Assembly (NCBI RefSeq): GCF_009914755.1
Contig: NC_060935.1
DNA length: 64,000 nucleotides
Reading direction: 5' to 3' (one strand)
DNA from: the human T2T-CHM13v2.0 reference genome, Homo sapiens
Shown here: positions 1 to 64,000 of the stretch, one piece after another
Position numbering within the stretch: the stretch's first letter is position 1
Layout of the letters: every line of letters starts with the position of its first letter
Made by a program: the position numbers and the translations under genes
The notes under the pieces: generated by a model
Told to the model about the DNA's origin: nothing
Seen by the model: only the letters and a program-made list of their open reading frames with translations
Databases searched by the model: none

Positions 1-408
1 CATAACTTCCCATTGCATATTTATTTGCAATAATGAAAAAGTAGAAACCGTGCAGATGTCCATGAAATAAAAAATGGTCAAATAAATTATAGTTGCAGTA
101 TACAAATTGTGGTATATATTTACAGTAGAATACTACTCAGCAATAAAAATTTATGTACTACTGATATATACAATTGTGCAGATGAATGTCAAAAACATTT
201 TGCTGAGCTATATGTAGAGAGAGACCCTATATATACACATATATATGTCATATATACATATAGATTCCATTTATATAATTTTCTAGGGAAATTATGATCA
301 TTCTATAGTTACAGCAGATAAGTTATTGTCTGGAGCTAAGAATGGGAATCTGACTTCAACAACACCTTAAGGAGTTTTTTGCCATGATGGAAACATTTCA
401 TATCTACT
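1..408 (+). mobile_element. Old L1 (L1ME/L1MC-like) 3' fragment
   Basis: Diverged L1 3' motifs: 'aaattgtggtatatatttacagtagaatactactcagcaataaaaa', 'gattccatttatataa', 'gatggaaacatttcatatct'. Confidence 0.7.
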
Positions 409-411
409 ATA

Positions 412-870
412 TGCCCCTCAGTTGCAATTTGTCTGATGTATTTCTTCATGATTAGATCAGGGTTAGATGGTTTTAGGAGGAAGACCACAGAGGTGAATAG
501 CCAGTCTCATCATATCATATCAAAGGTTTGTGCTATCAACATGACTTGTCATTAGTGATGTTAATCTTGATCACCTGGGTGAGCTAGTGCTTGTCATGCT
601 TTTCTACTGTAAAGTTAAACTTTTTTCTTTCTACCAAATTTTAAAAGCAAGTCATTAAGAATAGTTTCTTATAAAACATGACTCATAATTTTGTAAGCAC
701 TTCCTTACCTTTTGACATTACAAGAGGGCCCATGCACAGCTTGTATATTCCCCCTACTCTGAATTGGCCTTTTCTCAAAGTCATCTGGCTCCTTTTGTTG
801 AAAAAATAGCATTTAGAAACCAGTATCTGGGTACTGGGTGTGCTTGTTGCAACTGTGTTGTCACTTTAGC
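412..870 (-). mobile_element. L1MC-like 3' UTR fragment
   Basis: 'gaggaagaccacagaggtga...gatgttaatcttgatcacctg...tttctactgtaaagtta' and 'tttagaaaccagtatctgggtactgggtgtgct' resemble antisense L1MC3-5. Confidence 0.65.
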
Positions 871-1276
871 CTTCATTTTAAGGGACTTAAAATAATATTT
901 ATCTCTACTTTTCATGAAATTAAGTAAATGTATTCAAACTTCTTAAACTGCATATAAAAGGTAATATCTTCAATTTTATTTTTAATACTTGGTTTAAATA
1001 ACTGAAGATAATCTGAAAGGATGTGATTTTGTTTCTGGAAAGCAGAGCAAGCCTGTAAACCCCAGTAGTCTCTTCTTAATAATAGATATCTGCACCTTCT
1101 CCACCTGGTCATGCTACAGAAAGAGGGCTAACAGGAGATTAATGTGAGTGACAAACCTCTGTTGGGTACTAAGACTAGACAAGCAGAAACTGGTACCATT
1201 TCAGAAATTAGTGTCTTCACAACCAACTCCAGGAAGTTGGACTTACCAAGACCTTCCAGAAACAGGTCCTCTAGGC

Positions 1277-1606
1277 CAGCAGTCCCCCACCTTCTGGCAC
1301 CAGTTTCAAGGAAGACAAGTTATCCACAGACAAGGTTGGGGAGACAGTGATGGTTTTGAGATGATTCAAGCACATTACCTTGATCATTAGATTCTCATAA
1401 GGAGATGCAACCTAGATCCCTCACATGCACAGTTCACAGTAGGATTTGTGCTCCTGTGAGAATCTAATACCGTTGCTGATCTGACAGGAGGTGAAACTCA
1501 GCTTCACGTGATCATCCACTGTACTGCTCACTTTCTGCTATGCAGCCTGGTTTCTCACAGGCCATGGACTGGTACATGTCTGTGGCACGGGGGTTAGGGA
1601 CCCCTG
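1277..1606 (+). mobile_element. MER1B-like hAT-Charlie MITE
   Basis: Terminal inverted repeats cagcagtcccc...gggacccctg; internal 'cattagattctcataaggag...caacctagatccctcacatgcacagttcaca'; degenerate 8-bp TSD ctctaggc/ctccgggc. Confidence 0.85.
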
Positions 1607-2467
1607 CTCCGGGCTACCGGTGGTTTTTGTCCCATTCCTGAAATAGGTCAAGTACTCCATATTCCTTAATGAAAATACTGAACTAGGATATCTTTCACTT
1701 CTGATAAATGAGAGTGTGTAAAATTGATCTTGTATAGTTTTATGGTCTCAGCCTGGTTCCTGGATATTATAAAATATGACCACTATGAAATATACTTCAA
1801 AATGGAGCCCTGAGGCAACTTGACCGATGAATGAAAGCAGTCTCATCTGTTCTGTGTGATTAATGCCCTAGTGGTGTCTCCTTGCAAAGACACACAGACT
1901 TCCAAACAAATGCTCAGTCTGATACCCTGTTAGAAGAATGTCAAGCTAAACCAGTACATTTGGATCACTTCCTCTACCCCAGGGATTTTATAAACAGCTG
2001 TCACTTCAACTTTGATACAACTTTCTTGTTTCTTATCATAAAGGGACTCCACCTGATATTTACTTGAAATATAAAACCTGTCATCACTGGGTTTATGAGT
2101 AAGCAGGCTCACTCTTCTGGTTCATTTTTGAGATTTATTTGTAGGCAGTATTTATCACAAATGAAGAACACTTCAACTTTTAACTGACCAGGGAATTGCT
2201 TAACTTTATTTTTTTTATTATCTCTAGCAGTCGTTTTTACAACTATGTCATTTGAGAATTATTACAAATGTAATGCTTTTAAATAATAGTTTTTCTATTA
2301 CGTTTTGAAAAGCTCCCTAAATCATTCTAATGAACAAATTGAGTAGTAAAATAATCTCCTTCTCCATTCCCGGGGAACACTGGAGTATATTTAAACTTTG
2401 CAGATTTTTGACATGGTAAAGGCAGAGGTTCAGAAAAGTGATCTTAAATCACAGGCACAAGTGAACA

Positions 2468-2625
2468 ATAAATATTAGAGCTAACACTTGATATACCCTT
2501 TTTGTGGCACTATTCTGAGCATTTTATATCAATTATCTCATTTAAGCCATTCAATAACCATATGAGGTGTTATATACTTTTTATTAGTATGGAGGCAACT
2601 GAATCACATGCAAAATTACACAGCC
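2468..2625 (-). mobile_element. MIR fragment
   Basis: 'ggcactattctgagcatttta...atctcatttaa...aataaccatatgaggt...gaggcaactga'. Confidence 0.55.
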
Positions 2626-4057
2626 AAATCAGTATTAATAATCAGGCATCTAGTTAAAAACTTCATCCGTTATCCAGATAAGTTCAATATAGGACAGATC
2701 CTGTTCTCTTTGTTCACAAGCCCAGCTCACCAGCTCCTCCCTATCCCATGTCCTCTCTGGGAACGTTGAGAAGGCACATAAATTGTGCACAAGAGAATAT
2801 AGCCACTTAACACATCTCTGATGCCAGGTGTTGTAGATGGGTGTTAGATAATCCCAGGGTAGACTGACTTTGCAGAGAATCTCCCTGAGTGTCACAGAGA
2901 TCTCCTCACCCTGAGGGACATAAGTAGTTTTGCTGAACATTTGTAGCCTTTTATAGTCATTTTTCCTTAACAGGAGGAGGCAGATAATCATGAGAAGCAG
3001 CACCACTGGTATATTCACGGAGAGGACACATTAGCAGCCTGTGTGTTTCATAGTTTCTATAAACCTGTGTATTCAAGGAGATAGGCATTACGAATAAAAT
3101 CTCTGTTCAGATCATCTCAGAATCCAAGTAGCATGTTAATATCTGTGAATTTTAGCAACATAACTATTACTAAAAGTTCTGGAGATGCTGATAATTCCTT
3201 TTTGCTGATAATTACTTTGTCCATATTAACAGGTCAGGGAGCATCAAGTGCATGAGTTATTACCATCTTCTAATATGTTCCTGATACAAATGGAGTAGCT
3301 GGTGTCTGAAGCACAGGCTCTGGCAAAGTGCCCTGAGATTGGGCCCTCAGTCTTCTTTCCCTAACAGTCAGGGGTGGATCTGATTACTAGATTTCCCACC
3401 ATATGCCATGTACCACAACATCTTCATCTATGTGGGACCTTGGGATGATTCTTAAATGAAATTTATATAAAGTCAATTTTAAGGCATGTGGGAAATTGTC
3501 TTTCACTTCACTATGATTTTCATTGTTTTCTTTAAATCAATAGACTATTTCAGAGAATCAAGAAAAATAATATGACAGTGGAAGCAATTTAGCCCATGTT
3601 ATTATTTTGCCACATTTGTTTCAGAGTTCACAACTGCATCATACGAGAAGCAAAACATTTGTTATAAAAACTCCCATTTATTTATATCTTACTTTCTTTA
3701 AAACTTGCTTTCTCTATGTATGTTACCAGAGATATCGAGTTACTGTAAACATCCCTATGCCTTCTATTTTAAAGTGTGTATGACAAACACTATAGGATTT
3801 TGTATCTGTCTTAGGATGTCTGTAGAGAGCTGTATAGCGTGGCATCTCTTTTAGCTCTTCTTTTAATGAGAATCCAGTTACTCTGATTGTCCAGAGAGCA
3901 CAGTGCCAAAATTGTACATGTGATAAAAGGCATGCAATGTGCCCACCTCAATGACATTCCCCACAGCAGAAAACTGTTCATTTTCATGGCCTTTAGGACA
4001 TTATGAGAGACAGAAAAGCAATAGTGTCCAAACCCAAACATATTTTGTGAAATGGTG

Positions 4058-4649
4058 TCTGGGTTAGCATTCTATTGCTGCACAGAAAATTACTACAAAA
4101 TTAGTGGCTTAAAGCAATACACATTTATTATCTCACAGTCTCTGCGGGTCAGAAATCTGGGTAACTTAGCTAGATGTTCTATAACTATCTCAACATGCTG
4201 TACTCAAGGTGTTAGCCAAGCTATGAAACTAGAAATGAGAAAGGAAAAATCTGCTCCAAGCTCATTCAGATCATTGGCAGAATTCATTTTCTTGTGATTG
4301 TATGAGTGAGGTCCTCAGTTCCTCAGCCTCCAGTTTCCTGCCACATGGCACTGTCCATTGGTGGTTTATTTCATGGCTGTTCATTTCTTTAAAGCTAATC
4401 AGAGAATCCTTCTCTTCTGTCTGCTAAGATGGGAATCTTATACAGTGTCATGTCGTCATGAAAGTGACATCCAATTGCCTTTGGCATATAATGCTAATCC
4501 AGAAAGTGACATTTCATTACCTTTGCCATGTTCAAGTTATTAGATACAAAGCATAGGCTTCACCCATACCCAACGGGAGGAAATAATAATAGGGCATAGC
4601 ACTAGTGGCTGGTGATCATAGAGACCATTTTAGAATTCTGCCTACCATG
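4058..4649 (-). mobile_element. MLT1E/F-like MaLR solo LTR
   Basis: 'tctattgctgc...ttagtggcttaaagcaatacacatttattatctcacagt' at one end and 'ccattttagaattctgcctacca' at the other. Confidence 0.75.
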
Positions 4650-4788
4650 TTGCCTATCATAGTCTGAAAAGACTAAACCCATTATTTTAAAGGAAAGAAA
4701 TATGCAAAAAGAGGATTTTTCTTGTTCAAAGTAAGAGCTAATAACTTGCAAAGCAGAGACAAGAACTTGCACCTGTCTATCTCCTAGT

Positions 4789-5016
4789 CCATGGTGTGTC
4801 AAATTTTGTTTTTCATAAAGGGCCAGGTAGTAGGTATCTTATACTTGAAAGGCCATCCAGTCTCTGTCACAGCTGTTCAACTCTGCCATTGTGAAGAGAA
4901 ATCAGCTCAAGACATTAATGGGAGTAAATGGATGTGGCTGTATTCTAAGAAAACTTTATTTTCAAAAACAGGTGGCAGGCCTATTTGTACTGCAGGCCAA
5001 AACTTGACAGGTCCTC
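4789..5016 (+). mobile_element. MER58A hAT-Charlie MITE
   Basis: 'taaagggccaggtagta...tctctgtcacagctgttcaactctgccattgt...tgtggctgtattctaagaaaactttatt...aaaaacaggtggcaggcc'. Confidence 0.8.
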
Positions 5017-5884
5017 TCCTAATCCAGTGATCTTCTTTTTCAACAGCATGCATTTGTATGTGAGTGCCAGTGTGGGTCATCGCAGCTTGCATCCATTTCA
5101 AGTCTTCATCTAACATACAGAAGGTAATTCAGCTAAATTTTTTTTCTTACATCTGCTCCCCTAAGTGGTGTCTCAGCAATTTCAGATGTCCTGCCCCGGA
5201 GATGCCTGCTATCAAACTTGAGAACAATTTATTTAGATATACTCCTAACAAACACTGGACAATTCACAGCCCAGTTCACAGCCCAGTTGGTTATACAACT
5301 GAGAAAGCTAAGTGTCAATGAAGCTAAAAACCTTCCCAAGATCACATGCCTAGTAAGTGGGGGGATTCAAGACTGTAGTATAAGCCTATTTGACTCCAAA
5401 ACATATTACTTTGCCAATTATTCTCGCATGGCCAAATAGAAATGAGTCACAAGGATGTTGTGAAGGTAAGAATATCATTGGTTGAGAAAGGTCTGTCTCA
5501 CTTCTTATTGGAACGTAAGAATCTGGAAGAGAAGGAGTTTTTAAGGTTTGAGGTCAGAGTCATGAAATAGTCACCCAGTAGGCTGGAAAAAAAGAATGTG
5601 TTATATTAGAAAAGCAGAATCTCTGGACAGCACCAGTGGCATATTTGAGGTCAAATGTCATGAATTTGATGAGATCCTTCCTCAATTTGATGAGTTTTTT
5701 CTTAATCAAGTCCAGGTATACTAATGAGGTGGAAATAAGCTGAGAGTTGAATTTGACAAGAACTGGTATTTCCCAAGTAAGCAAAAGGAAGGGACTTGTG
5801 GGTGTACATAAGGCATTGATAATAGAGGACCAAGGGATTTAATCAGAGATAGAATCAGGAGATATAAGCACATATATTATTATG

Positions 5885-6050
5885 ATTGGATTTTACCACA
5901 TGCTAGCCGTGTAACCTTGGAAAAATCATGTGGAATCTTGAATCTTCCTTCTGTTTCTTTATTTTTAAAACATCAGTGAAAAAGAATCTTGCTTTGCTAG
6001 AGTGGTTGTGAATATTAAATGAGGTAATTTCTGTGCAGGTACTTTAAAAG
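5885..6050 (+). mobile_element. MIR fragment
   Basis: 'gctagccgtgtaaccttggaaaa...ggttgtgaatattaaatgaggtaat'. Confidence 0.55.
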
Positions 6051-6469
6051 TATATGAAATCCAGGAAATAGTGGATTTCATTTGGGAATGTGGGAGATTA
6101 ATTGAAGTTGATACATGTATGAGAATTCTATTTCTTCAGGTATAACCAGCTAGTGGGTCCAAAGAAGAACTTCATGTCTGCAGTTTCTCAAATCTCCCTG
6201 ACCCCTCTCCACTTGCCAAAGCACCTGGTGCTTCCTCATCCCATGCCTACACACATGAGCTGTCTCATATGTAATCAAAAATAAATCCTTCTTTTATAAA
6301 ACACTGTGATGGAAACTAGAATTCTTCTAGGATCTTTTTGGTGCTCTTAGAGTCCAAAGCCCAGTTTTGAGACTTGGCTGGTTTTAACTTCCCTCAGCAG
6401 TCTCGGCATTAGCTTCTCTAATGCCCTACAAACAACCAGAATTGTGCCATCACAAGAATTTAGAAAGAT

Positions 6470-7295
6470 GTACTAGAATAGGCTAAATTACAGCCACCCA
6501 CAAAGGCATCCATGCCCTAATCTCTGGAATAATAGAATAAGTTGCTTGACATGGTGACATGATTTGTCTTTGTGTCCCCACCTAAATCTCACCTTGAATT
6601 GTAATAATCCCCAGGTGTCATGGGAGGGACCCAATGAGAGGTAGTTGAATTGTGGGGACGGGTTTTTCCCTTGCTGTTCTCGTGATAGTGAGTAAGTCTC
6701 ATGAGCTCTGATGGTTCTATAAAAGGAAATTTCCCTGCACATGTCCTCTTGTCTGCCACCATGTAAGATGTGACTTTGCTCCTCCTTTGCCTTCTGCCAT
6801 GATTGTGAGGCCTCCCAGCCATGTGGAACTGTGAGTCAATTAAACCTCTTTCATTTATAAATTACCTAGCCTTGGGTATGTCTTTATTTGCAGCTTGAGA
6901 ACAGACTAATACACATGGTAAATGGAACTTGGCATATGTGATTAAGTTAAAGATATTTAGGTGGGAGATTATGCTAGATTACCTGGATGGACCCAGTGTA
7001 ATCACAAATGTCCTTAAAAACGGGAGGCAGGAGAATCAGAGGAAAGAGAAAGAAAGAGAAGACAGAAGCAGAGACTGGAGTGATTCAGGAGCCAAGAAAT
7101 GCCAGTACCCTTTTACAAGCTAGAGGAGGCAAGGAATAGATTTTTCACTGGTGTCACTAGAAAGGACCAGCCCTGACAACACTTTATTTAGCTCACTGAT
7201 ACTGATTTTGAATTTATGACTTCCAGAATTGTAAGACTGTTGTTTTAAGTCATTAAGTTTGTAATAATTTTTTACAGTGCCAATAGGAAACAAAA
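6470..7295 (+). mobile_element. MLT1D-like MaLR LTR interrupted by THE1
   Basis: 'atccatgccctaatctctggaa', 'gtgattaagttaaagat...gggagattat...gtaatcacaaatgtcctta', 'gacttccagaattgtaaga'. Confidence 0.8.
6555..6913 (+). mobile_element. THE1B/C solo LTR
   Basis: TG...CA termini, 'tgtgtccccacctaaatctcaccttgaattgtaataatccc...agactaataca'; exact 5-bp TSD catgg (6550-6554, 6914-6918). Confidence 0.93.
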
Positions 7296-7904
7296 AACAT
7301 ATATCCAGTGGGCATAGTCTAAATTCTCTGTGGCTACACTACACCGAGTACAGGGATGTGTCAGGGCTGTCACATCATTTCTGGAAACTCATCTGTACTT
7401 TTCTTTGAAATGCAGATTAGACACCACGGGCCATAATTCTACCTCTCTCCGTCTCTTGTCCTGTGGTGTCCCTTTGCAAATACACAGTGATAGCCCAATT
7501 TCCCTCCATTCATTGACTTGCAAAAATCGTCTGTCTGCTGTAGACAGAAACAATCTTCCATTCTTCTGTCTTATGGAGTAATAGCCAAAAAATCCAACAA
7601 AGCCTCAGTACTGCCTTTCTCCCCCAAACCTACCCTCCTTCACTCAAGTTTCCCTGGCCAGTTTTCTCTCCTCTTACTTTTATAGCTGCTATTTAACAAT
7701 TTTTCCCTTTGCTCAAACGTCCATTTCCAAGAGCTCTTTCTCATTTTTTCCTACTGTTAGTTTAAAAACATGTTCTTATCTGCCTCCTCTAAGTAAGCTG
7801 TACTTGACATTTCAGTGTCCCCAGTTATTATTTATTTTGCCTTTTATTCCTAAAGTTCCCAGATGAATTGCCTACATACATAAATTCCTTCTATTTCCTC
7901 ACTG

Positions 7905-8208
<304 letters not shown>

Positions 8209-8354
8209 TCTGTTTACTCTTAATCAAATTCTTAGGAACCTGCTTTGTAGTCCTGAACTTAACAGAAACTTGTTGTCACTCAAACTGAATGATACTTCCA
8301 CAGTCTCCATCCTCCTCTTGAACCTCCTTTGAGCATCATCTTCCCCTCCAGGAA

Positions 8355-8535
8355 ATGTGGGATGGAGATTAAGAGCATGGACTCTAGATTTATATAGACC
8401 CGAATTGAAATTTCATCTCCACATTTAACATTTATGAGCCTCTGTCTCGTCATTTAGATAAGGATGGTAACTTTCATCTCACATAGAATTGCTGTGAGAA
8501 TTAACTGAGATGTGTATATCAAGTGCTCAATAGTA
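8355..8535 (+). mobile_element. MIR
   Basis: 'ttaagagcatggactctaga...ttgctgtgagaattaactgaga'. Confidence 0.65.
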
Positions 8536-8749
8536 CTGTGAGAATCAGTTGGGATACTGCAGATCAGGTGTTCAAACCACTTTTTGTTATCCTGACCTCA
8601 TTTTCTTTGCATCGTTTTCCTTTGTGGGCTTCACTGATATTGCTGAACTTTGTACTTCCAACTGACTCACTAACAAGTATTTTACTCTCCTAATTCCCCC
8701 TGGCATTATCTATTGACCACTTTCTGTAAATGAGCCTTGCCCCAAGCTT

Positions 8750-8930
8750 TGTACAAGTTTGTGTGGTCTCACAACAACCCTGGAAGTAGATATTATTACA
8801 GTCATCATTTCACAAATGGACACATGATAGAAAGGATAGGCTACTGAACATAGACACCTCCCTAGCCAGTGCCAGAACCAGCATTCAGATACAGGCATTT
8901 TGCATCAAGACTCCCTAACTTTTATACTAC
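8750..8930 (-). mobile_element. MIR
   Basis: 'ctcacaacaaccctggaagtagatattatta...catttcacaaatg'. Confidence 0.6.
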
Positions 8931-9664
8931 TCCTTTGCTCTGAAATTCTGTGTATTTCCAGGGCTCTTTCTTTTACTCTTTTTCCGTAAGCTAACTTACT
9001 TCCTTCTCTTAGCTCATCTACTCACAGATGTTTGTTATCTAGGTAGACATATCCAAAATCTCAATCTCCAGCCACAGTTTCACGGAACTCAATGTCCTAA
9101 GATTTCATTCCACAACAAAAGAGCTCCAAGAATACTTGAGACCTTTTCCTTCAGTGTCCTGTTAGCCCACTCGTCCCCTCAATTAGACAATTAGCTACTG
9201 CCTCAAGCTTATGAAAGACATAATTGCCTCTTAAATTCAGTCCCAATTCCCTACTAATTTTTCTTTTTTTCACTGATAGCACCAGTTTATCATGTCCTTC
9301 TGCCTCTGCAATTTTGCTCTTGCCTATTTTTTTCTGACCTCAATGCCCCTCATCCCACCACCCTTGCTCCGGGCTGTCTTCTAATTGACTCTCAGATTTT
9401 TCACAGGCCCACTGTCCTGACTCTACAGGCCACCTGTCACCCTTGCCCTAAAATTTTCATTTTCTAGCCATCACAACAGCCTTATTTCCTCATTTTATAA
9501 GGTCAGTTGTTGATTATCACCGTTGTGATGTTTGTAAACAGTACATCTGCTTCTGGATACAACTTGTGAGCCATGAGTTTACAAACATTAGATTATAAAC
9601 CTGTAGCTAGAGCTGGAAGGAGAAAGATTTTGAGAAAAAGGAGTGCCACAATAATAATAGCAAA

Positions 9665-10872
9665 TGAGATCTATTTACTTATATCACTATTTAAAAAATA
9701 TGTATTGAATGCCTACCATAAGCCAGATACTAGTTGTTGGGATAAAGCAGTGGAAAGAATTACACAAAATTCCTATCCTCATGGAAGTGTTACCCTAGAT
9801 TGTAAAGAAAGATAAAACAAAAAAGTCACAGTTTTGTCACATGGAATTAATGATAGGCAGTCTAAATTATGTAAGAAAAATATGGAGTGAATCTTTAAAC
9901 ATGTTACTGCTATTTTCTCTAGGCTGGTCAAAGAAGACATCTCTAATAATGTGGTATTTAAACAGAGACCTGAAGGAGCTAAGCTAGCAAATATATGGGG
10001 ATGAGTACCTCTCCTGCTGCCGAAAGGCAGGTTGCTGCTTTAGAATTAAACTCTCCAATAAAGAGTCCCCAGCTACATGTGACTATTTACAGTTAAATTA
10101 ATTAAAATTAAAATTTAGTTGCTTACTGACAGTATACACATTTTATGTACAAAATAGTTACATGTGATTAGTATCAGTTGCATTGGGCAGTGCATTTCCA
10201 TCATTGCAGAAAATTCTACTGGACATTGATGGTTCCAAGCAATAACAATGCGTCCAGTTATGCTGACGCAAAATGAGTTAGATGGAGTGTGGCAGACAAT
10301 GAGGCCAGAAAAATAGTGAACTGAAAGATTACAATGTCTTGTAGATCCTACTAAAGACTTTATATTTTATCCTATAGGACATGAAGAAAATTTTCTCAGA
10401 AGTGTAACATAATCTGCTTCTTATTACGAAGGATCTCTCTAACTGCTGCCTAAAAAAAATTATCTCTAAAGGAGCAAGGATGAAAACAGGGAGAATATTA
10501 GGAAAACTATTAAAATTGTCTAGGGTAGAGGTGATGGTTGCTGAGACGAAAGTGGCAGTAGTGGACATGAGGGAATACTGGTTATGTTCTAGAAAGTACT
10601 TAAACCACAATAATTATATTTTATTATGGTTTGGATGTGGTGTGTAAGGGAAATAAATAATCAGGAAACAACCCAAGATTTTTGGCTTGAGAAACAGAAA
10701 AATAATCAGGTTTCATTTTTGAATTGAATCATGAGTAGACAATTGAAGGAGATGTACATTTATTTTTTATTGCTATTTAGTTTTTGCATTTGGAGTTCAG
10801 AAACTCACAAATTTGGTTTTGGCATATTTGGCTTAAGATACACATAAAATATTTCAGTAAATAAGTCAAGCA
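9665..10872 (-). mobile_element. L2 fragment (interrupted by a MER33-like element)
   Basis: L2 3' end antisense 'tatgtattgaatgcctaccataagccagatact'; later 'gatctctctaactgctg', 'acccaagatttttggcttgagaaac'. Confidence 0.7.
10046..10228. mobile_element. MER33/MER3-like hAT MITE
   Basis: 'agctacatgtgactattta...aaattaattaaaattaaaatttagtt', 'catttccatcattgcagaaaattctactggaca'. Confidence 0.75.
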
Positions 10873-10873
10873 G

Positions 10874-13775
10874 TGGAGATGACATCAGTAAGATGATAGA
10901 ATATGAGTTTTCAACCCTCATTCCCTTGTTCTTTCACAGAAAAAACACTGATTTTGACAACCACGCATAGATGAGAGTACGTTTTGGGAGGCCAGGAGTC
11001 CAGTGGTAAGGTCCCAGCATACCACTGGAGCAAAACATCTGAGAATACACACGTTAAAGAAGGTAATAACTTTCACTTTACTCACATTATCACTACCTCA
11101 AGGTGGAGAAATCCCCCTGGGCACTTGATTTTTCCCATGGCAGAGAGTGAGAGTGTAGTGGGCACTTGTCTCCCCAGCAGTTAGGACACTGCCTAAGAGT
11201 CCCATTACTTTCCCACCCCATGCAGAACACTGAGGAGATCTGTGTGGCTGGATAGTGTACAGGCAGGTAGGAGCAGGAAAACAGGACAGGAGCTCATAGC
11301 AACAGGGATATGGAACTCAACAAAATTCCACAGTTTCTACTAACTGCTTGTCAGACTCCACCAAGAGGTCCATGCCTGATCTGAGTAGGATGCATAACTT
11401 GTAGATGCCCACTACTTAGCCCATGCATGCTCCCAACATGATGCACATCCCTCCCTTCCCTGTGGCCTGTGCTCCACTTGTGCCTCCACTAATGGCACTG
11501 TAAAACTTTGCAGATTGTACATGAGGTCACAAGGACAGGGAGCTCAACACTGTTGGATTGGGAGAAGGTGCTTAACCTTGAGCACGTCAAGGCACTACCC
11601 TAGGGAAAATAAACTCAATGCTCTTAAAATCCGACTTGGCTTTTTGGGATCAAGAGCAAAGATACAGTCTTAAGACTTAGTACTGCCAACAAGGAGCAAA
11701 CAGAATGCAGGGGTTACATTGACATAAAATGTCTGAGGTGCCCCTAGAATCCTTAGCCAGACTGACTCACAGTTTTGTCAGATGGAATTAATGATATGAG
11801 GTGAAGGTCTTTATCTTCTGAAGGTATTCAGTAAAGACTGGAGGAGGAGGTAACTTCTTCAAATGTCAAGACAGTAATCCAAGACTTCAGAGAACACAAA
11901 TGACATCACAAAGAGAACACAATAATTTTTCAGTAACAGATCTCAATGAAATTGGAATATATGAATTACCTAACAGAGAATTCAAAATAATTGTTTTAAG
12001 GAAGCTTACCACAGTACAAGAAACAATACAATTCAAGAAAGAGATAGAGGTCATAAAAAGAACCAAACAGAAGTTCTGGAACAGAATGCAATGAATGAAA
12101 TGAAAAACAGAATCCAATGAATGAAATGAAAAAATGCAACAGAGATCTTCAACAGTGCACTTGATCAAACAGAAGAAACCGTGAACTCAAAGACAGATCC
12201 TTTAAAATCAGTCAGTCAAAGGAGAAAAAAACGAAATAAAAAAAGAGTGAATAATGCCTGTAAAATTTATAAAACACCATCAACCAAAACAATATGCAAA
12301 TCATGGGAATCCTAGAAGAAGAGAGCGAAAGAAATGGAAAGCTTAATTAAAAAAAAATATCTGAAATATTCCTCCCAAATCTTGAGAGGGATATGAACAT
12401 CAAGCTTCATGAAGTTCTAAAGTCCTCAACTAAGTTCAACCCAAAGAAGATTACACCGAGACACATTTAAATCAAATTTTCAAATGTCAAAGACAGAGGA
12501 AGAATTTTGAAAGGAACAAGAGAAAAGCAACTTACATACAAAGAACCATCACCCCCAATAAGGCTATATTTGCAAAAACTATGAAGGCCAGTAGAATCAT
12601 ATATTCATTGTGCTTAAAAAAATAAATAAATAACTTCTAACCAAGAATACTATACCTGGCAAAGCCATCCTTTAAGAATGAATGAAGGGGAGACATATAC
12701 TTTCTCAAAGTATATATCTGAGGGAAATAACCTAGACTTCCCTCACAAGAAATGCTAAAGGGAGTTCTTCAAATTGAAATGAAAATACTCTAACTAGTAA
12801 CATGAAAATAGTTCAAAATATAAAGCTCAATGGTAAAAGTAAATATATTGTCATATTCAGAATACTCTAACACTAAAATAAGGATGTAAAAATTACTTTA
12901 AACTCTAATATAAAATTTAAATTATAAATGTGATAAAAAGCAATCATAACTGCAAAAGTGTTAATGGACATACAATATAAAATGTTGCTATTGGGACATC
13001 AATAATGGAAAATGTGAGGTGGAGGAGAGAAGTAAATGTGTCGGGTTTCTGTATGCAGTTGAAGTTCAGTCATTATCAGCTGTAATTAGACTGATATAAG
13101 ATTATGTTTGTGAGTCTGACAGTAATCATAAAGAAAAACCTCTAGTAGATACACAAAAGATAAATGTAATAAAATCAAAGCATACCACTACAAAAAATTA
13201 TTAGATCACAAAGGAAGACAACAAGACAGAAAGGAGCTACAGAACAGTGGGAAAACAATTAACAAAGTGGCAATAGTAAGTCCTTTCATAGTGACAATTA
13301 CATTAAATTATATGAATTAAATTATCCAATTAAAGTACATAGAGTATCTGAATGAATTAAAAACAAAGAACCAACAATGTGTCCTTAAAAGAGACTCTTT
13401 TTAGCTTAAGGATACACATAGGCTGAAAGTGAAGGGAAGAAAAAAGAAACCTCATGAAAATGAAAACCACAACAAACACAGAGTAGCTACATTTACGTCA
13501 GACAAAATAGACTTAAGTAAATACTATAACAAGAAACAAAGTTATTATATAGTTATAAAGGGGTCAATTCATCAAGAAGATATAACAATTATAAACATAT
13601 ATGCATCCACCATTGGAGCACCTAAGTATATTAAGCAAATATCAAATAGAACTGAAAGGAGAAATAGCAAAATAAAAATATTAGGGGACTTCAATACCCC
13701 ACTTTCAACAATGGATAAGTTATCCAAACATCAATTTAATAAGGAAACTGTGGACTTAAATATAAATGTAGGAAA
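10874..13775 (+). mobile_element. Old L1 (L1MA/L1M-type): 5' UTR, decayed ORF1 and start of ORF2 endonuclease; 3' part absent
   Basis: Starts 'gatgacatcagtaagatg'. ORF 11900-12094 (ELPNREFKIIVLRKL) is ORF1p-like. ORF 13429-13779 (IKGSIHQEDITIINIYA...GAPKYIKQ...GDFNTPLSTMD) is L1 APE endonuclease. Confidence 0.9.
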
Positions 13776-14583
13776 GTAGTATATTAGCATTGAGTATTTT
13801 CTCACAGATTTTTCAGCCAAAAATCAGAGTATATTCTCTAATTGGTATCAATAAAATGTTAGTGGTATGAATAAACTGGGAAAATTTGATTTTCAATAGG
13901 GTTCAAGTAATGGCAAGAAGGTCACAAGTCTGCCTATTGTATTAATGCTATAAAAATTTATGTTTTTTAATGATTCATTGATGGGACCTCAGCAGTAGTC
14001 AGGGGGCCTAAGAAATAAATGAAAGTTTATGGAGCATAGGAACGCCATTCCACTTATATAGAAGGGATCTGAGGAGTCTCAAAATTTACAGTGTCTAATG
14101 GGCATAGCAAGCTTAAGCATGATTTGCAACGGCATGAGAAGTTTGGAAAGAAGAGTGTCATCTCAGATGGTATGGACTGCTATAACAAATTACTATATAC
14201 TGGATTCCTTGTAAACAACATAATTTGTCTCTAAAATGCGTATATATAGCCTCATTTGTTTATAGGACTAACCAAATGAGATAATGGATATAGAGGTCTT
14301 AACATATAGGAAACACTTAATAAATGCCAGGGGTTCATAGCTAGGTAATAATAGCAAACTATTTTAAACTATACTCCTGTTCCATGTGATACTTAGTTTA
14401 ACTGAAACTTCTGACAATTTATCAAATATGTTATATAGATACATTATAGATGATGTAATTAGATATATATGTAGACATATAGACAATGAGTTCATTCGGA
14501 ACAGCAAACTTCTGGGGGGGGCAGGAATATGTCTTCATTAACTTTAGAGACTGCATTCCCTTATACACACACCACATTCAATT

Positions 14584-14604
14584 CACACACACACACACAC
14601 ACAC
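14584..14604. repeat. (CA)n microsatellite
   Basis: About 10 CA units. Confidence 0.9.
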
Positions 14605-15854
14605 TTCAGAATGTACACATTCTTGAAAAACAAAATTTGTCTCAATCTTTCTGAATATTAGCATAAGGACATTTTATAGCTGTATACACTTTTGTTTCTT
14701 CATTTTTATATGTTAGTAAACATATATGGAAGGCCTATGAGGTAGAATGCACTAAATTAGATATTGAATATTTGACAGAAACTATCCTTACTCACAACTG
14801 AATGAAAATAGGCAATTAGTCACAGAGTGAATTAAAATAATTCCTAGTTAATGGAAGTTATACCAACTTAGAGCATATATGTACATCTGTATATTATAAT
14901 ATAAACATACACAATGATTTATATATGAAAGATTAAGTTCAGACATTTTACATGGAAGAACATAACAGCTATTGCCCTGCCTCCTAACTTAGACAATAAG
15001 CATGTAAACTCAACATACTGGGGCAGCGTAGCATAGGTTCAAATCCTGAATTCATTACTTACCAGTGTTGCTGGGCAAACCTGGAGTTCCTATGCTTTGG
15101 TTTTCTCATTTATAAAATACAATAAAACAATAAAATTCACCTCCTAATGTTAACATTTTAATGATTCGCAAGTGCACAAGATATGTTAGCCATGATAATA
15201 AGTTAATGATGGCAGAGATTGCATTATGCTTCTGCTTTCAAGAGAAAATGTGAAAACATACAGTGTTGTTGATGAAAGTAGTCACACAGCATGTATAAGG
15301 CATTTGTAAAAAAATACAAATAAAAAAGTAAATAAAATGAAAATGAATGCAAAACACACTACATTTTAAATGTATAAGCATTTGTTCCCTAATACGAAAA
15401 GAAATGCAGACTGTAAATCTAAACTTTGTAGATAATTTGCCTCAGCCAATCAAGATGTCACAGTAATATATCCTGGAAAATTGAAGTTAGTGATTGAGAA
15501 AGAGCACTACTTATAGAGGAAAGAACAATTTTACTGGCTTGCTTTGCATTTGGGTGTCTTCTACAAATTTAATTTACTCTGCTTTGTGTACTCTAAGGTG
15601 AGAGAATTGAATTCAGGGCTGAAGCATGGAAGTAAGGAAGGTCATTCACTAATACTCAATTGTGAATAGGGCATAGGATATATGGGACTGATTAAAAGCT
15701 GGAGGGCGGACGGGCCAGATTGTAAAACGGCCATATTTGGACTTGATCCTGTAAATGCTGAGTAACTAAGCAGGCCTCCCAATTGATAAATTTCAGGATT
15801 TAGATCAGTGATTAAGAGAGGAGGTAGCCAGCAATGTGGTAGGAGATATTGGGC

Positions 15855-16085
15855 TGAGGCAGGAAATCAGAAGCAGAGTGAAGAGGTGGGGGCTATGGTA
15901 CTAGGCCTAATAATTGATGATTGAGGCCAAATGAGGCAGAAGATCAGAAGCAGAGTGAAGAGGCGGGGGCTATGATACTAGGCCTAATAATTGATGACTG
16001 GGGCCAAATGAGGCAGGAGATTTGAAGCAGAGTGAAGATGTGGGGCCTATGGCACTAGGCCAAATAATTGATGATTGGAGCCAAA
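15855..16085. repeat. 77-bp tandem repeat, 3 copies
   Basis: Units start at 15855, 15932 and 16009: 'tgaggcag...gaagcagagtgaaga...ctatg..actaggcc.aataattgatga...gccaaa'. Confidence 0.95.
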
Positions 16086-17261
16086 GTAGGCCTTTGGCAA
16101 TTGAAATACAAAGATGTGGATAAATATGACAGATGTGTTCTGCAGTGATAAATTATCAGAGCAATTTTCTTTTGGGATAAGAGAATTCTTTCAATTTATT
16201 CTTAAAAGATAAAAACAAATAACAATGTGCATTTCTAAATGAAAGATAATTTTCTTCTCTCTAATTACAGTTCGGTTTCATTCTTCCAGAAACTCCTGAA
16301 GTCAATTTGGAAAAAAGAACATGTGATTTGGCAATGTAAGAACTTTAAGGAAAAAATATATAGAGGTCTCATTTTATACAAGATAGGAAGATTCCTTTTT
16401 GAAGTAAAGTGAACATAATTATTTTAGATTTTAGTATTTTTACTATTATTCACTAAAATATCATCTCCCTTATTTATGGTTGTTAAAAGCAGTCCTGATA
16501 GTCTGAGATCAATAGAAGATTACTTCCCAGGCTGCCTCTAAAATATCAGAAGCCAATCATTGCAGAGGAAGTCCTAGCTGACTTATTTGGGGGTTTCTTA
16601 CCCAAGAAAACACAAGATGTTGTTCAGAGATTCTTTCAGTATGGAGCATTATTTTTTTAATTATGTGTGACAATGATAAATAAGTAGCATGCGGTAATTT
16701 GCTGTCACACTCTGTACATACCTAAAGTCCAGTATGAAATCCACCCTGTACTTCTGAAGGGTTTTTACAGGAATGAATTTTGCTTTTTTAATTTTTTTTG
16801 GAATAGAAAATCGTATTAACAAGAGAGTAGAAAAGAATATTAAAGAGAGAGAGAGGGAGAAAAGGAGGGAAAACAAAACCATATTTCTTTTCAATGCCTA
16901 CATCTCTGCTTATAGTTTCTGTGAAGCTGGATTACAATGAAAGCTATGGCATTCTCAAAAGACTTAAGGACCAGAGATAATTGGTGGGTGGGAGTACAAA
17001 CAGATATCATCAGGCAGAAAACATTCCATTTTTTTTTACCATAATACTTTAAATGTGTTAGAGGCCTAAAGGCTTCATGCCATTAATTGCAATTACCACT
17101 AAAGAAATTATATTTTAAATTTAATGAAACAAGTAACACTTTTATAATGAAAATTAAACTAAAAATATTTTAAATTCTTTCCTGAAATAAAAATGGCCAA
17201 GAGAAAATGGTGGCAATGCTTATAAATAATGCAATTTCAACTTTCTTAGATTTTTGACGGT

Positions 17262-17298
17262 ATGTGTGTGTGAGTGTGTGTGAGTGTGTGTGTGCGTG
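17262..17298. repeat. Imperfect (TG)n microsatellite
   Basis: tgtgtgtgtgagtgtgtgtgagtgtgtgtgtgcgtg. Confidence 0.85.
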
Positions 17299-18167
17299 AA
17301 AGAGTAGATATTAAAAATGTTATGACTGAGGGCCTTATGCTTCTGGACATAGTGGAATAATAAGCGTCAGATTACCCTCATGCTGTGAACAACTACAAAT
17401 GGGACAAAAACCTACCAAAAACTTTCTGTCTGGAGTCAATTTTCTCAGCACACGCACAAGTTGAGTAACCCAAAGGGGTTGGTGGTCTTTCTGACTTGAA
17501 GAGAAGGCAACCAGAGTTTAGGAAGAATAAACGGTTGAGAATTTTGGGGCAGAGCTTTGAAGAGGTCTCTCTGATCTCTTACCACGGGTAAGTATGAGGC
17601 TCTGCAAACATAAAGTGCATCTTCACAAAGCCGGGCTAAACAACTCTTAAGAGCTTACTCATAGTGGGGAGATATTCTTGCTCTGATCAGCCAGAATAGA
17701 GAGCATTTGAAAAATTCCTTTAGCATTTCATGGAGACATCAAATGCATCATACTTCTGTAGTAGGAACAAACTACCCCTAGAGTAACACATCTCTGAACC
17801 TTTTTTTGTAAAGCATAAAAAAAGACCTCAAAAGAGCAAAACTGAATAAAAAAAAAAAAACACACAGTGTAAGGACAAAACACTTATTATTTAATGGAAG
17901 ATAAATTCTAGATATCATAAGATTAAGCATCTAATATAAAATTACCACCCATTCTAAGAAACAGAAAAATATACTCCTTAATCAGGACAAAAGTAAATCA
18001 ACAGGGGGAAAAAGAAATAGCAGAGATTTACGAATCAGAAATGAAGGCATTGCAAGAGCTATCATAACATTTCATAGAGCTTAAAAGACAGCACAGACGT
18101 ATGGAGGTGGGAAATAGGACATATTTTTTAAAAATAAAACGGATATCCAGAGATGAAAATACAATAG

Positions 18168-18410
18168 CTAGCCTGGGCCACTTAGAGAGACCTCTTCTCT
18201 GGGAGAAAAAAAAAAAAGATTAAGTGGGTGTGGTGGCACATTTCTCTATTCCCAGCTACTTGGGAGTCTGAGGTGGGAGGGTTGCTTGAGCCTGGGAGGT
18301 GGAGGCCTCAGTGAGCCATGATCATGCCACACCACCACACTTAAGCCTCGGCAACACAGCGTGACCCTGTCTCAAAAAACATAAAAACAAAAAAAAAGAA
18401 GAGAAAAAAT
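18168..18410 (+). mobile_element. AluJ, 5'-truncated
   Basis: 'gaggtgggagggttgcttgagcctgggaggtggaggc...gagccatgatcatgcc', 'gaccctgtctc', A-rich tail. Confidence 0.9.
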
Positions 18411-18527
18411 ATAATCACTGAAATAAAAATTCAATTGGATAGGATTTATAAAAGTTTAGATATCGCAGAAAAAAATCAATGAACTTAAAGATACATTAAT
18501 GTAATTTATAAAACTGAAGCAAGCATG

Positions 18528-18724
18528 TTAGCATGCTCGGCCCCCCTCACCATGTGATGCCACGTGCCATCTCTGGACTCTGCAGAGTCCCAGCCGGTGG
18601 AAAGGCCCACACCAGATATGGCCCCTTGATCTATTCAGTCTCCATAACTCTGCAAAAAAATTTTCTTTTCCTTATAAATTACCCAATTTTAGGTACTGGG
18701 TAATTTATAAAAGAACCAAGACAC
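18528..18724 (+). mobile_element. MST-family MaLR LTR, 3' half
   Basis: 'ccatgtgatgcc...ggactctgcagagtccc...aaggcccacaccagat...ataaattaccca'. Confidence 0.75.
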
Positions 18725-18790
18725 ACATCTATTTTAAAAAATCAGAAAATAACTATTTTTAACAGCCTTAAGAAAAAAAGTATTAAACCA

Positions 18791-19095
<305 letters not shown>

Positions 19096-19989
19096 TAAAA
19101 CCAATCAATGAAGCCATCTCAGCCTTGCAGTAGAGAATATCAGGGTTCTCCTAGGGTCTCCATCCAACAGATAACATATAATAAAATAATTTTGAAATCC
19201 AATGAAATGTTGAACACACGAGTCTTACATAAAATTAGAAGCAAAGAGTCTCCAGAGAACTCCAGATCATTTAATTTTGAAGAATTCTGCCTTTCTGTTT
19301 CCTTTGAAATGACTCTTAGCTTCTATTGTGTGCTGTACTAAGGCATACATCTTAAAGTCAACAGGAAATAACTCAGAAACAGGAGCATTTCCCCTTTTCT
19401 CAAATTTTTCTTCCACCTCTCTTCTGATCTTGTTCAAAACCAACAAATACTTCACATTTTTACTGTGGACTCCCCTTTCTGTCTTGGAAAAAACATGAAG
19501 AAATAAGAACTCCTTCTGTCTCAGTCTCACATTTTAGACACCTGCTTGTGAACTAGAAAGCCTGAAATCACAATAAACAAGGCAAAAAAGGCCAGTGAGG
19601 GGATTCATAGCAAGCTTACAATTTTTTAATTAGTAGCATATTAAAATAGTCAGTACAGATTGATGTTAAACCCACCTATTCTATTATGTAAATATTGTTT
19701 CCAACTTTGGCTACAGAATTTGTCATTAGATTTGCCTTTTTTGTTCTCACTCTGTCTTGGCTGTTTGTGGTCTTCAGGATGCAGTCTGTGATCTGCGTAA
19801 TCATTCTGTTTCTCTGTTACATATAATTATATGCATATTTTAAAACTTCTATAAATCTTTAAAGGTACTTCTCTCAAATATTAAAGTGAGGGCATTAATA
19901 TTGAAAAAGAGTAAATAATTTTTCCACAATATAAATCATAATCAACTTGAGGAAGATATCCACATTTTCTGTCTTATCAAGAATTCTTT

Positions 19990-20805
<816 letters not shown>

Positions 20806-22563
20806 AAGAAATTAGAGGAGGAAAGTTTCTGTAAACACTTATGGTCTCTGAAATCCCAGGGACCTCTGTTGGAGTCATCTCCCCTGCTTTGCTTTCTGAC
20901 TTTGGAGGGTGGCTAAGTTTGCACTCAGGGGAGGGTCTAACCACTTCAGCTCTCTGACTTGTTTTAACTATGAAATGTTTTTAGCTTTTATGCCTTGTTT
21001 TGATCATAAGAACAAGAATAAAAGTCACTAGTGGGTTTCTAAATCCAAATCAGAAGGGAAAGCCTGTTTCATCCAATTTTTTAATATATTTCAAAAAGTT
21101 AGAAAATACAAACAAATCACTCTTGTTAGGAACTCAGCTGAGGTGGAACAAGAGTGAGTTGTTAGGTATCAGAGGAACAATAAGCCAAAATAAAAATAAC
21201 AGTGAAATCTCTCATCACTTACTGTGATAATATAAACAAGAGAAACTTGGAGAAAGTGCCAACCCCACTCTGTGTCATTTCTTTCCATGGAACCCGTGCA
21301 TTTCAAGAGTCAGGTGGACTGGCATAGATGTGGGGCTCATCCCACTGACAAGGGATCTCCAAACAAAGGGGTCTTCAATTTTATGGATCCTGAGGGCCAG
21401 GGGAGAGGGGCAAGGGGGAAGGGCTAGGACTGCAGAAGTACTAGGTACTGAGAAAGAGTGGAAAATATATCTTCAAGGTTTTTCTCTCCCCTTCCCCACA
21501 TAAGGAGGCTTTGGAAGAGATAGCCGAAGGACATTTCAGCTAAACACTCCAAGTAAAAGGACTTAGGAAGGAAGGCACCTGGGGTAGGAATGCAAATATG
21601 CCTAAAAGCTGAATGAGACAGAGGGGGCCTGAGTACTTGCCTATGACTTTCCTTAGACCTCTGCACAAAATCTGGCGTGGGAGCAGCAACTTTTCCCCAT
21701 TTTGCCTGCTGGGAAAAGCCTTTCAAATTATCTAAAGCTGGGCTTGAAAAATCACACAGAGATTTTTGGACAGGAGCCTTTTGAGAAGAGGAATATTAAA
21801 TATCTGAAATACAATGATATTTATGTGATAAAGGGAGAAACATTATATATATATATATATTTTTAATAGAGTATCATTTAAGTATACGTAATCTGTAAAA
21901 CCTAAGTTGACTCATAGCTTCAGTAAATGATATTGGAAAATCATGTTTCCTCTCTCTGTCACTGTTTTCTCCTTTATATATAATATGCAGATAACAATAG
22001 AACCAATTTATAAGGCTGTTTTGACACTACTTGTAAAGTTCTGGGACCATTTTTTAAGAGCCCAATTAATGTTAGCTATTATTCTTAGGTTTTGGTTTTC
22101 CAAATCTGATTTTATCCCATTAATCCCTGAGCCATTCCATGATATTGTGATAGGAATCAATTACCAACCAGAATCTGAATGGTTTTGAGAAAGTGGCTGC
22201 TCTGTAAAAGGAAAAATGCTCCACTCAAATATTGCACAAAGAATGACCGATCTGTGAAAAATCCATGTGTTCTCTCTCATCTCTGTACCCCCATCCAGTT
22301 CTGTTCTCAAACATGGTAGACCTCATCAACTTTTTGTAACTAACACAGCTTTCTTTTTTCCTGTCTTGAAAGGAAAGAGTCAAGCAGGCAACAGGAATAA
22401 TGAAATAAGAGCAAGGGTTTTAGAGATACGTAGTCCTGGTTATAAAGTCCAATGTACTATCTACGTGGCCAAAAGTGAATTACCGAAGCTATCATTGTTT
22501 CACGTTCCTCACCATATAATCAGGAAAATAAAATTTATTTCTGGCATGTGAATGCATATTTTA

Positions 22564-22908
<345 letters not shown>

Positions 22909-23069
22909 CTATAAAATAATTGAAATGCCAAAGGATAGTAGTATCTCCTATTGTGAATGTTTAGTGTTCAATTGCTTCTTATATAAATGTTAACTTTGAA
23001 TAATTTGGTGTTCTAATCTTATAGACTATGACTATAAGACAAAGTTCCAGTTGTTCAATAAACTTTCTC

Positions 23070-23850
23070 TTTTTTTTTAAACCACTGTATTGAAGTGTGA
23101 TTGACAGACAAAACACTATATATATTTAATGTGTACAATTTGGAGATAAGTATACACTTGCAAAACCATCATTAAAATCAATGTCATGATCATATACATC
23201 ACCTACAAAAGTTTCCTCCTGCCCTACTTATTTTAGCTTTGTGATAAGAACATGTAATATAAGGTCTCCCTATTAGTACATTTTTAAGTATACAATGTAA
23301 CATCGTTAAGTACAGGCACTACACTTTACTGCAGATCTTTAAGACCTACTCATCTTGCATAACTGAAACTTTATGCCTTTTGACAAACATCTCCAGGTTT
23401 CTCCCTCCTCCCAGCCCTTGCCACTCTCTGCTTCTATGAATTTGACTGCCTTAAAATCCTCATGTAAGTGGAAGTATTACTTGTTCTTCTATGTTTTATT
23501 TATTTCATTTAGCAAAATGTCCTCCAAGTTCATCCACATTGTCACAAATGACAGGATTTCCTCCTATTTTTAAGGCTGAAAAATATACTATTGTATGTAT
23601 ATGCCACATTTTCTTTTTTCATTCATGTGTCAATTAACATTTAGGTTGCTCCACATCTTAGCTATTGTGGATAATGCTGCAATAAACATAGGAGTGCAGA
23701 TTGCTTTACAACCCTGATTTCAATTCCTTTGGCTATATGCCCAGAAGTGGGTTTGTTGGATCATGTGGTGGTTCTATTTTTAGTTTTTTAAGGAAACTTC
23801 ATACTGTTTTCCATAGTGGCTGCACCAATTTACATTCTCACCAACAGTAC
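23070..23850 (-). mobile_element. L1MA/L1MB 3' end
   Basis: 'catcttgcataactgaaactttatgccttttgac', 'gatttcaattcctttggctatatgcccagaagtggg', 'gtggctgcaccaatttacattctcaccaacagt'. Confidence 0.85.
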
Positions 23851-23854
23851 ACAA

Positions 23855-24030
23855 CACAACACAATAATTGTCACATATGAAAAGTCCGCAGCTGACATTA
23901 TAGTCAGTGGAGAAAGACTGAAAGATTTTTCTCTATATTCAGAAACAAGGCAAAAATGCCCATTGTTGACACTTTTATTCAACATAATACTGGTGGTCCT
24001 ATATAGGATAATTTGTCCAGAAAAAGAAAT
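23855..24030 (+). mobile_element. L1 ORF2 RT fragment, inverted relative to the adjacent L1
   Basis: Translates [42 protein letters not shown], homologous to L1 [37 protein letters not shown]. Confidence 0.85.
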
Positions 24031-24137
24031 GTTACTTAAGTGATTAGGCTCTGGGCATCAAATGCAGGTAACTGTTTAGATTCTGTCACTTTGGACTGCA
24101 TGAGAATGGCAAATAAATTTTAATAATGATTGGGCCT

Positions 24138-24280
24138 CAGATACAGCTTCATATACAGTTGCACAAGGTTCTGTACTTATAGGACACCATACTTGCTTTA
24201 ATGTTTTTGAAATCTATAAGCATTTTTGAATAAGGACCACACTTTTTCATTGTTTTCTGGGCCTATTGAGCCCATACTGT
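24138..24280 (+). mobile_element. MER91A-like hAT MITE
   Basis: 'cagttgcacaagg...cttgctttaatg...tttttgaataagg...ttttcattgttttctgggcc'. Confidence 0.6.
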
Positions 24281-24959
24281 ATTAACGCAAACTAATTACA
24301 TTCATCTACCTCACTATGTACAATTTAATATAATAAATACAAGCTTTGCAATGAATTTTAATATTACTCTTTTTTCTCCTCCCTTTAGAAAAGGCAATGA
24401 CCCTGAACCTGGGTAGCTGAGGATAGTTATGAGCTAGATTGGATCTTCCTGTTTCTGCCTCATGTTGTTTTTATGTTTTTTTTTTTTTTTTTCTCTGCTG
24501 TTTTCATTGAATACCTTGGTTTTTGCTTAGGTCTGATAACCAAGTATTGTACAATGCTTCTGCCCTTGTTCAAAGTAAATTGTTTACTTCCTGAGTCATT
24601 ATTCTTTGATTGTTTTGAAAGCCAATTCTTCTTTTTGAAATACTGTGCACCATCTTTGCTCTGGGTCAGCAATCTCTGTTTTTGCATTCTCCTTGCCAGC
24701 TATTATCTAAAATCATAGAGTTCTGCCAGCAAGGTGATGGAAGCATGCAGTTTACAGTCTTTTTGGGGAAAAAAATTATGTGCAATCTTAAACTCATTGA
24801 ATAGAAAATGTAAATTGCTTAGTCAGTACTTTAAAATATGCATAAAAACCATCTCACAGAAGGTACCACAGGGAAGTAACTCAGGTATATGTTGCTGGTC
24901 ATACCTATGGTTGTGAGAGACTTTTTACTTTTCTTTTGTCTTGTAAACTAGAATCCATC

Positions 24960-25465
24960 CCACTTTGTCAAAGCAATAGTATACCGACCTTCTTACAGGG
25001 TGCAACCCTGCTCCTAACTTTAATTTCATCTGGTTCAGTGAAAGTCTATCCACAAATTACAGTGAGCATGGAGGGAAGGGGAAACAATGTGACCAACTTG
25101 TGGATATCCAGCATAATCCCGAATCCCTAGCCACAGAAATTGTTTCAGATACGTTCCTTTACCCAAGTTGATTTGATCAAAGTGAACTCCAAGATTTAAA
25201 AAGGAGTTATCATGAATAAAGATTTTCTTTTCCTGTGAAACTAATGACAGTAAGGATAACATAAACTGCAGATGCTGGAAGTCATTTTTATGGGTCCTGA
25301 AAGTAAAGACAACACAGTGCCTAGGTCTGGGAATGCCATTGTTTAGTACCCTGGATCATGCTGCCCTGGAATTTTCACATGTAATTGAAAATATTCACTT
25401 TTTTATACAATCTATGTTTAGTTTGGGTTTCCACCACAATCAAACCAAGTAACTTCTAAATAATA
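24960..25465 (+). mobile_element. Ancient ERVL/MaLR LTR (MLT1K/L-like)
   Basis: 'atccctagccacag..attg.ttcaga', 'ccattgtttagtaccctggatca..ctgccctgga', 'gtttagtttgggtttc'. Confidence 0.5.
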
Positions 25466-26949
25466 AACTGGCTGATCAGTCAATGCCCAGTTTTGTTGCT
25501 TTTGCTCACATCTATTTCATATTATTTTCTATTTTTACTGTCTGTCACGTCTGAATGCTAGTGTGTAATTTAATAGAATTAGGAAGAGGTAACCTCTTTG
25601 GTAATTCAAAGAATACTGTTCTCCACAATCTAGAATAATGATATATCATATTTTATTTGCATATGCTTATGAAATTATAATTCCATTCCGCTGAAAAGTA
25701 GACTTTACATCTAATAATTGTTCATCATTTAGTAAGTTATTATTGACATCACATTTGTGCCTAACAAAGTTAGATGCTAAAACTCAGACAGAAACCAATT
25801 TTTTCTAATTGGTCCCACCATATATATAGAATTGTAATCCACGTTTTCCCTAGAAAGCAGCTTTTCACAGGTAATATTTTCCAAAGTTTAGTCATTTACA
25901 TGACTCATCCATAAAGTTATCTGCATACTAGCTGTGCTACTATTTGATATTTTTCTCTAAATTGGTTCAAATGTATAACTTATCTAAATATGATTCCTTA
26001 ATATGTATTTAAGATACACATATGACTTATAGTTACTCTCTGTATATCAACACACAGAAATATAAATGCCACACCTTTGAAACAATATCAAATTGGAAGA
26101 GATAGAGTTTTTTGTAAAAAAAAAAAAAAACAACAACATTGGTTCAATTTTGATGTCCAATGTCCCACATCAGCAATTAGAGCTGCTATATCTACATTCT
26201 GTGTGTGATGGTATCAGTTAATTATCATTGAAAGGGAAATACATAATAGTTCTGTTGTTGTTTTTTTTTTAAGTCAGACTTCAACAGTACTAGCCATATG
26301 ATAGATACAGAATAAATGATTTTAGATTTTTTTATTCCCTTAGTATATTATAGAAAGTTGCTTGAGAATGTCTTTGAGAATCATGCTTAATTTTCTAACC
26401 AGGCAATAATGATAAATAATAGATAAAAAAATGTGTTTCCTAAAGTGAATTACACCCAAGCCTGTTCTTTTTATCTTTACTCTGTTATATTATAGATAGC
26501 AAAGAAAAGAGACTGGGATAATAAGGGATTCTATGGAGCTTCGTCTCAGACAGTTCATTTCAAATTGCAGCCTATATAGGAGTTACCAAAGCCAGAGCAA
26601 TTTCAGTGAAATGATGTAATTTTAATGCGCATCTTCCCTGATTGTTTTCTGAGAAATCAGTAACACAATGCTGTCCCTGACAAATGTCTCTAAATCCTCC
26701 TTATCTTACTGCAGAACAGCTCTCACAGGATGCATGTGAAACTGGGGCTGGTGCTACATGGTTCCTAGAAAGAAACACCTAAACGTTAAGTTTCAGAGTT
26801 TGAGAGCAAATGAGAATTATTTACCCTGGTTCTCACCAGCTGAAGCTTCACCTACTATAGCATCATAGGCTTTTCACGGACATTGCCAAGTATTATGCAC
26901 AGAAGGGGAAAATGATTGTACTCTGTATATTTTGTTTGTTCTTCATGAT

Positions 26950-27436
26950 TGTACTCTGTATATTTTGTTAGTTCTCCTAGATGTATTTATCATACTCTCC
27001 ACCTTCCTCTGCATCCCAAGATTGTCCAAGAAGTGTTACTTTCATGGTTTCCTTGTTCTCTGATTGCTGTTTGATTTTGATAAATGGTAAGCACCAGCAG
27101 GAAACTGGAGAGTGGGATAAAATGAGAGGTTCCCACCCTTCTGGGCTGTAAGAGTACAGTCAATGAGTTTTTCTATTAAAGATCTTCTCTCTTGACTGGT
27201 GATTCTTATTTATACCATAAGCTTCCTGTCAGGTTCTAGTGACTGCTCTCTCCTCTGTCCCATTAAAAGCGAAGGTACATAGTTGCTTAACTCTGCTACT
27301 CACCCCAGGGTGCTTCACCAACCCTTACTGGTTTTCTTTCACTTTGCCAACATTCTCGTAATTGTCCTTTTATTAAACTAGATTTAATCACCCCTTTTGA
27401 GCTTGCACGTATTTTCTTGCCAGAGTTCTGATACAT
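26950..27436 (+). mobile_element. LTR33-like ERVL LTR
   Basis: 'tccttgttctctgattgctgtttgattttgataaatggtaagcaccagcagga', 'tccttttattaaact'; ends 'ctgataca' before a primer-binding-site-like sequence. Confidence 0.65.
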
Positions 27437-28850
27437 TGATACCAGGAGTAGACCCAAGAAATATATTTTTATAATTTAAATATGGAATTGGATTGTTCAT
27501 ATATTTCAAAAATGCATAGATACCCTTCCGGTCAGAGCAAATGGGACCCTGGTAATATATGACTTAGAACATCATGCTTATAAAATGTACAGTGATAGCA
27601 GTATGGAAAGTAAAGTAAATGGAGAAGTTGTAGGAGTTAGAGTACCTTTGGCAACTTAGTATGGTGACAGTGGTGATGAAGGAGAAATTGTGCTTTGGTC
27701 TGATGCTTCTGACAAAATTAGAGGCTATATAGAGTAATAGACAAAGTGAAAACTTTTAATGCTCAATTTAGGATAGGAAGGAAAGGTATTAGCCAGTTTT
27801 AATGGTTGTGGATCATTGTCTGGGTCTGAATATAAGGGTTATAGAACTGCAGAATCAATTAAATGTTCAATCCCTCCAGCTTTCTTGTAGGGTAAGGGAA
27901 GGACTGAGACTCTGAAATATACCAATGGGGATATTTGAGCCAATACAGACAAGAAAAAGGACTTTAAATATCTAAATTTAGTTGAACTTCCCTGCTAAAG
28001 AAAACATACTGCTCTCTCCCTTTATGACCTCTGAGCTCATATAGAAAGCTAGATGCTAGCAGAGCAGGCACAGTAAAAAGGCCTGGTTTATAGGAGTTAA
28101 CCTGTATAACAACAACCACAAAAATTATATGATTATGCCAATTTGCCTCAGAAAAATCATGAGCCTATGGATGAAATTGTATTTTTTTAATTGTCAACAT
28201 TGATGCACTCACTTGAGATTTGAAGTGTTGGCTTATTTTTCCCATCTCAACCCCATCACCATTGAAGCACTCTTTTGACAGAACCGTGCAATCACCTGCT
28301 GAAAACTTAAGAGCAATGGCTGGAAGAAAAAATTCTGCAAATGTGTGGTGTTTAATTATATGATATAGTATATGCCCTAGTCAAGTGAATAACATAAGGT
28401 GAAGTCTCCACTGCAGCTAGAATATATGTGTCCAGGAGTTAAAATGTGGAAATGGAAGTGACTCTTGGCATTATTCCACGTAATAATGCTGTTGAGAAAA
28501 TTTTGCTCCCTGTCCCTTCATCATTTGTTTCAGTAAACTTAGAAACCTTGCACACAAATGGAAAAATACCTCAATCTGAGAATATGGCCATGGGACATTA
28601 TCATGTTCATGTGGGGCTCCTCATGCCATTAAACTAAGAGACAGAGAACAGGGTTACTGTATTGGTCCAAATGCTTGCTACTAATTGCATAACAGAAACT
28701 GCAATGTGAGAGCAAATAAATAGCTGAACCCTATTCAAAACACTGGGGGGATTTTTCATATTTTCATGTCAACAGCAATAGTTAACAGAAATCTATGGTA
28801 ACACAAATAAAGACAGACCCACCAAGTACTAATATTAAGAAAAAAAAATG
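27437..28850 (+). mobile_element. Decayed, deleted ERVL internal region (gag, pol and dUTPase relics)
   Basis: Primer-binding-site-like 'tgataccaggagtagaccc'. ORF 28446-28637 (VEKILLPVP...HVGLLMPLN), then 'agggttactgtattgg', resembles ERVL 'LAKFLLPVP...GHFGLLLPL..KKGVTVL'. Confidence 0.75.
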
Positions 28851-29039
28851 AAGATTTGTCACACCTTTTTTCTCCTAACCCTATTCACACTCCTGTAATC
28901 ATTCCATTCATTGAATATCTGTTTAAGGGTGTGTCATCCCTTTCTTATAGGACCAGAAATTAGATAATGACCAATCAAAGAATTACTGAAATCTAAGGTA
29001 TATCAAATGATTGTGATATCTGATACTTCTTTCATTTTT

Positions 29040-29570
29040 AAAAACAAAAATGAGATTATTTCAATTCCTGGTGCAAACTGCACATAGTCCTTGCAAATTT
29101 TCCATCCCCTGCCAGTATGATTTCACTGTTGCCTTTTTCTATGAGCTCAGGTTTCACCATTCCTCTACTTGCTCATTCTGGTCCCACTAAACAAGTCTTG
29201 CAAATTTTGGAACTTGCCAAGCTCATTTCTGCCAAGGGCCTCAACCTAAAACACCTATACCTGGGGCTTCTCATAACTTTCTCCTTGCACAGCCATTGGA
29301 TAATATTCAAATCTCACATCTCAGAAAGGCTTTTTATAACAACTCTCTAAAATATAAGTGCTTTTCTCATCATGATCTATACCTTTTCCAGTTTTATTTA
29401 TGCCCCTACTCATTATTCTGAAAGGTACAGGAGTCATTATTTGCTGACTTCTTTATTGCCCCTCATCCCTGGATGAATTTGAATTCTATGAAATGAAGAA
29501 CTTTATTTGCCTAACTTTTATATTCTGAGTTTCTAGGTCAGTTCTGATATTTAATAGATGCTAAGTGTTA
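29040..29570 (+). mobile_element. L2 3' fragment
   Basis: 'ttggaacttgccaagctcatttctgcc.agggcct', 'gaatttgaattctatgaaatgaagaacttt', 'taatagatgctaag'. Confidence 0.6.
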
Positions 29571-30992
29571 TCATTATGAACATTTCACTGTCTCAAAAGT
29601 TTTCTTAAACTTTCCTTATTTCTATGTGACTTGGCCCAAGGTGTTAATTCTTCTCTAAACCTATTTCCTCATGTACAAAAATGGGAAAAATTAATATATA
29701 CCCTGATACCTGTGAAGATGCATATGAAGGTGAATAAATATTAGAAGTCCTGCTTTATATTCTCAACGTTTTCTCTCTCTCCACTCCTAGTCTCTGAGCC
29801 TTGATGAAACCATAATATGAATCACTCCAGGCATGTTATCTAATCCACATTTCAATGAGCAACCTGGACTGTATTCAACATAAGTGCTAAATTATGTTTA
29901 AGTATAGTGTTTATACTATATAACAATTCAAATATCCTATTAAAATTGGAAGTGAAAATTGTTCTAAAATAATCTCTGCCTTCCTCAGTCTATTTTATTT
30001 TTTCACTACTCTCTTTTGTCTGATTTGCAGTCATGGGAAATCAGTACTTGTATCTAACAATGAATAGTTAATTTCTATTGTTCTTGGACAATGCTATGGT
30101 ACATCGATTACTAACAAATTAAACCACCATAGATTTAAACACTTACTGAGAGTAACTGTAATCATAACTTAGGTAACTATCATCATGTATTACATTTAGT
30201 ATATCTATAGAAATAGGATTAAGAAGACTTTTAAAGGAAATTCTATTTTAAACTAGGTCTACAATTTGTAGTCACTTAAAACCAAAATGTTAAAAAGGAT
30301 CTGCTAGTATAGATAACTACAGATATAAAGAAAACAGGGGTTAGAGGTTAGATAAAATTTAAATTTATTAAGTACCTGTAACACAGGTGTTGATGTGCAA
30401 CTTAACATGCATAGCTACCTTTAGATCTACACAAGAATTCAATGAGGTAAACATTACTATCCACATTGAAAGGCTGTCATAACCTTCTAAAAGGGGAAAC
30501 AAATAGTACGAAGAGGGTCTCTAATTCCGTGAACCAATTACATTCTCTTCTAAGCTGACTTTCAGAGTCTTTCTACCTTATTGCCATTTTAAACAAAGAT
30601 GTTAGTGATTAATTCACCTGTCCTTGGAAGCTGAATTTTGCCAAATGAATATGGGATGTATGATCACTCTTCTTTGTCACCCTCTGATGCCACATCATGA
30701 TATTCACTAACAGAAGACTCCTCCACTTAATATGTCATTCAGTAAAATTAATGTTTCTATTTTATCAGGCATGTATAAATTGGCAGTGCTTGCACTGTTA
30801 TACCGCTTTGTTTGCATGATTTTACTATTTCCTTTTCCATATAGAGAACATTCTGAGTGCCTTATTGATGCATAGTCATAATATGGAACATTTGCGTGGT
30901 ACTTTGTGGTTCACAAAACAGTTTTAGCAGATTATCTCATTTTATCCCTGCATGTTACTGTTTAGATGCAGAAAATATTTGTTTTCCTTTCT

Positions 30993-30994
<2 letters not shown>

Positions 30995-31040
<46 letters not shown>
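30995..31040. repeat. (GT)23 microsatellite in an Alu tail
   Basis: Pure GT run of about 46 bp. Confidence 0.97.
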
Positions 31041-31041
<1 letters not shown>

Positions 31042-31091
31042 AGAGTTTCACTCTCGTTGCCCAGGCTGGAGTGTAATGGCGCGATCTTGGC
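31041..31091 (-). mobile_element. Severely 5'-truncated Alu (Sp/Sq-like 3' end)
   Basis: 'cagagtttcactctcgttgcccaggctggagtgtaatggcgcgatcttggc'; TSD gcagaaaatattt at 30968-30980 and 31090-31102. Confidence 0.9.
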
Positions 31092-31399
31092 AGAAAATAT
31101 TTAATGAGGAATTACAGTTGTCTCTGCCCTTGAGATTTTCAAATTTGCTGGAAAAACAAGAAAGTAGGAAAAAGGAATTGAGTTATAGAATAATTTAGGT
31201 TAACACTGATTTCCATAGCAGCACGGCGAAACTTGGGGTGGGAGAAATCAGGGAAATACTCTTTTCTGTGGAGAATCTTGAGATGCGACTAAAGACATTC
31301 CAGGCAGACCTAGGTCCAAGCGCAAAGCTATACAAATTTAAGAAGACAGGCTTAGTTATAGGAATCAGAAATATCCCATGAATCAGGATATCATGAGAG

Positions 31400-31640
31400 T
31401 TACGAGTACTAATCTGGAAACAGATGGTCTGGGTTCATGGAACAGCTTTTGACACTTAGTTGTATAAATTTGAGCAAGCTACGAATTCTGTGTGTCTTGA
31501 TTTCTTAATCTGTAAAATCTGGATTATCGTATTAGCCTCATAAAATTGTTATAAGGATTTAAAAACTTAATACATCTAAAACACCAAAAAAATGCTTCTT
31601 AACACAGTATAAGCACTCTATAAAGATCAATTGTTAGTTA
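31400..31640 (+). mobile_element. MIR
   Basis: 'ctgggttca...tgagcaagcta...tttcttaatctgtaaaat...ttgttataaggattta'. Confidence 0.65.
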
Positions 31641-33007
31641 TCATGACCAAATTGTGGGAAGATGTTAATACAGTAGAGAGAGATGAGATTTCTAATATGG
31701 CAGATACTGTCTCCGCTTTATACATGCATAAAACTAAACTTTCTAAAGTCATAAGTTATAAGTATGCGATGTATCTCCTCTTACTACACTTCTATACTAT
31801 TTCAGGTTACTGTTTTTTTCCTCAAACATAATACAGTCAGAGATCGTTGTAACATGATTTCCTAAGTAAAACTGCCTGCTAAACTGCACTTCGGCTGCAG
31901 ATAGTCCCTTGTGGTAAACACAATGCTTATGGTTTCCCTAGATCTACTTGACAATGAATACGGATGCGGTTTAGCCTTAATCCTCATCTCTTCCCCTGGA
32001 AGTCATAGGCTTCTCCAGTAAAGATGTAAGCATCATTAAAACAATGCAAATGCCCTAGACTTTTGTTCCCTTAGGATGGATACTGAAATGAAAGTTTCCA
32101 ACAGCAAGGCTTAGATTCACAAATAACACAATTCCCTTTACAGATAGAAATCGCCTTCTACTCAAAGCCCCAGCATGAACAGAAATGCATTTGTAAAATA
32201 TTGTCATTGATTATCACTTTAAATCAGAGAACTTTCTATTTTAGACTTTGCCCACTTGATCTAATTCTACTCTCTTCCCTCTACCTAATTTCACTTGTGG
32301 TGATCCCTGACTGTCAGGTTATATAGAATTCAATTGAATTGCTTAAATATTAGCCTGCCTTCTTTATCACAAGGATTTTGTCCTCTTTGAGAAAATAAAA
32401 CTCTCTTTGAGATTTCCACACATATCTACTCTTACACATTCTCTTTTACTTATTTATGTAGAAGTTGATGGAAGATGGAGAGAGATTCAAACTTTCTCAC
32501 ATTCCAACAAGAGTCCGCTAGGGTCCTCTGTGTTGTCCACATGTTCCAAACATTGAAAAGAATTACATTAAAAAACTCAATATAAAAAGACATCTAGCTT
32601 TTCAAGAAATGTTGCCCTATGCTACTTATAATTATTCTTTTCACATTTATTGTTTTACTACCTCAACATTTTGTTGTTGTGTGAGATCTTGTGTCAGAAT
32701 ATTCTGTGCCTCCTTCTACAATGGCAGACTACCAACACATTAGTTTAAATATGTTTACATGGCTGTTTCAGTGACACACAAGGAAAATTCTATTACCGTG
32801 TGTAAATTTGCCAATATCCACCTAGAAATAAATTGCAATTTATATATTATATACGTATTATTTATATAAATTACACTTTTATGATTTGAGCTATTGCTTG
32901 AGTATTACCTCTTCTCCACCTACAACTTTCTCAAGAGTATTGTAAATGCTGTTATAAAAAATAAATATCAAAATATATAATGTCTCAGATATAAAAATAT
33001 AATTTTG

Positions 33008-33292
33008 GCTTGGTGCCGTGGCTCAGGCCCATAATCCCAACATGTTGAGAGGCAGAGGTGAGAGAATCACTTGAGGCTATGAGTTTGAGACTAGCCTAGG
33101 CAACATGGCAAAACCCCATCTCTATCACCAATTAAAAAATTAGCTACGCATGGTGGCGCACACTTGTAGTTCCCACTACTTGGGAGCCTGAGGTGAGAGA
33201 ATCACTTGAGCACAGGAGATCAAGGCTGCAGTGAGCTATGATCATGCCACTGAACTCCAGCTTGAGCCACAGAGCTAGACCCTGTCTCAAAT
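33008..33292 (+). mobile_element. AluJ lacking a poly(A) tail
   Basis: 'gagatcaaggctgcagtgagctatgatcatgccactg', 'gaccctgtctcaaa'. Confidence 0.92.
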
Positions 33293-33296
33293 ATAT

Positions 33297-35073
33297 AGTA
33301 TTAAGCCTAGTAACCATTGGTTATTTTTCCTAATCTTCTCACTCCTCGCACCCTCCACCCTCCTACAAGCCTCAGTGTGTGTTGTTCTCCTCTATGTGTC
33401 TATATAGTCTCATCATTTAGCTTCCACTTATAAGTGAGAACATGCGGTATTTAGTTTTCTGTTCTTGCTCTAGTTTACTAAGGATAATGGCCTCCAGGTC
33501 CATACATGTTCCTGCAAAGGACATGATCTCGCTTTTTCTTTATGGTTGCATAGTATTCCATGGTACATATGTACCATGTTTTCTTTATCTAGCCTATCAT
33601 TGATGAGCATTGAGGCTGATTTCATGTCTTTGCTATTGTGAATAGTGCTGCAATGAACATATGCATGCACATGCCTTTAAAACAGAACGATTTATATTTT
33701 TTAAGGTATATATCCAGTAATGGGATTGCTGGGTTGAATGGTATTTCTGTCTTTAGTTCTCTGAGCAATCATCACCCTGTCTTCCACAATGGCTGAACTA
33801 ATTTACACTCTCATCAACAGTGTATAAGCAATTCTTTTTCTCTACAACCTCGCCAGCATCTGTTATTTTTTGACTTTTAAATAATAGCCATTCTGACTGG
33901 TGTGAGATGGCATCTCGTTGTGGTTTTGATTTGCATTTTCTAATGATCAGTGATGTTGAGCTTTTCTTTGTTTGATTGTTGGCTGTGTGCATGTCTACTT
34001 TTGAAAAGTTTCTGTTCGTGTCCTTTGCCCACTTTTTAATGGGGTTGTTTTTATCTTGCAAACATGTTTAAGTTCCTTATAGATGCTGGATATTTGACCT
34101 TTGTGAGATAGGTAGACTGAAAAATTTTTTTCCATTCTATAGGTTGTCTGTTTACTCTGTTGACAGCTTCTTTTGCTGTGCAGAAGCTCTTTTAGATCCC
34201 ATTTGTCAATTTTTGCTTTGTTGTAATTGTTTTTGGTGTCTTCATCAGGAAATCTTTACCCATGTCTATGTCCTGAATGATATTGCCTAGGTTGTCTTCA
34301 GAGTTTTTATAGTTTTGAGTTTTACATTTAAGTCTTTAATCCATCTTGAGTTAATTTTTGTATATGGTGTTAGGAAGGGGTCCAGTTTTAATCTTCTGCA
34401 TATGGCTAGCCAGTTCACCCAGCACCACTTATTGAATAGGAAATCATTGTTTCCATACCAGTGCCATGATGTTTTGGTTACTGTAGTCCTGTAGTATAGT
34501 TTGAAGTTGGTTGCATGATGTCTACAGCTTTGTTCTTTTGCTTAGGATTGCCTTGGCTATTTGGGCTCTGTTTTGGTTCCATGTGAATTTTAAAATAGTT
34601 TTTTTCCTAGTTCTGTGAAGAATGTCTATGGTAGTTTAATAGGAATAACATTGAATCTATAAGTTGTCTTGGGCAGTCTGGGCATTTTAACAATATTGAT
34701 TATTTCTATTCATGAGCATGGAATGTTTTTCCATTTGTTTGTGTTATCTCTGATTTCTTTAAGCAGTGGCTTATAGTTCTCCTTGTAAATATATTTTGCC
34801 ACCCTATTTAGGTATATTCCTAGATATTTTATTCATTTTTTTGCAATTGTGAATGGAACTTTGTCCATGATTTGTCTCTCAGCTTGACTGTTGTTGGTGT
34901 ATAGGAATGCTAATAATTTTTGCACACTGATTCTGTATCCTGAGAGTTTGCTGAAGTTGTTAATCAGCTTAAGAAACTTTTAGGCTGAGACGATGAGGTT
35001 TGCTAGATATAAGAGCATGTCATGTGCAAACAGGGATAGTTTAACTTCCTCTCTTCCTATTTGGATGCCCTTT
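33297..35073 (-). mobile_element. L1PA13-16-like 3' UTR and ORF2 C-terminal region
   Basis: Antisense L1; ORF 33798-34061 ([15 protein letters not shown]); internal deletion near 34445. Confidence 0.92.
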
Positions 35074-37746
35074 TCAAATACTTTTCCTTGTTTGCCAGTG
35101 TTCTTTTAAACTTGTTTATGATGTCATTTCATCTCCGAATGAGTTTGAGAATTTGTTTTGTTTTTAATTCATGTGGGTCAAATTAATGATGTCGTTTATG
35201 AATTCTAAACTGAGCTTCTTAAAAAAGTTATATAAAATTCAGATTTTTTAAAAAATTATACCTTCACGTTTTTGTTATTTGTATTTATTGATTTTATTCA
35301 CAATGAATTTATTTTTGTATATGGTAGTAGATAGAAATCTATGCCTATGTCCTTTTTTAGGTAAAGTAACACAAACATCATTTATAGAGTATCTTTTTTA
35401 TTTATAGATTTTATAGAATATTTTTTAGAAAAATGGTGATTTTTAAAGTAACATTTAAACCTACATATAGCCTTACAGGAACAATTGAAATCCATTCACT
35501 TTGAAAGCAATTAATCTTTTAGGACACACTCAAAATTGAGACAAATTGACATATAAAAAATCAAATTAAGAGAAATGTTATAATTATTTGTATATTTTTA
35601 TTATAGAAAATTCTAGACATATGCACAAGTGGAGTGAATAATGTAACAATTTATTTTTAAATAAATTCAATCTCTAAAATCATTTCAACAGTAAACTTTT
35701 CAGTTTTTGTATCTCTAAATAAAATTTCTTTTTAAAAATCAAATACAGTAATAATAAATATAAATACTAAATAATTATTACTAAAATAATAGTAATACAA
35801 AGATTTTTTCTTTAATAATAATGGATAGATATATGCTTTGAGCTAAATATACGTTCCACAGAATCTCTTCTACTTTCTATGTCCAAATATACCAGAAAGA
35901 AATTCTTATGTTTAAATCAGTAGCTAGTAATTTGAAGACCCCGCCAAGATCGTTAATTATTTGGAAATCAGTATGTTCACTTTGATTGGTGAAACAGAAG
36001 ACACATACAACAGATTAATATGCATTGTGATGAGGGTCTTAGGAGAAGTAACCCCAAAGTTCTGTGGGGACGCAAAGAAGGAAGCTATAAATAAGCCTAA
36101 GCACAACGGTTTATTTTTCTAAAGAAAGGAATTTCTTGAGCTTATCGTTAAAGAACAAAGATGAGTGAGCCATTTAATGAAAAGGGGAGAAGGACCTTCC
36201 TTGATGGCAACAGGTAAATTAAAAAAGAAAAAAAACAGAAGTAAAAACTATGCATGAATAAAATACAGGTAGGAAAACAGTGATATGATTCATTTATGCA
36301 ATACTGTAATTATTTATTGTGGAGCACAAACAGTATGTGAAATAGAAAAGAAACTAGAAGTTCTCAGATTCCTCTGATATGTACCAAATACTTTACAAAT
36401 ATTAATTCCTTTAATCCTCCTCATATCTCTATTTGCTAGATTATCATTATCTGCATTTTATGGATAAGAAAATAGAAAGTGAGAAATAAATAACATGCCA
36501 AAGGTCATTCTTCACTGGGAAAAAAATTTAATTTGTCTTATTTTTAGTGAGTGCTTAAAATATATTTACCAGTGTGGAGCACCATTGTACCATCCTACGA
36601 AAATTATTAGGAGAGTCACCACTGTGGAGGAACTCAAGATGTGAAGGTATGTGTGTTCATCCACAGGGAATTACACCTTATGACTTAGTTTAGAGAACAA
36701 TTTAACATTTTTCTTTTCTGTACAAAATAAAACCAACAACCGAAAATACAGCATTTGTCTTTGTCAAAATTTCTTTTTGTTCTTTTTGGTAAGATGTCCA
36801 TCATGGGTAATGCCAAGTAGCCACCTTGAAAACAGGTTTATTTTCTGAGATAGAAACATAAGTGATTTATCCACCGCTACAAAACAGACCTGAGGCAGAT
36901 CCTGATGGTTGCTGGCTTTCTTTCCTCTTGAAAGATCCATGTGGGCAGCTTCCTTCATTTTATTACTAATGGAAACAAATAATTGATGCACTGAATGCCA
37001 AGATTTGGACTCCAAACTTTTATCACTTCTAGCCTTTCACAGCTGTTGTATTACCCATCTCTTGACACTTATTGCAATTATGTTTTGTGAACAAGGCACT
37101 TTATTGTTCAGTAATGTGAGTTGTTTCTAGTATTTACCACAAACATTTCTGTTTGCAATTGGGTGAGATGAGCTGCAAGGTGTGGAAATGCAGCTGCCCT
37201 GACAGAATGATGAATATTAGTGTCCTTCAATTGAGGCTCCCTGCATTTCACTGGAATAGAAAAATTATTTTTTCTTTTTGCATTTATTCATTAAGAATAC
37301 AGAAAGAAATGTCTCCCAGATTCTTTCGTTTATCCTGTGGCTTTCTCAGATTTGTTCAGGTTCAACCTGGAGAGCTTAATATCTTTCAAATCCATTCTGC
37401 TCTCCTTCCAAAACATGATTAGCAACAATGAATATTAAGTGAAATATTCATCTCACATTATTCACCAGTCTTTGAAATCATTGGCCACGGGAAGACGGAT
37501 CACTGCTAAAGTGCAGAAGAAATCCATTTACTTTTCCAAAGCTGGGCTAGACTGGTGTTGTTTTTTCCTCCTGTCCCTCCTTCTCTCCATCAATATAAAT
37601 TTTAAATGACTTTCAGGATCATCTCAGGTTTTACCTCCTTTAGAATAGCTTCCAGCAGAAACAATATAATTTTAAAAGTGATTCTGTGTTCCCACTATTC
37701 TAATTCATTCAATCACCCTCATAAGCCAGTTAGATCTGGATTGAAA

Positions 37747-38073
37747 TTTCTTTATCCAATCTATCATTGATGGGCATTTGGGTTGATTCCAAGTCTTTGC
37801 TATTGTGAATAGTGCTGCAATGAACATACACGTGCAGGTATCTTTATAATATAATGATTTCTATTCATTTGGGTATATACTCAATAATGGGATTGCTGGG
37901 TCAAATGGTATTCCTGGTTCTAGTTCTTTGAAGAATCGCCACACTGTCTTCCACAATGGTTGAACTAATTTCCATTCCCACCAACAGTGTAAAACTATTC
38001 CTATTTCTCCACAGGCTTTCCAGCATCTGTTGTTTCTTGACTTTTTAATAATCACCATTCTGACTGGTGTAAG
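37747..38073 (-). mobile_element. Isolated internal L1P fragment (ORF2 C-terminus)
   Basis: ORF 37861-38058 [37 protein letters not shown]....PFDPAIPLL.IYP. Confidence 0.92.
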
Positions 38074-39002
38074 AAACTGAATACTTACATTGTTTCATGG
38101 CTTCAATACAAAAAAAAATGCAGACAATTAGAAGTCTGAGAAGTCACTGGAAGGGGAGTCCTCCAATTAATCTATAAGTTTATCTTTGCTCAGAAGAAAT
38201 TTGCAAGTGTATGTGTGTAAAAGTGTACATACGAGAGGGAGGGAGAGGTTGGCAGTGCATACAAGATTAGAATTGAATTGAGCTATTCCTCTTTGACAAA
38301 AGGATTACATACAAGATAAAACAATTAGGGCATATTTCAAGGAGATGATAAGAAATCTAGTCCTAATAAAGTTTAAAAGTGGGCACTTTTAAGGTTGCTT
38401 AAGTAGACTGAGGACATATTATATATTTGTGGTGAGGTATGTTGGGTTGGCGAGACGGGGAATGGTCCTTGAATGCTTCAAGGAGGATTATTCCCAATTC
38501 AGTTTTGGACTAAAGGCATATTTCTGAGTGGATACTCATGTGTACATTATCATTGTGGAAAATCAGGTAATTTGAATGCAAAAGATACGAATTTGAAATC
38601 CAGAGCCATCGCTTATTAGTTGTGTTATCTTCATTTAATTACTTATTTTCCTGAACATTATTTTTCTTCAGTCTATAATAAAGAAGATAATACTACTTTA
38701 GTGATTTTGGTGAGAATGAAGTAAGATTAGGGACATATCAGTGCTTTAAAAATTAATATATAGGTCATACGTGTTTATATCATTTCTATTTATCTTTTGA
38801 TGGTGCCTATGCTGTTGTTATAAGTCTATTATAGCTAATTAATTGTGAATGAATAGATATCTTGGAGAGGAGAAAAGTAAAAGAAAATATTTAGTCAGAC
38901 TTTCAGAGCTCTGAAAATGTGAAAAAACAAAGGCTTTGTGTTCTGTATTTTCTTGGATTTTGTATTTGCCTATTTGGCATATATGTGTCAAAGAGCCAAT
39001 CC

Positions 39003-39540
39003 TATTAACATTATTTTCTTATTTTCTGTATTCTTGACGCTCTGGCACTTGGGATCTCACAGACACCAAGAGACACTATCCCTCTCAGGGTTAGCAAACT
39101 CCTAAAGAAAGTAAGAACTTGCCTAGGAGCATGCTTTTCATATGCAAATCTACTAATCCCAAGTTTATACCTCCCAACTACCTCCTTATCTAACTCACTC
39201 CAAGCTAATATTTCCCCTTCTCAAGGCCAGGTGCCAGACAACCAAATACCATCCTTACAGCCCAAAGCTTGCCAGGTTATTCAAGCTAGCCAATTCTGAA
39301 CTGTTTACTCTGCCCTGTCTTGCCTTCCCTTGGAAACCCTAATAAAGGCAGTGGCCTATACTCCCCACATAGCTCCTGTTTTCTGCTTCCTGAACGTTTG
39401 CTGTTTTTCCTTGTCACCCTGAAGAGCACGCAGTGAGCCCCTCTCTGGGACTCTTGAATATAATAAACTTCTTCCTTCCAAACCACATTCCCATCTCCGC
39501 CTGTTTCTCTGAATTTACAATACTATATCCAGCATGTACA
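39003..39540 (+). mobile_element. MER74-like ERVL solo LTR (last bases resume after the L1, near 42350)
   Basis: 'ttattttctgtattcttgacgctctggca', 'ttttcatatgcaaa', 'ggccaggtgccagacaac', 'ttattcaagctagccaat', 'ggaaaccctaataaaggc'. Confidence 0.8.
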
Positions 39541-42333
<2,793 letters not shown>

Positions 42334-43780
42334 AGCATGTACGTTTTTAAAATGCTTTGAGTTACTGAGCCTTGAAGTAACTGACTAGGAATTATCATGT
42401 ACTCCAATTGTACTGCCCCAAAATTGAAAGAGCCTAGAAAGATACTGTTCATATTTATATATTAGTATTTCTAAATTAGAGTCTTGCTTATAAGAAACAT
42501 GTTCATATTTCTAGTGTCTATGGCACAATAACATTTTGGGAACTTCACAACTATTTTTTAAACTGCAAATGAATATAGGAATATTCATTTAAGTCTTACT
42601 CTTTTCAAAAGAAGCTTATTGAACATTTGCTACGGCTTCTCTATGCCAAGCACTGATAGGTTCTGCAGTTAAAAAAAAAAAAAAAAGGTAAACATCACTC
42701 TTTGACCCTATAAACTTACAATGTATTGAATATACACTGTATATATTCATATATATACATATATATTATTGAATAGCTGTGTAAATATATAATTCAAAAT
42801 ATGATAATTGGTATAGAGAAGAAATACAATGTGCTAAGAGAGTATCTAATCCAAGGCTCAATGAGTTGTGAATGATGGAGAGGAGATGAAAAAAGCAGAG
42901 TGGACAGCTTGTTAAGTCATTGTATGGAAACAGAGGATATGTACAAGGAATTTAATGATCAGTGGAGCAGTGAAAGTAGAGAATGATACAAGGTGTTTCT
43001 GGGGAACATTGAAGAGAAACTTTTCTACCATCTTTATGTTTTTATGAAAGGGGACGTCAATTAGACGAGAATTTTAAATTAGGGAATTTTAAATTGTGTC
43101 AATTAGACACAATTACCCACTGTGTTCAATGTTCATAGATCTGCAAATTTAAAAGACCGTGTCTTGAAAAATGAAAGTATAATCTATTCACAGTATGCAA
43201 AAAAAAATTGTGATGACTTACGGATGAAGAGATATGGAGGTGCTGAAAAGACTTAACTTGGTACAGCTGTGTAGTGAAAGAGGCCACAGGACTCAAGCAT
43301 TTCAGGACCTAATGACAGGAACATAATCTCCATCTTATTGCAACTAGCACAAGGCTCCAAATGATACATGGGATAAAACAAAACTTGGCAGAGTCTAGCA
43401 CACGACCATGGAATCAGGCCATGCCAAGCTCTTTACTATGAAAATGTTAAGGCCCAGGCAAAAGCAGCCCAATTAAAGGTCTATACATCTTCATCTATGA
43501 AGGTACATAATCCACTGTGCTTATATTAAAACTTTGGTAAAGAAAAGGGGGCAAAGAAACTCTTAAGATAATAGAAAAGAACCCTGAAAAGGAGTTTGGA
43601 ATCTGAATTTACTGAGAATTTACTCCAACATGACTGAACTGGTTAGAAATTTCTTTCTTTTATACCTAAAGAATCTAAGTTTATTAGATTCTTTATTATT
43701 TAAGAACTATGTATGTGAGATTATTTATTTTTTTCTTGTGGTATTAAATAAAAGTGAGTCCCCAGGAAAAAGTTTGTTAT

Positions 43781-44160
43781 TGCTATTGTTTAAATGTGTT
43801 TCCCGAAATTTCGTGTGTTGGAAACTTAATCTCCAATGTGACAGTGTTGGAAGATGTGGACTAATAAGAGCTCATTGGGTCAATACGACAGAAACTTCAT
43901 AAATGGACTAATGCCATTATGATGGGAGTAGGTTAGCATGAGAGTGGGTTGTTAAAAAGCAAGTCCAGCCCCTGGTGCCTCTCTCTCTCATGTGCACTCT
44001 TGCCTTTCACCATGTTAGGACACAGCAAGAAGGGCCTTGCCAGATGCCAGCACCATGCTTTTAGACTTCTCACCCTCCAGAACCATGAGCCAAATAAGTC
44101 TCTTTTCTTTATAAATTATCCAGTCTGTGGTGTTCTAACAGCAGAGAAGAAACTGAGACA
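43781..44160 (+). mobile_element. MST (MSTB/D-like) solo LTR
   Basis: tgctattgtttaaatgtgt...aactgagaca; exact TSD gttat (43776-43780, 44161-44165). Confidence 0.9.
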
Positions 44161-45667
44161 GTTATCTTGTTTCTTCATATCAGAGGTTTAGTAACAAATA
44201 TTAAGCATTTAAATATTCCTACAAAACGTGACAAAAACCATTAAGTTCAATATATGCAGACAAGTGTCAGGATTTTAGAAGAAAGTTCTCTATAGGATTT
44301 CATCTTAAATATGGGATTTGGGGGGAAGTAATGAATATGCATGTGCCAAATACATTCAGTTCATAGCCCAGGACAAAGCTGATGCATTGTGCAAAGCTAA
44401 GAGATAAGGCACTGAATGCTCAGATATGCCATATTTTAGACCTTTAAATAACAATTTGAGAATTTTAAAGTTCATCTATTTATAAAGTGAGGATGTTCAA
44501 ATGGGATTGTAAGCAAAGAGTAGTATTTCATATCTATTTAATATGTTGTGGTATGAAAGTCTTTATTTTTCATTTTCCACTGCCAAATTTTATGCCCAAA
44601 ATGTGATTAAAATATTCCAGGAAACTCAGCTTTTATGAATATAAGTGAGGATATTTCTCACTTTATTCATTTTCATGATTTATTCATTTTATTTTAAAGT
44701 TATCAAATTTCTCTTTCATCTTAACTTATGAAGACTTCATAAGACTTGATATCTGAGAGTTCAGAGGAAGTTATGATTTCTTAAATTGATTTTCTAAAAT
44801 GGATAAGATGCAAATATATACTGAGATTAATCATGTGTACACACATACATATATACACATATATATTCATATACATGTATGTGTGTATGTGTATTATCTG
44901 TCTATATTTCTAGAAATATCTAGGGCACTATAGTTGGGAGGAGAGTCAGACACTTAAAGTGAAGATCCTTCTGTTTCTGTTGTCAAATGTTGGAATTTTT
45001 CTCAAGATATTGTCAGATTGAAATGCTTGTAAGAGACAAAGTAACAGATTGCTTAAAAATCAACATATAAGGAGTTAGAGTTTTGGCATCTAATGTCATT
45101 TGAATGAGGAGGGTGTCTAACAGAACAGTAGTACCCTTTTGTTATCTATTATATTTGAATATATAAATATGACAAATAAAACATTATGCAATCATGAGGA
45201 AGTTTGGCTCATGCCTGGAAAAGTAGAAAATATAAATCACTGAAGAAAATGTAACTAATGTTCACCCCAGGACCACTAACGATTTTTCTTTGCTATACAC
45301 CTTTTAATAATGATTTGGGCATAAAATTTAGCAATAAAAATAATAAATACTTTCCAAATCAAAATATATCAGTAAGTAGACTTGAAACACCACTCCTTAC
45401 CCAAATACATTACCCATGATAATTCTCACATTATAATTACTGAACTTAAAAATTGTCAAATTGTCATTTAAAAATGTAAAATATGGCATCTCTGAGCATC
45501 CAATTGCCTATCTCTTGGATTTGCACAATGCACCAGATTTCATGTCCTAGGGAAATATCTACTCTGGATAGGAAAAAATAAAAAGTATATACATAGCTAA
45601 TTGACTTGAGATTTCCTGATACCATTAGTGATGACTGATTTTATGCAGTGTTGCCTAGTAATAGATC

Positions 45668-45784
45668 TTTTTTTAAATTTTATTATTATTATACTTTAAG
45701 TTTTAGGGTACATGTGCACAACATGCAGGTTTGTTACATATGTATACATGTGCCATGTTGGTGTGCTGCACCCATTAACTCGTC
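45668..45784 (-). mobile_element. Very short young L1PA 3' end
   Basis: 'attatactttaagttttagggtacatgtgcacaacatgcagg...cccattaactcgtc'. Confidence 0.92.
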
Positions 45785-46791
45785 CTGATAAACCTGGTGC
45801 CATCTATTTTACACTTGCAACCTAAACTTAAGAAAATTGCTCTCCTTGCTCCTGTGTTTATCTGTGTAATGAGGATAATAGTAATATATTCTCTAAACTT
45901 GTGAGTAATAATCTATGTAGACTGGTTATTATAATACAGTGGTTCAAGAGCACCCAAAAGAGGTACCTATTATTATTAATGATTTGTTCTTTAAAAAAAG
46001 CAAAAGCTAACCAAGCAAGCACAAATATTCTGGCAAAGAAATAAAATTGGTTATTTTTTTATAAATAAATAAAATGGGATTTAGGTTTCTAGTTCCATTT
46101 TGGATACAATCCCTTTATATAGCACTTTAACCTCCACATACCATGTCCATGAACTAATGAAATCAGGCATTTTAGGAAACAATATATCAAAACTCAATTT
46201 AAGTAGAATATTGAAAACATGGGAATGAAAGGTTCTCTGTTATAGAAAAATGAGAATTTTATCTTACTCCTGAAATTTCTAAGTTTAAAATATTAAGAAA
46301 CACATCAAAGCCAAAGATTCTGCCAGTAAAAAGAAAACTTTCATTTGAATAGAAGACCTTATTTGATTTTAACAGATCTCATTTAACTAGACTAATTGAA
46401 GATTTACAGCACCTGCTGAAAAAAAAATTACCTTATGTTGTCCACTGAGAAATAGCCACTGGAGATAAGAGTTAACCAAGCAAGTTGATACTTTTTATTT
46501 TATTCTGGCTCACTCCAGTAAACTTGTACCTCTTTTGCCTGTTAATTCCTTGGCCTTTTGAAAATAACGTATCTCAGTTCACGAACTATTTATCAAAATC
46601 ATGTCATGAACCTGATGAGGATTCTAAAATGAGTCATGAGTCACGTTCTAAGCAATGAATAGCATCATTTAAAGTCTTCACGCATAAAGAATCATAACAG
46701 TCAAATGTATGAATCCCATCAATATGAGTCCCCAAGCAAAGACAACTGGTTTAGCAACTACATCAAAATATATCAATAAGTAGACTTCCTG

Positions 46792-47708
46792 TAACTTAAA
46801 CAGATTTACAAGAAACAACAGCAACAACAACAAAAACATTAAAAAGCAGACAAAAGACATGAACAGGTACTTTTCAACAGAAGACATACATGTGGCCAAC
46901 AATCACATGAGCAAAAGTTCATTATCACTGATCAATAGAAAATTGCAAATCAAAACCACAATGAGATATCATCTGACACCAGTAAGAAGACTGTGATTAA
47001 AAAGTCAAAAACTAACAGATGCTGCCGAGGTTGTAGGGAAAAGGGAGCAATTATACACTGTAGGTGAGAGTGTAAATTAGTTCAATCACTATGGAAAGCA
47101 GTGTGGTGATTCATCAAAGAGCTAAAAACAGAACTATCATTTAACCCAGCAACCCTATTACTGGGTATATACCTAGAGAAATATAAATAATTCTACCATA
47201 AAGACACATGTACATGAATGTTCATTGCAGTGCTATTCATAATAATGAAGATACAGAATCAACTTAAATGCCCATCAATGATAGATTATATTTTTTAAAA
47301 TGTGTTACATATACACCATGGAATACTATGCAGCCATAAAAAAGAACCAGATCATGTCTTTTGTGGCAACATGGATGGAGCTGAAGGCCATTATCCTTAG
47401 CAAACTACTGCAGAAAAGGAAAAACAAATAGTGCATATTCTCACTTAAAATTGGGAGCTAAATGACGAGAACTCTTGGACATAAAGAAGGTAGCAACAGA
47501 CCCTGGGGCTTACTTCAGGGTAGAGGGTAGGAGGATTGAGAGGAGCAGAAAAACTACCTACCGGATACCAGACTTAGTACCTAGGTGACAAATAATCTGT
47601 ACCATAAACCCCAGTATCGTGAGTTTACCTCTATAACAAACCTGCACATGTACCTACGTAACAAACCTGCATATGTACCTAAAATAAAAGTAAAAAAAAA
47701 AAAAAAAA
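46792..47708 (+). mobile_element. 5'-truncated L1PA15/16- or L1PB-like element
   Basis: ORF2 C-terminus, 3' UTR and poly(A); TSD aaagacaactggttt at 46738-46752 and 47706-47720. Confidence 0.92.
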
Positions 47709-47934
47709 GACAACTGGTTTTACAATTCAATCATTACAATATTTGGCATGTTTTATATCATGTGACAATTTAATTATTATAAAAGACAGGTGCTAATTAT
47801 GCTGATTTTTTTCTTTTTCATTTTAAAAGTGATACTATCATCCCCTTCACTTTATATCAATTATAGCTTTTCTCTCCATTTCCAGATTGTTATGGTATAG
47901 TTCCATAGCATGAACTGCACAGATGGATTTCTCT

Positions 47935-47978
47935 TATTATTTATTTATTTTTTGTGAGATGGAGTCTCACTCTGTCAC
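47935..47978 (-). mobile_element. Tiny Alu 3' fragment
   Basis: T-rich tail then 'tgagatggagtctcactctgtcac'. Confidence 0.65.
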
Positions 47979-49035
47979 ATCAGTAGTGTATTAAGCAGCA
48001 GACATCATCAATCACGATATGTTCTCAATTAGTTCCTTTTTCTGTCATATTAGTTAGTAAGTAATTGTTTGCTGATGTCTATCTGTTCTCAATGCTTCTG
48101 CAGTTTATACACTTAAAAATCAAGGTCATTATAAGTTTACAAAATTACTCCTTTATCAGCCAAACATATGTTTACTGAAAAATCCATTAACAAGCCAATT
48201 AGGACTGGACACTAATAATTACACAATTCAACCCCTATAATCTAAAATGGTGGCAGTGTTCTAGTATATGTTGGAGGAGAGGAGATAACTGAATGAAATG
48301 TTCAGGAGTGATCACTCTTTGAATGACAACCAATTAGTTCTCCCACAAATCACAGATAGATTTTAACTCTGACCTTTATATTTCACGCTGCAAAAGCATT
48401 GTGATGTCCCCTCCAAGTTGAAGTGAGGCAATTCATTGTGGAGATGCTAATGAGCAGAGCAGCTTTTTTTTCTTCAGAAATGTTTCAATTTAATATTTTC
48501 CTGATATAATTATTTTGTATTTTGTTGAAAGAACACTTTACATTCTCAGTCTAAAGCTGGTAGGAAATAACTTCCAAAATTTGAGGATGATTTGAGAAAT
48601 TATTTTCTTCATGCAACTAATCCCAACTCATGGTTTTATTAGCACTATAATTTATCATGTCCACAAAAGTCTGTAGCAGTTGGCCATGCCAACCCAGTGA
48701 GAATAATCACGATTTGCATATGGCAACAGCTGCTGGGAACCCATACATATGGTAGTGAGAGTGACCGATTATTTAAGTCTTCACCATCACAATAACAAAA
48801 TATGCAAAAAAACCTTAAAACAATACAAAATAAACTTTTGCATTTTATTTGAAATAAAACTCTGTAGCAATGTTGAAATATCCTCTAAAGCAGAGCGAAA
48901 TTATGTAACAGATACTGCCAGTGTAGTTCACATGATCCCAGACCTCAAGGTATTTTATTCTTTCTTTTTGCAATTTAATAGTTTAAGCATGTCTTTGTTC
49001 TTCCCCAATCCCTTAGTACAATTTTTTTTTCTTCC

Positions 49036-49351
<316 letters not shown>

Positions 49352-50041
49352 TAAAAATCTAATTCTATGACTATCATCTTTACCAACAAAAATAGTTTTA
49401 TAATAGTAAAATAGGCATGTATTATTTAAAAAGGTATTTTTTATTTGAATGTATATTTTGGTGCTTCAAATGGAAAATGCATTTCCATGTTTTGATGGAT
49501 GTTTTTAATTGCTTTATCTTGACTTGCTGGCATATTAATGACGATCATATCTTTTTAATGAGGCCTGTGATTTCTATAATAACTACTTCAGAAACTGGAA
49601 GACTAAAAGCAATAGAAGTAAATAGAAGCACACCATCTAAAGGAAATTTCAACATGTTGGGGATTGCTGTCCCAGGCAATTGTGTCACTATGGGTTTCTA
49701 TAAGACACATTATTTGAAGGATGATTTCAATATGAACAATACATAAAATGCTTTTCCCTCATCCAATCCATCTCTAGTAGGTACTTAATACCCTCTATTT
49801 TTGACGCAACCATTTGCTACTATCTTTATTTGGAGAAATTGTTGCCTCCCCACCCATGTTCTATAGTTTTTTGGGTGGATGGGTAGCAGGTATGCTACTC
49901 ACTGCATAAGCCAAGGATCCAATTTCTTCATTTTATTATCTTGATAGAGAAAAGGGATTAACTCCTGCCTAATCATGCACAATCATGTACTTCTTTCCTG
50001 AAATTTAAGTCTTGCAGCAGAACCAAGCAAAGATAAAATAA

Positions 50042-50260
<219 letters not shown>

Positions 50261-50767
50261 TAATTTCTGCTTCTTAGGTTTCTGAAACTGATTTTTCTTA
50301 TGTTCATTTGTCCAGTGTTTCTGCTGATATATTTGGACCTCAAAATTCTTCTAGTAAAGCCATTTTTGCACAAGTTGTTTTGCCAAGAGTTTGTTTCCAT
50401 CTAGTGTGCTAAGACAATGAGGGGAGATTTTTTTGTTACCCTGGCATTGACAACCAAGACAAAAATCTGAAGAGAAACAGTTCATAAGAATCCCAAATTA
50501 TTTTAATGCCAACATTTGGCGTTACACATCTCCTTTTAGGTTTACATAATAGATGAGTGATCCTATGTTCAATTCAATTTCAGCACTTATGCCTTACAGG
50601 ACTTTTTCAGAAAGCTGGAGATGAAAGAACAACGAAACTTTACAATGTCTTTGGTCCGTGCAGAGATCAAGGTCTGTCAGAGACATCTTTCCCTGTGGTT
50701 CCCTCAACTCCACAAGCCTTTGGGTAAGGATGTACTCAAAAAGAACTAGTCATAGAGATTAAGCGTT

Positions 50768-51212
50768 TGTGTTTTGGGCTGAACTGTATCCCACCAAAAT
50801 TTATATTTTGAAGTCCTAAATCCTAGTACCTCAGAATGCAACTGTATTTGGAGATAACGTCTTTAAAGGGATAATTAAGTAAACATGAGGTCATTTAGGT
50901 GACCCCTAATAAAATATGACAGGTATCCTTATCAGAAGAAAACATTTGGACATAGACACCTACAGAGGGAAGACAATGTGAAGATTCAGGGGGAAGGTTG
51001 TCATTTACAAGTCACGGAGAGAGGCCTCAGAAAAACTAACCCTGCATGTTAACACCTTGGTCTCATTCTTTTAGCCTCCATAACTGTGAGAAAATAAATG
51101 TCTGTTGTTTAAATCACTCACTCCGACTGAGTGTTGTCCTTTGTTATAACCCAGACTGAGTATGACCCCAGATTATGTGGTCTTTTGTTACAACCACACT
51201 AGCTAATAAAGT
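50768..51212 (+). mobile_element. MLT1B/C-like MaLR LTR
   Basis: 'tgggctgaactgtatcccaccaaaatttatattttgaagtcctaa..cctagtacctcagaatg..actgtatttggagata', 'aactgtgagaaaataaatgtctgttgttta'. Confidence 0.85.
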
Positions 51213-54199
51213 CTGCAAGAAGGAGAGGCTGTCAGATTACTCCCTAGTTGGTTGTTTGGTGAGGTTATTAACCTGCAGAATCATACTAGTAATGGCATCA
51301 GAAGCAGTGTGGATCATGGTGACAAAGGTCTCAGGAGAACCTGATGTGTGTGCAAGTTATATTATTATAATTGTACATAAAGACTGGGACTTACTCTTCC
51401 ATTAGCGATCTCTGAAAGTGGAAGACGAATGGTAATAAATTCCAACAAAAAATGATAAGAAGAATGTGGCGTATCACAGAGAAGGATGTTCCTTTATGCC
51501 TCAGCTATATTCTACAATTCTCAAATTTCTATGGCTACCTATTAGGAAGCAAAAAGTTCAGAGGAAAATCAGAGTGTTAACATCTCATTTGGAAGTGATA
51601 GGAAAGTTGCATTTCTGGAAGGGCTAAAGGTACAATGCAGCTACTCTTCTTGAAATGAGTCATAAGTGATGGCAGAAGGCAGGGTAAGTTCGAGTGCCAT
51701 CCTCTTCCCAAAAATTTAATTAAAAACTAAAAAGCATACCCACAATCTACACAGAGACCAGCCATCTCACCAGCACAACTTAGAGCAAAAGAGGAGACCC
51801 TGTCTTGGAGCCCCACCACAACCATGTGATAAATTGCATAAAACATTCTCTTGTTCCTATTTCTTCTTTCTTCACCAACCATGGAGAATCGGTTCAAGGA
51901 GGAGAGAAACATTACCTCAGATCCAGACTCTACACATGTCTATTGTTCCAATCCAAGGTGTAGGAATGAGAGAAAAAATAAAAGGACATCCACCTTTTGA
52001 AGTCCCTGAGACTATAGAGTAGTGTTAGAAAGAGGAGACTTAAATTTGCTATGTGATTGAAGTTTTGGATTTTAACACACTAGAGTGAAGAAGATCTGTA
52101 GACTCTACTTGATATATTTTAAGGAACAGAGAAAAGGGATTCAACAGAACATATCTGAAGTTAGTAATTGTTTTTAAAATTATATCTCACTTCAATAAAA
52201 TTCTAAATAATATGCTATTTAATATAGTATACAAGAATAATCTTTCTTAAAAATATGTATCTTCATGTATTTCTATTGTTTAAAGGAGACAGCATACTGT
52301 TTTTATAATTTTTCTTCAATTGACCTATTTATACATATTTCCTATGATTATGTTCCCTCTTATAATACTCATACTAAGATCCGTTATACAACTTATGATT
52401 ACCTGGAAATACTGACTTTAGTGATGTTTTGCCTTATTCATACCTTTCTTTGAACAAAATGGAAATAGAAATTATAAATATGAAAAAAATTGATTTCACC
52501 TTGTTTAAAATTGAAACATTCCATAGGTGGTATTTGTATTTTAAGAATCTTAAAAATAATCTTACAGACTAAATATTATGAATCCTTAATACACTGAGCA
52601 GATAAGATAAAAAAGACACTGTTAGAGGTTGTGGCAAGCAAAGAAAAGGGCGTATTTAATTCACATCTGCAAAGGCTTGATCTCTTTTATAGTTAACTGA
52701 AAAGGATGTAGAATCTTCGTAATATTTAAAATGCTCCCCAGGAATAAAATTTCCAGCCTCAATTCATGTGATGACTGCAAGTAATCTTACTGAAGACATT
52801 CTTTAGAATACAGTTTACAGAATGAACCTATTGAGTAAATATATTGTAAGAAACTGAATAGTTATAGATGAAACTCTCCATCTTTATTTTTGTTATTTCA
52901 CAATTACATGAATTTTTTTAAGTTATTCTATGAGTCAAAAAGTTCCAGAATTTCCAGGTATTTTTCTACTCTTCTCAGTTCACCAATAATAAAATATTCC
53001 AACTGGGGAATCATCACTAAAATATGCAAACCTTGATTTAATCAATGCCTGATATAATCTCCCTACTAAACTCCCATTTCCTAGCCTTTGCTATACAAAT
53101 TACAAACCTGGAAAATGTCTAGCAATTTATAATACTGTATTGGATAAAGTGGTCATAGCATTTCCACATCCACAATCCTTTCATGAAAAAAGAACAAGAA
53201 AAAGAAAAAGACAAGACGCATAGGATCATGCAATTTATATAGTTAAGGACTACAGTGGTGATTTCCCAAGTCAAGTTAATCATTATTGTTTAATAAAACA
53301 GGAGTGTGAAACTCTGGAAGACTAGAAAACTTGAAATAAAAGATGACCCACAGACAAAAGATGATTTCTATCTCGAAGGTGATCACTAAAGGTAAGATGT
53401 CAGACAGTTAAAATAGGTTCAAGCAAAATTAGGAGAAAAAAAAGAAGAATTCACTAAGAGATAATAATTTAAAAAAGCTTGGGTTTGTTATTACTTGAGA
53501 TTATAACCCAGACACAATGGGAACAGGGAAGAAATAATGGAGAAGCAGGAAACATGATGTGGAGAGGAAGGAATGTGATTACTGTTTAACACAGAAGCCA
53601 ACGTGGCCATAATTGGAACTCATCTTCTGAGTGTTGGCCAACTAAATAATTTCTTTTACTCCTAAAACAGTTTATTGCAAAACATAATCATACAGAAAAA
53701 TTTATAAGACAATTTTGGTTTAATAAATAACTATGAAATAAACTCCTGTAAAACTAACTTCCAGCTTAAGAATTTACAAATGCCAGAATCCCAAACCCCT
53801 TCTCTCTAGTCAACCACCCTCTTCTGAGGTAATAACTAAATAAACCAAAGGATTTTTTAGAGGTTTTGTCGTTGTTGTTGTTTTAACTAGGTAAGTATAT
53901 GCATATGAAAAGATCATGGCTTATCACTATAATTATCAATCTTCTTCCTGCTCCATTTGGCAGAAGCAATCACTTTCAACTCTTCCCGTTTCATCCTAGT
54001 AAATAATTTTAAATTTCTGAGTGAAATGATTTAATGACGTTTTGGTTTTTAAATTTTGATAGTGTCTATTAAATTGTTTATATAAAGGTCACAATTTTAG
54101 TTCTCTTCTAATTTTACTTTATACACCATTTGCTACCCCTTTTTGCTCAGCTTATTTGGGGTAAATCATTATTTAGTATGTATGCTATTGTGATTTCTT

Positions 54200-54502
<303 letters not shown>

Positions 54503-54699
54503 TGTGATTTCTTAAATTATATTCACAGCTGAGGCACATGGTGTGCTACAATTAAACTTCCTTTTTAAAAAAAATTATACTTTTCTCAAATAAAATGATT
54601 CATCATTTTCTTCATGATGATGTCATTAATTACTCAAGCCTATAGAGAAATTCTTCCAGAATTCTTCACCCATGTAATTGCCTGCTCACTAGACCTGCT

Positions 54700-55350
54700 G
54701 TTAGCTAAATTGGAAATATTTCCTGTCATTTTTCCTCTGGTAGGTCCCTATTTTTAAAAAAAATATTTTAAATAATATCTACAAGAAAGTGAATAATAAA
54801 ACTTTTCATGTCTAAAAGTACTTTTTAAAATTTTACATTTATCCTTCTTAGGTGAGAATAAGCCTATAGGTTCAAAGTATTTTTTTCTAAAATGTTCAAG
54901 ACATTTCTTTATTGTAGTCCAGGCTTCAATATTGCTGTTGAAAAATTCAGTGCCATTCAAATTCCCAATTTTTGTATGTAAATCAGTCATCTTAGGTACT
55001 TCTGTTTATTACTAATTTCCTGCAAGTTTATAATTGTGTGGCTTATTGTACACCATTTTACAGTAATTGAGCTTGACAAGATGTGTATTTTCACTTTGAA
55101 ACACATGCCTTTGGTCCTAGATGGTATTAATTCATCCATTTATTAATGAATACATTCATAATGAATTTTTCATTCATTCAAAATACATTTTTAAGTGTCA
55201 TATAAGAGCAAACAAAGCAGAAAATCCAGAAAAATTAAGCCTAGTGTCTTATTTTTCTGATATTTCTGTTTTTTGTTTGTTTCTTTTCTTCTTCCATGTC
55301 TTTCATTAGTGAGAAAGTTTGATGCTTGGATTTATCTTCTTCATGCAGAC
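54700..55350 (-). mobile_element. Ancient L1M ORF1-region relic
   Basis: 'ataggttcaaagtatttttttctaaaatgttcaagacattt...attgctgttgaaaaattcagtgccattc'. Confidence 0.55.
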
Positions 55351-56259
55351 ATATTCTTCCATCTTGAGTTTTGAAAGTGGGGTGCAGAAATTACCTTAGT
55401 AATCTTTGTAGTATAAAATAATAGGGTACATATATTGTAAATCTTCTGCAAATGTAAAATGAATTAAATTATTTTCCCTGTGAAGAATGAAGATCTACAC
55501 ACAAAAGGATTGTTGGTGACTTTGATAGATATAGATGTCTCAAATTTTATTAGAGAGAAAATGGCTTATTGCAATAACATCAAGGAACACTTCAAATTGC
55601 GAAAAGAAAACAATATGTATGTTGATGGAAAAATAAACAAAGGATATAACCTGATTATAGAGAGAAATAGAAACAGCCAATATGCTTAATAAATGATGCT
55701 GAAATTAAACAATAGACAGTGAACACAAAATTATTAGAAAATGAAATATCACTTTACATTTTTCATGGTGAAAATTTAAAAATATCCATTTATTGTTGAT
55801 AGAATTGGGCATCATCTAATGCATATATATTGCATATAAAATATTAGAAAGTATAAAAATATAAAATCATGCAAAAATTAAAAATACAACAGAGATATAT
55901 GGATTTAATTCCTCACATACTTTAAAGTTTAATAGGAAAAGAAAAAAAATAATTTAATGGTATCTGCGATAAATGGCCTGCAATATATTTGATTGCTTTA
56001 AATGTTATACATAAATTAGTTGTAGGAAAATTATTTCTAACTGTTGTGATATATCTTCATGTAAGATAAAATAATTTATAGATTAATTAGGAAAAAAACA
56101 GTGCAAAGACTGAAAGTATAATAAAATTTTACAAAATAAATATTAGCATAACTGTGATTAATGAGTATGTTAGTATTTCTTTCCTATTTTAGATATAAAG
56201 GAGAAATTTAACTAAAACACACAGAGTTAAAATTAAATTTTGAGGTGGAGGGAAGAAGG

Positions 56260-56425
56260 TAAACAACAGAAGTTATTTTTCTCACAATTTTGGAGGCTAG
56301 AAATTCATGAGCAATGTGTCAGCAGGTAAGGTTTCTTCTGAGGCCTCTCTCCTTGGCTTGCAGATGGCTGTCTTTCCCCCATGTCTTCACATGGTCTTTA
56401 CTCTGTGTCTGCCTCTGTTCTAATT
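56260..56425 (-). mobile_element. MLT1 LTR fragment
   Basis: 'aaacaacagaagttatttt.ctcacaattttggaggctagaa...tttcttctgaggcctctctccttggcttgcagatggc'. Confidence 0.85.
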
Positions 56426-56452
56426 TATTTTTTCTACTCTTTGTTCCTTAAT

Positions 56453-56913
<461 letters not shown>

Positions 56914-56914
56914 T

Positions 56915-57925
56915 GTTTTTTTAATGTATTTTATTTTAATTTAAAAAATTATATATTTTTACAAGTACAACATGTTTTAATATATGTACACATTGTAGAA
57001 TGAATGATTAAATCAAACTAGTAAACATATGCATCACCTCAAATACTTAGCATATTTCTGTGGTGAGAACAATTAAGGTCTATTCTCTCAGCAATTTTCA
57101 AGCACACAATATGTTATTATTATCTAGTCACCATGCTATACAACAGATCACCACAAATTATCCATGCTAAGATTTTGTAGCCTTTGGCAAACATCTCCTC
57201 ATCTATCCCTTCTCCCCCAGCCCTAGGCAATGATCATTGTGAGTTTGACTTTGTTAGATGCCACATATAAATGAGATCATGCAGTATTTGTCTTTCTATG
57301 CTAGGCTTATTTCAGTTAGCCTAATATCCTCCATGTCCCTCCGTGTAGGTACAAATGACAGAATTTCCTTCTTTTTAAAGGCTGAATTGTATTCCATTAT
57401 GTATACATACCACATTTTCCTTATATACTCATCCACTGATGGACATATAAGTTGATTTCATATCTTTACTTCAATGAACATGAGAAATGCTGCAACAAAC
57501 ATGAGAGAGTAGATAACTCTTCTACATGCTGATTTCATTTCCTTTGGATATATACTCAGACGTGGGATTGCTGGAACATATGGTGATTCTACTTTTAATT
57601 TTTTGAAGAACCTCCAATCTGTTTCCCATAATGGCTGTACTAATCTACATTCCCACTGACAATGAAAAAAGGTTTCCTTTTCTCAATATCCTCTTCAACA
57701 TTTGTTATATTTTTGTCTTTTTGACTTTTTGATAATAACCATTCTAACAGATGTGAGGTGGTATCTCACTGTGGTTTTAATTTGCATTTCTCTGATGATT
57801 AATGATGTTGAGCACCTTTTCATTTACCTATTTGCCATTTGTATGTATTCTTTGGAGAGAAATGTCTATTCAGGCCCTTTGTTACTTTTTAATTGGGTTG
57901 TTTTCTTGATATTAAGTTGTTTGAG
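56915..57925 (-). mobile_element. L1MA-type 3' end
   Basis: 'gtggtgagaacaattaaggtctattctctcagcaattttcaag', 'gatttcatttcctttggatatatactcaga'. Confidence 0.88.
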
Positions 57926-60510
57926 TAAAAAGAAATTTAACTAACTTAAACATAATGCAATATTTTAGACAGACAGTTCAGTCACATTCTGTAAATGTGC
58001 TTTTTCAACTGTGAAATGTGAAACAATTCAATAAGTAACAAAAGAATCTATTGATATACAACTTCTGTAATGAAGTAGATTTTCAGAAGGCAATTGTGCA
58101 TACAAAAAGATATAAAGAGAGGGAAATTTTCTTACAGAAAACTGTATGAATATATTATAATACTGCAATCTGTGAAAATTATATGTGTGGTTTTCAATTA
58201 TTTTTATTATTATCTCATAGATTGCAACCAGAGAATCTTAACATATATGTGACAATTTGGTGACTTTTAGAACAAGTGACAGGGAAGATTCATGACTCTC
58301 TATATATTTGTACATACAAGTAAATAGGTATAATACACATATACACATATATATAGATACAGATGCTTGTGTGTATAAGTGCATGTATACACACATTGAT
58401 GTGTTTTTCCTTCTTTCAATATGTTAGTGAATACTAAGTGTATGCGTGTGCATAACACATACAAAAATCTAACACAATTTTCTTTGTTTCATGAAGATAT
58501 CAGAAGGCAATACTTGAATATACCAAAATATTGCTGTTCATTTGTCTTTAATGATTATATTGATTAGATTTGTATTTATATTCTTAGATAATCATATATC
58601 ATTTCCTAAAAAATAAAAGCCAAAATACTAAATTTATTCACAAGAGCCTTCCAATATAAGAACATTGGAAACCTTATGTTTCTTTCCTGATATTATCTCT
58701 ATCATCTGATTATATCACAAAAAAAATGTTTAAAGTTAAGAGTATAAATGACTAGTTTCTGGCTCCAAATCACTCCCTAGTAAGCTGAACCACCTTGACC
58801 TTCATTATATATATTTACTGTATTTATTATGGTGTTAATCAACAGAGACTATGCCCTGTTTTTTTGTTTGTTTGTTTGTTTTGAAATCTTGTTAAACTTT
58901 GTAGCATCATTCAAAACTAGAGACTTAATAGATTCCAAATAGAGATTTGTGAAAGTTTTGGTTCTGTTTACTGTGTTATTTGCAGTAAATAGATATTTTA
59001 GATTGGCAAATATCAAGCAGAGAATAGTGCTATTTCTAATATTTTAAACTGAGGAAATGTCAAGGGGAAATGAAGATTTTTATTCAATGTATTCAGAGAA
59101 AAGAAGGAATTTACTTTTATTTAATATTGTCTAATAAGGAAATTGCCCTCTGATTTTAATGTTTGTTCCTAGACTAGGCTTGGCTATATTAAATTCTAGC
59201 TGACTAGCATATCACTGGGGTTAACTGTCCACCAATTAAGAGTATTAACAAGTCATATAAGTGTATATCCACATGTAATATACTAATATATAAGTATGTA
59301 TTAATATACTAGTATATAATTGTGTATTAGAGGCTACCGTCTGCTAAGGCCTCCAGATATTTATTAAAACAAAGGAAACAGTCCACAAACCTTGATTATC
59401 AGATACTTCCCTGAGGAAAACTTACTTCTAACATCACTGAGCAGTTAAAAGTAGTAAAGTAATGACCACGTATTTCTATTCAAAGCCCTTTTACTATGCC
59501 ATCCTGGAGAAAGTGTAACTCGTTAGGTAGCTTCAAATATTAACTCGCTGCCCAAAGAGCAGACTGGAAGTAACATACATGTATATATTACACTCCTTAT
59601 ACAAAAATGTTTTAAAACAAATTGGAGAAAGTGTAACAACCAATAACATCATTTTAAGTTACAGTTACTATTCTGCACATGAGTGTACAAGAAAGTATCA
59701 TGTAACTGAATCATTGGCTGTTGCAGCAAGAGGAATTGCACTTATATAAAGTAACAGAATAAATTATTTCTGCACAGTTTAAGGTCCTGATAAATTCCTG
59801 CTCAAAGTTTTTCATTTTTATGACTCTAACTCTGAGGAATTTCAGAAAAGGCACTCCAGACCGCTTCTGTAGGAATTTTTGGAGAGAACGCCTAAATTTC
59901 AGCTCCACATAAAGCTGTACACCCTCTGATATGACCCAAAATAAGTAAAACAATATACATACCTGATGAGCTCTTGTAAACAAAGAGATTAACATGTATT
60001 CATCGTGAGTTAAAGCTCCAATACATAAAATAGCCACTTCAAAGAAAAGTGAAATAAGAATCAGAAGATTAACGGGTAGCCGGGAATTAGGACAAGTTTT
60101 AGAAGAAAGAAACCACGATAACATTTCTTAGCTATTTGCCTTTGCCCATAGTCTCATATCAGTTTCAGCAATTGACGAGTGAGAAGGCAAGTTGTTCCAA
60201 CTCCTTCCTGAGGAGCATACATAAAATAAGTGTTTGCACTGCCTGTAGTTTTACAGTGTGATTCAGTTATCCTTACACAGTAATTTTAAGTAACATAATG
60301 TTAAACAATGTCTTCTGTATTTGAAAGATATAGAGATCTAAATTGCTGTCCACCCATGTGTCAGCATTCTGGTGCCCACAGTGACCAAACAACACTTGCA
60401 CTCCTTGAAGACTGTTGTGATATTTACCCTTTTCCACTTTGGCTTTGCCTTTTATTACAAAACTCAACAAATAAGGGTAAGAACAGTGACACTTGGCTTG
60501 TTAAAAAAGT

Positions 60511-60720
60511 GCTTTTTTTTTGGTCTCTGCTGCCTGTGTATAAATAATAAGTACACCCAATGTAATTTATTGCCTATGAGTAGTTCTGTCTCACCAGACT
60601 ATGACGTGGGTAACCAATGCACAGTTAACCTGCTTTACACTAATCATATTTATTTTAAAAATGTGATTAGTTCCAGAATCCTGAGTTTCTGCACAATGCA
60701 AAAACAACCGTAAAACAGTG
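60511..60720 (+). repeat. Left arm of a 210-bp inverted repeat
   Basis: Reverse complement of 62038-62247 with a single mismatch (60533 vs 62225). Confidence 0.97.
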
Positions 60721-60879
60721 TGATTATAAAATAGTTGATTTTGAAGATGAGGAATGGAATAAAGATACAGATGAAAGAAGAATGTCATGAGGTTGATAAC
60801 TACTGAAGGTGATGGATATTGTATTGACTGTGTATATATAAAATTTCTGGGAAAAAAGTTAAAAAAAAAGTATTGGCCC

Positions 60880-61060
60880 TAGAAGGAGGTAGAATGAATA
60901 CTACTTACTTGACTTGTCAGTGACTAGCTTGTGATCTTGGACACATTTCAATCTGTGTAACTCTCAATTTCTGTGTCTATGAAATGAAGATAATATTCCT
61001 TTATAAAGCACTGCTATAAAGACAAAATGGATAATGTATTTCACTATCTAAGCATAGTTA
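60880..61060 (+). mobile_element. MIR
   Basis: 'actagcttgtgatcttggaca...ctcaatttctgtgtctatgaaatgaagataat'. Confidence 0.6.
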
Positions 61061-61147
61061 AGAACCACCATTCTCCAATATTGTGTTACTGTATGACTTA
61101 TAAAAGGTTTCCTCTCTCAAGACACCCTCTTGCTGTCTGTGAGGAAT

Positions 61148-61180
61148 ACACACACACATATACACACACACACACACACA
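61148..61180. repeat. Interrupted (CA)n microsatellite
   Basis: acacacacacatatacacacacacacacacaca. Confidence 0.9.
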
Positions 61181-62037
61181 TGCAGTATATATATAATCAC
61201 TATATATCAAAGTCAGTACAATATCCATCACCTTCAATAGTTATCAGCCTCATGCCATTCCTGTTTCATCTGTGTCTTTATCCACTCTTCATCCTCAAAA
61301 TCAACTATTATATAATCACAATTGTAAACTAACAAGAGGAATATGGAGTTATTATCAGTAATTTATGCAGTAGTATGAATAAAGGTTTAAGATTATATTT
61401 AAATTATGCCTGTGACACTGAATGCAGAAACTGAAGACTAGGGAACATCAGCAACCTTGTTGATGTCGATTGTGCTTTGCTACCCATGTAGGATAGCATT
61501 TTTACCAAGAAGGCAGGGCTCTCTCAGTAAAAATCATATTTTGAAGATATTATATTCTCAGTAGTGCTCATGTGAACATTAATGTCACATTCATTTATAC
61601 ACCACGGTTATTTATTATTAACTCACATAATTGGATCTCCCACAGGGCTGCTGATTAATAAAATATCCATGGCCTCTGTAAAGACCAATTTTCTTAATAC
61701 AAGGACATGTTAATGGGCAAAATAATTTCAAGTGCCATTTTTTGGTACATGCAATGTCCAATGTTATTTTGAATGCGTCTGCACTTTTAGATCTTCATCT
61801 GTGATTAGCTATTTTCATCTTCAATAAGCCAAGTATTGAAGAATCGAGGTCTCAATTTGCCAGAATGCTTTGGTAAGCACAAAGTATATACTTAAATGCC
61901 AAGAATTATGTGCTAATAAGTTAACAAGCGTAATCTAGCTTATCAACAGCCTGAAAATCTAAATCTCAGTATTTGTGATTTGAAACAGAATGTACAATGC
62001 ATGGAATTTCAAGAGTTGCAGACTTCCTCTCATGATC

Positions 62038-62247
62038 CACTGTTTTACGGTTGTTTTTGCATTGTGCAGAAACTCAGGATTCTGGAACTAATCACATTTT
62101 TAAAATAAATATGATTAGTGTAAAGCAGGTTAACTGTGCATTGGTTACCCACGTCATAGTCTGGTGAGACAGAACTACTCATAGGCAATAAATTACATTG
62201 GGTGTACTTATTATTTATACACAGACAGCAGAGACCAAAAAAAAAGC
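62038..62247 (-). repeat. Right arm of the 210-bp inverted repeat
   Basis: Reverse complement of 60511-60720; overlaps the 3' end of the LTR at 62119-62626. Confidence 0.97.
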
Positions 62248-62626
62248 CTAGGGTCCACTGTGAACTGGTCCCTCAGGGCTCAAGAAAGCTGCCTGAGGCA
62301 GAAGTCTCAGCTGTGTGTAGCCCTATTGCACCAAAGCTGGAGGGACTCTGTAAAGCAGCTCAACCTGGTTATAAACCTTACAGGCCATGTGAATCAATGG
62401 GCTAAAGCTTCAAAGGACGTCCTGCTTCACGCCAGAGAGAAACAAAGCCTGCATTGATCAGAGCAGTTATTTTCTAACCTAAGATGTTATATCCTCTAGG
62501 AGGGATAGGGGGATGATCTGGGCTGTTTCTGACACTCTATCCCTAGCTCAGGATATTTCATTCTTAACACATTTTATAGTTATTCTTGAGAACTACTAGT
62601 GGGAAAGGGAAGTGCACTGTCCTGCA
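62119..62626 (-). mobile_element. MER54/MER73-like ERVL solo LTR
   Basis: Minus strand tgcagg...'tagttctcaagaataactataaaatgtg'...'gttctgtctcaccagact...ggtaaccaatgcacagttaacctgctttaca'; exact TSD attag at 62114-62118 and 62627-62631. Confidence 0.85.
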
Positions 62627-62810
62627 ATTAGTAATCCCATTGAAATATTGATAGTTACATAATATAGCACAGCACACACACATACCCATGCACAAGCATT
62701 TACTAGGACTTACTTGTGATGCATTTAAACTTCATAATAAACCTAGAATCTCATCTCTTTATTATGGATGAGGAAATGAAGTCTAACAAAGCATATAACT
62801 TATTTATAGT

Positions 62811-63175
62811 AGTGTTAGTTCATTTCCATGCTACCAATAAAGATATACCCAAGTCTGAGTAATTTATAAAGAAAAGAAGTTTAATGGACTCACAGTTCCA
62901 CATGGCTGGGAAGGCCTCACGATCATGGCAAAAGGTGAAGAAAAAGCAAAGGCACTTCTTACATGGTGGCAGGCAAGAGAGTGTATGCAGGGGAAGTGCC
63001 TTTTATAAAACTATCAGGTCTTGTGGGACTTATTCACTATCACAAGAACACCATGAGAAAAAAACCGCCCCTATTATTCATTTAACTCCTACTGGGTCCC
63101 TCCCAAGACACAGGAGGATTATGGGAGCTACAGTTCAAGATGAGATTTGGATGGGGACACAGCCAAACCATATCA
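62811..63175 (-). mobile_element. THE1B/C solo LTR inserted in a MIR
   Basis: 'tttaatggactcacagttccacatggctgggaaggcctcac...ggggacacagccaaaccatatca'; near-TSD atagt/atggt. Confidence 0.92.
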
Positions 63176-63692
63176 ATGGTCACATACCTAGTAAAGCTTA
63201 GAATCAAGAAAACAACTCAAGCATTTAAAAAATTAAATATTTTGTTTTATTGACTATTCTTGTTTTATCTTTTATTCTTGCACTAATTCAATTATCAAAC
63301 CATATAATACCAGTGCACTACTATTTCCGTTATAGCTGTTCTACTTCAGGTCAATATAATCTATGCCTTAACTATACACCTGATATTCTAAATGGCCATC
63401 CTCTTTCTTATTTCTCCCCCTCTAGACTGTTCTAAATATGGCCAAAGGATTCCTAAAGCATAGTTTGGGTGACGTCATTCTCGTCTTCAAAAAACTGTCT
63501 ATGTACTCATTGCCTACTCAATTGTTAGTGTTATGGGAGAATGTTAGAATTGAAGAATCTCCAACAATTCTTAGTCAAGAAATGGAATTTGTTACTAACA
63601 TTCCTGTAAAAGCACTGCCGTAGCATGACATAAAAAACTTGCAAAAAAATTTGTTCTGCAATCTATGACCACATACCAGCCAAACTACCCAT

Positions 63693-63734
63693 TGTGTGTG
63701 TGTGTGTGTGTTTGTGAGTGTGTGTGTGTATGTA
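63693..63734. repeat. Imperfect (TG)n microsatellite
   Basis: TG run with tt/ag interruptions. Confidence 0.9.
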
Positions 63735-63949
63735 TATTTTTCCCCTGAGGGCAACATTCAAAAATACCTGACAAGCATATGATATTACTCACTCAGCTAA
63801 GTACATATATATTTTACTTGCTTTTATCTTTTTTCATACTCTTGATAGAGAATTCTCTTGAAATAAAGTAGTTAATACAGTTGACTCAAGGTATATTTAC
63901 TCCCTTTACCAAAGGGTAGATTAGATAGACTTCTAGGGGAGAAAGTAAA

Positions 63950-63995
63950 ATATATATACGTATACATATATATGTATATTATATATATATATACA
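63950..63995. repeat. (TA)n-rich low-complexity tract
   Basis: atatatatacgtatacatatatatgtatattatatatatat. Confidence 0.8.
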
Positions 63996-64000
63996 CGTAC

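What the first reader, a model, noticed from the sequence alone, without database searches (positions are those of the whole stretch)
60511..62247. Near-perfect 210-bp inverted duplication around a 1317-bp spacer: probable inversion scar and re-invertible cassette
Seen: the arms are 209/210 identical. The right arm is continuous with an old, diverged LTR with both attag TSDs intact. The left arm holds only the last ~129 bp of that LTR plus 81 bp of its flank, so this is a copy of genomic DNA, not a second LTR insertion or transposon TIRs. The DNA before the left arm ends 'aaaaaagtg' and the inner arm end reads 'aaaacagtg', a microhomology expected if the ancestor read ...aaaaaagtg|gatcatgagagg... 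and the spacer was flipped by template switching or staggered breaks. Inference: a recent inversion with breakpoint duplication, or arms homogenised by gene conversion. The arms could mediate recurrent inversion of the spacer.
Basis: partly seen in the sequence, partly recalled or inferred. Interest (0 to 1): 0.8.

Follow-up and report, generated by a model that had tools for sequence, protein, structure and literature searches.

The report
Local inverted duplication beside older hairpin
A 210-base piece of ordinary human DNA was copied backwards and placed 1.3 kb from its source, an example of a common kind of small rearrangement, and whether the DNA in between was also flipped cannot be told from this one genome.

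Summary
Arms 60511-60720 and 62038-62247 match at 209 of 210 bases in inverted orientation, around a 1317-bp spacer. Both arm ends are sharp.

The right arm is the source. It holds the first 129 bp of a 508-bp solo LTR (62119-62626, TG..CA, ATTAG on both sides) plus 81 bp of single-copy flank. The left arm is a copy of genomic DNA, not a transposon end.

Spacer and left flank are single-copy in CHM13, and no other primate genome is available. Nothing here therefore shows whether the spacer was inverted.

I favour an inverted templated insertion made by one replication template switch or fold-back repair (about 0.65). In 1000 Genomes data this class (under 1 kb, within 5 kb of the source) made up 54% of validated "inversion" calls. 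Inversion with breakpoint duplication stays possible (about 0.2).

New detail: the left arm's inner end abuts, to the base, an older locus-specific inverted repeat (60719-60840 / 61201-61320, 108 of 120 matches). That repeat folds as a strong hairpin and is a plausible stalling site.

Re-inversion through the arms is possible but untested. This is an ordinary member of a known class.

The parts
60503..60511 (+). End of the unique left flank, AAAAAAGTG. It matches 8 of 9 bases with the inner end of the left arm. The novel junction J1 lies at 60510|60511.
   Evidence: The flank 59900-60515 has no other copy in CHM13 at E<=10.
60511..60720 (+). Left arm, the derived inverted copy. 60511-60639 is the reverse complement of the first 129 bp of the LTR. 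60640-60644 is a copied CTAAT (ATTAG on the other strand). 60640-60720 is the 81-bp unique flank.
   Evidence: The outer end cuts the LTR at an internal A9 run, so J1 cannot be ancestral.
60719..60840 (+). Arm A of an older, locus-specific inverted repeat. Its outer edge coincides with the inner end of the left arm.
   Evidence: 89%, found only at this locus. (108 matches, 12 mismatches, 2 one-base indels, JC distance 0.107). (folds as a hairpin).
61146..61180 (.). (CA)n microsatellite inside the loop of the older inverted repeat.
   Evidence: In one search, 43 of 47 genome matches fall only in query positions 497-604, which is this tract.
61201..61320 (-). Arm A' of the older inverted repeat.
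61321..62037 (.). Single-copy part of the spacer between A' and the right arm.
   Evidence: only 2 matches in CHM13, the query itself and the 83-bp overlap with the left arm.
62038..62247 (+). Right arm, the source copy. It comprises 81 bp of unique flank (62038-62118, including ATTAG at 62114-62118) plus the first 129 bp of the LTR (62119-62247).
62119..62626 (.). Old solo LTR of 508 bp, TG..CA, flanked by ATTAG at 62114-62118 and 62627-62631. Dispersed copies are 66-84% identical.
   Evidence: 35 of 46 dispersed matches cross 62247|62248.

Best explanation
A single, evolutionarily recent error of replication or repair copied 210 nt of the + strand at 62247->62038. That stretch is 129 nt of an old solo LTR plus its 81-nt unique flank. 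The copy was written in reverse complement and placed 1.3 kb upstream, at the junction between the unique left flank and an older 120-bp hairpin-forming inverted repeat.

In four-point template-switch terms the order is 1-4-3-2, or 3-2-1-4 if the fork ran the other way. Synthesis stalled at the base of the old hairpin. The 3' end moved to the other template strand, or folded back on its own strand. It copied 210 nt, then returned to the point of departure using the AGTG / 8-of-9 microhomology. On this reading the spacer was never inverted, and the product is a local inverted duplication.

Shown:
- the anatomy of the structure
- which arm is the source
- the sharp arm edges
- the microhomology
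- the hairpin potential of the older repeat, and the coincidence of its edge with the junction

Inferred:
- that the spacer kept its orientation
- that stalling at the hairpin triggered the switch
- the date, roughly 2-5 Myr from 1 difference in 210 at recalled rates of 0.5-1e-9 per site per year (Poisson range about 0.06-27 Myr)
For: - The arms are 209/210 identical with abrupt ends and no diverged homology beyond them.
- The left arm is an LTR fragment plus single-copy flank. LTR family copies run continuously through the right arm's outer end in 35 of 46 dispersed matches. The right arm is therefore the template and J1 is a novel junction.
- At the single mismatch, the left arm carries the C seen in 13 of 15 informative LTR-copy alignments, which is 12 of 14 distinct loci because L004 and L019 overlap. 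Two carry T. Three of the 18 alignments did not cover the site. The arms therefore have separate mutational histories, which argues against an assembly duplicate.
- There is an 8-of-9 microhomology, with the last 4 bases exact, between the flank end and the donor end. Chance rates are 3e-4 and 6e-3.
- The insertion point is the outer base of an older inverted repeat. As single-stranded DNA that repeat folds at -111.8 kcal/mol, against -54.4 +/- 3.6 for 20 shuffles (z -16). In the fold of the whole unit, 207 of 210 left-arm positions pair with the right arm, and 112 of 122 positions of A pair with A'.
- Prior from the literature (passages read). [quoted passage not shown] Only 20% were simple inversions and 5% were complex. 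The authors attribute this to replication errors.
- Walker et al. (passages read) state that patterns 1-4-3-2 and 3-2-1-4 are the majority template-switch patterns and generate single inverted repeats. They also report raised ancestral secondary-structure stability at the switch point.
Against: - Nothing here tests the orientation of the spacer, so the preference rests mainly on a literature prior taken from polymorphic short-read calls.
- The copied tract (210 nt) and the jump (1.3-1.7 kb) exceed the tens to hundreds of nucleotides treated in the short-range template-switch papers.
- The first switch has at most 1-2 nt of microhomology (junction prints).
- The attempt to show that the old inverted repeat once extended across the flank|A junction was not significant. 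That extension would have proved the junction ancestral. Result: 138 of 2000 shuffles reached the score at 30 bp, and there was no signal at 60 or 120 bp.
- The hairpin-edge coincidence fits the inversion model about as well.
Confidence: 0.65

Rival explanations
1. Inversion with a one-sided breakpoint duplication. The ancestor read left flank | reverse complement of 60721-62037 | right arm. Either a 210-nt staggered break at the right breakpoint or one long template switch (four-point order 1-3-4-2, copying about 1.5 kb backwards) flipped the segment and left the arm at both ends.
For: - The duplicates flank the segment exactly, as the staggered-break and isochromatid models predict (passages read in PMC7584159).
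- The same CACT / 8-of-9 microhomology would then serve junction J3.
- The right arm's inner end would then lie at the base of the old hairpin, which is a plausible fragile point.
Against: - This architecture falls at most within the 5% "complex" class of validated 1000 Genomes inversion sites, against 54% for plain inverted duplications.
- There is no positive evidence for a reversed spacer. No repeat spans J2 or J3. Extension of the old repeat under this model shows no signal (959 of 2000 shuffles). Strand skew is flat.
Confidence: 0.2
2. An old inverted duplication whose arms were kept nearly identical by gene conversion, possibly with repeated flipping of the spacer by recombination between the arms.
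For: - The arms are 99.5% identical, while the adjacent older repeat at the same spot is 90% identical.
- Inverted repeats of at least 200 bp are treated as NAHR substrates.
Against: - Both arm ends are sharp, with no diverged homology outside them. Conversion tracts would have to coincide with the original duplication edges on both sides.
- 210 bp is shorter than any repeat (654 bp-24.2 kb) among the 24 genotyped NAHR inversions.
Confidence: 0.07
3. An assembly artefact in T2T-CHM13, with the second arm not present in the real genome.
For: None from the calls. It cannot be excluded without reads.
Against: - The arms differ at one base, and the copy carries the LTR-family-typical state. An artefactual duplicate would be expected to be identical.
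- From recalled knowledge, the whole 1.7-kb unit is far shorter than a HiFi read.
Confidence: 0.03

Closest known systems
"Inverted Dup" class of the 1000 Genomes phase 3 structural-variant map (Sudmant et al. 2015, PMC4617611; passages read)
   Same: A duplicated stretch under 1 kb (here 210 bp) is inserted in inverted orientation within 5 kb of its source (here 1317 bp). It is not linked to retrotransposition. The authors attribute the class to replication error.
   Different: Those events are polymorphic and were verified against an allele lacking the copy. Here only one haplotype is seen, so presence/absence and spacer orientation are unknown. I found no entry for this locus.
Four-point template-switch events, patterns 1-4-3-2 and 3-2-1-4 (Loytynoja and Goldman model, as described in Walker et al. 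2021, PMC7954356; passages read)
   Same: A reverse-complement copy of nearby sequence creates one perfect inverted repeat. There is microhomology at a switch point and raised secondary-structure potential at point 1.
   Different: That model is applied over tens to hundreds of nucleotides. Here the copied tract is 210 nt and the jump is 1.3-1.7 kb, closer to the FoSTeS/MMBIR scale (Hastings et al. 2009, PMC2621351; seen only as a search listing with the start of its abstract).
[quoted passage not shown]
   Same: Inverted duplicates lie exactly at the two ends of a segment, and the duplicate is a copy of ordinary flanking DNA.
   Different: That model requires the segment to be reversed relative to the ancestor, which is untested here. 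Here there is a duplication at one breakpoint only.
NAHR-mediated recurrent inversions flanked by inverted repeats (Giner-Delgado et al. 2019, PMC6748972; Porubsky et al. preprint 10.1101/2021.12.20.472354; passages read)
   Same: Highly identical inverted repeats bracket a unique segment. 210 bp meets the 200-bp criterion used by Porubsky et al.
   Different: The repeats in the 24 genotyped NAHR inversions are 654 bp to 24.2 kb. No second orientation is known for this locus.

Membership tests
Local inverted duplication (1000 Genomes 'Inverted Dup') | Duplicated stretch shorter than 1 kb | tested here: met
   210 bp.
Local inverted duplication (1000 Genomes 'Inverted Dup') | Copy lies in inverted orientation within 5 kb of the source | tested here: met
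   1317 bp lie between the arms. The source is identified as the right arm.
Local inverted duplication (1000 Genomes 'Inverted Dup') | Not a retrotransposition product; the copy is arbitrary genomic DNA | tested here: met
   The arm is a 129-bp LTR fragment plus an 81-bp single-copy flank. The spacer is single-copy.
Local inverted duplication (1000 Genomes 'Inverted Dup') | DNA between copy and source is collinear with the allele or ancestor that lacks the copy | not testable with these tools
   No other primate or human haplotype is available (one search states the genome has no relatives here). Indirect tests were uninformative.
Inversion with breakpoint duplication (staggered breaks) | Inverted duplicates sit exactly at both ends of the segment | tested here: met
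Inversion with breakpoint duplication (staggered breaks) | Segment is reversed relative to the ancestral arrangement | not testable with these tools
   No outgroup is available, and no repeat spans J2 or J3.
NAHR-invertible segment | [quoted passage not shown] | tested here: met
   210 bp at 99.5% identity, against the criterion. This is below the 654-bp minimum of the genotyped set.
NAHR-invertible segment | Both orientations observed among individuals or species | not testable with these tools
   Supplement look-ups found no entry at this locus. Several files were cut, unreadable or not held.
DNA transposon or MITE with terminal inverted repeats | Arms are the ends of a repeated element family | tested here: not met
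   The 81-bp inner part of the arm and the whole spacer occur only at this locus in CHM13.
DNA transposon or MITE with terminal inverted repeats | Target-site duplication outside the arms | tested here: not met
   AAAAAAGT lies before the left arm and CTAGGGTC after the right arm.
L1 twin-priming inversion (about 85% of inversions under 2 kbp in Porubsky et al.) | Inverted segment lies inside an L1 insertion | tested here: not met
   The spacer is single-copy apart from a (CA)n tract, and the arms are LTR plus unique DNA.
Solo LTR (source of part of the arm) | TG..CA ends, short direct target duplication, dispersed diverged copies | tested here: met
   62119-62626 with ATTAG on both sides. There are 46 dispersed matches at 66-84% identity. 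No family name could be assigned because no repeat library is available. That a 5-bp duplication points to class III (ERVL/MaLR) elements is recalled, not tested.

The most novel reading that the evidence does not exclude
Inverted repeats here grow by accretion. An old 120-bp hairpin-forming repeat stalled replication and seeded a second inverted duplication, about 20 times younger, exactly at the base of its stem. The resulting 210-bp near-perfect arms now flip the 1.3-kb spacer recurrently in human or ape populations. Because the locus lies in an intron of the +-strand gene LINC02699, the primary transcript would also carry a 210-bp double-stranded RNA stem with a single A.C mismatch.
Probability: 0.12. 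Interest if true: 0.5.

Novelty: new member of a known kind. Interest (0 to 1): 0.25.

Why it matters
The locus is a clean, fully sequence-resolved example of the commonest "inversion-like" small rearrangement in human genomes. Source, copy and both junctions are readable to the base.

Its one unusual feature is that the junction falls on the edge of an older inverted repeat at the same spot. That fits the idea that hairpin-forming DNA provokes further template switching. It is a single case with no functional annotation (an intron of a lncRNA, no RefSeq functional element), so it does not open a long-standing question.

If ape genomes show that the spacer is reversed, or human assemblies show both orientations, the locus would become a small example of an inversion made, or re-made, by very short repeats.

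Tried and rejected

2. Other primate or human haplotypes were not available. The window's genome has no relatives here.

3. Repeat continuity across junctions was not usable. The left flank (E<=10), the spacer and the inner arm are single-copy, so no interspersed repeat spans J1, J2 or J3 to reveal the ancestral order.

4. I tested for residual extension of the older repeat across either candidate ancestral junction. Under the insertion model, 138 of 2000 shuffles reached the score at 30 bp, 1721 of 2000 at 60 bp and 1599 of 2000 at 120 bp. Under the inversion model the counts were 959, 525 and 814 of 2000. The result is inconclusive.

5. Strand compositional skew was tried as an orientation marker. 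The window-wide TA skew is 0.003 and the GC skew is -0.011. The spacer lies at the 37th and 49th percentiles of 1317-bp windows. This gives no information.

6. Rfam found no family at gathering score in 59500-63500.

7. Literature search for this locus:
- "LINC02699" gave 1 paper, which is unrelated.
- Supplement searches found nothing at chr11 around 26.04 Mb (CHM13) or at my rough, unverified guess of the GRCh38/hg19 position. Giner-Delgado 2019: the only chr11 entry is near 0.1-0.3 Mb, and 6 of its 18 files were not searched.
- The inversion benchmark had no match for the GRCh38-guess number prefixes, the only ones searched there.
- The ape genomes paper holds only an unreadable PDF.
- HGSVC3: the file was cut when stored.
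- Sudmant 2015: one text file only.
- Schloissnig 2025: the only nearby row is a 56-bp deletion at chr11:26042553, outside the window, and the file was cut.
- Porubsky 2022 (Cell) and Ebert 2021 were not held under the ids I tried. The Porubsky preprint's supplements are closed.
- Absence from these look-ups is therefore weak evidence. I make no claim that the locus is not in print.

8. The transposon-end, second-LTR and L1 twin-priming readings were rejected (see Membership tests).

Full report
**What is there**

The window is T2T-CHM13 chr11:25,978,001-26,042,000, and the finding lies in an intron of the lncRNA gene LINC02699. Arms 60511-60720 and 62038-62247 are reverse complements of each other over 210 nt, with 1317 nt between them. 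A base-by-base comparison gives 209 of 210. The one difference is C at 60533 against A at 62225.

The match ends abruptly. None of the first 6 bases outside the arms agree, and none of the first 7 inside them. Local alignment of the next 300-650 bp on either side is no better than shuffled sequence (z 1.6, 2.3, 0.6).

Among 11 inverted pairs of at least 60 nt within 10 kb in the whole window, this is the only one above 90%. Nine are 72-84% and look like ordinary interspersed repeats. One, at 89%, lies inside this very spacer.

**What the arms are made of**

I searched the whole CHM13 assembly with the left arm. That gave the two arms plus 35 dispersed matches at 71-84% identity, all confined to arm positions 4-140. 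The last 81 bases occur nowhere else.

Searching with 62100-62660 gave 46 dispersed matches at 66-84%. Of these, 35 run uninterrupted across the right arm's outer end (62247|62248), and the other 11 cover only other parts of the element.

The element runs from TG at 62119 to CA at 62626 (508 bp), with ATTAG directly on both sides. It is an old solo LTR. I cannot name its family without a repeat library.

The right arm is therefore original DNA: 81 bp of unique flank followed by the first 129 bp of the LTR. The left arm is a reverse-complement copy that cuts the LTR at an internal A9 run. Transposon ends, a second LTR insertion and an L1 twin-priming product are all excluded.

**The arms have separate histories**

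At the one mismatch, the left arm has the C found in 13 of 15 informative alignments to other family copies. That is 12 of 14 distinct loci, since L004 and L019 overlap. Two have T, and 3 of the 18 alignments did not cover the site. The substitution therefore most likely happened in the source after the copy was made. This is what a real, slightly aged duplication predicts, and an assembly duplicate does not.

One difference in 210 corresponds to roughly 2-5 Myr at recalled rates of 0.5-1e-9 per site per year. The Poisson range is about 0.06-27 Myr, so the event may or may not be human-specific.

**An older inverted repeat at the same spot**

The segment 60719-60840 is the inverted match of 61201-61320. 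There are 108 matches, 12 mismatches and two one-base indels, giving a Jukes-Cantor distance of 0.107. A (CA)n tract lies in the 360-nt loop. Both copies occur only at this locus, so this too is a local inverted duplication, about 20 times more diverged than the 210-bp pair.

Its outer edge (60719) coincides with the inner end of the left arm (60720). As single-stranded DNA, the stretch 60700-61340 folds into one long hairpin at -111.8 kcal/mol, against -54.4 +/- 3.6 for shuffles (z -16). In a fold of the whole unit, the two stems nest: 207 of 210 positions pair between the 210-bp arms, and 112 of 122 between A and A'.

**Was the spacer inverted?**

Four junctions exist. J4 (62247|62248) is ancestral and J1 (60510|60511) is novel. 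Either J2 (60720|60721) or J3 (62037|62038) is the second novel junction.

- If J2 is novel, the event is an inverted templated insertion and the spacer never moved.
- If J3 is novel, the spacer plus arm were flipped and the arm was duplicated.

It matches at 8 of 9 with the last four exact (chance 3e-4 and 6e-3). It serves the return switch in both models, so it does not discriminate.

I looked for internal evidence and found none:
- The left flank, spacer and inner arm are single-copy, so no repeat spans a junction.
- A test for residual extension of the older repeat across either candidate ancestral junction was not significant. For the insertion model, 138 of 2000 shuffles reached the score at 30 bp, with nothing at 60 or 120 bp. 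For the inversion model the count was 959 of 2000.
- Strand skew is flat in this window.

**Which reading is more likely**

The choice rests on priors and mechanism. In the 1000 Genomes structural-variant map, 229 "inversion" sites were resolved with long reads or PCR. Only 20% were simple inversions. [quoted passage not shown] 14% were inversion plus deletion, 7% were multi-deletion and 5% were complex. The authors ascribe the complexity to replication errors (passages read). The present structure fits that majority class exactly. An inversion with a one-sided inverted duplication would fall at most in the 5% class.

In the four-point template-switch description, the insertion reading is pattern 1-4-3-2 (or 3-2-1-4). 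Those are the patterns reported as the majority, and they generate single inverted repeats. Ancestral secondary-structure stability is raised at the switch point (passages read). A fork stalled at the base of the old hairpin, a jump to the other template strand or a fold-back, 210 nt of synthesis, and a return guided by AGTG together account for every feature.

The tract and jump are longer than in those short-range studies, and the first switch has almost no microhomology. The inversion reading can explain the same features through staggered breaks or one long switch (passages read).

I give:
- inverted templated insertion: about 0.65
- inversion with breakpoint duplication: about 0.2
- an old repeat homogenised by conversion: about 0.07 (disfavoured by the sharp edges)
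- assembly artefact: about 0.03

**Re-inversion**

The arms could support recombination. 210 bp just meets the 200-bp criterion used to call inversions NAHR-consistent. The repeats of the 24 genotyped NAHR inversions range from 654 bp to 24.2 kb. I found no record of a second orientation, but my look-ups were partial (papers not held).

**Function**

Nothing suggests a function. There is no Rfam family, no RefSeq functional element and no exon in the interval. If the + strand is transcribed as part of LINC02699, the primary transcript would contain a 210-bp duplex with one A.C mismatch. That is an inference only.

**Verdict**

It belongs to a well-documented class. The inversion claim is open and is the less likely of the two readings. 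The one feature worth noting is the base-exact coincidence with an older hairpin-forming repeat.

Noticed in passing
window 60719-60840 and 61201-61320: There is an older, locus-specific inverted duplication: 108 of 120 aligned bases match, with 2 indels and a 360-nt loop holding a (CA)n tract. Its outer edge coincides with the inner end of the 210-bp left arm, and it folds as a strong DNA hairpin.
   Followed up: yes
window 61146-61180 and 63693-63731: There are two CA/TG dinucleotide microsatellites. One lies inside the loop of the older repeat and one lies 1.4 kb beyond the right arm. They account for the extra inverted 'pairs' I4-I8.
   Followed up: partly
window 62119-62626: This is a 508-bp solo LTR with TG..CA ends and an intact 5-bp ATTAG target duplication. 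Its dispersed copies are 66-84% identical. The family was not named for lack of a repeat library.
   Followed up: partly
CHM13 chr11:26042553 (553 bp beyond the window end): A supplementary table of Schloissnig et al. 2025 lists a multiallelic 56-bp deletion with FST 0.38 in the African superpopulation. It is unrelated to the finding.
   Followed up: no
window 60533 / 62225: If both arms are transcribed on the + strand, the single arm difference would give an A.C mismatch in an otherwise perfect 210-bp RNA duplex. From recalled knowledge, that context is favoured by ADAR editing.
   Followed up: no
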